A stretch of 64,000 bases of DNA from an uncultured bacterium (GTDB lineage: Bacteria; Chloroflexota; UBA5177; JANWHV01): positions 512,001-576,000 of the forward strand of contig CAVSOU010000010.1 in assembly GCA_963729625.1 (NCBI GenBank), read 5' to 3'. Below, in pieces: positions 1 through 64,000 of this stretch. The number at the start of each line of letters is the position of its first letter. Within the stretch, counting starts at the first letter, position 1. The position numbers were made by a program, and so were the translations under genes. The notes beneath the pieces are model-generated. The model saw nothing but the letters and a program-made list of their open reading frames with translations, had not been told where the DNA came from and made no database searches.

Positions 1-366
1 GAGTGGCACGAGGGGTATATTGAGGGCCTCAAGCACAGTCCTGAGGTGCTTCTCACGACCGTAGTAGAACTCGGTCACGCCGGGCCACGTGTTCAGCGCG
101 TGCGAATTCACCACATCACTACGGCGGAGCTCGAAGCTGCCCAGTGGGCCCATGGCAGCAAAGCTGCCAAATGCAGCCGGGTCGGCCTCCGTGTATTGGA
201 CCACCATATCGATAAGAGGCTGCGGAACAACAATGTATCCTTGATAGAGTCCCGCGAATCGCCCGTCCGCCGGAAGCGTTGCCGGGACAGCTTCGGCCTC
301 CACGAGGTCGCTTCCAAAGAGATCGCCGGTCAAGAAATCGCCGGCATCGAGTGACGTCTCGTCCAA
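1..366 (-). CDS. hypothetical protein, runs off the left edge (3' partial)
   Basis: Not in the ORF track because there is no stop in the window. TTG at 366 with GGAGG ~10 nt upstream opens MDETSLDAGDFLTGDLFGSDLVEAEAVP...EFYYGREKHLRTVLEALNIPLVPL, uninterrupted to base 1. Confidence 0.65.
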   Translation of the reverse strand, partial: MDETSLDAGDFLTGDLFGSDLVEAEAVPATLPADGRFAGLYQGYIVVPQPLIDMVVQYTEADPAAFGSFAAMGPLGSFELRRSDVVNSHALNTWPGVTEFYYGREKHLRTVLEALNIPLVPL

Positions 367-617
367 GTCCTACTGACCTCCGACAGGTTGACGCAACCGC
401 AAAGCACAGTGCGTGCGCCATCCGTCATGGTATCGGCTCGCGCCTCATGCTGCAACATGGCCGGCGATCTCGCTCCAGTCAAGGCAGGTCAGCAAGCAGC
501 GCATTCCGATATGCTTTAGTAGAGACAACGTTACGGGAGGTGGTAAACCTAAGAGCTGTCCGCTTATCTCTATCCCTGGCACGTGTATGCAGTCTGATAA
601 AGGAGAAGTCTTAGCGT

Positions 618-2225
<1,608 letters not shown>

Positions 2226-2256
2226 GACCAGGTCGTACCGGTTCATCTCCCAGCGT

Positions 2257-2296
2257 CCAACGCGCTGCCGTCTCGAATTGGACGGCAACGCGTTGG
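2257..2296 (+). terminator. stem-loop downstream of groEL
   Basis: CCAACGCGCTGCCGTC / GACGGCAACGCGTTGG, 16-bp arms with one mismatch, 8-nt loop; no U-tract. Confidence 0.5.
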
Positions 2297-2496
2297 GCCT
2301 CGGCCTCCTGGAAGAGATCGGGGGAGGTGAGCGGCGACGTCGACTCTGGCAAGTTGGTCGGTGCACCCGGCATTTGTTGACCTCGATTTGCGGTTTGCGG
2401 TGCCGCTTTAGCACTCGGTCTGCCGCCTCGTGCAGTCTGGTACCAGAGCCCGGTATAATGACACGGACGGAGTCTCGCCATGCGACCGGATGAACT

Positions 2497-2988
2497 GTGA
2501 AAAGCACGACTGACCGTGGCCGCCCCGCCATGATCCCCCGGATCATCCAGCTCAACGCCCTACTCTGGCCGGAAACGTACGACCAACCGTGGCTCAGCTG
2601 GATGGATCTGGACCTGACGATGCCGCAGTTTAAACTGCTTCTGTTGATCGCATCGCGGAAGGGGCTCACAGTCGGCGACCTGGCACAGCGACTTGGCGTG
2701 ACGCCGCCAACGGTCACGATCATGCTCGACCGGCTGGTAGAGCACGGTCTCGTTCGCCGCGAAGATGACCCGGTGGACCGGCGTCTTGTCATCGCCTGTA
2801 TGACAGCCAGCGGCCTCCAGCTCTTGCAGCGCCTAAACCTGCATGCCGACACCGAGATCGCGGAGTGCATGAGCGACCTCTCACCGGCGGATCTCCATTG
2901 CCTGCTTACGGGCCTGGAAGCCCTGCATCGCACGTGGGCCGCGCGCCAGGCCGCACGAGCCAACGGGAGCGATCCTGAAGCCTGTTGA
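2497..2988 (+). CDS. MarR family transcriptional regulator
   Basis: LTMPQFKLL...TVGDLAQRLGVTPPTVT..LDRLVEHGLVRREDDPVDRR winged helix; TATAAT at 2454-2459. Start may be ATG 2530. Confidence 0.92.
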   Translation: MKSTTDRGRPAMIPRIIQLNALLWPETYDQPWLSWMDLDLTMPQFKLLLLIASRKGLTVGDLAQRLGVTPPTVTIMLDRLVEHGLVRREDDPVDRRLVIACMTASGLQLLQRLNLHADTEIAECMSDLSPADLHCLLTGLEALHRTWAARQAARANGSDPEAC

Positions 2989-3134
2989 GCGGAGTCAGGC
3001 GGATACCTCGCGGTGCTGGAGCATTGGGTTCCGAATGGGGCGCGGGAAGCACCGAAGGTTAGCGTTGCGGGACGACCTTCCGAGCTGCCCGTGATTGCGG
3101 TGCGTGGTCCGCACCATCGGACCAGTGAATTGGA

Positions 3135-3797
3135 GTGCCTGTGAACGCTCTGATCGATCTCAGCCACGTCGTCGAAGCAGGACTGATTACCTATCCAGGT
3201 CTACCCGGGCCGATCGTCTGTGACTATCTGTCGCGCGATGCTTCGAGGGAGCACTATGCCGGCGACACGAGCTTTCAGATAGCGAAGATCGAGCTGATTG
3301 CAAACACCGGCACCTACGTCGATTCCCCGTTTCATCGCTTCGAGCGAGGCGCCGACCTCTCGCAGCTCAGTCTGATGGCTCTTGGCAACCTTGAGGGAGT
3401 CGTCGTCGACGCGCGAGAGACGGCGACCGTGGTCGACATTGGGCGGTTCAGGGATCTTAACGTTTCTGGAAAGGCCGTCCTCGTTCGCACCGGCTGGGAC
3501 CGGCACTGGGCCACCGAGCGGTACCTGAGCGGGCATCCGTATCTCTCGGGCGAAATCGCGGAACTACTGCGCGATGGTGGGGCGGCGCTCGTCGGCATTG
3601 ACTCCCTGAACATCGACGACACCGCCGACGGGTATAGGCCCGTGCACACGATACTGTTGGGCGCTGGAATACCCGTGGTCGAGCACCTGTGCAATCTGGG
3701 AGCGCTGCCAAACAGCGGATTCCGCTTCCATGCTGTTCCCGTCAAGTTCCGCGGGGTCGGCACATTTCCAGTCCGGGCCTATGCAGTCTTGGGCTGA
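3135..3797 (+). CDS. cyclase / kynurenine formamidase-like family protein
   Basis: IDLSH, NTGTYVDSPFH, VLVRTGW, LVGIDSL, VHTILL, VVEHL, FPVRAYA. Confidence 0.9.
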   Translation: MPVNALIDLSHVVEAGLITYPGLPGPIVCDYLSRDASREHYAGDTSFQIAKIELIANTGTYVDSPFHRFERGADLSQLSLMALGNLEGVVVDARETATVVDIGRFRDLNVSGKAVLVRTGWDRHWATERYLSGHPYLSGEIAELLRDGGAALVGIDSLNIDDTADGYRPVHTILLGAGIPVVEHLCNLGALPNSGFRFHAVPVKFRGVGTFPVRAYAVLG

Positions 3798-3809
3798 CGT
3801 CGAGCTGGT

Positions 3810-4370
3810 TCAAGCCTTCCACTCACGTTCCTGCACGCCCGCAAGCCTGTTAACTGTTCTGGCGAGCACGAACATGAGGTCCGAAAGCCGATTCAGATAC
3901 CGCAGGATTTCTGGACTTACGGGCTGCTGCGAGCTTAACGATACGACGCGGCGCTCGGCTCGTCGAGCAATTGTCCTCGCTCTGTGAAGGGCGGATGCTG
4001 CTTGAGTTCCGCCCGGTAGAATGAACGACTTGAGAGGTGGCAACTGCGCCTCGTAGCTGTCGATCGCGCGCTCGAGTGCGTCGACGTGCGGCACGCCGAC
4101 CTTGTGCAGGCGCCGCGCTAACTCGGTGCCTTCACGCTCTACCGGTGTCGCCAGTTCTGCGCCAATGTCAAACAATTCCGCCTGGATGACAGCCAGGAGG
4201 CCCGCCACGTCAGCCGCGCTGTGCTCAAGGAGTCCATGTGCGGCGCCAAGGGCGGCGTTGAGCTCATCTATCGAGCCGTACGCTTCAACTCGGAGGTCGT
4301 CCTTCCTCACCCTGGATCCGCCATACAGGCCCGTTTCGCCAAGATCTCCCGTGCGGGTGTAGATTTTCAA
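3810..4370 (-). CDS. ATP:cob(I)alamin adenosyltransferase (PduO-type)
   Basis: TTG start KIYTRTGDLGETGL; RVEAYGSIDELN, FILPGG, RRAER, YLNRLSD. Confidence 0.95.
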   Translation of the reverse strand: MKIYTRTGDLGETGLYGGSRVRKDDLRVEAYGSIDELNAALGAAHGLLEHSAADVAGLLAVIQAELFDIGAELATPVEREGTELARRLHKVGVPHVDALERAIDSYEAQLPPLKSFILPGGTQAASALHRARTIARRAERRVVSLSSQQPVSPEILRYLNRLSDLMFVLARTVNRLAGVQEREWKA

Positions 4371-4631
4371 CTCGTTACCCTCTAGTTTGAAGCGGTCCCG
4401 ACACCTTAAGATAGCACCAGCATGATTCGTTACGCGCCTTATCGACGCCGCCGGACAGGATCGCTCGTTGTCCGCGGAAGAAGACCGGCAGGGCTTGTCG
4501 GCTTCCCGCACTGCAAGAGCTCGAGTCCTCGCGTGCCGAGACCTCCGACTTGCTGCGAACACTCGCACGCAAGAATGTCGTTCGGCGGCTCCGCTGACCG
4601 ATTGGCGCATACACACTAGATGGGTTGTCAC

Positions 4632-6143
4632 ATGCCTCGGAGTGTACGCCGACCGGCCCTCGTGCAGACAGGGTCGTGGGCCTATGCCACGACCGCGGTT
4701 GCTATGCTTGGGCTTGCACTCATAGTCACTGCCGCGTATCTTGACCGTGCTCGGGATCCACTGCTGGCATCCGCAATGCCGAGCGCTCCCGTGCGGGCCG
4801 TCGTTGCGCTACCTTCAGGTGCCGGTCTTCCCAACGGTAGCTGGGCAAATACCGGCGACTTGCGGCTCCGCGTGACCATCGCTGGCAATGCCGATGACCG
4901 GACGGTCGTGCCTGAGTTTGAGATCCTCCCGGCGAACATTCGGTTTACGGGCGTGGCGAACGCGGCCGGCACGCTATCCACACTCCGCGCCGATGGATTG
5001 TCCGTCGTGTCGTTCCCTGTTTCCGGACTGCTCAACGATAGGCAGTATCATTGGCGCGTGCGAACGCGTAGCCTCGACGGCAGTACCAGCAAGTGGGTGG
5101 GAGGCGGATTCTTCGGCATCAGTGTCACTCCTCCCACGAGTCCGGAACTGGCCAGTGCGAACGCACCGGCCGGAGCCACTACCAACCTTCCTACCATTTC
5201 CCTCCACTGGAATCCGTCGATCGACCGTACTGGGATCGCCTACTACCAGTGGGCCAACAGTCTTGATCCGCAGGCAGTGCCGACGTGGCACAGCACGCGC
5301 GCCAGGGAGCTTCACCTGCACACCCTTGGAGACGGGACGTGGTACATCAGCATACGCGCCGTTAATCGCGCCGGCGTGGTGTCGGACCCGTTGCGGTTCT
5401 CGGTGCGCATCGATCGCAGTGCCCCTGAGCTCGAAGGACTGTTTGCTTCTACGTACGATCTCTCCGTCGGCGCCGCGCCCGCGCACGTGCAATTCTCGCT
5501 CTCCCGCGCGGGGTCCGCCACACTAGAAATCATGCGAGCCAACGGTTCACCGCTTTCAGAACATGTCGCACTGGGCACGCTGTCCCCCGGCACACATGAC
5601 GTTGCATGGGATGGCAGGGATGCAGTCGGCGGATTTCTGCCCTCCGGGACCTATAAGATTTCGATCGCGGTGCGGGACGCCCTCGGCAATTCTGCCAGGC
5701 ACGAACTGCCTGGCTTGTTCACGCTTGATACGCGGCGCGTTGTCGTGTCGCTGACCAAGCAGGACATGGCGGTATATGACGGTTCGAAGTTGCTCGTGCA
5801 TACGCTGATAACCTCCGGCGGGCCGGAAACGCAAACGCCCGTCGGAGCATTTCACGTGATAGCGAAGTACTCGCCCTACGTGATGCGGTCTCCGTGGCCA
5901 AAGTCGTCGCGACTCTGGTATCCGACGTCAACTGTCAGCTACGCTATCCTGTTCAGAGCGGGGGGCTTCTTCTTGCACGATGCCCCCTGGCGAACGCTGT
6001 ACGGTCCAGGCTCCAACGCTGTCGACGGCATACCCGGAGGAAGCACAACAGGAACTCACGGATGTGTGAACGTGCCCTTGGGCGTGGAGGAGTGGCTATA
6101 CCAGTGGGTCCACGTAGGAACAACGGTGCAGATTCGCCCGTAG
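4632..6143 (+). CDS. membrane-anchored L,D-transpeptidase (YkuD) with FN3-like and FlgD-like Ig domains
   Basis: N-terminal TM; YHWRVR and WYISIRAVN beta domains; AWDGRD..G..LPSGTY (FlgD-like); TPVGAF, LHDAPW...THGCVN catalytic His/Cys. Confidence 0.88.
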   Translation: MPRSVRRPALVQTGSWAYATTAVAMLGLALIVTAAYLDRARDPLLASAMPSAPVRAVVALPSGAGLPNGSWANTGDLRLRVTIAGNADDRTVVPEFEILPANIRFTGVANAAGTLSTLRADGLSVVSFPVSGLLNDRQYHWRVRTRSLDGSTSKWVGGGFFGISVTPPTSPELASANAPAGATTNLPTISLHWNPSIDRTGIAYYQWANSLDPQAVPTWHSTRARELHLHTLGDGTWYISIRAVNRAGVVSDPLRFSVRIDRSAPELEGLFASTYDLSVGAAPAHVQFSLSRAGSATLEIMRANGSPLSEHVALGTLSPGTHDVAWDGRDAVGGFLPSGTYKISIAVRDALGNSARHELPGLFTLDTRRVVVSLTKQDMAVYDGSKLLVHTLITSGGPETQTPVGAFHVIAKYSPYVMRSPWPKSSRLWYPTSTVSYAILFRAGGFFLHDAPWRTLYGPGSNAVDGIPGGSTTGTHGCVNVPLGVEEWLYQWVHVGTTVQIRP

Positions 6144-6266
6144 TGTTCGCCGGTTTTGACTCATAGATATTGAGGTCGGTACACTTGCGATCGTGACCGA
6201 AGAGCGGAGAGCCTCCAGCCTGGCATGTTCGCGGCCAATCCTTCGAAATCCGTGTGCCGACCGCAC

Positions 6267-6944
6267 ATGAAAGTTTCGATCATAGTTCCAGTCTTCAACG
6301 AAGCCGCGACAATCCGTATGGTGCTCGAGCGGGTGCGCATGTCGCCCATTGAGAAGGAGATCGTTGTCGTAGACGACGGTTCTACCGATGGCAGTCGCGA
6401 AATCCTTGCGCAGGAAGCGGATCAAGATACACGCGTCTTCATGCATGCGAAGAACCAGGGGAAGGGCGCGGCGATCCGCACGGGCTTGCGCCATGCAAAT
6501 GGAGACTACGTGCTGATCCAAGACGCCGATTTGGAGTACGATCCTGCTGATTATGAAGTGCTGCTGAAGCCGATCATGCGAGGTAAAGCGACCGTCGTGT
6601 ACGGCTCGCGCTTTCTTGGCGAGCATAAGGCCATGCTCTTCTGGCATAGCGTGGGGAACCGAATGCTTACGCTGATCACCAATGTGTTGTACGACACAAC
6701 GCTTACCGACATGGAAACGTGCTACAAACTCATACCCGCCGATCTGATTCGCTCAATGCACCTCCGTGCGCGCCGATTCGACTTCGAGCCGGAGATTACC
6801 GCAAAGATCCTGCGAAGCGGCCATCGCATTTATGAGGTTCCAATTTCCTACGCGGGCCGAGAGCTGAACGAAGGAAAAAAGATTACTTGGCGCGACGGCT
6901 TCCCGGCCTTGATCGCGCTCATAAAGTATCGCTTCGTGGACTAA
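6267..6944 (+). CDS. GT2 glycosyltransferase, polyprenyl-phosphate sugar synthase (DPM1-like)
   Basis: SIIVPVFNE, VVDDGSTDGS, NQGKGAA, QDADLEYDP, TDMETCYK, FEPEITAK. Confidence 0.93.
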   Translation: MKVSIIVPVFNEAATIRMVLERVRMSPIEKEIVVVDDGSTDGSREILAQEADQDTRVFMHAKNQGKGAAIRTGLRHANGDYVLIQDADLEYDPADYEVLLKPIMRGKATVVYGSRFLGEHKAMLFWHSVGNRMLTLITNVLYDTTLTDMETCYKLIPADLIRSMHLRARRFDFEPEITAKILRSGHRIYEVPISYAGRELNEGKKITWRDGFPALIALIKYRFVD

Positions 6945-6948
6945 ACCT

Positions 6949-8199
6949 ATGCAACAGCTTTCAACGCCGCACAGTCTGGTCGGCGTTATTGGCGATCATC
7001 GCTCCGTCGGTGCGACGATTACCGTGATGGCACAACGCGCAGGCTGCGCCACGAGGCGAGTCCTCCTGAGCGATCTCTTCAGCATCTTCCTGGCCACCAG
7101 GCTGGGCTTCGTGCTGTTGACCTACTTTGGTCGCGCGCTCTTCCACGACCCTGCCCTGGTAGGCGCCGAACGCACGGGATTCTCGGGCTACCTCCTCGAC
7201 AACTGGTTCTACCGAGATAGCCAGTGGTTCAGCGAGATTGTCACGCAGGGTTATCACTACTACGGCGCCGGCGTACGCTCGAGCGTGGCCTTCTTTCCGG
7301 TGTATCCGGTGTTGATTCGAGCCTTGACCGGCCTCACGCATATCGACGTCGACCTGGGCGCTCTAGCTGTCTCTAACGCCGCATTTCTTGGCGCGCTCAT
7401 CTACATGCAGAAACTCTGCAGCCGCGAGTTCGGGGAAGAGGCCGCGAAGCGCTCGGTACTGTACGTAGCGGTCTTCCCCACGGCATTCTTTTCTTTCGCG
7501 CCGTACTCCGAATCGACCTTCATGCTGTTCTCGATAGCCTCCTTGTACTATATGCGTTCGGAGCGCTGGTGGTTGGCCGGACTGTGCGGCGGAGTCGCTG
7601 CTGGAACACGCATTCTCGGCATCCTACTCTGCATACCATTTGCTGTTGAATACGCGCGATCCTCCCGTCTCGATCTGCGCCGTTTGCGCCCGACTGCGCT
7701 TGGCGTACTGATCATTCCCAGCGGGCTCTGGGCATACATGCTGTACCTCTACGGGTTGACCGGCGACCCTATGTCCTTTGTTCGGGCCGCAGAAGGATGG
7801 GACCGCGGCACCGTCTGGCCCTGGCGGGTACTGGCAACGAGCTTGAGCGACATACCAAAGGCTGCCGCGTCTCATCCCTACTTTCAGGCGCACGCCATCA
7901 TCGAGAATGTGCTGTTGCTCACATGCATCGGTCTTTTGATCGTCGGTTCGCGCCTGATCCCGCTATCGTTCACGCTGTACGGCCTGGCGTGTATCGGCCT
8001 ACTGCTGAGCGCTCCTGTGGTGACCAGCGATATACCGATCACATCAATGTCGCGATATCTCTTTGTCGTCACGCCGGTTTTCGTCGTGCTGGCTCGGCTT
8101 GGCCGGTGGCCGATCTTTGACCGGCTGTACGTGATGACTTCGATCGGCAGCTTGGCGCTGTTTGCCACACTCTTCCTCAACCACATGTGGGGCGCTTAG
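6949..8199 (+). CDS. GT-C membrane mannosyltransferase-like protein (PIG-V / Mannosyl_trans2-like)
   Basis: Multi-TM; DSQWFSEIVTQGY, AFFPVYP, FPTAFFSFAPYSES, SMSRY; starts 4 nt after the GT2 stop. Confidence 0.85.
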   Translation: MQQLSTPHSLVGVIGDHRSVGATITVMAQRAGCATRRVLLSDLFSIFLATRLGFVLLTYFGRALFHDPALVGAERTGFSGYLLDNWFYRDSQWFSEIVTQGYHYYGAGVRSSVAFFPVYPVLIRALTGLTHIDVDLGALAVSNAAFLGALIYMQKLCSREFGEEAAKRSVLYVAVFPTAFFSFAPYSESTFMLFSIASLYYMRSERWWLAGLCGGVAAGTRILGILLCIPFAVEYARSSRLDLRRLRPTALGVLIIPSGLWAYMLYLYGLTGDPMSFVRAAEGWDRGTVWPWRVLATSLSDIPKAAASHPYFQAHAIIENVLLLTCIGLLIVGSRLIPLSFTLYGLACIGLLLSAPVVTSDIPITSMSRYLFVVTPVFVVLARLGRWPIFDRLYVMTSIGSLALFATLFLNHMWGA

Positions 8200-8285
8200 G
8201 CTGAATGGGGCCCCCGACTTTGCTGCGTGCCCCTGAAGTGATGCGGTAAGGCCGTTGCGCGCATATCCCGGCAATGGAAGGTCGT

Positions 8286-9068
8286 TCAATCCGGGCTATT
8301 ATCGGTCTGTTCCCCCGCGGACTCGACGACGGTAGCGCGCGCCTGCGGGACAGTTGACCAATCCCCCGGCGCCGGAAGCGGATCGAACAGCTGATAAACC
8401 TGCAGCATGGCCAGCAGGTAGACAAGTCCTATCATCTGACCTGCCGCCACATCGCTGGCCCAGTGATGGCCAAGATAGATGCGGGACGGTCCGACAAGAA
8501 TCATCAGCGTGGCGCAATGCGCCAGCACATATGACCTGAGCGGTCCGCGCGGTAGATACCTGCTCGCAAGGAAGAAGACATAGCCGTAGAAGACCGAGAA
8601 ATGGGTCGCGTGCCCGCTGGGGAAGCTATTGTCCCTGAGCAATCGATGATGAAGCCGGAATGCGAGGTCTGGCCTCGGACGTTTGATCAGCAGCTTGACG
8701 ATGCCAGTACTGAAGCCGGCCCCCATCGTGCCGATGGAGAAGATGGCCTCGCGCCTGTACCCAAGTGCCCAGCAGTTTGCAGCGAGTGCAACTACGACAC
8801 TGTGAGTGAAAGGCGCGTAGCCTGGAGCGCTGACAATCCGCAGCATCTTGCCGCCGCCACGCGGAACATGCCGCTGAAACAGACGGGTTATGGCAATGTC
8901 GATCCGATTGGGTTCGGGACGACTGGCCATAACGACAAGACCCAGAAACGCGCTCGCCCCAACTCCGAGCGCGATCTTGGTCCGAAGCGGAATCGCTGCC
9001 AGTATCGGCACATCGGCGTTCGGATTGTACGTACAGGGCACGCGCTCGGAATGCGAGGATGAAACCAT
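8286..9068 (-). CDS. PAP2 family membrane phosphatase
   Basis: Intact KLLIKRPRP, FPSGH and SRIYLGHHWASD motifs; start chosen at ATG 9068. Confidence 0.9.
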   Translation of the reverse strand: MVSSSHSERVPCTYNPNADVPILAAIPLRTKIALGVGASAFLGLVVMASRPEPNRIDIAITRLFQRHVPRGGGKMLRIVSAPGYAPFTHSVVVALAANCWALGYRREAIFSIGTMGAGFSTGIVKLLIKRPRPDLAFRLHHRLLRDNSFPSGHATHFSVFYGYVFFLASRYLPRGPLRSYVLAHCATLMILVGPSRIYLGHHWASDVAAGQMIGLVYLLAMLQVYQLFDPLPAPGDWSTVPQARATVVESAGEQTDNSPD

Positions 9069-9191
9069 TCCTCCAGTGTAGCAAAGCGACCGGTGCATCA
9101 TGGCGTGACTCGACCCCGTGCGCGCGGCGACACGAGTAGCTGCGACCGAATCCTTGCTCAATTCATCGACCACGGGTACATTGGTGGAACA

Positions 9192-9467
9192 ATGAGTCGA
9201 GATTTTCGCCAGGCGACAAGAGCTCGCAGAAACCCTCCGGCCGCTGCCGCGCGCGACTTCGGCGCGCTGGCTATGCCGCTATCTCTCTTCATTCTCACGT
9301 GGATCGTGTGTGCTGCAATTGCGGCGCTTAGCTGGGACAACCTGATTGGAAATACTCCCGGCGCGATTGACTTCGGCGTCACCGCGCGCCTCGTCCTTGC
9401 CGTCAGCTTTGGGCTCCCCGGTGCCGCGCTTGTGAGCTTGGCCTGTGGTGTGGTGCGCGAACGGTAA
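9192..9467 (+). CDS. small membrane protein, two TM helices
   Basis: MSRDFRQ... with two hydrophobic segments; fills the gap between PAP2 and the helicase. Confidence 0.55.
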   Translation: MSRDFRQATRARRNPPAAAARDFGALAMPLSLFILTWIVCAAIAALSWDNLIGNTPGAIDFGVTARLVLAVSFGLPGAALVSLACGVVRER

Positions 9468-9667
9468 TCGAGGCAAGCGACCAGTCTCTTGCTCCCCCTG
9501 CGCCAGACACGTTGTGATGACACGTATGAGATCTCGCACACCTGCAGTACTGTAGGCACGCGACGCCGGTCTCGTGGCGCGCCGCGTGCGCCCAGAAGCT
9601 TCGCGCCTTTTCCTCTGTGGCACTGAGAGCGCGGCGAACGCCCAGCCGGCAGGCACTCGGGGCCGGT

Positions 9668-11278
9668 TCAGCGCGGTCGCGCCACCTCAGCCCGCACGGG
9701 ATGTCCGCGGAGAGCTGCGCGGTTAAGGGCATCGACCACTCGTCGCGCCACGTCCTGCGGCACCTCGACAAATGTGTAGGTGTCGTACAGGTCAATGGCG
9801 CCAATGGTGCGGCCCGGGATACCGGCCTCTCCTGCGATCGCCCCCACGATGTCGGCAGGCCGCACGCCCTCATTGCGTCCCACGTTCAGGAATAGCCGAC
9901 TCATGCCTGGTTCTGTGACATCGGAGCCGGGATCTACCGGCCCTTTCTTCAGTTCGGCGCGTCGATCGAAGCCCGCAAGTTGCTTCAGAGCGGCAGCGGC
10001 AATATCCATCGCATCGTAGTCTTCACAAAGGGTCTCAGCGGCATCGCGATAGGCTTCGAGTCCACCTTCGTCGAGGGCGGTACGCACTTGCTCGATGAGC
10101 ATGGCGCGGCGCCGCGCTTCGACATCCGATTGGGTGGGTAGCCGGCCGGCGCGAATGCGCTTCCCGATAAGGTGCTCGATCAGCTTGAGTTGGCGATACT
10201 CGCGCGGCGAAATGAGCGTGATCGCGGAGCCCTCGCGCCCGGCCCGCCCAGTCCGGCCGATGCGATGTACGTACGATTCGGGATCCCATGGAATGTGGTA
10301 GTTGACCACATGGCTCACTTGTGGAATGTCGAGACCGCGCGCGGCGACATCCGTGGCGACCAGTATCTCTGTCTTGCTATCGCGAAACGCGCGCATTACG
10401 CGGTCACGTTGAACTTGGTTCAAATCGCCGTGAATGGCTTCAGCCTTGTAGCCGCGACCCTGCAGACTCTCTACCAGCTCGTCGACATCGCTCTTGCGAG
10501 CACAAAAGATGATGGCCGAGGCGGGAGTCTCCACATCGAGGATACGGCACAGGGCGTCGAGCTTCGCGCGCTGTGGCACCTCAAAATACGTCTGATTGAT
10601 CAGCGGCACCGTCAACGTCTCCCGCTCGACGGCGATATTCACAGCACGGCGAAGGTAGCGACGGGAAAGGTCCCGAATGCGCGGAGGAATGGTAGCGGAG
10701 AACAGTGCAGTTTGGCGCTCGGAAGGAAGCTGCTCGAGGATAAACTCGATATCTTCGAGAAATCCCATATTCAGCATCTCGTCGGCTTCGTCGAGAATAA
10801 GGATCTTCACCGCGTCGAGACGGAGTGTCTCGCGCCGGATATGGTCCATGATCCGCCCAGGAGTGCCGACAACAATGTGCGCGCCCAACTCGAGGCCACG
10901 AAGCTGGCGAACGATTGGCTGACCACCGTAGATTGGCAGCACGGTAACCTGCCTGCACCGGCCGAGCAGATGCGTCGCCTGGGCGACTTGAATGGCGAGC
11001 TCCCGCGTCGGCAGCAAGATAAGGGCCTGGACAGTGTTGGTCGACGTATCGATCATCTGCACTATAGGAAGTGCGAATGCAGCCGTCTTGCCGGTTCCCG
11101 TCTGCGCTTGGGCAACCACATCCTGGCCTTTGAGCATTGCCGGGATGGTGCGCGCCTGTATTGGCGTCGGCTCCTCAAAGCCAACCTCAGAGACGGCCAG
11201 CAGGATATCCTCTTGGAGACCCAGCTGCTCAAACGAACTGCGTTCAGGCTGCACCTCTTGTGCTTGTTCAACGGTCAT
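9668..11278 (-). CDS. deaD: DEAD-box RNA helicase (DeaD/CsdA-like) with DbpA RNA-binding domain
   Basis: Q motif, AQTGTGKT, PTRELA, DEAD, SAT, ARGLD, HRIGRTGRAG; C-terminal RLFLNVGR...IVGAIAGEAGI. Confidence 0.93.
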   Translation of the reverse strand: MTVEQAQEVQPERSSFEQLGLQEDILLAVSEVGFEEPTPIQARTIPAMLKGQDVVAQAQTGTGKTAAFALPIVQMIDTSTNTVQALILLPTRELAIQVAQATHLLGRCRQVTVLPIYGGQPIVRQLRGLELGAHIVVGTPGRIMDHIRRETLRLDAVKILILDEADEMLNMGFLEDIEFILEQLPSERQTALFSATIPPRIRDLSRRYLRRAVNIAVERETLTVPLINQTYFEVPQRAKLDALCRILDVETPASAIIFCARKSDVDELVESLQGRGYKAEAIHGDLNQVQRDRVMRAFRDSKTEILVATDVAARGLDIPQVSHVVNYHIPWDPESYVHRIGRTGRAGREGSAITLISPREYRQLKLIEHLIGKRIRAGRLPTQSDVEARRRAMLIEQVRTALDEGGLEAYRDAAETLCEDYDAMDIAAAALKQLAGFDRRAELKKGPVDPGSDVTEPGMSRLFLNVGRNEGVRPADIVGAIAGEAGIPGRTIGAIDLYDTYTFVEVPQDVARRVVDALNRAALRGHPVRAEVARPR

Positions 11279-11456
11279 GCGGCGAAAGGTTCCTTCGAGG
11301 CTTCGCGGCCATATTGCGCCGCGCACAGCCAACTATCATGCAATCAATACTGAATGATAGTACCAGAAACACCCTTCCCGCTGCTGTTCGCTGCCGTCAC
11401 TGGCCACTGGACTGATGCCACGGCGACCCGGATGGAGATCCCAATATCGCTTGTCC

Positions 11457-12213
11457 TTAGCTGGGTGCTCGCGTGCCCCAGAGGGCGATCGGCTGCACGG
11501 CCGCATACGCTCGAACTGTTGTCACGCCGCCGGCAGGAGGAGGCAGGAAAGTCAGCCCTACCACTGTCGGTCGCGACGTATCAACCAAGATGTAGCCGGT
11601 GATCATCGAAAACATCGACGTCGCAGTGACGACCGTGCCTGCGGGGTTGGGGCAGTTGTTCTCATTGAGGCATACGAGCTGCCGGCCGGTCAGGCGCCTG
11701 CAGGCGCCCGCGCACTTGGGTGACACACGGCCGTAATCGATACGTCCGGTAACCACAACGTACATCGGTAGACCAGCATGAGCCGGATCCTGTACGAACG
11801 TGCCGGTCGCCGTCAGGACCGTCGTATTGGTGAGCCAGGGAAAAGCAATCGCCTGCGAGCGACCGGGTGGAACTGGGATGGCTACCTGCGGCAAAACAGC
11901 ATGGATGTTGAACGACCCCGTGGTTGTACCGGCGCAACCTGAGTATCCCGACAGAGTCAGTGAGCCGCGGAGACCGAGCAGACTCCCAGCCTGCACGATC
12001 GCCGCCCGATGCGCCAGTATTCCCAGGCAATGGAGTGGCAACCGGTGTCGGCTCGGCGCCTACGGCATAGGAGGCCGGTGCAGGGCAGTCGACAGCACTG
12101 CCCGCGCTAAGGGACCTGGCCAGAGCCGCCGAGTCGGGCACGGGCGTCATCGCAACGGCAACCACAAAGAGCAGAGCAAACACGGCCATGGATGTCACTT
12201 TCCTTGCAGCCAC
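11457..12213 (-). pseudogene. secreted Cys-containing protein split by an apparent 1-nt frameshift
   Basis: Signal-peptide ORF (11662-12213, GGAGG RBS) overlaps a beta-rich ORF (11457-12041). Removing one base near the C-run 12005-12007 gives one 251-aa frame (...NTGAS-AAIVQAGS...). Confidence 0.6.
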
Positions 12214-12310
12214 GATGTCACCTCCCTCAGTTGGGATCGGTCACTTGCACTACCTTCACGGTACGGCTCCCTCAATGAAGCGGACATGAATCCCGGATGC
12301 GTGCCCGCGC

Positions 12311-13126
12311 TCACTGTTCACGGCGGCGCAGCTCACGGGCAGCATGCTCGAACACCGTCGTCAGCAGTCGCGTCTCATCCGCGCGAGGCACTGCCCGCAA
12401 GAATAGGGCTCGCATCTTCGACATAGTCACCTTGGTCCTGCCCTCGATGGGAGGATCGTAGAGCGCGGTAATCAGCTGATTGACTGCGTTGAACAACGCA
12501 TCGAGGTCGCTCGTCACCGCGACTGTGCCTGCGACCCGCTCTATCAACGCAGCCGGAACAACGTTCGCGCCTGATGGAGCAGGCGCGTCGGGGCCCATGC
12601 CGACGAATATCTCGTACGCGACTATCGCAACGGCCTGAGCCAGGTTAAGCGATGCATCATGCGGTGTCGCTGGTATCGTTACAATTGCGTGGCACCGATC
12701 GAGAGCCGTGTTCGACAGGCCGAAATCTTCTGGGCCGAACAGTATCGCCGCGATCGCCTGGGAACTCTCACCCGCATCTCCAACGTGGGCGAGCACGGGC
12801 GAAAGCACGTCTGCCACCTGACGGGGACACAAGACAGGCCGATTGAGGGCGCGCTCGCGACGCGTAGCGCCAAGCACGAGCGCGCAGTCAGCCAGTGAAA
12901 GCGCCAGAGACGGGTACCGTTCGACGCGGGCGGCCACGGATTCGCCGCGGCGCGCGAATCTGAGGACTTTGTCCTGGTCGAAAGCGGCCGGCTCGACCAG
13001 GCGGAGTCGCGAAAACCCGAAGTTGCCCAGCAGCCGGACGACCGCGCCGACATTGGCCAGTTCCTTTGGCCGGTCGAGCACGAACACAATCCGGTCCAGG
13101 AGCGTGTTGCCGGTGGCGGAATCCAT
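12311..13126 (-). CDS. SPOUT RNA methyltransferase (TrmJ/LasT, TrmH family)
   Basis: VLDRPKELANVGAVVR, VLGATRR, ILFGPEDFGLSN, SLNLAQAVAIVAYE. Confidence 0.92.
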   Translation of the reverse strand: MDSATGNTLLDRIVFVLDRPKELANVGAVVRLLGNFGFSRLRLVEPAAFDQDKVLRFARRGESVAARVERYPSLALSLADCALVLGATRRERALNRPVLCPRQVADVLSPVLAHVGDAGESSQAIAAILFGPEDFGLSNTALDRCHAIVTIPATPHDASLNLAQAVAIVAYEIFVGMGPDAPAPSGANVVPAALIERVAGTVAVTSDLDALFNAVNQLITALYDPPIEGRTKVTMSKMRALFLRAVPRADETRLLTTVFEHAARELRRREQ

Positions 13127-13290
13127 GCGCACAGTGTACTGCTTGGAACGAGTCCAAGTGCCGGGCGGACGAGGGAACATCGACCACTAGCTCGTCGGCC
13201 TGGATATAGGCGGGATCGCACGCTGAGAAAACCGCCGCGAAGAAGCCCTTGCAGCTCCTTCAGCCAGGGCGCGGCTAACAGATCGACGTA

Positions 13291-13509
13291 TCAGGCAAGC
13301 ACAGCCATCGGCAGGCATTGCATGGATACCGCGGAGCTTTCCGGGACCAAGCGGCCGTCGCGCTCTGCCCGAGCGACTGCTCTGCAACGCGTGCATCTGG
13401 CTTGCAGATAGTCAAAGCCCTCATACGTAACGATCTCCCAAGGGCCCATATCGTGCCCTTGCGCGCTGCATCGGCGCATTATGCCGCTCAGCCCGTCCTG
13501 AAAATTCAT
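13291..13509 (-). CDS. small Cys/His protein, possible Zn finger
   Basis: GGAGGTGG RBS before ATG 13509; 72 aa with C-x4-H...W...CxxC...C. Confidence 0.7.
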   Translation of the reverse strand: MNFQDGLSGIMRRCSAQGHDMGPWEIVTYEGFDYLQARCTRCRAVARAERDGRLVPESSAVSMQCLPMAVLA

Positions 13510-13790
13510 ATACCACCTCCCGGTGCAGAAACCATTCGATGAGAGAGCCAAAAAGCACTGAGCCGAACGACACTCAAGTAGTCAGCCCTGGGTTCGTCGA
13601 TAATTGTACTACCTGCCTCCACCGGAAGATAGGCTGCACGTGCACTGGCACACTCTTCGCAACTTCAGAATGTTGCACGCCAGGAACGTCATTCCGACTT
13701 TCGCGAAAGAACTGCCGGTATGGTACCATTTTCCTGACCGGTGTCTTGCCTCACTGTTGACGAGGCTGGGGCCTGGAGCGGGGGGTAATC

Positions 13791-13955
13791 ATGTTGTTGG
13801 CCGAGGCGGTGATCGCCGAGTTGCTTGGCGCTTTGCTGATCAGCTACTCCGGAATCAAGCGCATTCGTGGCAGCGAGGGCGTTGCGTTTGCGGTTCTCCT
13901 GTGCGCACTGGTGCTGCTCTTCTTCATTCCTCTCACAGCTCACTACGTGCGCTGA
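13791..13955 (+). CDS. 54-aa two-TM membrane protein (below ORF-track cutoff)
   Basis: GGAG/GGGGG RBS; MLLAEAVIAELLGALLISYSGIKRIRGSEGVAFAVLLCALVLLFFIPLTAHYVR*. Confidence 0.65.
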   Translation: MLLAEAVIAELLGALLISYSGIKRIRGSEGVAFAVLLCALVLLFFIPLTAHYVR

Positions 13956-14617
13956 CTGAGCTTCCTCGCCCTCCCGCTGCTAAACACGAATCGGCCTTCG
14001 GGCAGGACCAGGCAAGTCAATTTCCCAAAACGGTGTACGAAGGCGCCGGTATCAATACCGATCTTATTTTCCTGCACCAACGGCCCGCCAAACTGCACAG
14101 TGTGTCCAAAGACAATTATCTTCCCCCAGTCGTACATGCTGCTGAGAAACGGTTCCCGAATCCACAGCCTATCGGAGTCGGACGATTCCGAGGGTGCTTT
14201 CCCTGGCTGTATGCCGGCATGGACGAAATAGTGTGTGTCGGTCTCGTACGACGTCAGCAGGCGTCTGATCCAATCAACATAGCGATCTGAGGGCAGTGTG
14301 CTGTCAAAATCTTGCAGAGTCTTCAGTCCCCCGTTCATGAGCCAGAGACTCCAGTCGGCCTCGGAGCCATCATACGCCGTCAGGAACAAATCCTCATGGT
14401 TTCCTTTGAGGAATACGCAGGAGCACCTATGCTCAAGGTCCATGAGCAGATCAAGTACGGCCCGAGAGTCTTCCCCTCGATCGATGTAGTCGCCAAGAAA
14501 GATCAAGGTGTCGCTCGTGGTAGGGTTCAGACGTGCCAGCAAGCGGCGCAACGCGCTGACCTCGCCGTGTATGTCGCCAAACGCCAGCAGTCGCGCTACG
14601 GTCACGTCTTCCCCCAC
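13943..14617 (-). CDS. PPP-family metallophosphoesterase (Ser/Thr phosphatase-like)
   Basis: GDIHG, GDYIDRG, KGNHE, FVHAG, FGHT, IDTG. Confidence 0.93.
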   Translation of the reverse strand: MGEDVTVARLLAFGDIHGEVSALRRLLARLNPTTSDTLIFLGDYIDRGEDSRAVLDLLMDLEHRCSCVFLKGNHEDLFLTAYDGSEADWSLWLMNGGLKTLQDFDSTLPSDRYVDWIRRLLTSYETDTHYFVHAGIQPGKAPSESSDSDRLWIREPFLSSMYDWGKIIVFGHTVQFGGPLVQENKIGIDTGAFVHRFGKLTCLVLPEGRFVFSSGRARKLSQRT

Positions 14618-15053
14618 AGTTGTTCCTCATCCCGCAGTGGTAGAGTATACTAATCCGGCATGGTTGAAGAAGCGTTATCCTCTCAATCGCCTCGCGGGCC
14701 CACAAGTCCGTTTCATACCATTTTCGCGCTTGCCTGCGATCCGTGGCCTCTGCGCTTACGGGGGGTCCTGCGAGGGATTGCGAAGCCAGCAGCTTGCAAG
14801 AGCGCCTCCATCCGCGGAACCACGTGTTGCGGCTCACCGGCCCAGGCTCTGCCGGGGTCATGTCGTGCGATCTATTGAGCCTCGGCAAAGCGCGGATTCC
14901 GCTGTATCCTGGAGTTCGGACCGGCCAACGCTATCCCGCTGCGGGCGGGCAAAGCTCAATGTCGTGTCCAAGTAGGAGGTTTGCGAAATCGGCGATGAAG
15001 GTCGTTGATGGGCCGCGCAGGCTATTTCGACCCGGAATGTTAGGCCTGTCGCT

Positions 15054-16883
15054 ATGAGCATCACGCCGAGCAGAAACTCACGTCCGGCGCGCCCGTCAAT
15101 GAGGCGCCGGCTCGCTCGACCGGATTACCGGCCGGCGCATCCTACCGCGCCACCGAATCGGATCTTCCGTCGAAACCTCGAGCGTCCAGCATTCAAGGAT
15201 CCCCGCGCTGAGCCACGGGATTACTTCATGCGATTTGGCGTGATCGTCGGCTTCCTGGCCGTACTTGGCATCGCGTTGCTCATCTTCGAGAACTATTACT
15301 CCACGCGTGTGAGTCCCCACGTCAGCGTCGACGGCATACCGATCGGTGGTGTGGCTTTGACTGAAGTCCCTGCCTACCTGCAGCAACAGATCGATAGCCG
15401 GAACAGCACACCGCTCATCCTGCACGTAGGTGATCGCACGTACGATGTCACCAATAGCCAGTTCCGCCCACACTTCGATATGGCGCCGGTCGTCGCCGAG
15501 GTTCGAGCCGAAGGTCACACCGGAAATCTGTTTACGAGTACCTGGAATCAGTTCTCGACCATGCTGTCCGGCCACGATTTTCCCCTGCAAGGAAGTCATG
15601 ACACGGGCGCAGTCCGCAAATACGTCGACCAGATTGCGAAGGACGTCAGTGTGGCGCCACAGCCCGCGCAGGTTGGCATCGCAAGCGGGCAGGTTGAGGT
15701 TGTACGCGAACCGCGTGTTGGGCGGTATCTCGACGTGGCGGCGGCGACGCACCTCTTGAATACCGAAATTGACGCGCACAGCGTGTTCAACATCACGCTT
15801 CCAGTGCAGTACCCCGCGTCACCTGTCACGCACGACATCGCGCAGCAAACCGTCGACCAGGCTCAGAGTCTGCTGAGCCAGAACGTGTTCTTCAGCTCAC
15901 TCAACAAGGTCAAGGCGTGGTATTTGACTCCGAGCCAGCTTCTGCGATTATTGACTTTCAAGCCTGAAAGCAATGGGCATGGGGTTTGGATGGTTACGAT
16001 GGGACTCGACACCAAGAAGCTTGCGGCGACCATGGCTCCAATCGCCGCCGCGGTCAATCACGCACCTATTCCGGCGTACTTCCGTTTTGTCGATGCGGCG
16101 AATGGGCAACCGGATGCCGCGGTTCCGTATCCCGACACCCCAGGCCTTGCCCTGGACGTAAACAAGGCCGCTCGGGCGATTCTAGCGTCTCCCGCGAACG
16201 GCCACGTCGCCGTCATCCCGTTCGAACACCCGCGCAGCAGCTTCACTGTGGCCAGGGCTCGGGCGCTGAATTTCGACACGTCGATGGGCACGTCGGTCGT
16301 CGACCTCCTGGGCTCATCGCGGACGCGAACAGGGAACGCCGACGTCGCGGCGAGTAAGCTCAGCAACATCCTCCTCGGTCCTGGACAATCATTGTCGGTC
16401 ACGTCCGTGATCAGTCCGGTCGTCACGGCCGCGGCCTACGCACCTGCGGAAGGTGGATTCGGCACGAAGTCCGACATCGCAGGCACGAACGGCGGGCCAA
16501 CCGCGGCGGCTTCGGCACTGTTTGAGGCTGCGTTTGCGTCCGGCCTCGCCATTACTGAGCGGACGCAATATCCGAACGTCACCGTGTTCAACGGCGTTCC
16601 TGGAGAAGATGCAGTTGTGCAAGCAAAGAATGGCGGCTCCGATCTCGTGTTCGTAAATAACACGAAGCACACCGTTCTGCTCGGTATGTCCGTGGAAGGA
16701 TCGCTCATTAAGGGATATGTCTTCAACAGCGACGTGGTGCAACGGACCACGACGGTCAATTCGGTGGTGACGCTCAACCAGGACGGAAGCATCGATGCTG
16801 ACTACAATCGGTTGTCAACTGGCGACAACGCCGGCCAGCAGCACCTGACTTCTCACTACAGCAATGTCGACGACTATCCATAA
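15054..16883 (+). CDS. VanW-like protein with peptidoglycan-binding (PG_binding_4-like) domains
   Basis: Arg-rich N-terminus, TM, VSVDGIPIGG, R..N..VAASKL..ILLGPGQSLS, DLVFVNNT. Confidence 0.78.
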   Translation: MSITPSRNSRPARPSMRRRLARPDYRPAHPTAPPNRIFRRNLERPAFKDPRAEPRDYFMRFGVIVGFLAVLGIALLIFENYYSTRVSPHVSVDGIPIGGVALTEVPAYLQQQIDSRNSTPLILHVGDRTYDVTNSQFRPHFDMAPVVAEVRAEGHTGNLFTSTWNQFSTMLSGHDFPLQGSHDTGAVRKYVDQIAKDVSVAPQPAQVGIASGQVEVVREPRVGRYLDVAAATHLLNTEIDAHSVFNITLPVQYPASPVTHDIAQQTVDQAQSLLSQNVFFSSLNKVKAWYLTPSQLLRLLTFKPESNGHGVWMVTMGLDTKKLAATMAPIAAAVNHAPIPAYFRFVDAANGQPDAAVPYPDTPGLALDVNKAARAILASPANGHVAVIPFEHPRSSFTVARARALNFDTSMGTSVVDLLGSSRTRTGNADVAASKLSNILLGPGQSLSVTSVISPVVTAAAYAPAEGGFGTKSDIAGTNGGPTAAASALFEAAFASGLAITERTQYPNVTVFNGVPGEDAVVQAKNGGSDLVFVNNTKHTVLLGMSVEGSLIKGYVFNSDVVQRTTTVNSVVTLNQDGSIDADYNRLSTGDNAGQQHLTSHYSNVDDYP

Positions 16884-17051
16884 GCGTTGCCATGACAGTC
16901 CGCCGTTGGCCCTGCTCCGGGAACGTCCGTCCCCGCCACTCCTCGGCCCACGCCTGTTCAGGCACCGCGCCGTATGGCGACGTTGAGCATATCTCTTCGC
17001 CGCCTCTGGGCCATGAAGGCGTGTGACTCGATTCGGTTCGTTTCTGCGAGG

Positions 17052-17085
17052 GGTAGCCTCCAGACGACGTCGTCTGGAGGCTACC
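17052..17085. repeat. perfect 34-bp palindrome between convergent genes
   Basis: GGTAGCCTCCAGACGAC|GTCGTCTGGAGGCTACC. Confidence 0.9.
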
Positions 17086-17234
17086 TGACGTTGGCTTGAC
17101 GGAGCCGCGTAGCTGTTGCCATCCCCGCCCGCTGCGGTCTATGTGCCCCCTGCCTGACTATCTGGTGTCGAGTCGCGGCTCGCAAACTTGGCTGCAAGGC
17201 GCGATCCTCGTTGCAGCACGGACTGCTCCGTCGC

Positions 17235-17423
17235 CTAGTCGGAGCTCAGCCGCACGACCAGGCGCTCGAACGCGTCGGGGACCAGCGGCTGTGCGCGCTG
17301 TGCGCGATCGCTCCGCCGCGCCTCGCACAACAGTCGCCGCGTGTCACGTGCGGCGCCCGCATCGCGCAGCCTGTCCAGGTGCACTGCGGTTGAGACGCGG
17401 GCAAGGTAACTGGGGTCGAACAT
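17235..17423 (-). CDS. 62-aa hypothetical protein
   Basis: GGAGG 5 nt before ATG 17423; MFDPSYLARVSTAVHLDRLRDAG... Confidence 0.55.
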   Translation of the reverse strand: MFDPSYLARVSTAVHLDRLRDAGAARDTRRLLCEARRSDRAQRAQPLVPDAFERLVVRLSSD

Positions 17424-17697
17424 GGTGTCCTCCAACTTGCAGTGATGTTTCAGGATTATGCGCGGGCTTGAGCCTCGGCAATCGCCGATCGCAGCGCAGG
17501 CGAGACTACACCGCGCCTCATCGCCCGGTGATCGGCTGGCCGCCGCCACGTGCCCGGTGTGATGCCATGATAGGACCCCTACCGAACCGCACGGTTCTGG
17601 GGACGCGCTCGGACGAGGACGTCCTCGTCCGAGCGCGCCGGCCATCTACGCCATCGCCACGACGTGGCCACCCGGCAGGTTCCGGCATGGCACCACT

Positions 17698-17973
17698 CTA
17701 GGCATGGCGCGGAGTCATCCGCGACCGAGACGACGAGCCTCTGTCGCGGATGAACCTCGTGGCTCGCCTGAAGCGGGCGACCAGGCCGCTCACGGTATCG
17801 CCAATCGACACGCGGCAGCGATTCGCGATGTAGCGATACTCTTCGACTGAAATCTTGCCCTGGGCGAGCTCGCGCTCAGCCACGGCCATCATCCACGCGC
17901 GATCGGCTCCCGACAAACCGGCACGGTCCTGTCGATCGAGTCGGGCGCGTTCACTATCTTGAGTCTTGAACAT
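17698..17973 (-). CDS. 91-aa hypothetical protein with SHOCT-like motif
   Basis: GGGAGG RBS before ATG 17973; ELAQGKISVEEY resembles the SHOCT pattern. Confidence 0.6.
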   Translation of the reverse strand: MFKTQDSERARLDRQDRAGLSGADRAWMMAVAERELAQGKISVEEYRYIANRCRVSIGDTVSGLVARFRRATRFIRDRGSSSRSRMTPRHA

Positions 17974-18513
17974 GGTTTTCCTCCCATATGTGCCGGAAGT
18001 CGCGAGGTGACGCATATCGCGGCACGCAGGCGAGCCGGCACTTCGGTAATTCGTTTAGTCGTATCCGGAGCGCGCTGTAGGCGCAACGCGCCGCTTGGCC
18101 GGCCTTGGGCCGTCCGTCGGATACCAACCTGTACTCCACGGCGCGTTCCATAGCGCAAGCTCGAGTACGTCAAACACTGGCATGCTGGAGCATAGGCACT
18201 TGAGTCGCCGCCATGGCGCAGTACCTACGGGTGGCAGCATTTCGATAGGTCCTCGTCATCGAGGCCATCGTTCACTGTTCCCATCTCGAACGTAGCACAA
18301 ACTTGAGTTCTTGGGGCCCTTGTGCCTGTAAAATGCGCAACGTCGAGGTGTCGAGCGCCAATTTTCTCCAGCCATCCGAGCTCGTGCTGCTCGCCGGCGC
18401 CCGTCGTTGGCCAGAGAAGCACATGTCCGCGACTGCAAGACATCCCGGTTCGCTGGATCGCACGCGCCGTAGGCTCTACAATCAAGGGCCAGGGAGACGG
18501 TGCCGGACACAAC

Positions 18514-19368
18514 TCAGGTCGCGCCGCTTAAGGCCGCCAGAAACGGCCCTTGCGCAAGCACGCTCACAGGCACGTCCACCGATCCGAGGCCGATCCCCGG
18601 CTTGTTCGCGCCGTGAAAGTCGCTCCCCCCGCACCACCAGAGCCCGTACCTGTCGGCCAGGGCGCCGAGCAAGGCAATGTCGTCAGCGCTATGTCCAGAA
18701 TAGTAGACCTCGAGGCCTGTAACGCCATCGGCGATCAGCGCCGGTATCAATGTGTCAAGGGTAGGTCGAGTTGCGCCGCGCAGAGGATGAGCCAGGCCTA
18801 CCTGACCACCGGCCTCGCGTACCAGCGCGACCGCTTGGGCTGGGCTGAACTGCGGCGACGGAACATACGCGGGCCGATCTGCCCCAATCCAACACCTGAA
18901 TGCGTCCCTCACGCTTGCGGCATAGCCTCTGTCGATCAACGCTCGCGCAATGTGCGGCCTGCCAATAGCGCCGGAGGTCTGGCGCGCGACGTCATCCCAT
19001 GACAGCGAGATGCCCTGACCGGCCAGCCTCTGCACGATCAAGCGCGCCCGAACAGCCCGCCGCTCGATTCGGCAGGCCAGCGGAAGGCGAAGCGCGGGAG
19101 ATTGGTAGTCGAAGCCATATGCCAGAAGGTGCACGCTACGGCCATCGAGTTTGGCACTGAGCTCGAGGCCGGAAACGACACACAGGCCCTTGCCACGCGC
19201 GGCAATCCGCGCGCGCTCGATTGCTTCCACCGTGTCGTGGTCCGTGATGCCAATGACTGAGACGCGTCGTGACGCCGCCTCCTGGACCAGCTCCTCCGGC
19301 GACAATGTGCCGTCCGATGCCGTCGTGTGTGTGTGGAGGTCGATGCGTGCCGGTGACCCTGCAGTCAC
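18514..19368 (-). CDS. PHP domain phosphoesterase (TrpH/YciV-like)
   Basis: DLHTHTTASDG, ITDHDT, GRPHIARAL, LAHP, GGSDFHG; start at GTG 19368 is approximate. Confidence 0.92.
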   Translation of the reverse strand: MTAGSPARIDLHTHTTASDGTLSPEELVQEAASRRVSVIGITDHDTVEAIERARIAARGKGLCVVSGLELSAKLDGRSVHLLAYGFDYQSPALRLPLACRIERRAVRARLIVQRLAGQGISLSWDDVARQTSGAIGRPHIARALIDRGYAASVRDAFRCWIGADRPAYVPSPQFSPAQAVALVREAGGQVGLAHPLRGATRPTLDTLIPALIADGVTGLEVYYSGHSADDIALLGALADRYGLWWCGGSDFHGANKPGIGLGSVDVPVSVLAQGPFLAALSGAT

Positions 19369-19614
19369 GCGAAGCTGCCTTGTTCTGATCGTTGGCGAGG
19401 TCGTTCGGCGCCGGCCGTGTGCCTGAATTCGTGGAAGGTCACTGCTTCGATTCGCCCGTCGCACAAGAGAACCCACAGTCGAGCAGGCTCGACGCTCGAT
19501 CGACGACGACGACCCGACACGTCAAACGACGCCATTCATGCGTGCTCCAACCCGATCGCGGTTTACGTACATGTTGTACTCGCCACGCCTCGAACCAACA
19601 AGGCCAGCGACTAT

Positions 19615-20208
19615 CTACAGCACGCCTTTGGAGCTTGGGATGCGCACGCCACGTACCGGATCGAGACGCGTGGCTGCATGCAGCGCTCGGGCGAAGCCCT
19701 TAAACGCCGCCTCAACCCTGTGATGGTCATTTTCGCCTGCTAACTGGCGAATATGCAGATTGCATCGCGCCTCTGTGGCCAGTGAGTGGAAGAAATGTGA
19801 CACCATCTCGTCCGGCATTGTGCCGAGCATCGCACCCCTGAGAGGCAGGTCGAGCGCGCAGTATGGGCGGCCGGAGAGATCGACGGCCACCAGGACCAAC
19901 GCATCGTCCATCGGCACCACCGCGTGAGCCATGCGGACGATGCCGCGCCGGTCACCGAGCGCCTGTAGAAGCGCCAGGCCGAGCGCAAGTCCGGTGTCTT
20001 CGACCGTGTGATGAGCGTCGACGTGCAGGTCTCCAACAGCCTCCACGCTGAGATCAAACAGCCCATGGTGCGCCAGAAGGTCCAGCATGTGATCGAGAAA
20101 GCCCACCCCTGTCTTGACCGCGGCCGATCCGCTGCCGTCGAGGTTCCATCTTGCGTCGATGCGCGTTTCACCTGTGAGTCGCGAGCATGTGCCGACACGT
20201 GGCTCCAC
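19615..20208 (-). CDS. hisB: imidazoleglycerol-phosphate dehydratase
   Basis: TGVGFLDHML, DAHHTVED, PMDDAL, NDHHRVEAAFK, PSSKGVL. Confidence 0.97.
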   Translation of the reverse strand: MEPRVGTCSRLTGETRIDARWNLDGSGSAAVKTGVGFLDHMLDLLAHHGLFDLSVEAVGDLHVDAHHTVEDTGLALGLALLQALGDRRGIVRMAHAVVPMDDALVLVAVDLSGRPYCALDLPLRGAMLGTMPDEMVSHFFHSLATEARCNLHIRQLAGENDHHRVEAAFKGFARALHAATRLDPVRGVRIPSSKGVL

Positions 20209-20274
20209 AGAATTGACCTCCCCTATTTCAGGAACGCTCTATCGAGCGAACTTGGGCTAGAGCGTTGACACGCC

Positions 20275-21414
20275 TCAACGGCTCCAGGCGCCCGCGGCCA
20301 GGACGCGGACCACTGCCTCGGCCGCCCTCTGCACCAATGGACCGGTCCGCGCAAATGCCTTAGCCGCCGTCATCGGACCGTCGACCACCGAGAGAGCTGC
20401 CGTAAGGCCAGCCGCATACAGAGGGCCGAGCTCGCGCACTTTCAGCGCTCCGGCCAGGGCAACGACCGGTATGCGGTGTCTGGTTGCATGCGCCAGCACG
20501 CCACTCACCACTTTACCATGAATCGACTGGCGGTCTAGTCGACCCTCGCCTGTCAGCACCAGATCCGAGCCCGGCAGGTATTCGTCAAAGCGCACGGCAT
20601 CAAGGATGAGCTCGATTCCAGATTCCAGGGACGCTCCGGCAAGCAGGAGGCCGGCGGTTAGGCCGCCAGCCGCCCCTGCTCCGGGGCGCGAGCCAATATC
20701 GACGCCAGTGTCACGCGCGATGATTGCGGCATACCGCGCTAGATTGCGATCGAGCACCTGGATGCCTGCCCGACTGGCGCCTTTTTGCGGTCCGTACACC
20801 GCGGCAGCGCCTTCCGGGCCAGTCAGTGGATTCGTCACGTCGTTCGCGATCCTGAGCGAAACGTCGTGCAGTCGCGCCCGCAGGGCCGAGCTTTCAACGG
20901 ACGCGAGCCCGGCTAGTCCAGTGTTGCCGGGCTCGATATCGCGGCCGTTGTCGTCGACGAGGCGCGCCCCAAGCGCCATCAGGGCGCCTGCGCCGCCATC
21001 CACTGTCGCGCTGCCACCGGCGCCAACCACAATTTCGGTAGCGCCCCGATCGAGCGCCGCGCGAATGAGCTCGCCGGTCCCAAAGGTGCTGGCCCGGAAT
21101 GGATCGCGCTCATCGGGTCGCAGCAGAGTCAAGCCGGAAGCACGCGCCATTTCGACCACGAACATGCCTGCGCCGAGGTCGCCGATCTCCGCGTCGATGG
21201 GCCGGCCCAACGGATCGTGCGATGGCACGATCAGGCGCTTTCCGCCCCGCGCTGCCACCAGTGCATCCAGGGTGCCTTCGCCACCATCCGCAAGCGGTAA
21301 GCGAACCACCACGCAGTCGGCGAGTGCACGTAAGACACCAGCGGCCATCGCTTCCGCCAGCGCGTCAGCCGGGAGACAGCCCTTGTACTTATCGGGCGCA
21401 CAGACCACTTTCAC
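20275..21414 (-). CDS. glxK: glycerate kinase (GlxK/GarK family)
   Basis: KVVCAPDKYKG, PLADGGEGT, GGSATVDGG, YGPQKGA, GAAGG, TGEGRLDRQS. Confidence 0.93.
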   Translation of the reverse strand: MKVVCAPDKYKGCLPADALAEAMAAGVLRALADCVVVRLPLADGGEGTLDALVAARGGKRLIVPSHDPLGRPIDAEIGDLGAGMFVVEMARASGLTLLRPDERDPFRASTFGTGELIRAALDRGATEIVVGAGGSATVDGGAGALMALGARLVDDNGRDIEPGNTGLAGLASVESSALRARLHDVSLRIANDVTNPLTGPEGAAAVYGPQKGASRAGIQVLDRNLARYAAIIARDTGVDIGSRPGAGAAGGLTAGLLLAGASLESGIELILDAVRFDEYLPGSDLVLTGEGRLDRQSIHGKVVSGVLAHATRHRIPVVALAGALKVRELGPLYAAGLTAALSVVDGPMTAAKAFARTGPLVQRAAEAVVRVLAAGAWSR

Positions 21415-21873
21415 ATACCCATTGTACAGGTGCTCCTCGCCCCCAATACGCCGTGCCGTGGGCCGATCATGCCGCGTTTGCCTGTGCATTGCATTCCAAC
21501 AGAAACACTTGCAGCGCTCAGCGCGTTAGGCGGAACGGCATGTGCATTGCCGGCCCGGAACCCGACATATGCATCTATTTTGCATAAGTATGCGGACGTT
21601 CTACACGTCCGTTTAGGGTGCGCCAACTACATAGCGGTCGGAAAAAAGGTATCGCTCACAACCCTTTGTGGTGTTTCGGGCGTCGCATGTCGGTCAAAAA
21701 GGGATCTGGCCGGTGAAATTGGTGACTTTCAATGCACTGTATGCTATAGTACTGTCGGTCGTGCGCTGGTCAGGATAGCGTGGTGAGACTTTTTCCGCGC
21801 GGAAGATCACAGCTTCGAGGAAGGGGGGGAAAGCCGGAATCCTCTGCATCTGCCGGGGTGTCGGCTGTACTTA

Positions 21874-23067
21874 TTGAAGAGACGAACGACTAGTTTCGCG
21901 CATTGTGCCACCCTTTCGGCGGCAATTGCGCTCTTTGCGAATGGCCTGGGAGCGGGCTCGGGTAGCGCCGCGGCTACGCGACTCACGGCTATACAGAGCG
22001 GCATCGGACACGAGGCGAGTGCCGCGGGAAACACTGCGGCCACGGCGAAGTTGGAGAGTCATGTCGTGAATGGACACGTTCAGCCTGCGCGCAGGTTCGT
22101 CCCGCGACAGGCGCACATGCTTTCCCAATCTGTGGCCAGCATCGGTCGGGTAAAGCGACCGATGTCCTCCTATTCGCTGCCATCAGGCGGCTCCTCCGCG
22201 CCGATCGCCGGAACTTCCGGTTCCAATCGGCCGATTTCGCCTGCCCCTCAGGCACATCTTGTACGCACAGCCAGCACAGTTTCCACGGCACACCTCTTAG
22301 CTACCGGTGGGGCCGTATCCACCAATTCCTCGCCGCGCCCGCTGATGGCGGCGAACAGCTCTTCGGGGGCACTGGCGGGGCAATCTGCAACCAGGGAAGT
22401 CGCATTTGTTGGGCCGGTCAACTCTTCGGTCGGACTGACGACAGTGGTTGGTACATTTCCCGACCGCATCGCGCGCCTCTCGTCCCTGAGCCTTGAACAT
22501 GTACTCGATCGCCAGGTTCTGTCGCCGGCAACGCTGGCCGGAGTTGCACGTGTTGCAACGTCCGTCTTGAACCTGGAACTCACATTGCAGCGCCGGCCCG
22601 ATCCTTCCGGGCTCAAACTGGAGGATGTTCATCCCGGCGCTACCCAGTATCTTCGAGGTGACCAGCGCCCACAGCCGTTGCCGACGGGCACTCCGGAGGC
22701 AACTCCAACATTCGCTCGTGCAGGCTTGACTCAGCAGACGCGTACGTCCACGAGCAGTGGTCAAGGCAAGGCTAATGCAGTAGTTATGCCAGGCGGCAAC
22801 GCCCGCGTGTGCTATATTACCGGCTACACTGCCACCGGAAACCGGACTGCCACCGGCACCGTCCCTCATTGGGGAACGGTCGCGGTGGATAGCAGCGTTA
22901 TCCCGCTTGGCTCGAAAGTCTACATCCAGGGCCTTGGCGTGTTCCACGCTGAGGACACCGGCGGTGCAGTGGACGGGAATCACGTCGATGTCTTCGTGAA
23001 CTCGACGACGGAGGCCTATCAGCTTACCGGCTACAGGTTGGTGAGCTTCGTTCCGCCTCCCAAGTAG
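21874..23067 (+). CDS. secreted 3D-domain (MltA-like) cell-wall protein
   Basis: Signal peptide, Ser/Ala-rich linker, C-terminal TGY...TATG...VAVD..VIPLGS...AEDTGGAV.GNHVDVF. Confidence 0.88.
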   Translation: MKRRTTSFAHCATLSAAIALFANGLGAGSGSAAATRLTAIQSGIGHEASAAGNTAATAKLESHVVNGHVQPARRFVPRQAHMLSQSVASIGRVKRPMSSYSLPSGGSSAPIAGTSGSNRPISPAPQAHLVRTASTVSTAHLLATGGAVSTNSSPRPLMAANSSSGALAGQSATREVAFVGPVNSSVGLTTVVGTFPDRIARLSSLSLEHVLDRQVLSPATLAGVARVATSVLNLELTLQRRPDPSGLKLEDVHPGATQYLRGDQRPQPLPTGTPEATPTFARAGLTQQTRTSTSSGQGKANAVVMPGGNARVCYITGYTATGNRTATGTVPHWGTVAVDSSVIPLGSKVYIQGLGVFHAEDTGGAVDGNHVDVFVNSTTEAYQLTGYRLVSFVPPPK

Positions 23068-23096
23068 CGCTCGGCAGGACGATACCAGACACGACC

Positions 23097-23136
23097 AAGG
23101 CAACACCCGTCATCGACAGTGACGGGTGTTGCCTTT
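23097..23136 (+). terminator. intrinsic terminator
   Basis: AAGGCAACACCCGTCA / TGACGGGTGTTGCCTT perfect 16-bp stem, 7-nt loop, 30 nt after the 3D gene stop. Confidence 0.8.
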
Positions 23137-23223
23137 CAGACACGTATGTTCGCACAAGGCCAGCATGTTGCCGGCCGATATCGGATACTGTGAGTAGGTC
23201 TATTGTATTCTCAGAGGAGCCTC

Positions 23224-25792
23224 ATGACGCTACGACGTTCCGGTGAATTCGTGAGGGCCTGTATTGCGATTGCCGCCTGCCTGCTGGCGTTGTGCCCGGA
23301 GATTAGCTCGCCTGGGGCCTTGGTCCTCGCAAGCAGCCCCGTCATTGCAGTGGCGCCAGAAGTGAACCTCCCGCATGGACTAGAATCGATAACGGGTTCA
23401 GGGTTCGATCCAGGCGCCCAGGTTGATCTATCAGTACAGAGTACGGACATGACGAGTACCCTGGGAATCCTCGTGGCCGACGCATCTGGATCGATACGTT
23501 CCTCCATCACGCTACCGTATACGCTTGACGCCGGTCTTGCCAACATGGTCATTGCGCACGAGCCAGGAAGCGCAGTCAGCGCCAGCGCATCGGTGACCGG
23601 CGCTGCGGTGATGCCGACTGCCGGGAACGGACTGCAGATCTCCGCGAATCCCGGTGATACGCTGCACCTCCATGTCGTGGGCTTTGCGCCTCGAGATCCT
23701 CTCGCGATTCTGGTCGGTGGCCAGCCCGCGCTGATGCCGCCAGGGATTTCGCAGTATGTCACAGATCCAACTGGGACAGCAATATCTGACGTTTGCGGTG
23801 CCGGCTTTCGGACAACCCGGTCCAAGCCAGATCGTGGTGAGCGGCGCAGCAGCCGGCTCCGGTCAGGTTGACTCCACAAGCATCCCGGTGAATATCGCTG
23901 GGAACGGCACGCTCGTGGTCACGCCGAACCCGGCGCTGGCCGGTCAGACCGTTGCGATCGCCGCCGCCGGCTTCACCCCCGGGGAACAAGTCATCATCTC
24001 GCTCGACTACGTCGATGCGGGAACGCACGGTGGCGCCCTGGCTGGCGCCTCCTCTCAGGCCGACCAGGGTGGGAAGCTTGACACTGATTTCGCGCTTCCT
24101 GCTACGGTTACCGGCGGCTTTACCGCCACAGTTGACGCGCGCGGATCGGTTTCAGGCATCGTGCTGAGCCGCGACGTTTTCATCCACTCACAGCCAAAGA
24201 TCGCACTCGACCCGCCAGGAGCACCGGCCGGCTCGAACGTCACGGTGAAAGGAAGCGGTTTTGCCCCTGGCGAGCGCGTCTATGTGACGGCGCAGGCCTT
24301 CAGCGCTCCAAGCGGCGGGGTCGTCGCCGATGCCTCGGGCAGCTTCACGGATACGACAAGCGTCCGTTCGCTGGCGTCGGCCGGAGTATACTTGGTTGGC
24401 GCTTCGGGCATCCTTGGACACTCCGCATCGTCCGAGTTGACTGTCCCTCGCGTTCGCGTGCCAACTTCCGGGGTTGCCGCGCAAAGTCCGGTCGTCGACA
24501 GGACGTTCTTCGCGGAGGGATTCACCGGTGATGGGCCGGCAGTGCACTTCGGTGAGAGCCTGTACCTGCTCAATACTGCTTCGCTCACGGCGACAGGCTC
24601 TATTCAGTATTTCATAGGCATGGGCATCACGAAGACGGTCAGCATCACCGTGCCGGCGCACGCGGTTCTGAGCGAAAATGTCGGGCAGGATGTCGGCAAG
24701 AATCAGACTGTTAGTGCAATGCTTGAGCTACCCTCGTCCATCAGCGTGACGCGTACCATAACTCGAACTACCGACACAGGCCAGTCCCTTGCCTCGAGCA
24801 TAAGCTCAGGTGAGTCGGCGCTCGCTAACACCTGGTACTTTGCGGAAGGTTACACCGGAGCGACGTTTCAGGAATACCTTGCGATACTGAACCCCGGCGC
24901 CAGCCCGGCGCAAGTAACTGTTGAACTGTTCGGCCCAGATAGCTCGTCGCCAGAGGTGCCGACAAGCGTGACCGTTGCCCCGCATTCGCGCGTGACCCTC
25001 AATATGAGGGCCGTTGCCCCGGGCCGCTCCATAGGCTTGCTCCTGACGTCTGACCAACCCGTTGCCTCCGAGCGCGTGCTTTACTGGGGCGACGGCACCG
25101 GCTCAGCCAAGTACGGATCGGCCGTGAGCGGCGGCGTGCTTGGACCTGCGGCGACTTGGACTTTTCCCTACGTCTCCACTGCCGGAGGCGACCAGGCGTA
25201 CCTCAGTTTCATTGACCCCAGCTCTGTAGCCGCGCATGTGCAATTCACTGAGCTTGGTGATCGCGCGGGCGTAGCGCTTCCTACCGACCTGACGATTCAG
25301 CCGGGTACTCGCGCCACCCTCCAGATCATGGCGGGCTCCAGCTCAATCGGTGGCTCCGCCGCTGTCGTGGTTCACGCCGACGTACCGATAGTCAGCGAAC
25401 AGGCAGAATATTTTGGAGGCTCGCCGAACACAGGTTCCCACACCGGTAGCATTCTATCGGGCGCCGAGCCTACTTCACAGTGGGCGTTCCCGAGTTTGGA
25501 TTCGGATGGCTTCACCTCGGATATGTGGTACGTCGCCAACACCGGACCGAAGAACGCCCAGCTGACCGCAACTATCTATAGTGCGGATGGACAGAACTCC
25601 ACGGTCAAACTCGTGGCGCCCTCGGGACGGCTCGCCAGACTGAGTCTGGATGAATCGAAAAGCGGCCACGTGGGCGCCCCCGTTGTGTGGAACAGCGATG
25701 GTCCGGTGAGTATCATCCGCCTGGTCCGTGCCGCTGGTGCCGACGTCGCCGACATCATCGCCGGAATGGCAATTAGCCAGAACGGCCCATAG
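23224..25792 (+). pseudogene. large secreted protein (Ig-like GSGF repeats + WYFAEG/DUF5719-like repeats) split by an apparent 1-nt frameshift
   Basis: ORFs 23203-23871 (signal peptide) and 23756-25792 overlap; deleting one A at 23781-23782 gives ...TDPTGTA-YLTFAVP... in one ~855-aa frame. Repeated G(S/A)GFxPGE motifs occur on both sides of the junction. Confidence 0.75.
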
Positions 25793-27644
25793 CGCGGATC
25801 TGGCTGACAAGCTCCGCCGCCGGTTCGTATCGCTGAAAGGTCGGTATGACGTATACACCTGAGACCACGTGCAGACACGCGCCGAGTAGCTCGCGAGAAA
25901 TAGCCAGTCCCTCAGCCTGCCCTTGCGCTCCCGCGGTGCGCATGCGCTCGAGGACCCGATCCGTCAGCCTGACTCCAGGCAGTTCGTTGTGCACGAATTC
26001 GGCATTGCGATAGCTCTGCAACGGCATTAATCCCATCAGTAGCGGCACATGCAATGGACCGACGCGATCGAGGACCTGCACAAACAGCTCGGCATCGTAG
26101 ACGGGCTGCGTCATGACGAAATCTGCGCCGGCATCAAGTTTTCGAGCAAAACGGTCGAGCTCGGACTCGAGGTCCGAGGCTGTAGGATTCAGCGCCGCTC
26201 CGATCAGGAAATTGGTCTTCTGGCCGGTCGCGTTTCCGGCAGCATCCAAACCATTATTGAGGCCGCGAAGCATCCTGATCAACCCAATCGAATCGATCTC
26301 GTAGACACCCCTGGAGAGCGCAGAGTCCCCCGTATTCACGGGGTCGCCTGTCAGCGCAAGCACGATTCTCAAACCAAGCGCGTGCGCTCCCAGCAAGTCC
26401 GATTGTAGTGCCATAACGTTGCGGTCTCTGGTTGTCACGTGCAAAACTGGATCGATGCCGATGATCTGGCGCACGAGACTGCCCGTCGCGAGCGTGCTCA
26501 TGCGAACTCTCGCCATGGCGCCGTCGGTAATATTGAGAGCGTCGACTCCTGCGTCCTTCAACAGGCGCGCACCGGAAAGCATTCGAGCCGGATTCGCGCC
26601 GCGAGGAGGGGAAAGCTCTACACTGATGGCCAGTCTCGACTGAAATGCGGTCTCCAGCGCAGATTCTTCGACCGGGCTCACGGTGTCCGTGTCGGGCGGC
26701 GAAACGTCGACGACAACCGGTTCTCGGCGCGGCGCGTCTCGTAGTTCGGTTGGTCGGCGGAGCGACGCGGCCATTGCCGCGATGTGGCTCGGAGTCGTGC
26801 CGCAACAGCCCCCAACCAGGCTCACACCTGCCCGGATCAGACGCGAACAATAGTCGGCGAAGTATTCCGCCGACGAGAGAAACAGCAGTCGTCCTGCCAC
26901 GCGTTGAGGCAGGCCCGCATTAGGTTGCGCCGAGAGCGGCCGGCGCGTCACCGAGGCCATCCGTTCGACGATGTCGAGCGTGCTTTGAGGTCCCACGCTG
27001 CAGTTTGTACCGATGACGTCCGCACCGAGGTGGTCGAGCGCCACCGCCGCGGCCTCCGGCGTCTGCCCTGAAGGCGTCAACAACTCACTTGTGAAGCTGA
27101 GCTGTGCGACGACCGGAAGGTCGCAGACGTCACGCGCCGCGCCAATCGCTTCGGTAATCTCTTCGATGCTGAGGAACGTTTCCAGGATGAGCAGGTCGAC
27201 GCCGCCCTTTACGAGCCCTTCCACCATCTCGCGAAAGTGTGCGCGAGCCTGTAGCAGGGAAACGCTGCTGTAGGGTTCCAGCAGGCAGCCAAGTGGCCCG
27301 ATCGACCCCGCGACAAACGCGTCGACTCCGGAAACTTCGCGGGCATTGCGCGCGAGCCGAGCGCCCGCGCGGCAAATCTCTGGCACACTCTCTGCAAGGC
27401 CGAACGACGACATCTTGAAACGGTTCGCGCCGAACGTGTTCGTCTCCAGGATCTCGGCGCCCGCGGAGAGATATGCGCGGTGGATGCGCTCGACGAGCGC
27501 CCCGTCCACAAGATTCTGGCTTTCAAAACCGCGCTCAAACGCCACGCCATGAGCGTACAACTGCGTGCCCATGCCGCCATCGCAGAGTATGGGACCTCGA
27601 GCGAGGCGAGCCAGAAATGGATGGGGGCCCGCTGGCGGTCCCAT
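25773..27644 (-). CDS. bifunctional homocysteine S-methyltransferase / methylenetetrahydrofolate reductase (YitJ-like)
   Basis: DGGMGT, ETNTFGAN, GTNCSVGP, PNAG, GGCCGTTP; then VELSPPRG, TTRDRN, TGDP, MTQPVYD. Confidence 0.94.
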   Translation of the reverse strand: MGPPAGPHPFLARLARGPILCDGGMGTQLYAHGVAFERGFESQNLVDGALVERIHRAYLSAGAEILETNTFGANRFKMSSFGLAESVPEICRAGARLARNAREVSGVDAFVAGSIGPLGCLLEPYSSVSLLQARAHFREMVEGLVKGGVDLLILETFLSIEEITEAIGAARDVCDLPVVAQLSFTSELLTPSGQTPEAAAVALDHLGADVIGTNCSVGPQSTLDIVERMASVTRRPLSAQPNAGLPQRVAGRLLFLSSAEYFADYCSRLIRAGVSLVGGCCGTTPSHIAAMAASLRRPTELRDAPRREPVVVDVSPPDTDTVSPVEESALETAFQSRLAISVELSPPRGANPARMLSGARLLKDAGVDALNITDGAMARVRMSTLATGSLVRQIIGIDPVLHVTTRDRNVMALQSDLLGAHALGLRIVLALTGDPVNTGDSALSRGVYEIDSIGLIRMLRGLNNGLDAAGNATGQKTNFLIGAALNPTASDLESELDRFARKLDAGADFVMTQPVYDAELFVQVLDRVGPLHVPLLMGLMPLQSYRNAEFVHNELPGVRLTDRVLERMRTAGAQGQAEGLAISRELLGACLHVVSGVYVIPTFQRYEPAAELVSQIRAMGRSG

Positions 27645-27717
27645 GAGCAGACCTCCCGATTGTGTAGTTGTCTCCCGTTCAGTGTAACAAACGACCTGAA
27701 TGCACAGGATCTCGACC

Positions 27718-27757
27718 GCTAACCGGCTAACCGGCTAACCGGCTAACCGGCTAACCG
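27718..27757. repeat. 8-bp tandem repeat (AACCGGCT) x ~5
   Basis: gct-aaccggct-aaccggct-aaccggct-aaccggct-aaccg, intergenic. Confidence 0.92.
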
Positions 27758-27763
27758 ACAGGT

Positions 27764-28561
27764 CTATCCGCTTTGACCGGTACGAAACGGCAGCATTTGC
27801 TGTCGAAGCGCATCTGGACGGTTGCTCAGAATAGCTTCCACACCCGCCAAGGCGAGATCGCGCATCTCACGCTCATCGTCGACAGTCCAGGCCAGGACGC
27901 CGAGGCCAAGCTCGCTCGCCCGTTCGACGACCCCCGGCGTGACCAAGGTGTGCTCCAGATGCACGCCTACCGCCCCGAACTCCGCTGCCACAGTGAGTGT
28001 CGGGCCGAGCACGTCAACGGGCGGCGCAGTCGCCGGGTCAGCCACAGGTGATTCGAACAACAGCGAAGCACGGATGTCCGGATTACCGCGGCGGAGACGC
28101 ATGAATGTCTCGACATCGAACGTTGACACGACCACACGGTCTGCGAGGCCATGCGACCTGATCGTCGAGGCGACGATGTCGTCGATGCGGTCGCTGGATG
28201 AAGCATCTACCTTGATTTCGACGTTGAGCAGCACGCGCTGCCCAAGCTGCTCAAACACAGCCTCGAGGGTTGGAATACGTTCGCCGACAAAGCGAGTGCT
28301 CTTCCAGGAGCCGACATCCAGCATTCGAAGCACGGCGAGATCAAGGTCTCCGACCATCGCTGGGTGTCCCGCGGTTCGGCGCAAATCGAAGTCATGATGC
28401 ACAACCAGATAGCCGTCCGCAGAAAGGTGCACGTCGAGCTCAATCAACTCAGCACCCTGTATGGCTGCCAGGTCAAATGCGGCAAGCGTATTTTCCGGAG
28501 CGTACTCCGACGCCCCGCGGTGCGCTCCAATCAGGGGCTTATGTGGAAATGAGAGAATCAC
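27764..28561 (-). CDS. glycerophosphodiester phosphodiesterase
   Basis: AHRGAS..APENT, IELDVH, VVHHD, NVEIK, WTVD. Confidence 0.93.
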   Translation of the reverse strand: MILSFPHKPLIGAHRGASEYAPENTLAAFDLAAIQGAELIELDVHLSADGYLVVHHDFDLRRTAGHPAMVGDLDLAVLRMLDVGSWKSTRFVGERIPTLEAVFEQLGQRVLLNVEIKVDASSSDRIDDIVASTIRSHGLADRVVVSTFDVETFMRLRRGNPDIRASLLFESPVADPATAPPVDVLGPTLTVAAEFGAVGVHLEHTLVTPGVVERASELGLGVLAWTVDDEREMRDLALAGVEAILSNRPDALRQQMLPFRTGQSG

Positions 28562-28564
28562 GGA

Positions 28565-29248
28565 CTAGAGGTTTGCGCCACGCTCGCTGGCAAGGACCTC
28601 CTGCACAGCGACGATCAACGCATCCACAAGCCGTTTCTGGTCGTGGCCGTTGGCCCTGACACTGAGCTCCACGTCCGGTTCGATCGTCACACGGATCCAC
28701 GGGCTGCGCGTGACTCTCGGCGCGACTCGTGGCGCGGCGGCCTGAACGAGCTCTTTCGTCGACGTGTCGGCAGCCGGCGAAGGGCTGATGCCGCGCGGGC
28801 GCGGCGTCGCGCTGGTTGGCCGCTGTGGCGTCTGGATTGCCCCGGTAAACAGCGCCTGGCCTGTGAGCGCCTGCGGCAGCGACCTCGAGAGCCGATTCAA
28901 ATAGGCTTGAGCATCACCTTCCGACGGGAGACGCGAGGGCAAGGGGCGGTCCACCAGCGAACGCATTCCATCCGGCGACAACCTGGCCATGAATCGCTGT
29001 AGCTCGCGTGGGGGTACGTACTGACCAGATAGGCGCGCAACCAGGCGCAAGTGGATGAGATGGTCATCACCGTAAGGCATCGAGCCACCGCGCTGGTCGG
29101 GTGCAGGCAGAAGACCGTCCGCGAGATACTGACGCACTACCCGCTCGGTCAGTACTACGCCCTCCAGAGCGGTCACCTGCGCTATAAGATCTGCCAGACT
29201 GTACGTGAGTTCCACAGTGGATACGCGTTCCTCTAGAGTGACCATCAT
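28565..29248 (-). CDS. MerR-type HTH domain protein
   Basis: YSLADL...TERVVRQYLADGLLPAP...YGDDHLIHLRLV; C-terminal WIRVTIEPDVELSVR. Confidence 0.75.
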   Translation of the reverse strand: MMVTLEERVSTVELTYSLADLIAQVTALEGVVLTERVVRQYLADGLLPAPDQRGGSMPYGDDHLIHLRLVARLSGQYVPPRELQRFMARLSPDGMRSLVDRPLPSRLPSEGDAQAYLNRLSRSLPQALTGQALFTGAIQTPQRPTSATPRPRGISPSPAADTSTKELVQAAAPRVAPRVTRSPWIRVTIEPDVELSVRANGHDQKRLVDALIVAVQEVLASERGANL

Positions 29249-29308
29249 AGTTGCCAGTATAATGCCCGCGGTCCCTACTGGAAGCGCCGACTATGGATAA
29301 GACGAGGC

Positions 29309-29347
29309 AAGAACGCGGGGTGGCGTCCAGACCGAACACCACCCCGC
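29309..29347 (-). terminator. terminator-like hairpin after eno
   Basis: Minus strand GCGGGGUGGUGUUC-GGUCU-GGACGCCACCCCGC followed by GUUCUU. Confidence 0.65.
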
Positions 29348-29373
29348 CTGTCTCTGAGCTCCGGTCCGCGGCG

Positions 29374-30795
<1,422 letters not shown>

Positions 30796-32364
30796 TCAGT
30801 GCACAAACAGTGATCTCGCCACCATCTTGGCAGGCTGGGGCAAGCCCATGATGTCCAGCACAGTTGGCCCGATGTCACTCAAAGTTCCGCCGTCGCGTAG
30901 CCGCACCATACTCCAGGGAGAATCGGGGCTGGGCGGCACGACGACAAACGGCACAGGACAGGTAGTATGAGCCGTATGCGGCGACCCAAGCTCCGGATCG
31001 ATCATCATCTCGGCGTTCCCGTGATCCGAAGTGACGAGCGCGAGTCCGCCGGCCGCCGCCACGGCGGCAAGCACGCGGCCAAGCTCGCGGTCCACAGTCT
31101 CCACCGCGCGAATCGTGGGCGGAATCATGCCGCTGTGCCCGACCATATCGCAATTCGCGAAGTTCATGATCACAAGATCCGGCAAGTCCGCCTTCAGCCG
31201 GTCGATAACCACCTGTGCGACGCCGGCAGCGCTCATCTCAGGCGCAAGATCGTAGGTAGCAACCTTGGGCGACTGTACGACCACCTGGTCCTCTCCCGGC
31301 CACGGCTGCTCGCGCCCACCGTTGATGAAATACGTGACGTGCGCGTACTTCTCTGTTTCCGCGACATGCAACTGCTTCAGGCCCAATTCGCTCACTACCT
31401 GTGCGAGCGTCACTTCGACCGGATCGGCGAGTTCTTCAGGTGGATAGGCAACGACGACTGGAACGTCCTTTTCATACGTCGCCAGCGTGACGAAATAGAG
31501 ATCGTTCAACTGCCGCCCGCGGTCGAACGACGCGAAGTCGGGCATGACGAATGCCCGTGTAAGCTGGCGCGGGCGGTCGCCACGGAAGTTGAAGAAGATT
31601 ATGGCGTCGCCATCGCAAACGGTCGCGACCGGGTGACCATCCTGGACGATTACAGTGGGTAGAACGAACTCGTCGTTCACATTCGCCGCGTAGCTGTTCT
31701 CGATCGCCGTCAACGCGTCGGCTGCTTGCTCGCCCTTGCCATACACCAGTGCATCATAGGCCCTCGCGGTTCGATCCCACCGTTTGTCTCGATCCATCGC
31801 ATAGTAGCGGCCGCTTACCGTCGCGATCTTGCCGATTTGCATGTCGTCAAGGTTGCCGTTGAGCTTCTCGACATACTCGTGCGCGCTCCTCGGCGGCGTG
31901 TCGCGCCCATCGAGAATCGCTTGAACGAATACCTTCTCGAGCCCCTTGCTGCTGGCCAGCTTAAGCAGTGCCAGAAGATGCTCATCGTACGCGTGTACGC
32001 CACCAGGCCCGATCAGGCCGATCAGATGCAGCTTGGTGCCGCGGTCACGCACGTGTTTGATCGCTCCGGCGAATGCAGGGTTCTCAAAGAAAGTCCCGTC
32101 TTCTATGCGCCGTGAAATCTGCGTGAGCTTCTGCAGGACGACCCGGCCGGCGCCCATATTCATATGTCCGGTCTCCGAGTTGCCCATCATGCCGCGCGGC
32201 AACCCTACGGCACGGCCGGAGGCTTCGATGATCGTGTGCGGACAGGAGGACCAGATGCGATCGATTGTCGGCTTCTTCGCCGCGGCAATCGCATTTCCAT
32301 GTGTTTCTTCTCGATAGCCAAAGCCATCCAGGATCACGAGGCAAACGACAGGTGGGCGCTCCAC
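30796..32364 (-). CDS. gpmI: 2,3-bisphosphoglycerate-independent phosphoglycerate mutase
   Basis: ILDGFG, MGNSETGH, GRYYAMDRD, ETEKYAHVT, DMVGH, SDHGNAE. Confidence 0.97.
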   Translation of the reverse strand: MERPPVVCLVILDGFGYREETHGNAIAAAKKPTIDRIWSSCPHTIIEASGRAVGLPRGMMGNSETGHMNMGAGRVVLQKLTQISRRIEDGTFFENPAFAGAIKHVRDRGTKLHLIGLIGPGGVHAYDEHLLALLKLASSKGLEKVFVQAILDGRDTPPRSAHEYVEKLNGNLDDMQIGKIATVSGRYYAMDRDKRWDRTARAYDALVYGKGEQAADALTAIENSYAANVNDEFVLPTVIVQDGHPVATVCDGDAIIFFNFRGDRPRQLTRAFVMPDFASFDRGRQLNDLYFVTLATYEKDVPVVVAYPPEELADPVEVTLAQVVSELGLKQLHVAETEKYAHVTYFINGGREQPWPGEDQVVVQSPKVATYDLAPEMSAAGVAQVVIDRLKADLPDLVIMNFANCDMVGHSGMIPPTIRAVETVDRELGRVLAAVAAAGGLALVTSDHGNAEMMIDPELGSPHTAHTTCPVPFVVVPPSPDSPWSMVRLRDGGTLSDIGPTVLDIMGLPQPAKMVARSLFVH

Positions 32365-32788
32365 AACAACTCCTTGCTAACTCATGCACGGCATGTAATG
32401 CTTGCGATCGGATTGATGCAGCTGCAACCGGGATCGATACTTGCCCGGGAAGGTCCGGATAGTTCACCAGCTCCAGCGACGTAAGTGTACCACCACGCCC
32501 AGCGAGTCTTGGGGATTCTGGAGTTGACTCTCACGCCGGCTCCGTGCCCGTTCGCGACAAAACCCTGAGCGAACCTGTACCCTATTGCTGGGTGGACGTG
32601 ACCGCGTATTCGCCGGCGACCCGGCGCGGTGAGGGCCGCCTGCCAAACGGCAGTTCATGCGTCAATCGTCGGGATCCCGTGAACCCGCGCGCTGAGAGAG
32701 ATTTCGCCGCGCCGACGAGCGACATCGAGCGCAACGAGGCGATCCAGGGCCGGCGGAGTCCGCTGCTGGCATGCAGCGACAGGAGCAC

Positions 32789-34591
32789 ATGGACCAGAAG
32801 CATATTCGGAACTTCTGCATCATCGCGCACATCGATCATGGCAAGTCCACACTTGCCGACCGTCTCCTGGAGGAGACGAACACAATTAGTAAGCGCGAGA
32901 TGGAAGAACAGGTGCTCGATCAGATGGACCTCGAGCGTGAGAAAGGCATCACGATAAAGGCCCAGGCTGTTCGTATGTCCTACGCGGCCGACGACGGCGA
33001 CGTCTACGAACTCAATCTGATCGATACTCCGGGGCACGTAGACTTTAACTACGAGGTATCGCGCAGTCTTGCCGCGTGTGAGGGCGCCATTCTTGTGGTC
33101 GACGCCAGCCAGGGAATCGAAGCGCAAACGCTTGCAAACATGTACCTCGCCTACGAGCAGAACCTGACAATCATTCCTGTGATCAACAAGATCGATCTGC
33201 CCAGCGCGGAGCCCGAGCGCGTGCGCGAGGAGATTCAGCGTGTCATTGGCCTTGACGCCGAGGACGTTCTCCTAATCAGCGCCAAGGCAGGTATCGGCAT
33301 CCACGAGGTGCTTGAAGCGATCGTGCGCATGGTGCCACCGCCGGAGGGCAATCTGAAGGCGCCCGTGCGAGCATTGATCTTCGACTCCAAGTACGACTCC
33401 TATCGCGGAGTTGTGGCGTACGTCCGCATGCGCGACGGCGAATTGCCGACCGGGGCCCGTATCAGTCTCATGTTTTCGGGTGCGGTCAGCGACATGATGG
33501 ACCTTGGCAGTTTCAGGCCGATGCTCACTCCCCTGCCTGAGCTCGTGGCCGGCGAGGTTGGATATATTGCGACCGGCCTCAAGAACGTCAAGGACTGCCA
33601 GGTTGGTGACACTATCACGCTGGCCGAAGATCCGGCATCCGAGCCTCTCCCGGGCTACAAGGCCGCGCAGCCGATGGTGTTTGCCGGTATTTACCCGATT
33701 AATGGCGAAGACTACCCGCTCGTACGCGACGCCCTCGACCGCCTTCAGCTCAATGATGCAAGCCTCACGTACGAACCGGAGAGCTCGATAGCCTTGGGCT
33801 TCGGCTATCGATGCGGGTTTCTCGGCTTGCTGCACATGGAGATTATCCAGGAGCGACTCGAGCGCGAGTATAATCTCGAGCTCCTGGCCACGGCCCCCAG
33901 CGTGGAGTATCTGGTGAAGCGGACAGACGGGTCCGAGGTCAAGATTGACAACCCCGCGCAATTGCCCCCAGTGGGCGAGATTGCCGTGATTTCGGAACCG
34001 TGGGTGAAGGCCAGTATCTTCACGCCGACGGACTACATCGGGACAGTCATGGAGCTGAACCGGACGCATCGTGGGGTGTTCGGCCATATGTCATACATCG
34101 ACGAGCATCGCGTACAGATCGACTACGACGTGCCCCTATCCGAGCTGATCGTCGATTACTACGATCAACTGAAATCCAAGACGCAGGGCTACGCGTCGCT
34201 CGATTACACGATAACGGGCTACCGCGAAGGGAAGCTCGTCAGGCTCGACATCCTCGTCAATGGATCGCCCGTGGACGCCCTATCAATGATTACGCATGCC
34301 GACAAGGCCTATACAATTGGCCGTCAGTTGGTAGACAAGTTGCGCACGATCATTCCACGCCAGTTGTTTGAGGTGCCGATTCAGGCCGCCGTCGGCACGC
34401 GAATCATAGCGCGAGAGACCATCCGCGCCATGCGAAAGGATGTGCTGGCCAAGTGCTATGGCGGCGATATTACGCGAAAGCGAAAGCTGCTTGAGAAACA
34501 GAAGGAAGGTAAGGCGCGCATGAAGCGCGTGGGCAACGTCGAGATCCCTCAGGAGGCATTCATGGCCGTTCTTTCCCTGGCTGATGAGTAG
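32789..34591 (+). CDS. lepA: translation elongation factor 4 (LepA)
   Basis: [49 protein letters not shown]; AGGAG RBS. Confidence 0.98.
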
Positions 34592-34730
34592 CACGCTCCA
34601 AGGAGACCCGCATTGCGATAGACTGGTGCTGTCCACAAGGCACGACGTCGCAGAGGTCTGGCTCGTGGTACATCGCCTAGTGGACACGGGAATTCTGAGT
34701 TTGCTCGAAGGCGCGTGGAGGTAGAAGCGT

Positions 34731-35006
34731 ATGGTGGAGCCAAGCAGGGAACAAGTCCTGATCCGCATCCACGACCAGGTCGCGGACTACGTTAAGCAAC
34801 TTGACGACCTCATGCGTGGGCTCGACCCAGAAGAAGCGGCGTCACTGGTCGGTCAGGCACGTCATCTGCTTACCGTTGCAACGTTTCTTCGCGACGCCAC
34901 GCTTGACCTGCTGGAGACCGCCGGGTCGCCCGTCGACGAAGACGCCATGGACGCCGGTCCAGGCGAGCCGCCTGCTCACCGTCCGGAGCCAATCGACGCT
35001 GAATGA
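34731..35006 (+). CDS. hypothetical helical protein
   Basis: GGAGG RBS; 91 aa, amphipathic helices. Confidence 0.65.
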   Translation: MVEPSREQVLIRIHDQVADYVKQLDDLMRGLDPEEAASLVGQARHLLTVATFLRDATLDLLETAGSPVDEDAMDAGPGEPPAHRPEPIDAE

Positions 35007-35078
35007 TGGCGCCCGATTCGGGTATGCCGAGTGGGAACGCGGCCACGGCGCACGTGCAGGCCATATGGCTGCAATCGG

Positions 35079-36017
35079 TCAGTCGTGGACCCAAGGCAAG
35101 CGGCTGTTTGGACTATGCGGCCGGCCGTGATTTGGCGTGCCGACGGCCAACCTGGTCTGGCGTGCCGTCTCATACAAGACCGGCTGCCGTATAATAGCGA
35201 GCGCAATGGCAAGTAATGCGAAGCCAAGAATGTATCCGCCAAGAACGTCACTTGGCCAGTGCCACGCGTAGAGCACCATGGCCAGGCCAACAACGGAAAG
35301 CGGCGCACACAGGGCGAGGGCAAATAGATCGCCCACAAGGGGCACGTCTGCTCGGAGACAGAGCCAGATGAGCAGTCCCACCGAGAACGTGGCTCGCGCG
35401 GTCGTGCCGCTCGGATAGCTTGAGATCAGATTGACCGTAATGCCGCCTGCCTTGGAAGCCAGCGCTTGCACACTGTCGGGAGCAGAGTGTTGGAGCCAAC
35501 CGGCGACGGTCTTGCTACCCGCGCCGTGAACGAGCGACGAGATTGTAACGGACGCCTCCTGGTTGCCCAGACCATCGGGCTGTGGAAGGGCAGCTTTGCA
35601 GATAACCTCGATCGGCCATGATGCGAAGCCGATCAGTGTGGCCCACGTGCGACGGAACCCGAGCAGCCACATCGTGAGGATGCCGGCTGCGGTCACTGCT
35701 CCGACAAAAGCGGCATCGCCCAGGTGTACAAGCGGATGGACCATTGCAAGGATATGTGTGTGGTCCCGCGCCGGTATCAGGTGGGCCACGATTCGAAGAT
35801 CGTAATGCGTGAAGGTTCCGGCTACCCGGAACAGTGTGCTGGTGAGAAACGCCAGGCTGAGCACGATCGCTGCAGCCAGCGCCAGCGGCGATGACCGGTA
35901 GCCGCGGAGAACGGCGACTGCCTCCAGCCCGCCTGATCCGTGCAGGCCTGGTCTGGCCGCAGGCTCCTGGCTTGGAAGTGGCATTGCGACGAAGGCCTTC
36001 CTTGTGCCGGACATCAA
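35079..36017 (-). CDS. PAP2-like membrane protein with degenerate catalytic motifs
   Basis: Multi-TM; KAALPQP, SYPSGT, HWPSDVLGG. Confidence 0.75.
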   Translation of the reverse strand: MMSGTRKAFVAMPLPSQEPAARPGLHGSGGLEAVAVLRGYRSSPLALAAAIVLSLAFLTSTLFRVAGTFTHYDLRIVAHLIPARDHTHILAMVHPLVHLGDAAFVGAVTAAGILTMWLLGFRRTWATLIGFASWPIEVICKAALPQPDGLGNQEASVTISSLVHGAGSKTVAGWLQHSAPDSVQALASKAGGITVNLISSYPSGTTARATFSVGLLIWLCLRADVPLVGDLFALALCAPLSVVGLAMVLYAWHWPSDVLGGYILGFALLAIALAIIRQPVLYETARQTRLAVGTPNHGRPHSPNSRLPWVHD

Positions 36018-36171
36018 ATTCAGCTCTCAGCGTACTGCGCTGGCTTCCAACGAGCAACGACATTGCAGCCGGCTCAGCAACAGCCCACCCTGCTTTTCTG
36101 ATGCCGAGCACGGGTGTACAATGCAACCACATTCCTCCTCGAGTGCCGTCCGCTGGAAGTGAGGTCGTACC

Positions 36172-36639
36172 ATGGCGGTTAAGGTGTTTGTCGAGAGCGT
36201 GCGGATCAATCTGGCTAACAACTCGCGAGTCGTACTGCTTAAGGACTCCAAGATCGACCGCTACCTCCTCATCCATATTGGCGAATGGGAGTCTTTCGCT
36301 ATTGCCGCCGAATTGCAGGGGCACAAGCCGGCTCGGCCGTTCACGCATGATCTGCTGACTAACATCCTCGAGCAGCTGAACGCTCATGTCGAGAGTGTCC
36401 TCATTCATAGTCTCGAGAATGACGTGTTCTTCGCGACGATCACGCTTGAACGTGACGGGAAGAAGCTGGAAATCGACGCTCGACCAAGTGATTCGATCGC
36501 CCTCGCCGTTCGCTGCGACGCAGCGATCTTTGTTGAAGAGGTCGTATTTGAGCAGGCCGGCCTGAAGGTGGCCAGCAAGGATCAGGACGACGAAAAGCTC
36601 GCGGTATTTAGAGATTTCGTCAATCAGCTGGACTTCTGA
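36172..36639 (+). CDS. bifunctional nuclease family protein (DUF151)
   Basis: RVVLLK, IHIGEWE..AI, RPFTHDLL, IDARPSDSIALAVR. Confidence 0.93.
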   Translation: MAVKVFVESVRINLANNSRVVLLKDSKIDRYLLIHIGEWESFAIAAELQGHKPARPFTHDLLTNILEQLNAHVESVLIHSLENDVFFATITLERDGKKLEIDARPSDSIALAVRCDAAIFVEEVVFEQAGLKVASKDQDDEKLAVFRDFVNQLDF

Positions 36640-37613
36640 TGCTCGTCATCTCGGAAGACCAGGTCGACCGTCTCCTGCCTGTAGCTGCCGCCATTGGTAT
36701 TGTTCGGCAGGCCTATGCGGCGTTCTCGCGCGGCGAAGTGATCTGCCCACAGCGACTGCCTCTCCCACTGAAGCCCGAAAACGCCGTATTGTTGAGCATG
36801 CCGGCGTTCGATGGACATCGCTACGCCGGCGTCAAGGTGGTCGGCGTGCAGCCGTCAAACGCCGCGAGATCGCTTCCGACGGTACAAGCGAGCTATATGT
36901 TGTTCGACGGCTTGACTTGCGAGCTGCTTGCCGTGATGGGAGCGACCCGCCTGACCGCGATACGCACCGGCGCGGCCGGCGGCGTAGCGGCGTCGCTTCT
37001 GGCACTTCGTGACGCGTCGACCCTGGCGTTGATCGGCGCCGGAGCCCAGGCTGAAACTCAGATGGTCGCCGTTTTGGCGGTTCGGCCGATTCGCGATGTG
37101 TGGGTAATGAGTGCCTCCCAAGCGGAGACAGCCGGCTTCGTCGCGCGCATGAAGGGCCAAGTCTCGGCCCGGTTGCACGGAGCCCAATCCAGCAAGCAGG
37201 CGCTCGAGAGTGCGGACATCGTCGTCACGGCTACAAATTCGAAAACGCCCGTGTTCGCCGACTCGGACGTGAAGCCTGGGTGCCACATCACCGGCATTGG
37301 TGCGTTCACCGCGACAATGCAGGAGATACCGGACGCCACGATCGCGCGAGCGGCAGTCTACGTGGATGCCAACGAGGCTGCCTGGAACGAATCGGGCGAG
37401 CTGGGTGGGAGCTACGCCAGAGGCGTGATCTCGCGCAACCACGTCGTGGGCGAGATTGGCGCCCTTATCGACGGGCGTGTTCCTGGTAGACGTGACGAGA
37501 AGCAAATCACTGTGTTCAAGTCGGTTGGGCTCGCGGCACAGGACCTCGAGTGTGCCGCCGCCGTTTACGAGCGCGCGCGGGATGCCGGTATCGGCATTGA
37601 AGTCGCAGTCTGA
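36639..37613 (+). CDS. ornithine cyclodeaminase / mu-crystallin family protein
   Basis: LSMPA, GVKVV, LTAIRTGA, GAGAQA, FKSVGLA.QD; TGATG stop/start overlap with the nuclease gene. Confidence 0.92.
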   Translation: MLVISEDQVDRLLPVAAAIGIVRQAYAAFSRGEVICPQRLPLPLKPENAVLLSMPAFDGHRYAGVKVVGVQPSNAARSLPTVQASYMLFDGLTCELLAVMGATRLTAIRTGAAGGVAASLLALRDASTLALIGAGAQAETQMVAVLAVRPIRDVWVMSASQAETAGFVARMKGQVSARLHGAQSSKQALESADIVVTATNSKTPVFADSDVKPGCHITGIGAFTATMQEIPDATIARAAVYVDANEAAWNESGELGGSYARGVISRNHVVGEIGALIDGRVPGRRDEKQITVFKSVGLAAQDLECAAAVYERARDAGIGIEVAV

Positions 37614-37708
37614 CACTCGAGCAGCAACCGATCAGAGGCAGCGGTGATCGCGTTACGAAGAACCCGTCCGCCTGAATGGTGTCGTCTCACAGCGAGTTGG
37701 GGGATGTG

Positions 37709-38545
37709 ATGAAGGAGCTGGCCTACAAGGTGAAGCCAGGGGAAGACCTCGATCTTCACGGTATCGATCCCGGAGACACTCACGGCGTGGCGCGTCCCGA
37801 GGCCGAAGCGCAGATCGCCAAGGTACACGACGAGCTGACGTCGCTCCAGGAGATCCACTATGCGGCCGGGCAGAACGGCATCCTGCTCGTGCTCCAGGGC
37901 CTGGACACCGCCGGGAAAGATGGAACTATCCGCCACGTCATGGCCGCATTTAACCCTGCCAGTTGCCGTGTCGAGTCCTTCAAGGTGCCGACACCGGAAG
38001 AACGCGCGCACGACTTTCTCTGGCGCATCCATCGCGTGACCCCGCCGCTCGGCTCTATCTCCATTTTCAATCGATCGCACTACGAAGATGTACTCGTGAC
38101 GCGGGTCCACGGGCTCGTCCCCGAGCGCGTGATCACCGCGCGTTACGCGCAGATCAATGCGTTCGAGAACCTGCTCGCCGAGGCGGGCACAATTGTCGTC
38201 AAGTTCTTCCTGTATATCTCAAGGAACGAACAGCGCGACAGACTGCTTGCGAGGGAAGCAGACCACAGCAAGTCCTGGAAACTCTCGACGTCCGACTGGC
38301 CAGAGCACGAGCTGTACGATGACTATGTCCAGGCGTATAAACTTGCTTTGGGCACGTGCTCGACGAAATCGGCTCCTTGGTATGTCGTTCCATCGGACAA
38401 GAAATGGTATCGAAACCACGCGGTGGCGCAGATCGTCGCCGACACGATGCGCGGCCATAGTGATCGATGGCGGAAGGAGCTCGATGAGCGCGGAAAGCGC
38501 CAACTTGCCGCTATCACGGCGCTGAAACAGAGCAAGAACCGCTAG
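37709..38545 (+). CDS. polyphosphate kinase 2 family protein (class III-like)
   Basis: LQGLDTAGKDGTI, FKVPT.EE..HDFLWR, FNRSHYEDVLV, APWYVVPSDKKW. Confidence 0.93.
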   Translation: MKELAYKVKPGEDLDLHGIDPGDTHGVARPEAEAQIAKVHDELTSLQEIHYAAGQNGILLVLQGLDTAGKDGTIRHVMAAFNPASCRVESFKVPTPEERAHDFLWRIHRVTPPLGSISIFNRSHYEDVLVTRVHGLVPERVITARYAQINAFENLLAEAGTIVVKFFLYISRNEQRDRLLAREADHSKSWKLSTSDWPEHELYDDYVQAYKLALGTCSTKSAPWYVVPSDKKWYRNHAVAQIVADTMRGHSDRWRKELDERGKRQLAAITALKQSKNR

Positions 38546-38577
38546 ACCGAACGGCTAGTTCGAATCCCAGCGCCGAC

Positions 38578-39918
38578 TTACTCTTGATCTCTGCGTGCTA
38601 CGCGTTCACGTCTTGTGAGGCGGCGTGACGTGGGCTCGTCCACTACATCTCCCCAGATCAGCTCCGCGTCGGCGATATAGACCGTATCGCCGTCGGCGAC
38701 TCCGGCATGCTCCAGAGCGCGAGTCACGCCGAATCGCCGGAGGAGCGCCTGCAACCGGTTGAGGCTCTCATCGGATGTCATATCTGTCATTAACATCGAC
38801 CGCTCTGCCCGACGGCTGTGGACGCGGAATACATGATCCTCGATACGCTCGATGCGCAACGCATCAAGCTGCGGAGGAATGATGATGTGTTCAGCCACCG
38901 GGAGCAAATCCGCGTTCCGTGCTCGAGCGGCAACGAGCAACTGCCTGACGCGCCGACCCATATCCTGGATACCTTGGCCCGTTGCCGCACTGATCGCGTA
39001 TGCCTCGAGTCTTCGTTCGTCGAGCGCGGCCTCGATCTCTGGCCACTGCGCTCGAGCGACTGGGAGGTCCATCTTGTTCACGGCAATGATTTGAGGCCTG
39101 TCGCGCAGATCGGCGCTGTAGAGCGCCAGCTCGCTATTGATCACTTCGATGTGAGCCAGGACCTGTGCGACATCGCCATCTGAGCCGTCTACGACGTGGA
39201 TGAGCACGCTCGTCCGCTCTATGTGTCGCAGAAATTCGTGGCCCAGGCCCAGCCCGTCGTGAGCGCCCTCAATCAGCCCCGGGATGTCCGCGATTACGTA
39301 GCTGTAGTCATCGCTCACCGATACTCCAAGATTAGGAGACACGGTGGTGAACGGATAGTCGGCAATCTTCGGCCGCGCGGCAGTCATGCTCGACAGCAAC
39401 GTCGACTTTCCAGCATTCGGAAGTCCGGCCAGGCCAACGTCCGCAATGAGCTTGAGCTCGAGGAGCAGGGTCCGCTCTTCGCCAGGCTCTCCCTTTTCGG
39501 CGATACGTGGCGCCTGGTAGGTAGGCGTAGCGAAATGCGTATTCCCGAGCCCGCCTCGGCCGCCGCGCGCGACCATAAGCCGTTGACCCGGCTCGGCAAG
39601 ATCACCCAGCACCGCATCCGTGTCCGAGTCTCGCACCAATGTGCCAACGGGCACGGGTAGCAGGAGGTCATCCCCGGCGCTGCCGTGTCGCCTGCGCAGC
39701 GATCCATTGCCGCCCGGCGTGGCGCGGTGGTGCCGGTGTAGGGCGTAGTGGTGCAGCGTGTTGATGGAAGGGTCCGCCACGGCATAGACGCTGCCACCGC
39801 GCCCGCCATCGCCGCCGTCGGGACCGCCCTTGGGAACGTACTTCTCTCGTCGAAAGTGCAGAGATCCGGCGCCGCCCGACCCGGCGCGCACAAAGATCTT
39901 TACCTCATCACGAAACAC
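38578..39918 (-). CDS. obgE: GTPase ObgE with C-terminal OCT/DUF1967 region
   Basis: FRREKYVPKGGPDGGDGG, GLPNAGKST, ADYPFTT, DIPGLIEGA, NKMD. Confidence 0.97.
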   Translation of the reverse strand: MFRDEVKIFVRAGSGGAGSLHFRREKYVPKGGPDGGDGGRGGSVYAVADPSINTLHHYALHRHHRATPGGNGSLRRRHGSAGDDLLLPVPVGTLVRDSDTDAVLGDLAEPGQRLMVARGGRGGLGNTHFATPTYQAPRIAEKGEPGEERTLLLELKLIADVGLAGLPNAGKSTLLSSMTAARPKIADYPFTTVSPNLGVSVSDDYSYVIADIPGLIEGAHDGLGLGHEFLRHIERTSVLIHVVDGSDGDVAQVLAHIEVINSELALYSADLRDRPQIIAVNKMDLPVARAQWPEIEAALDERRLEAYAISAATGQGIQDMGRRVRQLLVAARARNADLLPVAEHIIIPPQLDALRIERIEDHVFRVHSRRAERSMLMTDMTSDESLNRLQALLRRFGVTRALEHAGVADGDTVYIADAELIWGDVVDEPTSRRLTRRERVARRDQE

Positions 39919-42064
39919 GTGACTCCATCAGTAGCGAGGTTAGGCCGAGCACAGGCTTCCGAACCTGCCTGCGCAGCAAGCCGAGGCGGGCCGGATTACT
40001 CATATAGACTGCAAGCACGACGCCCTTAGCCACCGGCGCGACCAGCATGGCCGCTTTCTCTGACTCAATGGCGAGGTAGTGCGGCTCACCAAGGCCAAGG
40101 TTGCCGGTCTCACGCACGGAGTTCTGCATCGCGGCCGCAATACTGCCGTCAAGGCTCATATCGCCATTTTCCGCACCCTGAGCGGCAAGCAGAACGCCTT
40201 GCGGCGCGATGAGGCGCACGAATACAACGTCGGTCGAGCCTGCCAGGTCGCGCATCAGATCGTGAGCACGGGTCTCCTGGATAGGAGAAATGTGCACCGA
40301 AGCGCCACCTGTTTCGCCTGACGCCCGTACGTCAGCTCCAACCCTCACGTGGCCGGCAGAAATCTCACTTGACGCCACTGGCTCATCAGCCAGAACAACT
40401 GTCTCCGATTCGCCCACGATGCCCCGTAGCGCGGCATCAATGGAGTCAGCATCCATAACCGTTGCATCCGGCATTGGCTGCGCGCTTGATCGCGGCTCCG
40501 CCTCCGGCTCGAGCGCTGCTACTAAGCCTGCCCTGGCATGAGACTCAGGAACATCGTATGCCGGCACAACGTGCGTCGAAGCAGACGCGGGTTGCGGTTC
40601 ATTTGATGGATCGGAGAGGTGCTCTGTCGTGTCTCCTCCCACAAGATCGAGTGGAATGGTCGATTCAGGGCCCTGAGCATCCAGGTCGAGGAGGACCTCA
40701 CCATCGATCAGCTCCGTGGTGGAAAACACGTGCGTTTCAAACCCAGTGTCGGGCAGGTCAAAGTCATCGACCGGGCGTGTCGCGTCGAGATCTGGCGCCT
40801 CGCGGTCCGACTCGATCCGCTCTACGGAGCCGCGATATGTCCCCGGGCCGAGCGCGCGATCGCCTGACTCCGCCTGCGCGTCAAGATCGGCTGCTTCTGT
40901 ACCCGTCCTGTAGGTGCGCGGGTCGATCACGTTGAGGAGGCTCGCACTGAAGGGTACAGCGCCGACTGGGCCGCTCTGCTGCGGCGTCGGCGGCAACGGC
41001 CCTGTTGTGAACTGGGGTTTCGGTTTCGCACCGGAGGCTGCTCCGGCAAAGTCGGCCACGGTGCCGGGAAGGCCGCGCGGAACCGACTCACCACGGAGTA
41101 TTGCTCGAATGTCCAGCGCTTGCGCTCCGGCAGCATCGACAGGCGCAGCCGCTGCACTCGCCTGTGTGAAAGACAGTGCAGGTTCAGCCGCGGCCTGGGC
41201 GGATTGTGACGGCATCGTAAACCCGCCGGCTACCGTACCGGGCAGACCAAGCCGGGGTCCAGACCCTGCAGGTCCTCCGGGTTCCGAACTCACTTTTCCC
41301 GGAAGACTCGGTCGCAAGCCGGGCCCGGGCTGCGCAGCCTGCTGGGAAGATGCTGGTGGCTTGGCGGACGGGGTCGGGCCGGGCACCTGCGGGGACAGAT
41401 CACGGCCAAGCGACCGCGCGGCAAGAGGACTCAGTCCTTCTCCCGATCCGCCCGGCTGCGGGCCGGTCCAGCCCTGCTCGTCGCGGGTACCGGGATGGGC
41501 GAGGCGCGACAGGCGCGACGCAGGTGACTGATCGAGCTGGCCACCCGGTAGGGCGCGCCCCGGGTCTTGCCGGGAAGATAACGCTCCGAAGCCCGGCGCG
41601 ACCGAAGGTCGGGTACTATCAGGCCTTTGGGTTTCAGCAGATGGCCAACTACCGGCGGCCGGGGACGCCGGCGGCAGAATCTGCCCCGGCTTGGCCGTTT
41701 CGACCCCTCCAGCCGCGAACGGCTGCTTGGTCGCCGCGGGCAAGATACGGCTGGTCTCAGCCGCGCTGCGGGCCGCGTCGCCAGGTGATGGCGCGGCCGC
41801 TGGTCGCGAAGCGCTCCTCCGATACTCGAGCAGCGGATCGTCGTCATCCGACGGCGGTGATATGACAACATCGCCCGTGGCCGCACGTGCGGGTAACGAT
41901 ATCTTCGACAGGCGCTCATGCAGGTCAAGGTCTGAAAAGTCGCTCGTCTGTGTCGCGGCGGAAGACCGCGCGCTGGCAAGTGACTGCCGTCGCAGCAGTA
42001 CCATAACGACGATCATCAGTGCGAGGACCACCGCCATCGCCACCACAATGATAGTGCTTGTCAA
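39908..42064 (-). CDS. N-terminally membrane-anchored Pro/Gly-rich protein with C-terminal Roadblock/LC7 (MglB-like) domain
   Basis: GGAGGG RBS; TM at residues ~4-24; long low-complexity middle; last ~120 aa DVVFVRLIAPQGVLLA...LGLGEP..LAIES...VVLAVY...ARLGLLR; stop overlaps the obgE start. Confidence 0.75.
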   Translation of the reverse strand: MTSTIIVVAMAVVLALMIVVMVLLRRQSLASARSSAATQTSDFSDLDLHERLSKISLPARAATGDVVISPPSDDDDPLLEYRRSASRPAAAPSPGDAARSAAETSRILPAATKQPFAAGGVETAKPGQILPPASPAAGSWPSAETQRPDSTRPSVAPGFGALSSRQDPGRALPGGQLDQSPASRLSRLAHPGTRDEQGWTGPQPGGSGEGLSPLAARSLGRDLSPQVPGPTPSAKPPASSQQAAQPGPGLRPSLPGKVSSEPGGPAGSGPRLGLPGTVAGGFTMPSQSAQAAAEPALSFTQASAAAAPVDAAGAQALDIRAILRGESVPRGLPGTVADFAGAASGAKPKPQFTTGPLPPTPQQSGPVGAVPFSASLLNVIDPRTYRTGTEAADLDAQAESGDRALGPGTYRGSVERIESDREAPDLDATRPVDDFDLPDTGFETHVFSTTELIDGEVLLDLDAQGPESTIPLDLVGGDTTEHLSDPSNEPQPASASTHVVPAYDVPESHARAGLVAALEPEAEPRSSAQPMPDATVMDADSIDAALRGIVGESETVVLADEPVASSEISAGHVRVGADVRASGETGGASVHISPIQETRAHDLMRDLAGSTDVVFVRLIAPQGVLLAAQGAENGDMSLDGSIAAAMQNSVRETGNLGLGEPHYLAIESEKAAMLVAPVAKGVVLAVYMSNPARLGLLRRQVRKPVLGLTSLLMESRVS

Positions 42065-42157
42065 GGATTAGCCCTCCACATTAGGAAGATGCTTTTGGAG
42101 CCGAGGCGAACACCGTGGCTGCATTGTAGCACGCCTTTAGGCCAACGTAACCCAGTA

Positions 42158-43447
42158 CTAACGGCCGTGAGCCGCGCCTCCGGAGGCGCCTGAAGAGGGC
42201 TGAGGTCCGATCCAGGCATGTGTCGCGACTCGCACGCCCGTCTCCTGTAACGTCGCCAGCAGCCGTGAGATTCCCTTCGCAGCCCCGGTCGGCGGCGGCA
42301 TCGAGTCGACGAACATCTCGCGGTCGATGTTGAGTGTTCGCACCTGCACCTCGTGAACGCCATACGTGCGGATAAGGTCGCAGAGCGCATCGACTTCGCC
42401 GCTGCAGTCTGTGTAGCCGGGGAACGTCAGGAGATTGAGCGCCACCCAGACTCCCTGGTCGGCACATAGTTTGATCGAATTGCGTACGTCGTCGAAGGAA
42501 TACCCCCGGGGCTTATAGTACGCCGCATAGTGGTCGTCGATCGCCGAGATGAGGCTGATGCGGATGCGTTGCAGGCCGGAATTCACTACAGCTTTCAGCC
42601 CGCGCGTGTGCCAGCCATTCGTGTTCATGTTGATGCAGCCCCCATTCGGCGCCGCGGCCGGCAGGCGTGCGCGCACGCTCGCGATTGCTTGGGCGACTGC
42701 CCGCCAACGGTTGAGCGGCTCCCCCTCGCAACCCTGACCAAAGCTAATCATGCGATGTGGTCCGCCACTGAGATGAGCAAGGGCAAGGTCAGCCATCTGA
42801 TCTGGCGTTGGCTGCAAGAGAAGGCGGGTCTGAGGTGATGGCACGGAGCCGCGCTGCTCGGAGATGCAGCCAATACACTGTGCGGAGCACGACCGTGACG
42901 AAGGCAGCGCGCCTTCCCAACGCTCGTAGAACACGTTTTGAGCTGTATAGCAACCGTATTCGAGGGCGCACAACGAGAGCTGCTCGATGAGTGGGCCTTG
43001 CGCATCCCGGGAAATGCGGGCGTCGACGAGCGCCTTTAGCTCAGGAGTCGAGTAGTCGTCGGGATTCCACGTTCCGGGCGCGTCGATCGGCTCGCAGGAA
43101 GCGCAGATCTCACCGTCAACAGAAGCCACTGCAGTGTAGCCGAACAGCGGCAGGTACGGTGCACCGACCGGCTTGCGGTACGCGGGCAACACAATCCGCG
43201 CGTACCCGGTGGGTAGCAGCGCGCCCACAGCCAGATCGATCTCGGGGCTCAGTGTGCGCAGGTTGCCCTTCGCGTCGTATCCCTGCGCCGTACACCCCGG
43301 CAGCTGGCACATCGTGGCGCCGTGCGGCAGGGGACGCCATGTGCACGCCCGCTGCGGTCCATGAAACGTGAGCGCGGCCGGCAGAAGCCCTGGGTGTTCA
43401 AGCAGGGTCCCGTCTGGGCGGGCGTACAGCAATCGAGCATGTGACAT
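42158..43447 (-). CDS. radical SAM protein of unknown function
   Basis: CSAQCIGC (CxxxCxxC), SFGQGCEGEP, NMNTNG, RISL; extra LCALEYGC. Confidence 0.9.
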   Translation of the reverse strand: MSHARLLYARPDGTLLEHPGLLPAALTFHGPQRACTWRPLPHGATMCQLPGCTAQGYDAKGNLRTLSPEIDLAVGALLPTGYARIVLPAYRKPVGAPYLPLFGYTAVASVDGEICASCEPIDAPGTWNPDDYSTPELKALVDARISRDAQGPLIEQLSLCALEYGCYTAQNVFYERWEGALPSSRSCSAQCIGCISEQRGSVPSPQTRLLLQPTPDQMADLALAHLSGGPHRMISFGQGCEGEPLNRWRAVAQAIASVRARLPAAAPNGGCINMNTNGWHTRGLKAVVNSGLQRIRISLISAIDDHYAAYYKPRGYSFDDVRNSIKLCADQGVWVALNLLTFPGYTDCSGEVDALCDLIRTYGVHEVQVRTLNIDREMFVDSMPPPTGAAKGISRLLATLQETGVRVATHAWIGPQPSSGASGGAAHGR

Positions 43448-43450
43448 CAG

Positions 43451-43460
43451 TGCTATAATA
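43451..43460. promoter_or_regulatory. overlapping divergent -10 elements (gatC and radical SAM)
   Basis: + strand TGCTATAAT (extended -10); - strand TATTAT 7 nt before ATG 43447. Confidence 0.55.
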
Positions 43461-43540
43461 CAGACTCCAATCAATATGATACAGTTTGCCTTGCCATGCG
43501 CTGGTTTCGCCTCTGGCAGCGCTTGCGATGGGAGCCGGCT

Positions 43541-43825
43541 TTGATCACACGAGACGACGTCAAGAACGTCGCCGCCTTGGCCCGGCTTGAGCTAAACGAC
43601 GATCAGCTGGATCGCATGACGGCCGAGCTCGGCGGTATCCTTGAACACATCGCGAAGCTCACGGAACTTCGAACGGAACACATCAGCCCGACTTCGCAGA
43701 TTCTCGATTTGCGTAACGTGCTGCGAGAAGACGCCGTGCGGCCGTCATTGCCCACTGAAGCCGTTCTTGCCAATGCCCCCGATCGCGAAGAAAACTGCTT
43801 CCGCGTGCGCGCGGTTCTGGAATAA
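43541..43825 (+). CDS. gatC: Asp/Glu-tRNA amidotransferase subunit C
   Basis: ITRDDVKNVAALARLEL...NVLRED...LANAP...FRV. Confidence 0.93.
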   Translation: MITRDDVKNVAALARLELNDDQLDRMTAELGGILEHIAKLTELRTEHISPTSQILDLRNVLREDAVRPSLPTEAVLANAPDREENCFRVRAVLE

Positions 43826-43839
43826 GGAGCGCCCGCATC

Positions 43840-45291
43840 GTGAGGCTGCATGAACTGACCATACACGAAGCCTCTGGCCTCCTCCGGGAGCGCGAAATCA
43901 CGTCTGTCCAGCTCACCGAGGATGTGTTTGTACGCATCGCAGATGTCGAACCGTCCGTGCACGCCTACCTGACTTTGCTTGAAGATCGAGCCCTGTTCAT
44001 GGCGGACGCCGCAGACCGCCGGCGCGCACGTGGCGAGGACGGCCCGTTGCTGGGCATTCCCATCGCTCTCAAGGACGTTCTATGCTTGAACGGTGAACGT
44101 ACCACCGCTGCGTCCCGCATTCTCGAGCATTTCGTACCGCCGTATTCTGCCACCGTCGTGGAACGAATGGAGGCTGCGGGCGCCGTCTTCATTGGAAAGA
44201 CGAACCTCGACGAATTTGCGATGGGCAGCTCAACTGAGCACAGCGCCTACTATCCGACACACAACCCATGGAACCTCGGCACCGTGCCCGGTGGTTCGAG
44301 CGGCGGTTCGGCCGCGGCAGTAGCATCCGACATGGCGCTGGCATCACTGGGATCCGACACCGGAGGCTCTATCCGCCAACCGGCGGCCCTCTGCGGCGTC
44401 GTCGGGATGAAGCCCACGTACGGGCGGGTTTCTCGCTACGGACTTCTCGCGTTCGCGTCCTCGCTTGACCAGATCGGCCCCTTTGCCAAGGACGTCGTCG
44501 ACTGCGCGGCGATGCTACAGGTCATCGCGGGGCAGGACCCGCTGGATTCAACTACCGCTGGGGTGCCCGTACCCGACTACGGCGAGGCACTGAACAGCGA
44601 CCTCAGAGGTATGCGGCTAGGAGTGCCTCGCGAGTATTTCGCGGAGGGCCTGCAGCCCGGCATGGAAGAGATCGTGCGCAGCGCGATCGAAGCTGTGCGC
44701 GACCAGGGAGCGGCGATTGTCGACGTCTCGCTTCCCTCCACGTCCTACGCCCTGGCGACGTACTACATCATCGCGCCTGCCGAGGCGAGCGCCAATCTTG
44801 CGCGCTACGATGGCATCAAGTACGGCTACTCAGCCGGAGCGCCCTCGATGATTGAAAACTACTTTCGCTCCCGAGCGCAAGGTTTTGGTGAGGAAGTCAA
44901 ACGCCGCATCATGCTTGGTACGTACGCTCTCTCCGAGGGTTACGCCGACCAGTACTATCGCCAGGCTCAGAAGGCGCGGACCGTGATTAAGGCCGAGTTC
45001 GACGAGGTGTTCCGCACATGTGACGCGCTCGTGTCGCCGGTGTCGCCAATTGTGGCGTTTCCGCTCGGCCAGAAGATGAGCGATCCTTACCAGATGTATC
45101 TGTGCGATGTGTGCACCATCCCGGTCAACATCGCGGGCCTTCCGGGGATTTCGCTTCCGTGCGGCATGCTGCAGGGATTGCCTGTCGGCCTGCAAGTGAT
45201 TGCTCCGGCATTTGCTGAGTCTGCCATGCTCAAGGTAGCCTACGCGTACGAGCAGAGCGGGCACTTTGCCGCGGGCAGGCCGAATCTGTAA
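43840..45291 (+). CDS. gatA: Asp/Glu-tRNA amidotransferase subunit A
   Basis: GKTNLDEFAMGSSTE, PGGSSGGSAAAV, SDTGGSIRQPA, NLARYDG, EVKRRIMLGT. Confidence 0.97.
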   Translation: MRLHELTIHEASGLLREREITSVQLTEDVFVRIADVEPSVHAYLTLLEDRALFMADAADRRRARGEDGPLLGIPIALKDVLCLNGERTTAASRILEHFVPPYSATVVERMEAAGAVFIGKTNLDEFAMGSSTEHSAYYPTHNPWNLGTVPGGSSGGSAAAVASDMALASLGSDTGGSIRQPAALCGVVGMKPTYGRVSRYGLLAFASSLDQIGPFAKDVVDCAAMLQVIAGQDPLDSTTAGVPVPDYGEALNSDLRGMRLGVPREYFAEGLQPGMEEIVRSAIEAVRDQGAAIVDVSLPSTSYALATYYIIAPAEASANLARYDGIKYGYSAGAPSMIENYFRSRAQGFGEEVKRRIMLGTYALSEGYADQYYRQAQKARTVIKAEFDEVFRTCDALVSPVSPIVAFPLGQKMSDPYQMYLCDVCTIPVNIAGLPGISLPCGMLQGLPVGLQVIAPAFAESAMLKVAYAYEQSGHFAAGRPNL

Positions 45292-45368
45292 CACTGCTGG
45301 TAGTGCACGGCGCGCCACGTCTTCCGCCACCTTCTCGGCGGTCACGAGGGATAGACAGGGGAGCGACA

Positions 45369-46814
<1,446 letters not shown>

Positions 46815-46836
46815 GGCACTTCACGCGCTCACTTCA

Positions 46837-48219
46837 ATGGACATGACGGGCCCGAGCGCCGAGATCGAGTTGCTTGCCCCGGTTCAGGGTGGCAGGACGT
46901 TGGCGCGCCGGTCAGGTCAGATCGTCTTCATACATGGCGGCATTCCGGGCGAGACGGTCGTGCATGGCACGTTGGCGGAGAAGCGGGGCTATCTCGAGGG
47001 TGAGGCCAACAAGGCCGTGAGGACCGCACCCTCGCGCGTGTCGCCCCTATGTCCCTACTTCGGCGAAAACAGCCGGCGTCGAGGCAGTATAGAGGCAGAG
47101 TCCGCTACACCTGGACCAGTATGCGGTGGCTGTCAGTACCAGCACATCCGGTATGCTGCGCAGCTCGAGCTCAAGGCTCAGGTTGTGCTGGAACAGATGC
47201 GGCGTGTCGGCAAGATTGTCGATGCGCCCGTCCACGCCGTGCATGCGTCGCCTGCGCCATATGCGTATCGAAACAAGGCAGCATGGATTGTCACGCCGGA
47301 AGGAGCGTTGGCATACCACGAGTCACGCAGCCATCAACCAGTGCCGATCGACCAGTGCTACTTGCTCAAACCGTCATTGCGGGAAATCTTCGACTGCTTG
47401 CGCGCTGTATCGAGCGAGATCGGCTTGTCGGGTATCGTTCGGTCCGTAGAGGCACGCACCCTGCCGGCGAGAAGTGGGAACGAAGTGGCTACTCTTGCTC
47501 TTACTTTCGAGGCAGGGCTGGCGGTGTTGGAGGCAACGGCGGTCGCGGAGGCTCTTGCAGATGCATGTCCCTCTGTGCAGAGCGTGTCTGGAGCGACCGT
47601 CGACCGCGCCGAAGGATACGTCCATCTTGCGGGAAAGCAGAGGGTGCAGGTTGCCTTCCTTGACGAGGACCTGAGCCTTTCGCCCAGCACATTTTTCCAG
47701 GTTAATCTGCCGGTGGCCGAGCTTATGGCGCGACATGTGCTCGAGCAAATCGGTCACCTTCAGAAGCGAGTGGTCCTTGATGCATACTGTGGGGCGGGCA
47801 CGTTCACGGTGCCGGCGGCCGGCCAAGCTGAGGCAGTGATTGGTTTGGAGCTCGACGCAACGGCGATCGCTGATCTCAGGGATACGCTGGAGCGCTCTGG
47901 GGCGGACAATGTCACCATTCTGCAGGGCGATGCTGGGCAAGGCCTCCGATCGCTGCTCCCGGGCACAATCGACTGCGCCGTGATCGATCCCCCGCGAAGC
48001 GGCTGTTCTCCACTCGCGATCCGTCAGCTCGCCCGAATCAAGATTCCGCGCATCGTCTATGTCTCGTGCGACCCATCGACGCTTGCGCGCGACCTGCGTT
48101 ATCTGCTCGATCAGGGCTTTGTGCTCGAAAGCGTTGTTCCGTTCGACCTGTTTCCACAGACGGCGCATATCGAGTGCGTTGCCACGATGAGGCTACCCAA
48201 GAAGTTTCACGCGCGGTAA
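46837..48219 (+). CDS. rlmD: RNA (uracil-5-)-methyltransferase, RlmD/TrmA family
   Basis: TRAM-like N-terminus, CPYF...CGGC, YRNK, FFQVN, DAYCGAG, DPPRSG, YVSC, DLFPQTAHIEC. Confidence 0.88.
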   Translation: MDMTGPSAEIELLAPVQGGRTLARRSGQIVFIHGGIPGETVVHGTLAEKRGYLEGEANKAVRTAPSRVSPLCPYFGENSRRRGSIEAESATPGPVCGGCQYQHIRYAAQLELKAQVVLEQMRRVGKIVDAPVHAVHASPAPYAYRNKAAWIVTPEGALAYHESRSHQPVPIDQCYLLKPSLREIFDCLRAVSSEIGLSGIVRSVEARTLPARSGNEVATLALTFEAGLAVLEATAVAEALADACPSVQSVSGATVDRAEGYVHLAGKQRVQVAFLDEDLSLSPSTFFQVNLPVAELMARHVLEQIGHLQKRVVLDAYCGAGTFTVPAAGQAEAVIGLELDATAIADLRDTLERSGADNVTILQGDAGQGLRSLLPGTIDCAVIDPPRSGCSPLAIRQLARIKIPRIVYVSCDPSTLARDLRYLLDQGFVLESVVPFDLFPQTAHIECVATMRLPKKFHAR

Positions 48220-48421
48220 GGGTCAGGCTGAACGCCCGAAGGCTCGCGTCGGGGATAACGGTAGGCACCAACATGTCGCGGCTTGGCGCTGAAGTGAACC
48301 GTATCGATGCGGTCGTTTCCTAACTTCGGATGCAACCATACTATAGTGGGGCTTGTCAGGCGCGGAACTCCATTGTATGGTGCGTAACGACAGCGTTATA
48401 TTCTGCTTCGCTGCCGGAAGG

Positions 48422-49024
48422 ATGCTGTTGACGAACGACCAGATTGGGCAGACGGGTGAATCGTCTCGAGCGGGCCTCGCGCCTCTGACAAACGATGTGC
48501 TCGAAGCCGTGATTCGCGCTCAGCGCGAAGCCGTCGCAGGAAGCGAGCAAGCGTTCGCGGAAGCACGGCGGCGGCTTGCCGCCCAACGTCAGCGCCTGCA
48601 TGAACTCGAGGACGAGCAGAAGAGGCGCGAGGGCGGGCAATCCGACCAGACTATCGATCGGCCCGCCACTCGAGCCTCCAGGAGGCGCAGCACGACTGGG
48701 ATGGACGCCGTCTACGGCCGCGACGGCATTGATCCGTCGGCCGCGCTTGGCACGCATCGCTTTGTTTCACTCCAGCGCGCCGAAGTTGTCCTCGACGAAG
48801 CGGGAGATGCCGGCAGGCAAGCGATACGCTTTGTCGACAAGAACACCGGTGAGCAGCTCATGGCACACACGTTTGGCCAGGCGCGCGAGCTTCTCGAGTC
48901 CGGCCACGGACTGGGCCAGGTGGGCGTTTCGCTCCAGCGACAAGTCGTTTGGTACGTCGAGACGCGGAGGGCTGGAAAACTCCGCCTGGATCAGATATTC
49001 GTTGAACGCCGAGAGGAGGGCTAG
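48422..49024 (+). CDS. hypothetical protein with N-terminal coiled coil
   Basis: EQAFAEARRRLAAQRQRLHELEDEQKRR; stop 2 nt before the next ATG. Start uncertain. Confidence 0.7.
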   Translation: MLLTNDQIGQTGESSRAGLAPLTNDVLEAVIRAQREAVAGSEQAFAEARRRLAAQRQRLHELEDEQKRREGGQSDQTIDRPATRASRRRSTTGMDAVYGRDGIDPSAALGTHRFVSLQRAEVVLDEAGDAGRQAIRFVDKNTGEQLMAHTFGQARELLESGHGLGQVGVSLQRQVVWYVETRRAGKLRLDQIFVERREEG

Positions 49025-49026
49025 CG

Positions 49027-49746
49027 ATGCGCGTATTATCCGGAAGCTGGATCTTCGCGGTGTTGACGCTATGCCTGCTGGGGCTGACGTTGCAGCCGGC
49101 GCGCGCGGGCAGCACACTGGTTCCGGCTGATAGCCCAAGCAGCCTCGCGATACCGGGCTCTGCTGTGCCGACCGGATACACGGTCGACGGTATGCAGAGC
49201 CACGCGATTACCAACCAACTGATGCTTTCGACGCTGGGACAGCACGCATCCAAGTTGTTTCAGCAAGAGGGCTGGGTTACCGGCTACCATGGATGGCTGA
49301 ATGCGAACGACCTGACGTATCAGGCCTTCATCACGTACGACTTCTATGGGTTCAAGACGGCGATCGGCGCGCAGGCTGCCGCGAGCTTGTATCTTGGTCT
49401 GGCATTAGGGGTACAGACGCCCACCTCGAACGGTGCACTCCCTCCGGATGCCCAGGTCTTCGTCGATTCGACCGGTGACTATAGCACAAATCTCAATGAC
49501 CTCCAGCCCTTTGTTGCCGTCGAGGTCGTGTTTCGGATCCAGAATGTTCTGGCCGACGTGACGGGTTACTATAGGGGCGGCGACAGCCAGACAATTGACG
49601 ACGCGACAACCGGCTCTATCAGCGCGGCTACGACCATCAGCACCTGGCTGTCGGAACGCGCGCGAACGGTCCATGGCAGTGAGCTGCCACTGCTCCTGCT
49701 GGCCTTTGCTATCTTCCCATGTGTACCGGGCCGGCGCCGGACATGA
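49027..49746 (+). CDS. secreted hypothetical protein with C-terminal hydrophobic tail
   Basis: GGAGG RBS; signal peptide ending ARA; C-terminus LPLLLLAFAIFPCVPGRRRT. Confidence 0.72.
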   Translation: MRVLSGSWIFAVLTLCLLGLTLQPARAGSTLVPADSPSSLAIPGSAVPTGYTVDGMQSHAITNQLMLSTLGQHASKLFQQEGWVTGYHGWLNANDLTYQAFITYDFYGFKTAIGAQAAASLYLGLALGVQTPTSNGALPPDAQVFVDSTGDYSTNLNDLQPFVAVEVVFRIQNVLADVTGYYRGGDSQTIDDATTGSISAATTISTWLSERARTVHGSELPLLLLAFAIFPCVPGRRRT

Positions 49747-49867
49747 GCAACCAATCCGCGCACCTGAGCCCAGAGAAGTTCGCGAACAGAACCGTACCGG
49801 TATCGCTGCGCCGCTCGCAACGGCCAGGATCAGGCCGCCAACACACTGGTCCGAGAGAGAGCCAGTA

Positions 49868-52800
49868 ATGCGGTGCTTAAGGTGCGCGCTGGATTACGGC
49901 CCGGACGACAAGTACTGCCTGAAGTGTGGCCGCGCCCTCAGCCGTCCTCCGGGAAGTGAAAAACGCGAAGGCCCTGAGCCGTCCGGAGTAGCGTCCGAGT
50001 ACATGTACTCGGCCAATTCACCAGCCAAGGTCGGCGATGCGCTTCCGTCGCACGATATCTCCGCAACCGAGTCCGGTTTGCCCTTGCATGGCCTGCTGGG
50101 AGCCGCAGGCCGCCTCATAACGCCCCCGGACGCTGACCAACGTGCGGCCACGCCCAGCAAGCGTTTGGCCGGTCACCTCAGATCCGCACCGGTCGCGCAC
50201 GATCCGTCGGCCAGGCCCCAACCACGCGCAAGTGGAAGACTCGACCGAGCGGAGCTTGATCAACCCGACACGCCGACACCTGCTGACCTCCTCCCGCTTG
50301 AGAGGCTCCTTCGTTCGGCCACCGGCGAGGCGCCCGAGGGTGACGACGACGACGCGGAATCACTGCCAGGAGGCGTCCGATCGCGACCTGCAATGATCGG
50401 CGCCGAGCCGACCGGCATTCGCGGCCTGCACGGCGGGTACCAAACCCGTTCCCGTACCGTCCGGAATGTTGCCTGGGGATTAGCTGTTGTCCTGTTCGCC
50501 ATGGTGGCAGGATTGGCATACATACGGCACGGTACGTACGTCTCTGACATGCAATCGGGAAAGCGTTTGGCGCGTGCCGGCAACTACGCGGGCGCGATAG
50601 GCAAATATAGCAGTGCAATCGCGGATTGGCCGTTCCATGACGAGGCCTCGACCGCCCTTGCCAGTGCGAAAGCAACGGGTACCGCTGTCATGACCGGTGC
50701 TGAGCAGGTGCGCCTCGCCATGTATCAGAATCGTCTGGCCGCTCGGCAAAACGTAGCCAGTGAAGCCGATCTCTACGCCAATGCTACGGCCACGGCGGTG
50801 GTCGTAGCCACTGTCAACGCCGTGGAGAACAACACTGCCACGGCAATTGCGGCCGGAACTGCAACCGTCGTCGCACGTGCCAATGCCACCAGAGCCGTTA
50901 TTCTGCACCAGCACCAGGTTGCGCGGGCGAGCGCGCGCGCTACCGCGGCGGCCAGGGCCACTGCCCGGACGTTGGCTCGAGCGAAGGCTACGCGCCTGGC
51001 ACGCATTGCCACGGCCACCGCGCTGCGCTCAGCACACATATCTACGGCAACGGCCGTTGCGTATGCAACGCGCCAATCGGGCATTCGTGCCACCCGAACG
51101 GCAGTGGCGCGGGCAAAAGCCACTGCCCTCGCATCGCGAACGCCCCAAACGCCGACGCCCACTCGAAAACAGGCCGCCGCAACAACCACAGCCGAGGCGG
51201 TAGTCCAGGCGACCAATCTCGCGACGGTGGTCGAAGGGGCAATTCACGAGACGGCAACAGTCCAAACCGGCATCGCCATGAGGACGGCAACAGCACGAGC
51301 GCTCGCCGCCGAAATCGCGGCGACACGTGTGGCGTATGTCGCTCGCGTTCGCGCGGCCGACACGGCGACTGCCGTAGCCGGCCTGCCCCCCGCGACGCAG
51401 ACGGCAATCGCGATGCAGTCTGCGGCGGCGCACGGCACAAGCAACGGGGGAGGAACCCCGTCTGGACAAGCGGCCGCCTCCAACGCGACCGCAACGGCCC
51501 GCGCGGCTGCGATAGCGGCCTCAAATGCCAAGCAGACCGTAGTCGCGCAAGTGCATGCGACGGACACAGCTGCCGGCGTGGCAAGACATGCCCAACAGAC
51601 CGCTACGGCGCGCGCCCAGCACGCCGCTCTCGCCCAACAGACCGCTACGGCTCAAGCCCAGCACGCCGCTCACGCCCAACAGACCGCTACGGCTCAAGCC
51701 CAGCACGCCGCTCACGCCCAACAAACCGCTGCGGCTCAAGCGCGTGGTACCGTGGCTGCGGAGGAGCGAGCTACGGCGGCAATGGCAAAGGCGGCTGCGA
51801 CGGCAGGGGCCAGTTCGGCAGCACTCGCTACCGCGGACGCAGCAACGGCGACTGCTGTGGCACGCTCCTCGTCGAACGCAACTGCGATAGCGCGATCAAC
51901 CGCGATTGCGAGGTCCGCTGCCGCTACGGCCGTCGCCCAGTCTGCAGCAACCGCGACGGCTGCCGCACGCTCCGCCGCCACCGCGGAGGCGAAATCTGCC
52001 GCCGCTACCGCCGAGGCCAGTTCGGCAGCACTCGCCACCGCGGACGCGGCAACGGCGACCGCCGAGGCACGTTCCTCGTCGAATGCAACTGCGATAGCGC
52101 AATCAACCGCGGTTGCGAAGTCTGCTGCTGCGACCGCCGTCGCCCAGTCTGCAGCAACCGCGACGGCTGCCGCACGCGCCGCCGCGACCGAGCAGGCGAA
52201 ATCTACCGCCGCCACGGCGGTAGCTGCTGCCACTGCGGCCGCCAAGTCCGCCGCCGCCACGGCCGTAGCGGCTGCCACATCGGCTGCCAAGTCTGCTGCC
52301 GCAACGGCCGCCGCCCAGTCTGCAGCAACAGCGACGGCTGCCGCACGCTCCGCCGCCACCGCGGAGGCGAAATCTGCCGCCGCCACGGCGGTAGCTGCGG
52401 CCACTGCCAAGTCTGACGCCGCCACGGCGGTAGCTGCTGCCACTGCCACTGCCAAGTCTGCCGTCGCCACGGCCGTCACCCAATCTGCAAGCGCCACCGC
52501 AGCTGCGAGATCTGCCGCCACGTCAGTCGCGGCGACGGCTGTCGCGGCGACGGCTGTCGCGGCTCGCGCCCAAGCCACTGCAGCGGCGGTAGCTGCTGCC
52601 ACCGCCGCACAAGCAACCGCGCAGGCAGTTGCCAACAATGCGGCGGCAACTGCGGCTGCACAGCTTGGCAATGGTCAGCAAGGCACGCCCGTACCCCAGG
52701 GCGCGCCGATCGCGCTCACCTCCATGAACACCCAGGCGCGGGCGCCCGCGCCAGTGTGCGCCGGCAGATCTGAGTGCGTGGCCTTGGCTGCGGCCGTATC

Positions 52801-52948
52801 CGACGGCGACCACCTGACTCACCAACGTCCCAACATTGGGAGCCGCTGGCTCTGGAGCGCCCTGGGTTGGTGGGTCACAACAGGAGAAAAGAACGATGCG
52901 GCACGATCGCAACCGCGCCGCCGCCTGCTGACTCCACAGGCCGGCTGA
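49868..52948 (+). CDS. Zn-ribbon / TM / TPR-like protein with long Ala/Thr-rich repeat stalk
   Basis: CLRC-x12-CLKC, TM (VAWGLAVVLFAMVAGLAYI), GNYAGAIGKYSSAI, then ~650 aa of Ala/Thr repeats. Confidence 0.8.
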   Translation: MRCLRCALDYGPDDKYCLKCGRALSRPPGSEKREGPEPSGVASEYMYSANSPAKVGDALPSHDISATESGLPLHGLLGAAGRLITPPDADQRAATPSKRLAGHLRSAPVAHDPSARPQPRASGRLDRAELDQPDTPTPADLLPLERLLRSATGEAPEGDDDDAESLPGGVRSRPAMIGAEPTGIRGLHGGYQTRSRTVRNVAWGLAVVLFAMVAGLAYIRHGTYVSDMQSGKRLARAGNYAGAIGKYSSAIADWPFHDEASTALASAKATGTAVMTGAEQVRLAMYQNRLAARQNVASEADLYANATATAVVVATVNAVENNTATAIAAGTATVVARANATRAVILHQHQVARASARATAAARATARTLARAKATRLARIATATALRSAHISTATAVAYATRQSGIRATRTAVARAKATALASRTPQTPTPTRKQAAATTTAEAVVQATNLATVVEGAIHETATVQTGIAMRTATARALAAEIAATRVAYVARVRAADTATAVAGLPPATQTAIAMQSAAAHGTSNGGGTPSGQAAASNATATARAAAIAASNAKQTVVAQVHATDTAAGVARHAQQTATARAQHAALAQQTATAQAQHAAHAQQTATAQAQHAAHAQQTAAAQARGTVAAEERATAAMAKAAATAGASSAALATADAATATAVARSSSNATAIARSTAIARSAAATAVAQSAATATAAARSAATAEAKSAAATAEASSAALATADAATATAEARSSSNATAIAQSTAVAKSAAATAVAQSAATATAAARAAATEQAKSTAATAVAAATAAAKSAAATAVAAATSAAKSAAATAAAQSAATATAAARSAATAEAKSAAATAVAAATAKSDAATAVAAATATAKSAVATAVTQSASATAAARSAATSVAATAVAATAVAARAQATAAAVAAATAAQATAQAVANNAAATAAAQLGNGQQGTPVPQGAPIALTSMNTQARAPAPVCAGRSECVALAAAVSDGDHLTHQRPNIGSRWLWSALGWWVTTGEKNDAARSQPRRRLLTPQAG
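51590..51740 (+). repeat. 42-bp coding tandem repeat x ~3.6 (AQQTATAQAQHAAH)
   Basis: GCCCAACA(G/A)ACCGCT at 51590, 51632, 51674, 51716. Confidence 0.9.
51809..52222 (+). repeat. 207-bp (69-aa) imperfect tandem duplication
   Basis: GCCAGTTCGGCAGCACTCGC... begins at 51809 and again at 52016. Confidence 0.88.
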
Positions 52949-53015
52949 CGCCGGCAAAACAAGTGGCAAACGACGCGGCACCGGTCGGGTGCCCAGTCGT
53001 CGTCCGACGAGATTC

Positions 53016-53092
<77 letters not shown>

Positions 53093-53105
53093 AATTGGCC
53101 CCTGA

Positions 53106-53158
53106 ATTATATCGTTCTCAGACCTTGCTTGCCAACAGTGCCCTCACACGCATAGAAT
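53106..53158. promoter_or_regulatory. back-to-back sigma70-like promoters for the two tRNAs
   Basis: +: TTGCCA(53129)-18-TAGAAT(53153); -: TTGGCA(53135)-18-TATAAT(53111); the -35 boxes overlap. Confidence 0.6.
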
Positions 53159-53167
53159 GTCAATCAC

Positions 53168-53241
53168 GCCCCTATAGCTCAGATGGATAGAGCGAGCGCG
53201 TCCTAAGCGCTGCGTCGGCGGTTCGAGTCCGTCTAGGGGCA
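53168..53241 (+). tRNA. tRNA-Arg(CCT)
   Basis: GCCCCTA/TAGGGGC acceptor, AGCGC-GTCCTAA-GCGCT anticodon arm, GGTTCGAGTCC; CCA not encoded. Confidence 0.93.
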
Positions 53242-53504
53242 CAATCTGGTATGCTGTCAGTAGCACATGAGCCGTTTTAGACGATCCAGCTGCCGACCCA
53301 ACGTAGCGCTTCCGCCCCTGTGGCAGCGCAGTCAGCGCGCCCCTTCTCACATGCTACGTTGCTGGTGTACTTGCACACGATACATCGACGCCGCGTGCGC
53401 TTATTTGCGCGCCCGCCTTTCGGTAGCGATTGGCGTCGTCCTTCCGGCCAGTGCCTCCATATCGGCGCCAAGAGGCGTCCCAACTTTCTCCATGCAGGAG
53501 GCAT

Positions 53505-56000
53505 ATGTCCACTCCGTTAGACGAGGCATTGGAGGCTCCGTTCCATGCCGACGATAGTAACCTGGCCGCCAGGTCCGAATCGGACACCGGCGAAACACCG
53601 ACACCGACGGCGCTAGCACCGGTTGCCCCCGGCGTTGAGCCGGACCAGTCTGAAGCCCATTCCGCATCGTCGCGTGTTCGGCGCTTTGCACCCAAGCGTT
53701 CCCGATCCGTCAAGCCTACCGATGACCGGCTCGCCGTCTCTCCGGCGGAGGCTTTCGTGACGCCGGCCGTTGCGGGAGATCATAGCCAGACGATTGCGGA
53801 TGAGGTCGGTAGCGGCGTATCTGCAGTTGCCGCGCGTCTCGATGCACGGCAGGCGGACCGGCATGTTCCTGACGCCGCGCCGCAGGTCGCTTCAGGCAAT
53901 ATCCCAGGCCACGCCACCACGCAACATGCCCTCGTTGATCCGGGGGTCGTTCAGACCCCGGCCCGGACCACCCGGCCTTCGCGCTCGCGTTCGCGACAGC
54001 CCAGGGCAGGAGCAGCCGCGGTTCACGCCACGTTGCCCGATGTTTCAGCACCTGCCCGGCCGGAGGTTCAGCTATCGGCTGAGCACTCCCAGGCGGCTAG
54101 CGCCACAATTGAGCTTTTGCGTGACCCGCGCCCCGAAACCGCCGACATTGCTGGAGGCGCCCATGCTCCCTCGTTGGCCGTGAGCGTTGAGCCAGCGGCC
54201 GTGCATGGTGAGGTCACGTCCACGCTAGCCACTGATAGCGAGCAGGGAGCTACGGACGCTGCGCTGACTAGCGCGAAGCGCCCGCCTCGCAGACGTTCGC
54301 GCGCGAGAGGTTCACGCAAAGCGGGCAGCGTCGTTCCGAACGAGTCGGCGCCCGTTGAAGCTCCCGAAGCGGAGCCGCCGGCGCCGTCGACTGACCTGCT
54401 GGCCGACGATGCGCTGTCCGAGCAGATTGGCGTCTCCACGGCCAGTAACCTCGACGTCACGACCACGGACCAAGCTGAGCCGCGCGTGCTAGATAAGCAG
54501 GCATCGACGCGGCCGCCTCGTTCCCGGCGCCCGCGGCGCCGGACGCCGTCCGGGGCCAGTCAGCCGGCAACGCCGACCAGCAACGTCGGTCAGGACGACG
54601 CGGTCGTCGTCGATTCAGCCGCGTCGGGCGATTTCATCGCCAGCGCGGAAGCGACCCTGGAGGAGCCGTTCTTCCTGACTGCACCCGGTGGCGAGGTCGA
54701 TGGAGCCGAGGCGTTAGCCCGGTCACTCCTCGACATGTTCCCTCCCATCGAAGAGATCCAGGCTGTGGTTGACGGTGAGACGGGCCTGGAGCAGGCGTTG
54801 CCCCACGAACTCGATGGGCTGGACGAAGCCGTCGAGTCAGAGTCCATACCGGGTGATGACGTCCCTACGAGCTCGGCGATCTCGTCTGATGTGGAGGAGG
54901 ATTCCGGCTCGGATGCCGCGCGCCGCCGCGGACGCCGAGGTCGTCGAGGCGGACGAGGTAGGAGGCGCGGGGCACTGCACGTAATTCCGGATACAGAGAC
55001 CGCCACCGAGCCGGCCGATGCGCCTTTGGCAGCCGAGGCTCTGGTGCCTCGGCCGGAGGCGCCGATACAGAACTATGCGGATTTGTTTACGCCGGATGTG
55101 AGCGGACGGATCGAGCGGCCCTGGCGCGAGCGTGGCCCGCAGCGGCGCTGGGGGCGCACGTTCCCGCGAAGCGCGCAATCAATCGCCATGCCGCCGCCCA
55201 AGCCCAGCCAGACTGGGCGCTTTGCGCCCATTCCGCAAGCCGTCGCACCGTCGCTGATCTCGCAACCAGTGCAACCGCTGGTAGCGCGGGCGGCGCCGCT
55301 GATTGAGCTGCCCAGTCTGCGAACCGACGAGCCTTTGGCGCCTGGGGAGAGCAGGACCGAGCGCTTGCTGGACATTCAGAATCAATTGCTGCGCGCGATG
55401 ATAGAGGGCCAATCTCGCCAGATCGAGTCGCTGACCGCTAACGTCGACGCACTCCATCAGGCCGTTCGGGATCTGGCGGCCGGCGCGGGCGCGCGCGCGT
55501 TCAAGCCCAAGACCGCCATCTTCGTCGATGCACCCAATGTCTGCTACGCGGCAGCCAATGCGCGTGTCAACCTCGATTTCGGGCGCATGCTCAAGTATCT
55601 GTCGCGCGACCGCCATCTCGTTCACGCCTTATCCTACTCGCCGATCATCGACGATGTGCGCGAGGGTATCCGATACGAGACGCAAAGATTCGTCGCGCCG
55701 TTCCTGCGAACCGGATACAAGCTGATCACAAAGCCGTTAAAGCGCTTCTCGGACGGCAGCGCAAAGGGGAACTTCGATCTCGAGTTGGCGCTCGATATCT
55801 TGACCATGGCTGAACGCCTCGACGTCGTCGTATTGGTGTCTGGTGACAGCGATTTCGAGTGCGTCATCGAGCACATCCAGCAGAGAGGCGTGCGTGTGGA
55901 AGTCGTAGCCTTCGCCTCCAACGTCTCAACCGAGTTGGTGAATATCGCCGACTCGTTCATCGACATCATGCAGCACGTCGAACATTTCAAGGCGCTCTAG
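53505..56000 (+). CDS. NYN (LabA/DUF88, PIN-fold) nuclease with ~660-aa disordered N-terminus
   Basis: AGGAGG RBS; C-terminal IFVDAPN, KGNFDLELALD, LVSGDSDF, GVRVEV, ADSFID. Confidence 0.9.
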   Translation: MSTPLDEALEAPFHADDSNLAARSESDTGETPTPTALAPVAPGVEPDQSEAHSASSRVRRFAPKRSRSVKPTDDRLAVSPAEAFVTPAVAGDHSQTIADEVGSGVSAVAARLDARQADRHVPDAAPQVASGNIPGHATTQHALVDPGVVQTPARTTRPSRSRSRQPRAGAAAVHATLPDVSAPARPEVQLSAEHSQAASATIELLRDPRPETADIAGGAHAPSLAVSVEPAAVHGEVTSTLATDSEQGATDAALTSAKRPPRRRSRARGSRKAGSVVPNESAPVEAPEAEPPAPSTDLLADDALSEQIGVSTASNLDVTTTDQAEPRVLDKQASTRPPRSRRPRRRTPSGASQPATPTSNVGQDDAVVVDSAASGDFIASAEATLEEPFFLTAPGGEVDGAEALARSLLDMFPPIEEIQAVVDGETGLEQALPHELDGLDEAVESESIPGDDVPTSSAISSDVEEDSGSDAARRRGRRGRRGGRGRRRGALHVIPDTETATEPADAPLAAEALVPRPEAPIQNYADLFTPDVSGRIERPWRERGPQRRWGRTFPRSAQSIAMPPPKPSQTGRFAPIPQAVAPSLISQPVQPLVARAAPLIELPSLRTDEPLAPGESRTERLLDIQNQLLRAMIEGQSRQIESLTANVDALHQAVRDLAAGAGARAFKPKTAIFVDAPNVCYAAANARVNLDFGRMLKYLSRDRHLVHALSYSPIIDDVREGIRYETQRFVAPFLRTGYKLITKPLKRFSDGSAKGNFDLELALDILTMAERLDVVVLVSGDSDFECVIEHIQQRGVRVEVVAFASNVSTELVNIADSFIDIMQHVEHFKAL

Positions 56001-56297
56001 GTCGGAAGCCAGGCATGGCAGTATACCGCCTTGCCTGGCGCCGCAGCCTGGTCCTGTATGATTTCGCCGTGGGGCAGCATCGGCCCAGGTGAGAACGGCT
56101 TCGCAATAGTCGACGCCGTGACATGCCGTTTTCAAGTCGCTGACCGAACGCTCGCATGCCTGAGCTACCCGCGCCCCACGACTGCCAATCGCCGAGCAAC
56201 CTCGCCGCTTAACGGCTCGATAGCATCGGCCACTTGCCGTGCACGTACGAGCACTTCAGGGTGCTTGGCCCGCCACATGGAATTGCAGTCTTCCTCG

Positions 56298-57188
56298 TCA
56301 GGTGCCCGGAGCGGCGCCGCCCTGAAGACCGACAGCCTCGGCAAAACGGCGGAGCGCCGCCAGGTGGGCGGTTGGCGTCGCGAAGCCGCAGTCGGTGGTC
56401 TGCACAACGCCGTGAGTGGCACCGGCCGTCTGCCAGTCCCGCAGTAACTGCTGCCACACCGCCGGATCCCCCGCGCCATACGGAATGCGCGCTTCCAGGC
56501 CCACATCGGCGCGGCTCCGCCCAGCTTCCGCAAGGGAGCGGTCCAGCAGCTCCAGACCGGGCCGTCCCTCCTGGGCGCTGGTGTGGAGCGGCATCCAGCC
56601 ATCGCCCAGTCGCGCCACGCGCCGGATTGCAGCCTCGGACTGGCCGCCGAACCACAGCGGGATCGGCCGCTGCACTGGAAGCGGGCTCGACCCGGCGTTT
56701 CGCACGTTGTGCCAGCGGCCGTGATAGTCTACCGACTCCTGGGTCCACAGTTGCCGAAGGAGCCGCACCTGTTCCTCCACGCGCTGCCCGCGCGTGTGCA
56801 TATCGGCGCCCATCGCTGCATACTCGAACTCGTTCCAGCCGAGACCCAACCCCAGCCGCAATCGCCCGCCGCTCAGGATATCCAGGGTAGCGGCTTGCTT
56901 GGCCACCAGCACCGTCTGGCGCTGCGGCAGCAATAACACCCACGTGCTGAATGCCAGCCGACGGGTCACCGCCGCCATGAAGCCGAAGAGCACTAACGGC
57001 TCATAGAAAGCGGTCGTGTTGGTCACCCAGCCCGTCCAGCCGCCGGGTCGATTGGGGTTCGGTCCAATGACATGGTCGTCTGCAGCGACGTGGCTGAAGC
57101 CCAGCGCCTCGACCGTTTGCGCGTAGTCGCGCACGGCGGCGGGATCGGTGCCGAACTCGACATGGGGGAAGACAACGCCGATCTTCAT
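56298..57188 (-). CDS. LLM class, probably F420-dependent, oxidoreductase
   Basis: MKIGVVFP, DHV, EPLVLFGFMAA, PQRQTVLVAKQAATLD.LSGGR, GLGWN..E, GDGW. Confidence 0.9.
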   Translation of the reverse strand: MKIGVVFPHVEFGTDPAAVRDYAQTVEALGFSHVAADDHVIGPNPNRPGGWTGWVTNTTAFYEPLVLFGFMAAVTRRLAFSTWVLLLPQRQTVLVAKQAATLDILSGGRLRLGLGLGWNEFEYAAMGADMHTRGQRVEEQVRLLRQLWTQESVDYHGRWHNVRNAGSSPLPVQRPIPLWFGGQSEAAIRRVARLGDGWMPLHTSAQEGRPGLELLDRSLAEAGRSRADVGLEARIPYGAGDPAVWQQLLRDWQTAGATHGVVQTTDCGFATPTAHLAALRRFAEAVGLQGGAAPGT

Positions 57189-57537
57189 CGATGCTCCTCA
57201 CACCTGTATCCATTGTGTTGGTAGCGCCTCGGGAAGGCGCCTGGTACATGGTAGCGCGGTGTAGCGCCAATTGGTCGTGCCATCTGCCGGGTACGGGTGT
57301 ACCTCGCGATTGTCGTGGACGCCTGGGGTCTCGCGCCACCTCGCCAATGCGGCCCCACCCAGTCTTCCTGATTACTGCCGCCAGACAAGCCTGCCACTAT
57401 CGCTCCTTGAGCGTCGCTCCCATCACGTCGTATGCTGCTTGCGCCTCGTGCTCTTCCACAGTCTGGGCATAGCACATCAATCGCCGCTAACGTGGAGTAG
57501 ATCGCTCATTGGTCGATTGATCACGGTTGACGTCGAA

Positions 57538-58620
57538 TCAGCAAGCTGCCGAGGGCACCATCGCGCCGCAAGACCCACGCACCACGAGGTGTGTGTAAAG
57601 CAGGGTCTTGGTCGGCATGACCGATTCGCCACGAAGCAGTGCCAGGAGCCGGCGCACGGCCTCCCTGCCCATCTCGGCCCGAGGCACGCTGACCGTGGTC
57701 AGTGGAGGCGTCGTGTGTGCGCTTTCCAGCACGTCGTCGATGCTCACCAATGCCATATCCCTTGGTATCTGCAGGCCCCTTTCCTTCAGCGCCTCCAGCG
57801 CGCCAAATGCGGTCTTGTCGCTGATGGCCACAACTGCAGTCGGAGGGTGTTCGGTATCCAGAAGTCCTTGCATCTGCTGGTAACCCTTCTGCCCGCCAGC
57901 ATGAGGCGTTGGCACGGGCATCAGCAACTGATCTGCCGGGATCTCGTGCTCGCCTAGCGCATCCAGGTATCCCTCCTGGCGATCGACCAGGCTGCGATAC
58001 TTTCGCGGGCCGCGAAGCAGTCCGATACGCGTGTGGCCGAGTTGGAGCAGATGTCGGGTGGCCAAGTAGCCGGCAGTCACGTTGTCGGCAACGACGCAAT
58101 GCAGTGGCTGATCGACGACATAGTTATCGACCAGCACAGCGGGAATGCTGCTGGCCACCAATCTGCGAATCGCGCCCTCAGTCAAGTCACCGCCGTTCGC
58201 TAGAATCAAACCGTCGGTCTCGCCGCGCAGGCTGTTGAGCAAGGAGTCCACACCTGACTCTCCGCCTTCCAGCAGATTGAGCATGACGCGATGGCGTTGG
58301 CGCTGCGCTTCGGCCTGTATACCCTGCAGGACCTCGGAATAGAAGATGTCGCGCTCGATCGGCTGAACCAGCTGTTCGGTGATGATGGAGAAAGTGTACC
58401 TATCGTCATCGCGGCGCAGCCGTGGACGCTGGACGTAGCCCAGCTGGTGCATTACAGCGAGGGTGCGTGCCCGAGTCTCGTTGCTGACCCCCGGACGACC
58501 TGTGGCGACGAGGGACACTGCTGCAGCCGACACGCCCGCAGCACGCGCGACATCGCGCATGCTTGGGCGGCGTCCGTGCATCAGCACCTGTTGTTCCACC
58601 TCATCCGACTTGGCACGCAT
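57538..58620 (-). CDS. LacI family transcriptional regulator
   Basis: SMRDVARAAGVSAAAVS HTH; HLLQLGHTRIG, IPRDMALVSIDD, PPLTTV, LVVRGS. Confidence 0.94.
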   Translation of the reverse strand: MRAKSDEVEQQVLMHGRRPSMRDVARAAGVSAAAVSLVATGRPGVSNETRARTLAVMHQLGYVQRPRLRRDDDRYTFSIITEQLVQPIERDIFYSEVLQGIQAEAQRQRHRVMLNLLEGGESGVDSLLNSLRGETDGLILANGGDLTEGAIRRLVASSIPAVLVDNYVVDQPLHCVVADNVTAGYLATRHLLQLGHTRIGLLRGPRKYRSLVDRQEGYLDALGEHEIPADQLLMPVPTPHAGGQKGYQQMQGLLDTEHPPTAVVAISDKTAFGALEALKERGLQIPRDMALVSIDDVLESAHTTPPLTTVSVPRAEMGREAVRRLLALLRGESVMPTKTLLYTHLVVRGSCGAMVPSAAC

Positions 58621-59118
58621 CTAAACACTCCATCACACAGCCCCTGCGGAGACATAGTACTGCTTGACTGCAGACTCCAGCAATCAGCCCCCTCGCCCCC
58701 GCCCCACGAGCGCTTCCGCCAACCCGTCGACCTTAACATTACCACATTTGTGGGCGAGTGTTTAGTAGTGGAGGCGATGCCTGATCACTGTGCGCACTGT
58801 GCTCGCCCGGCCCGGCCTGCTGGAGGCACGGCCGTTGCATCGAGCACGGTACCCCGCCCAGGGCCAGGGCTTACTCAGATATAGCGTGCTGTGGTCTGGA
58901 CCACGTTGCCGATGGCGGCCTGAGAGCGGCCGCGGGAAGTGTCGATGGCTTACGCGCACAGCTGACGAAGATGCATCAAACTGGTCGGGCGTTGGACAAA
59001 CCGCCTCCGTATCGACGCCAGAGACAGTCCCCTCAATGGAGTTTGCGTAAGCAGCGAACCGTGCGTGAGTATACTGAACAATCAGTTCGGCTTCAACGGA
59101 ACGCTAATGAACGACACC

Positions 59119-59147
59119 TTGACACCCACATGGCCGGATGCTATGCT
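59119..59147 (+). promoter_or_regulatory. sigma70-like promoter for the sugar ABC operon
   Basis: TTGACA-17 nt-TATGCT with TG extension. Confidence 0.7.
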
Positions 59148-59334
59148 CGTCTCAGAAACCCGGGGATCGGCTCGTTTCACTGTATGCAGATGCCATGCAA
59201 GGTCCCCGCCTCAGAGAGGAGGTGAGCCGACCGCAGCACCTACAGGTTCACGGCTTCGAGGAATGATCTGGCGGTGTTATCGTGGCTTGTCTTTGGCACA
59301 ACGCAAAGTGCCGACCAGACGCAAAAGGAGTGAT

Positions 59335-60711
59335 ATGGACCGCGCAGCAACCACTACGCCGGATGCGAAGAAGATCGAGCGCAAGACATTTCTCAAAGGC
59401 GCCGTAGCCACTGCCGCGGCGGTAGCAGGATCCGGCGCGGCGACCGGGATCGCGAAAGCTTCGCCACGCGTCGAGGTAATCAGCTCGGCGCCGACCGGCG
59501 AAGCCCTTATCTGGATAAATACAAACCTGTTCACTGACGCGCAGGTGGCGGCCTTCAACAAGCGCTATCCAGGCGTCACGATCAAGCAGCAGAAGACGAC
59601 CTATGTCCCCGGCACGCCGAGCCTGTCGTCGCACCTGGTGACGGGAGTGGATGTCCCGGACGGCATCTTCTTCATGGAGGACGCGTACCTCGGGCAATTC
59701 GCCCCGAATCTGTATGACGTTGCCCCGTTTGTGAAGCCCTATGCGAGCAAGGTCGCTCCCTTCAAGCTGGCCGTCACCAAGCAGTTGGGCAAGCAGGTCG
59801 GCATTCCCTGGGACATCTGTCCGGTTTACCTGATCCACAACATGGACATCCTTAGCCAGGCGGGCGTCGACGTGACCAAAATCGTCACCCACGACGATCT
59901 CATCGCCGCGGCGCAGGAGATTAAGGCCAAGGTGCCGACCTGCAAGACGCCGATTGGCTTTGGCTCCGATGCGGCTCACGTGCAGATGCAGGTCGAGGCC
60001 ATGGTCTGGCAGCAGCACTCGGGCATCATCGACGCCAAGGGCAATCTCAATATCATGGCCCAGGAGTACACGAACGTCTTCCAGTACCTGGAGAAAGCGG
60101 CCAAAGCTGGGGTCATGGCAGAGCCTGCCCTCTTTACCACGCCCACGCTCTACAACACGTGGAACAAGGGCCAGGTGGCGATGATTATTTTCGCCGACTG
60201 GTGGTCGCACTGGAACTCGCCTGGCCTGAAGCCCCTGGTGGGCAAGATCGGCCTGGCCAAGCAGCCGGTGTTCACGCCCGGCAAGGACAGCCCCTATTCC
60301 ATCATGGGCGGCTCAGCCTACGTGGTGCCGCTGAAGGCCAAGAACCCTGCGGCTGGGGCCGTGTTCGGCACCTTCCAGCTCTTCGAGCCGGACGCGCTGA
60401 AGTTGGGCAACGCATCGCTCGTCTACTCGGCCGTCCTGCCGTCGGCCGAGGCGCTCTGGCCGTTGGTCGAACTGGATGCCATCCGCCACAAGGAGCTGCT
60501 CAGCCCCACGGTGCACGAGCATGACATGCTCGTGACGGCCGCGCTGGGCGCGCCGGCCAGCTACCGCTATCCGCCGTGGTACTCCCAGGCGTTCCCCTAC
60601 TACAGCCCGCCCGTGCTCAATCTCGTGAGGGGCAAGATCACTGCTGCGCAGTGTCAGCAGCAGGTTTACAACGACGTGCTGAACAAGGTGGTCAAGCGCT
60701 ATAACCCGTAG
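59335..60711 (+). CDS. carbohydrate ABC transporter substrate-binding protein
   Basis: AAGGAG RBS; Tat-like leader; AAFNKRYPGVTIK, GIPWD, GGSAYVVP; followed by two permeases. Confidence 0.88.
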   Translation: MDRAATTTPDAKKIERKTFLKGAVATAAAVAGSGAATGIAKASPRVEVISSAPTGEALIWINTNLFTDAQVAAFNKRYPGVTIKQQKTTYVPGTPSLSSHLVTGVDVPDGIFFMEDAYLGQFAPNLYDVAPFVKPYASKVAPFKLAVTKQLGKQVGIPWDICPVYLIHNMDILSQAGVDVTKIVTHDDLIAAAQEIKAKVPTCKTPIGFGSDAAHVQMQVEAMVWQQHSGIIDAKGNLNIMAQEYTNVFQYLEKAAKAGVMAEPALFTTPTLYNTWNKGQVAMIIFADWWSHWNSPGLKPLVGKIGLAKQPVFTPGKDSPYSIMGGSAYVVPLKAKNPAAGAVFGTFQLFEPDALKLGNASLVYSAVLPSAEALWPLVELDAIRHKELLSPTVHEHDMLVTAALGAPASYRYPPWYSQAFPYYSPPVLNLVRGKITAAQCQQQVYNDVLNKVVKRYNP

Positions 60712-61024
60712 CAACGATCTCCAATCAACGCGTGCCGTGCCGTATCATGTGATCCGGAGGCGTGGTCGAAGACTCACACCTCCGGATCACAACCCACGTC
60801 ATGACTCCATTGGTGGCGAATCGCAGAGGAACCTTCAGTGGCGTTCTTAGGCGGGAGCGCGTGGACGGGGCAGGTGCTCGCGCTCCCGGATGGTGGCGCT
60901 TCGGGGACGGACCTACCTGCGATGCCGGTAGGTCGTGACTCCAAAGTCGGCCGATTCGGGTGCTGGAGAGTTTCGGCTTCGCGAGATAGGTGTTGCCGAC
61001 CAGGCTAAGACAAGGCAAGCGGAC

Positions 61025-61954
61025 ATGACTGAACGCCAAAGCACAGCTCTCGCATCGCCCGCGCAGACAAGCGGCTATATGAGGCGCGTGCGCTTGATAC
61101 GCACGACCGCCCCGTACGTCTTCATCGCGCCGTTCTTCGCCATCTTCACGACGTTCTTCGCCTACCCTGTAGCCTACTCGTTCTACGTCAGCCTGCATAG
61201 CTACTCCGGCCAAGGCGTGATGAAATGGGTCGGCTGGGACAATTACAACTTTGCTCTTTCCGACAATTACTTCACGGGCGCCCTGCAGAATACTGGCTTT
61301 CTGTGGATGTCCGTGCCTATCACTATCTTGCTGGCGCTGATCATCGCGGTGATCTGGAACCGGCCGGGCATGCTCGGCCGCAGCGTCTTGCTGGTCATGT
61401 TCCTTCTACCCACTGTGATCTCCATCGTGGCAATCTCGGTAATCTTCCGTGTCCTCTACGATCCAACCGCGGGCCCGATCGACATGTCGCTGAGTTGGTT
61501 GGGAATACCGCCGGTGGACTGGCTCAACGACGACACGTCCGCCCGTTGTGGCCTGCTAATTCTGCGCGTGTGGGAGACCCTCGGCCTGGGCGTCCTATTC
61601 ATCGCCTCGTCGCTGCAGGCCATCCCCCAGGACTTCTACGACGCCGCCGCGGTCGACGGCAGTGGGCCGGTACGCACGTTCGTCTCTCTCACCGTGCCGC
61701 TGCTGGCGCGCACCATTCTGTTCCTTGCCGTTTGGTACACGCTTTCCGCCCTGAGTCTGTTCGCGGAGCCGTACCTAGTGATGAACCAGGGCGGCCCGGA
61801 CAACTCGACCCAGACGCTGGGCCTGTATCTCTTCCAAAAGGACATCAACCTCGATCTCGGCACTGCGTCCGCCGTCTCCTTCCTGACAACAAGTGTCATG
61901 GCGGTCATGTCGGTGCTGCTGTTCGTTGCGGCACGCCGCTGGACAAGAGACTAA
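61025..61954 (+). CDS. carbohydrate ABC transporter permease
   Basis: PYVFIAPFF, WVGWDNY, LQAIPQDFYDAAAVDG (EAA loop), GGP. Confidence 0.93.
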   Translation: MTERQSTALASPAQTSGYMRRVRLIRTTAPYVFIAPFFAIFTTFFAYPVAYSFYVSLHSYSGQGVMKWVGWDNYNFALSDNYFTGALQNTGFLWMSVPITILLALIIAVIWNRPGMLGRSVLLVMFLLPTVISIVAISVIFRVLYDPTAGPIDMSLSWLGIPPVDWLNDDTSARCGLLILRVWETLGLGVLFIASSLQAIPQDFYDAAAVDGSGPVRTFVSLTVPLLARTILFLAVWYTLSALSLFAEPYLVMNQGGPDNSTQTLGLYLFQKDINLDLGTASAVSFLTTSVMAVMSVLLFVAARRWTRD

Positions 61955-61979
61955 GCGGGAAGGATCGGGAGCACTGGAG

Positions 61980-62876
61980 ATGGCGGAGATGCAGGCGGCG
62001 ATGCGGAGGCGGACCCGGCGCGCGTGGCGTAGAGAACTGACGCCCAGCAGGCTCGGCGGCAGGCTTTTGCTGCTGCTGGCGTGGCTTATCGGCCTCGTCT
62101 GTGTCTTTCCCATCGTATGGACTGTTTTTGCCTCATTCCGCCCGGATTCGAGCTTCTTCGTCAACCCGTTCGGCATCAACGTGCACGAGCTGATGCTGGA
62201 CAATTACAAGAGCGCCTGGAATCAAGTCGACTTCGCCACCGGCTTCAAGAACAGTGCCGTGCAGGTGAGCATCATTTTAGTCACCACCCTGTTCTTCTGC
62301 CCTCTGGCCGGCTACGGCTTTGCGAAGTTCGAATTCCGTGGCAAGCAGTTCCTCTTCGGACTGATGATGCTCACACTCTTCTTCGTGCCGATCACGCAGT
62401 ACATCCCGCTGCTGCTCGAGCTGAACAACTTTGGCTGGCTCGATACGTACCACGGGCTGGTCATCCCGCTGCTGGTCAGCTCGCTCGGCATCTTCTGGAT
62501 GAACGGGGTGATCGCCGGCGTGCCGAATGAGCTGCTGCACGCGGCACGCGTGGACGGCTGCGGACTCTTCTCCACCTGGTGGCGCGTTATCATGCCCGTG
62601 ATCAGACCGGCGCTGGTGAGCCTCGGCATCGTCACCTTCCTCAACTCCTACAACGATTACTTCTGGCCTCTGCTCGTCGTGCCCGCGCTGCCCACGGTGC
62701 AAATCCAGTTGGGCGCGCTGCAGGCTTCCTTGCTCACCAACGCGCAGACCACCACTGGCAACTGGGGCGCGATGCTGGCCGGCAGTACCATCGTGTTCGC
62801 GCCTACGGTGATAGTCTTCCTCGTCATGCAGCGTTTCTTCCTGCGCGGCGTGCTGCAAGGCAGCATCAAGGAATAG
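61980..62876 (+). CDS. carbohydrate ABC transporter permease
   Basis: AGYGFAKFEFRGK, VPNELLHAARVDG, YNDYFWPL, QRFFLRG. Confidence 0.93.
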   Translation: MAEMQAAMRRRTRRAWRRELTPSRLGGRLLLLLAWLIGLVCVFPIVWTVFASFRPDSSFFVNPFGINVHELMLDNYKSAWNQVDFATGFKNSAVQVSIILVTTLFFCPLAGYGFAKFEFRGKQFLFGLMMLTLFFVPITQYIPLLLELNNFGWLDTYHGLVIPLLVSSLGIFWMNGVIAGVPNELLHAARVDGCGLFSTWWRVIMPVIRPALVSLGIVTFLNSYNDYFWPLLVVPALPTVQIQLGALQASLLTNAQTTTGNWGAMLAGSTIVFAPTVIVFLVMQRFFLRGVLQGSIKE

Positions 62877-62967
62877 GTGCCTGGTGCCATCGCGGTCGTC
62901 TTGACGCGTGGTACGGCACGGGAACCCTCCCGAGAAGAGATCAGGGGATGGAAAAGGCGGAAGCGTG

Positions 62968-64000
62968 ATGCAAGCATATGTTCATCTCGATGCCGAGCAC
63001 GGTGTGGGCCCTATCGACCGTCGCATCTTCGGTGGTTTCTTGGAGCATCTTGGTCGCGCGGTGTATGAGGGCATCTACGATCCAGAGAGCTCGTTGAGCG
63101 ACCGGCACGGCCTGCGGCAGGATGTGCTCGAATGCCTTCGTGATCTGAACATGCCGATAATCCGCTATCCAGGCGGAAATTTCGTCAGCTGCTACGACTG
63201 GAAGGACGGTGTCGGGCCGCGCAACCGGCGGCTCAGTCGCCCGGACTACGCCTGGCGCACGATCGAGTCGAACCAGTTCGGTACCGACGAGTTTATGGAG
63301 TGGTGCGACCTGCTCGGCACGCTGCCCATGCTGGCGGTGAATCTGGGCACAGGTGACACGACTGGTGCGGCAGCGCTCCTGGAGTACTGCAATCTAGCGG
63401 GCGGCACATACTGGGCAGACCGGCGTTGCGAGCACGGTCATGCCGATCCGTACGCGGTCAAGCTGTGGTGTCTGGGCAACGAGATGGACGGCCCCTGGCA
63501 GGCAGGCCATGTGCCCGCGGAGGTCTACGCACAGCGCGCCAATCAGGCAGGAACCGTGATGAAGGGCCTCGACCCGTCAATCGAGACCGTCGTGTGCGGA
63601 TCATCGCATCGCTACATGTCGACGTACATGGAGTGGGATCGTACGGTGCTGGATTACTGCTGGGACCACGTCGACTACATCTCCGCCCATCGCTACAGCC
63701 ACAACCACGCTGGCGACAGTGCCTGGTACCTGGCCGAGGGTCTGGAGATCGATCGCATACTGGAGGACTACGCGGGCTTGCTGGCCTATGTCCGCGGTGT
63801 CAAGAAGTGCGACAAGAGAGTCTTCTTGTCATTCGACGAGTGGAACGTCTGGTATAAGGACCAGGGCGGCGATGGGCAGTGGACCACTGCGCCGCATCTC
63901 TGCGAGGAGATCTACAACCTGGAGGATGCGCTGGTGTGCGCCCAGTACCTCACCAGCTTCATCCGGCACGCCGATACCGTGAAGATCGCGTGCATCGCCC
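62968..64000 (+). CDS. alpha-L-arabinofuranosidase, GH51 (3' partial)
   Basis: Not in the ORF track. MQAYVHLDAEHGVGPIDRRIFGGFLEHLGRAVYEGIY; RYPGGNF, WCLGNEMDGPWQ (acid/base Glu), FDEWNVW (nucleophile Glu). Confidence 0.95.
   Translation, partial: MQAYVHLDAEHGVGPIDRRIFGGFLEHLGRAVYEGIYDPESSLSDRHGLRQDVLECLRDLNMPIIRYPGGNFVSCYDWKDGVGPRNRRLSRPDYAWRTIESNQFGTDEFMEWCDLLGTLPMLAVNLGTGDTTGAAALLEYCNLAGGTYWADRRCEHGHADPYAVKLWCLGNEMDGPWQAGHVPAEVYAQRANQAGTVMKGLDPSIETVVCGSSHRYMSTYMEWDRTVLDYCWDHVDYISAHRYSHNHAGDSAWYLAEGLEIDRILEDYAGLLAYVRGVKKCDKRVFLSFDEWNVWYKDQGGDGQWTTAPHLCEEIYNLEDALVCAQYLTSFIRHADTVKIACIA

Follow-up and report, generated by a model that had tools for sequence, protein, structure and literature searches.

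A soil Chloroflexota bacterium is the source of a gene for an 831-aa protein in which a NYN-type nuclease domain follows a long, highly charged N-terminal arm. The locus raises the question of what such an arm does on such a domain: does the protein organise RNA decay in the manner of RNase E, as the earlier note proposed, or does it serve a narrower purpose? We analysed the gene, its homologues and the window, meaning the whole stretch of 64,000 nucleotides in which the gene lies. The gene is present in a single copy in the source genome, and its features are collected in Table 1. The frame is free of stops from a TTG at 53430 to the stop at 56000. The ATG at 53505 is preceded by GGAGG 5 nt upstream, and homologues share the first residues MS/T-T.

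Table 1. Positions of the gene, its upstream elements and the segments of its product within the window
Feature	Position	Strand	Basis or remark
tRNA-Pro(CGG), one of the divergent tRNA pair directly upstream	53016..53092	-	ARAGORN; Rfam tRNA, 65.4 bits
tRNA-Arg(CCT), 262 nt before the ATG	53168..53242	+	ARAGORN, Rfam; same strand as the gene
Conserved 5' leader	53243..53504	+	Alignments of leaders
Whole coding sequence, 831 aa + stop	53505..56000	+	Open frame, RBS, homologue starts
Basic motif RVRRFAPKRSRS, aa 57-68; first Arg block, follows acidic head aa 1-50	53673..53708	+	Homologue alignment, consensus RxRRFAPRRSRS
Arg/Ser block RPSRSRSRQPR, aa 157-167	53973..54005	+	R162 and R164 nearly invariant
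Arg block KRPPRRRSRARGSRK, aa 258-272	54276..54320	+	Charge profile, homologue alignment
Arg block RPPRSRRPRRR, aa 336-346	54510..54542	+	R339, R341 and R342 nearly invariant
APGGxxDGxEALARxLLxMFPP motif, aa 393-414	54681..54746	+	L404 and F412 invariant; A405, L408 and P413 nearly invariant
Main acidic block, aa 431-471, directly N-terminal of the RG box	54795..54917	+	Charge profile
RG box RRRGRRGRRGGRGRRRG, aa 473-489; predicted main RNA-binding element	54921..54971	+	Homologue alignment
Trp/Arg motif FTPx..ERxWRERGPxRRWGRTFPR, aa 528-556	55086..55172	+	F528, W540, R541, W549 and R555 invariant
Pro-rich motif MPPPKPSxxxRFAPIPQA, aa 562-579	55188..55241	+	Homologue alignment
LRxDEPLAPGE motif and heptad helix, aa 606-658; predicted oligomerisation element	55320..55478	+	Heptad register, hhalign
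NYN (PF01936) nuclease domain, aa 669-821	55509..55967	+	Pfam, 93-sequence alignment, 2qip alignment

The NYN domain, which had been placed in the last ~165 aa with its acidic motifs intact, is confirmed by a PF01936 match with E 9e-27 (94.8 bits against a cut-off of 24.2), spanning profile positions 1–144 of 145. It contains the motifs FVDAPN (D675, N678), GNFD (D758) and SGDSD (D781, D783). These four aspartates, together with N678 and D764, are invariant in the 93-sequence alignment and line up with their counterparts in 2qip, a NYN protein of solved structure; homology to it was detected at E 3.4e-19. A search of the ESM Atlas gave NYN clusters only (best 0.91), and the NYN family TIGR00288 of NCBIfam reached 22.6 bits, under its cut-off of 178.45. 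The heptad-like helix described ahead of the domain spans aa ~619–658 in a single heptad register, with L, I, V or M at 9 of the 15 a/d positions, compared with 0–6 in the other six registers. Helix and NYN domain together align with 340–370-aa Chloroflexota forms at 100% hhalign probability. These alignments place the product in a Chloroflexota subfamily of NYN (PIN-like) nucleases of the LabA/COG1432 type, predicted to depend on metal ions. As far as the 2017 PIN-superfamily classification describes the bacterial members, no PF01936/LabA protein of bacteria had by then been shown to be a nuclease (PMC5499597).

Ahead of the helix lies a Pro/Ala/Ser/Arg-rich region of ~610 aa, much as first described, with a composition over aa 1–600 of 11.2% P, 16.2% A, 9.7% S, 9.5% R, 7.0% D and 7.0% E. 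Order-promoting residues make up 20% of aa 1–611 versus 44% of the NYN domain, and on the basis of composition the arm is predicted to be intrinsically disordered. The alternating charge blocks that had been read from the sequence are equally evident in statistical terms. The charge segregation of the arm has a z value of 7.6, matched by 0 of 1000 composition-preserving shuffles, compared with z 0.0 for the NYN domain. Six positive blocks (aa 51–73, 151–171, 253–277, 331–353, 468–495 and 538–557), with a net charge of +4 to +7 per 10 aa, stand between negative blocks of −3 to −5 per 10 aa. Segregation was significant in all 17 homologue arms tested: in 16 of them none of 300 shuffles reached the observed value, and in the remaining one two did. 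Blockiness is not universal, because the arm of one long-armed family (L020) has no significant charge segregation (z 1.2, 57/500 shuffles). No tandem or internal repeats were found in the arm.

The RG box stands where the earlier note had located it and is kept in 16/16 aligned homologues, with 13 of its 17 positions invariant in all of these sequences. It is found in 27/27 closest homologues and, under a strict rule, in 13 of the 28 second-tier homologues (P0028–P0055). Genome-wide, one other ORF matches the box at equal stringency, and this match is probably spurious. The acidic stretch before the box is a family-wide trait: among the 151 of 240 proteins that were scorable, the 20 aa preceding the box carry a mean net charge of −4.0, and 83% have a net charge of −3 or lower. 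Of the 27 closest homologues, 18 have the first basic motif by a regular-expression search, and the other nine include sequences that are cut or have a shorter N-terminus. Within the arm, the motif around L404 and F412 probably folds into a short amphipathic helix. In the Pro-rich motif, P563, P565, K566, P567, R572, I576, P577, Q578 and A579 are invariant.

These conserved motifs bear on whether the long N-terminus might be a GC-rich open frame wrongly annotated as coding, with the real start near the helix. The GC3 of the arm (0.63–0.78) is not clearly distinctive, and two close homologues begin inside conserved motifs (P0110, 266 aa on a 5.9-kb contig, and P0112, 204 aa on a 42-kb contig), both of which would suit an artefact. 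Against this stand the ribosome-binding site at ATG 53505, motifs kept at the protein level with in-frame indels across 16 homologues, and an arm dN/dS below 1 (~0.35–0.42, compared with 0.05–0.15 for the core; rough values with saturated dS). Eight of the ten closest short matches are fragments, since they lie on contigs of at most 2 kb, and the family protein is long on contigs of two close relatives (G003 and P0007). A Pro/Ala/Arg-rich N-terminal region, 232–692 aa in length and with 1–5 Arg blocks, is present in each of the 55 closest long homologues, so the view that the long N-terminus is real and conserved holds. An artefact is scarcely credible, and the ribosome-binding site, the in-frame motifs and the dN/dS indicate that the arm is translated and under selection. 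As for expression, the public runs listed for the gene's DNA included no RNA data and comprised only DNA runs with a small share of it.

The arm varies in placement and length among relatives. At E ≤ 1e-15, 117 of the 301 Chloroflexota genomes sampled encode a relative of the helix and NYN domain; among high-quality genomes the count is 100 of 245. No family member was found at this threshold in sister families of the same class. The RG-rich charged arms of these relatives measure 140 to 760 aa. In some families, with examples in L022, L024, L028 and L029, the NYN domain is N-terminal and the RG/acidic arm follows it, so the nuclease kept such an arm through rearrangement. The 340–370-aa forms share the core and have their own KRRRGTRGGRGRKK box. 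The hhalign alignment between long and short forms is limited to the helix and the NYN domain, and their RG boxes may be either homologous or convergent. A search with the arm module (aa 380–668) gave 13 matches among 1.84 billion representatives, all from this family and two of them N-terminal fragments. The clades of an NYN-domain tree agree with the family labels where checked, and the gene is syntenic within its genus; no conserved neighbours or partner genes were found across families. A literature search returned no paper on bacterial or Chloroflexota NYN proteins with disordered or RG-rich arms.

The region upstream of the gene is also conserved. Promoter-like hexamers lie at 53129–53158, and L018, L019 and L039 likewise have the tRNA-Pro/tRNA-Arg pair ahead of their orthologues. 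Beyond the two tRNAs, an Rfam search of 52800–56200 gave only one weak chance match. The leader contains an extended −10-like TGGTATGCT (53247) and an invariant CACATGAGCC (53264), and a further invariant segment, GTGCCTCC (53451–53458), can pair with the Shine-Dalgarno sequence GGAGGCAT (53497–53504). RNAalifold predicted 60 pairs from the leaders, 10 of them with compensatory changes. The MFE z was −2.4. No covariation was seen at the 8 anti-Shine-Dalgarno pairs, of which 7 are identical in all four leaders, with zero compensatory changes. A codon link to the upstream tRNAs was rejected, as the gene has no enrichment of Arg AGG or Pro CCG codons (AGG 5/76 Arg codons, compared with 13/165 in five reference genes).

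The RNase E comparison is the most far-reaching interpretation of the arm. It would make the protein an RNA-decay organising hub, a functional analogue of RNase E that oligomerises, uses its arm to scaffold a degradosome with PNPase, helicase, enolase and the like, and forms BR-body-like condensates. The likeness of the arms themselves stands. The arm is as charge-blocked as the disordered insert of the sole RNase E/G in the phylum sample (z 7.6 versus 7.0), which has a similar RRWRGRRRRRGRG box. Its blocks also fit the range given for Caulobacter RNase E in the relevant part of that study, namely 10–30 residues with a net charge of ±2 to 8 per 10 aa (10.1101/272286), and several invariant short motifs offer possible docking sites. 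In the source genome, which is 87% complete, RNase E/G (PF10150) had no match, and the protein itself matches NYN only. The rest of the analogy fares less well. The supposition that genomes with the gene would specifically lack RNase E failed, because RNase E/G is rare among the relatives (1/41), whether or not the NYN-arm gene is present, and its absence does not discriminate. One genome (G036) carries RNase E/G alongside a NYN protein with a 696-aa frame. The source genome encodes PNPase, RNase Y and, at two loci, RNase J. A main decay initiator is expected to be nearly universal, as is RNase Y (39/41 relatives); the NYN family, in 117/301 genomes and absent at the threshold from same-class sister families, is patchy, and therefore a poor fit to a central decay hub. 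No RNA-decay gene is among its conserved neighbours. We consider a hub of this kind unlikely.

The arm might instead serve other substrates. RNase E/G matures stable RNAs in other bacteria, and these genomes are without it; the protein could be a tRNA or rRNA maturation enzyme or a ribosome-associated nuclease whose basic arm binds rRNA or pre-tRNA and not mRNA. The gene lies directly downstream of the tRNA-Arg/tRNA-Pro pair in 4/4 loci examined of the window's clade, with a gene of the tRNA/rRNA U5-methyltransferase family and gatA/gatB a few kb upstream, and bacterial NYN genes have been tied by neighbourhood to tRNA/rRNA processing (Anantharaman and Aravind 2006, as cited in PMC5499597). 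However, the tRNA adjacency is confined to one clade, with no tRNA within ~4 kb at any of 10 loci from other families, the codons concerned are not enriched, and ribosomal or processing genes do not recur beside it from family to family, which makes a maturation role improbable. Arg-rich tails bind any polyanion, and the protein could be non-catalytic or directed to DNA, either as a LabA-like regulator or as a nucleoid-associated single-stranded DNA nuclease with its arm on DNA or polyphosphate. LabA, in the account given by the 2017 classification, is known only from genetics and had no assigned biochemical activity (PMC5499597). Such roles are very unlikely here: the acidic metal-binding residues, all invariant in 93 sequences, argue for catalysis, and no DNA-metabolism context is common to the families, a DNA polymerase III delta'-like neighbour occurring in f11 and f35 only. 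Still less probable is an anti-phage defence or toxin-type nuclease, a reading to which the generic PADLOC NYN model (PDLC01154) lends a match at E 1.3e-20. That match covers the domain only, and the gene is single-copy, lies among the same housekeeping genes in three genomes of its genus, belongs to a family that is widespread in the phylum with clades following family labels, and has no conserved partner gene.

Taken together, we lean, with moderate confidence, towards an accessory, RNA-tethered NYN endoribonuclease that acts beside RNase Y, RNase J and PNPase and does not replace RNase E. Its conserved core is the ~40-residue heptad helix with the NYN domain, permanently joined to an arm predicted to be disordered. 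In that arm, acidic stretches flank the strongly conserved Arg/Gly box, and there are more Arg blocks and several short conserved motifs. By family resemblance, the NYN domain may cut RNA with Mg2+ held by D675, D758, D781 and D783. The RG box and the Arg blocks would hold RNA by multivalent electrostatic contacts, and the helix, to judge from its heptads, may form a dimer or an oligomer. By analogy, the alternating blocks may promote self-association and possibly RNA-dependent condensates. RRFAPRRSRS, LARALLEMFPP, WRERGPRRRWGR and PPPKPS..RFAPIPQA are candidate docking sites for partners. For RNA binding, oligomerisation and phase separation alike, the sequence is the basis of the prediction, and a condensate or hub role is possible by analogy. 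RNase E controls its own synthesis. A bolder and rather doubtful extension would rank the RG-box arm and NYN domain with RNase E and RNase Y, as a third kind of disordered-scaffold RNase in bacteria that has so far gone unrecognised. It would be a Chloroflexota-wide organiser of RNA processing that forms RNA-dependent condensates, docks partners via invariant motifs and autoregulates through the conserved anti-Shine-Dalgarno leader; its arm would matter enough to have been retained at either terminus and at lengths from 140 to more than 700 residues.

Several known systems resemble the protein in part. RNase Y, with its KH and HD domains and membrane anchor, coexists with the NYN-arm protein. 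It is an endoribonuclease whose N-terminal region, helical or partly disordered, is considered to mediate self-association and partner contacts (PMC9775385). The LabA/DUF88 NYN proteins (NYN.COG1432; Vibrio parahaemolyticus VPA0982, PDB 2qip) have a homologous NYN domain with the same acidic motifs. As far as the classification describes them, they are ~165-aa single-domain proteins or combine NYN with a folded OST-HTH (PMC5499597), whereas here a heptad helix and the ~610-aa arm precede the domain. MARF1, a P-body component with NYN, RRM and LOTUS domains, likewise joins NYN to RNA-binding modules and is associated with RNA granules, according to the same source (PMC5499597). However, its accessory domains are folded and include no RG-box arm, and it belongs to the eukaryote-specific NYN.1 group, with distant sequence kinship. 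The C-terminal scaffold of RNase E, which forms BR-bodies in Caulobacter and organises the degradosome in E. coli, resembles the arm in its disordered, Arg-rich, alternating charge blocks attached to an endonuclease. The catalytic domain is unrelated, here the arm is N-terminal, and any partner sites, membrane anchor or condensates would be conjectural for this protein.

Chloroflexota abound in soils and sediments, and to our knowledge next to nothing has been published on their RNA metabolism. Bacteria have very many NYN/LabA proteins, and in the 2017 classification, so far as it treats them, none had a demonstrated biochemical activity (PMC5499597). The family described here amounts to a natural experiment, in which one nuclease core bears RG-rich, charge-blocked arms of varied length at either terminus. 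Should RNA capture or condensate formation be driven by the arm, the principle of P-bodies and BR-bodies would extend to a new enzyme and a new phylum, and the LabA family would gain a concrete function. Otherwise, the family remains a documented case of strong selection, at the level of motifs, on a long disordered region in bacteria.

The NYN gene occupies an open frame on the plus strand, running from TTG 53430 to a stop at 56000. ATG 53505 was taken as the start on two grounds: a GGAGG sits 5 nt ahead of it, and M-S/T-T also opens the aligned homologues. The 831-aa product, P0001, contains a single Pfam domain, NYN (PF01936, aa 669–821, E 9e-27, 94.8 bits against a cut-off of 24.2), in agreement with the assignment in the earlier note. 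TIGR00288 matched below threshold, and NCBIfam gave nothing else. By sequence, the nearest protein of solved structure is VPA0982, which has a single domain (PDB 2qip, E 3.4e-19). The acidic motifs previously described as intact are indeed so: FVDAPN, GNFD, and SGDSD are all found, and a 93-sequence alignment shows no variation at D675, N678, D758, D764, D781, or D783.

The domain is preceded by a long charged arm and a helix. Residues 1–600 comprise 11.2% Pro, 16.2% Ala, 9.7% Ser, and 9.5% Arg, and order-promoting residues account for 20% of aa 1–611 versus 44% of the NYN domain. A 10-residue sliding window called six positive blocks alternating with negative ones of −3 to −5, bearing out the alternation of Arg and acidic blocks described in the earlier note. 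By a Das-Pappu-type measure, charge segregation in the arm exceeds that of 1000/1000 composition-preserving shuffles (z 7.6), versus z 0.0 for the NYN domain. The block figures fall within those given for Caulobacter RNase E, namely blocks of 10–30 residues with a net charge of ±2 to 8 per 10 residues (10.1101/272286). The arm showed neither tandem nor internal repeats. At equal stringency, the Arg/Gly motif of the arm (RG box) recurs in the 5.4-Mb genome only in one 114-aa frame, which is probably spurious. A coiled coil is predicted at aa ~619–658, the sole basis being the heptad register: one register places L/I/V/M at 9/15 a/d positions, and the other six at 0–6.

Features of the NYN gene, its surroundings, and the loci compared with it
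Feature	Position or locus	Strand	Remarks
Arm motif RxRRFAPRRSRS	aa 57–68		conserved, 16-homologue alignment
Arm motif APGGDLDGxEALARALLEMFPP	aa 393–414		conserved, 16-homologue alignment
RG box RRRGRRGRRGGRGRRRG	aa 473–489, nt 54921–54971	+	inside arm
Arm motif FTPE..ERSWRERGPRRRWGRTFPRD	aa 528–556		conserved, 16-homologue alignment
Arm motif MPPPKPSNGxRFAPIPQA	aa 562–579		conserved, 16-homologue alignment
Motif LRxDEPLAPGETRTERLL			conserved, 16-homologue alignment; runs into helix
Positive blocks	aa 51–73, 151–171, 253–277, 331–353, 468–495, 538–557		+4 to +7
tRNA-Pro(CGG) / tRNA-Arg(CCT)	within 53016–53504		divergent pair directly upstream of NYN gene
Leader element GTGCCTCC	53451–53458		invariant
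Large ORF	49595–52948	+	up to 1117 aa; upstream of tRNA pair, same strand as NYN gene
Own-genus neighbours, upstream			gatA, gatB, U5-methyltransferase-family gene, two unknown genes, zinc-ribbon/TM/Ala-Thr-rich protein
Own-genus neighbours, downstream		opposite	luciferase-like oxidoreductase, LacI regulator
f11, f35 neighbours			GNAT gene, DNA polymerase III delta'-like gene
f22, f26 neighbours			CDP-alcohol phosphatidyltransferase, GT4 glycosyltransferase
C-terminal-arm loci	L022, L024, L028, L029		genomes G252, G040, G284, G028
RNase E/G of G036	L037 (G036:C31:1500-7500)	minus
PNPase and RNase J, adjacent	G000:C10:20845-25559		outside window, same contig; RNase J match in frames 23930–24169 and 24147–25559

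Three lines of sequence evidence indicate that the arm is translated and selected: in-frame motifs in homologues, dN/dS, and a search with an arm module. Sixteen homologues of 721–922 aa align with in-frame indels and common short motifs, and 13/17 RG box positions are invariant, so the long N-terminus and RG block, whose conservation the earlier note had left to be checked, are retained. Against two same-genus orthologues, dN/dS is about 0.35–0.42 for the arm and 0.05–0.15 for the helix and NYN domain, values that are rough given a dS above 1 and a gap-rich arm alignment. A phmmer search of 1.84 billion representatives with aa 380–668 returned 13 matches at E ≤ 0.001, of which 11 are NYN proteins of the same family and two (P0227 and P0228) are N-terminal fragments of it without a Pfam domain; in this search, the module was found nowhere outside that family. 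At the sequence level, the arm and the catalytic residues are both conserved.

A word-seeded search with aa 600–831 retrieved 106 proteins of 457–1455 aa. In each of the 55 closest, with at least 48% identity over this segment, the N-terminal region is Pro/Ala/Arg-rich, spans 232–692 aa, and contains 1–5 Arg blocks. The RG box is present in 27/27 closest homologues, and a variant such as RRRRRRGRGGRG in 13 of the next 28 under a strict rule. More distant relatives from other phyla (P0057–P0106; by source names, Acidobacteriota and Handelsmanbacteria) have short C-terminal tails and N-terminal regions of ~270 aa that are rich in Lys/Arg/Glu and poor in Pro; instead of disordered arms, these regions probably form long coiled coils. 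Run on shorter proteins, the same search gave 502 matches; among the 120 of these matches listed, eight of the ten closest short homologues come from contigs no longer than 2 kb. The earlier note had raised the prospect that homologues start near the coiled coil. The other two, P0110 (5.9-kb contig) and P0112 (42-kb contig), begin at internal methionines within conserved motifs, and P0112 may be a truly short member of the close clade. Many forms of 340–370 aa among the matches listed, from long contigs of Chloroflexota and Dehalococcoidia, have another layout. They run from MVRFFGK... through a basic Ala/Pro-rich region, RPPRRDWAAEAAA, and KRRRGTRGGRGRKK to the helix and NYN domain, and in hhalign only the latter two align with the long forms (aa 618–831, probability 100%, 50% identity).

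Full-length orthologues occur in 3/4 other genomes of the genus. Across an even Chloroflexota sample, helix+NYN was matched at E ≤ 1e-15 in 117/301 genomes, 100/245 high-quality genomes, and 56/171 genera. By hand count, the open frames that hold ~71 of the 117 best matches reach at least 400 aa; since frames were measured stop to stop, this count is an upper bound. One unpublished genome, G018, is counted in each of the orthologue, phylum-wide, RNase E/G, and RNase Y tallies, and the conclusions are independent of it. Translated loci of two other families, f22 and f26, show a helix and N-terminal arms 600–750 aa long that include an SRRRRRRR block. In the Chloroflexota families f11 and f35, the NYN domain starts at residue 7, and the 290–485-aa arm behind it contains RGRGRGRG and RRRRRRRRGGRGRGRG boxes together with acidic blocks and with Pro/Ala repeats that end in KRRTSRR-type units; as judged from these sequences, this architecture is the mirror image of that of P0001. 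In a midpoint-rooted NYN-domain tree of 56 rows hand-picked from about 240, the C-terminal-arm forms are sister to all N-terminal-arm forms. P0001 falls in the starred clade of 15 rows (arms 363–759 aa), and arms in the adjoining forms are mostly 142–283 aa, with two at 342 and 459 aa. An R-run box with 20-aa flanks was available in 151/240 family proteins, the other 89 having no box at threshold or flanks too short; the mean net charge of the 20 residues before the box is −4.0 (83% at −3 or lower), and that of the 20 after it is −3.1. Arm charge segregation was significant in 17/17 homologues tested and in 3/4 arms of other families, the exception being the f22 arm L020 (z 1.2). The observation made in the window is confirmed and extends to a phylum-wide family.

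The upstream tRNA pair is kept in 4/4 loci of the window's clade (the window and three others) and stands beside the NYN gene in 0/10 loci of other families. The 262-nt leader between the pair and the gene is partly conserved, and its entire length folds with z −2.4. The leader element can pair with, and occlude, the Shine-Dalgarno GGAGGCAT; covariation is uninformative here because the eight pairs are essentially unvaried, seven being identical in all four leaders, with no compensatory change. The leader may be a translational control element, which we offer only as a lead. Such putative control would resemble the autoregulation of rne.

No neighbours are kept across families. The large ORF in the window has a zinc-ribbon-like CxxC...CxxC N-terminus, a hydrophobic segment, and then a stretch of degenerate repeats (ATAxA...), ~700 aa long and rich in Ala/Thr/Gln, with no match in Pfam. 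The generic NYN model of PADLOC matches P0001, but the stable housekeeping context argues, on balance, against a defence-island setting.

The earlier note had further cast P0001 as an RNA-decay hub analogous to RNase E and asked whether carriers lack that enzyme. The window's genome (87% complete) gave no match to RNase E/G (PF10150); the enzyme was found in only 1/41 Chloroflexota relatives, and its absence is therefore a trait of the phylum sample, not of NYN-gene carriers. The sole carrier, genome G036, also encodes a NYN protein in a 696-aa frame. Its RNase E/G has a ~500-aa disordered insert of acidic and Arg blocks between the S1-like start and the catalytic domain, and the RRWRGRRRRRGRG box and charge segregation (z 7.0) of this insert resemble the RG box and z value of the P0001 arm, so the comparison of sequence style is quantitatively fair. 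The central role fares less well. RNase Y, functionally the counterpart of RNase E, was found in 39/41 relatives (36 above the curated cut-off), and the window's genome holds the same set as the Bacillus-type toolkit: RNase Y, two RNase J loci, and PNPase adjoining one RNase J. Together with the patchy distribution of helix+NYN in the phylum, these findings argue for an accessory role of the NYN protein and against its being a central initiator. The degradosome hub lacks any specific support and is improbable. The RNase J match beside PNPase is split across two frames, perhaps through a frameshift or an assembly error.

In the literature searched, we found no account of bacterial NYN proteins with such arms, and according to a 2017 classification of the PIN superfamily, none of the PF01936 proteins had been the subject of nuclease studies (PMC5499597). 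We infer that the accessory NYN protein binds RNA, oligomerises, and may form condensates and engage partners. Its most likely function, at slightly better than even odds, would be that of an RNA-directed NYN endonuclease that the RG box and Arg blocks tether to RNA and that the helix probably oligomerises.
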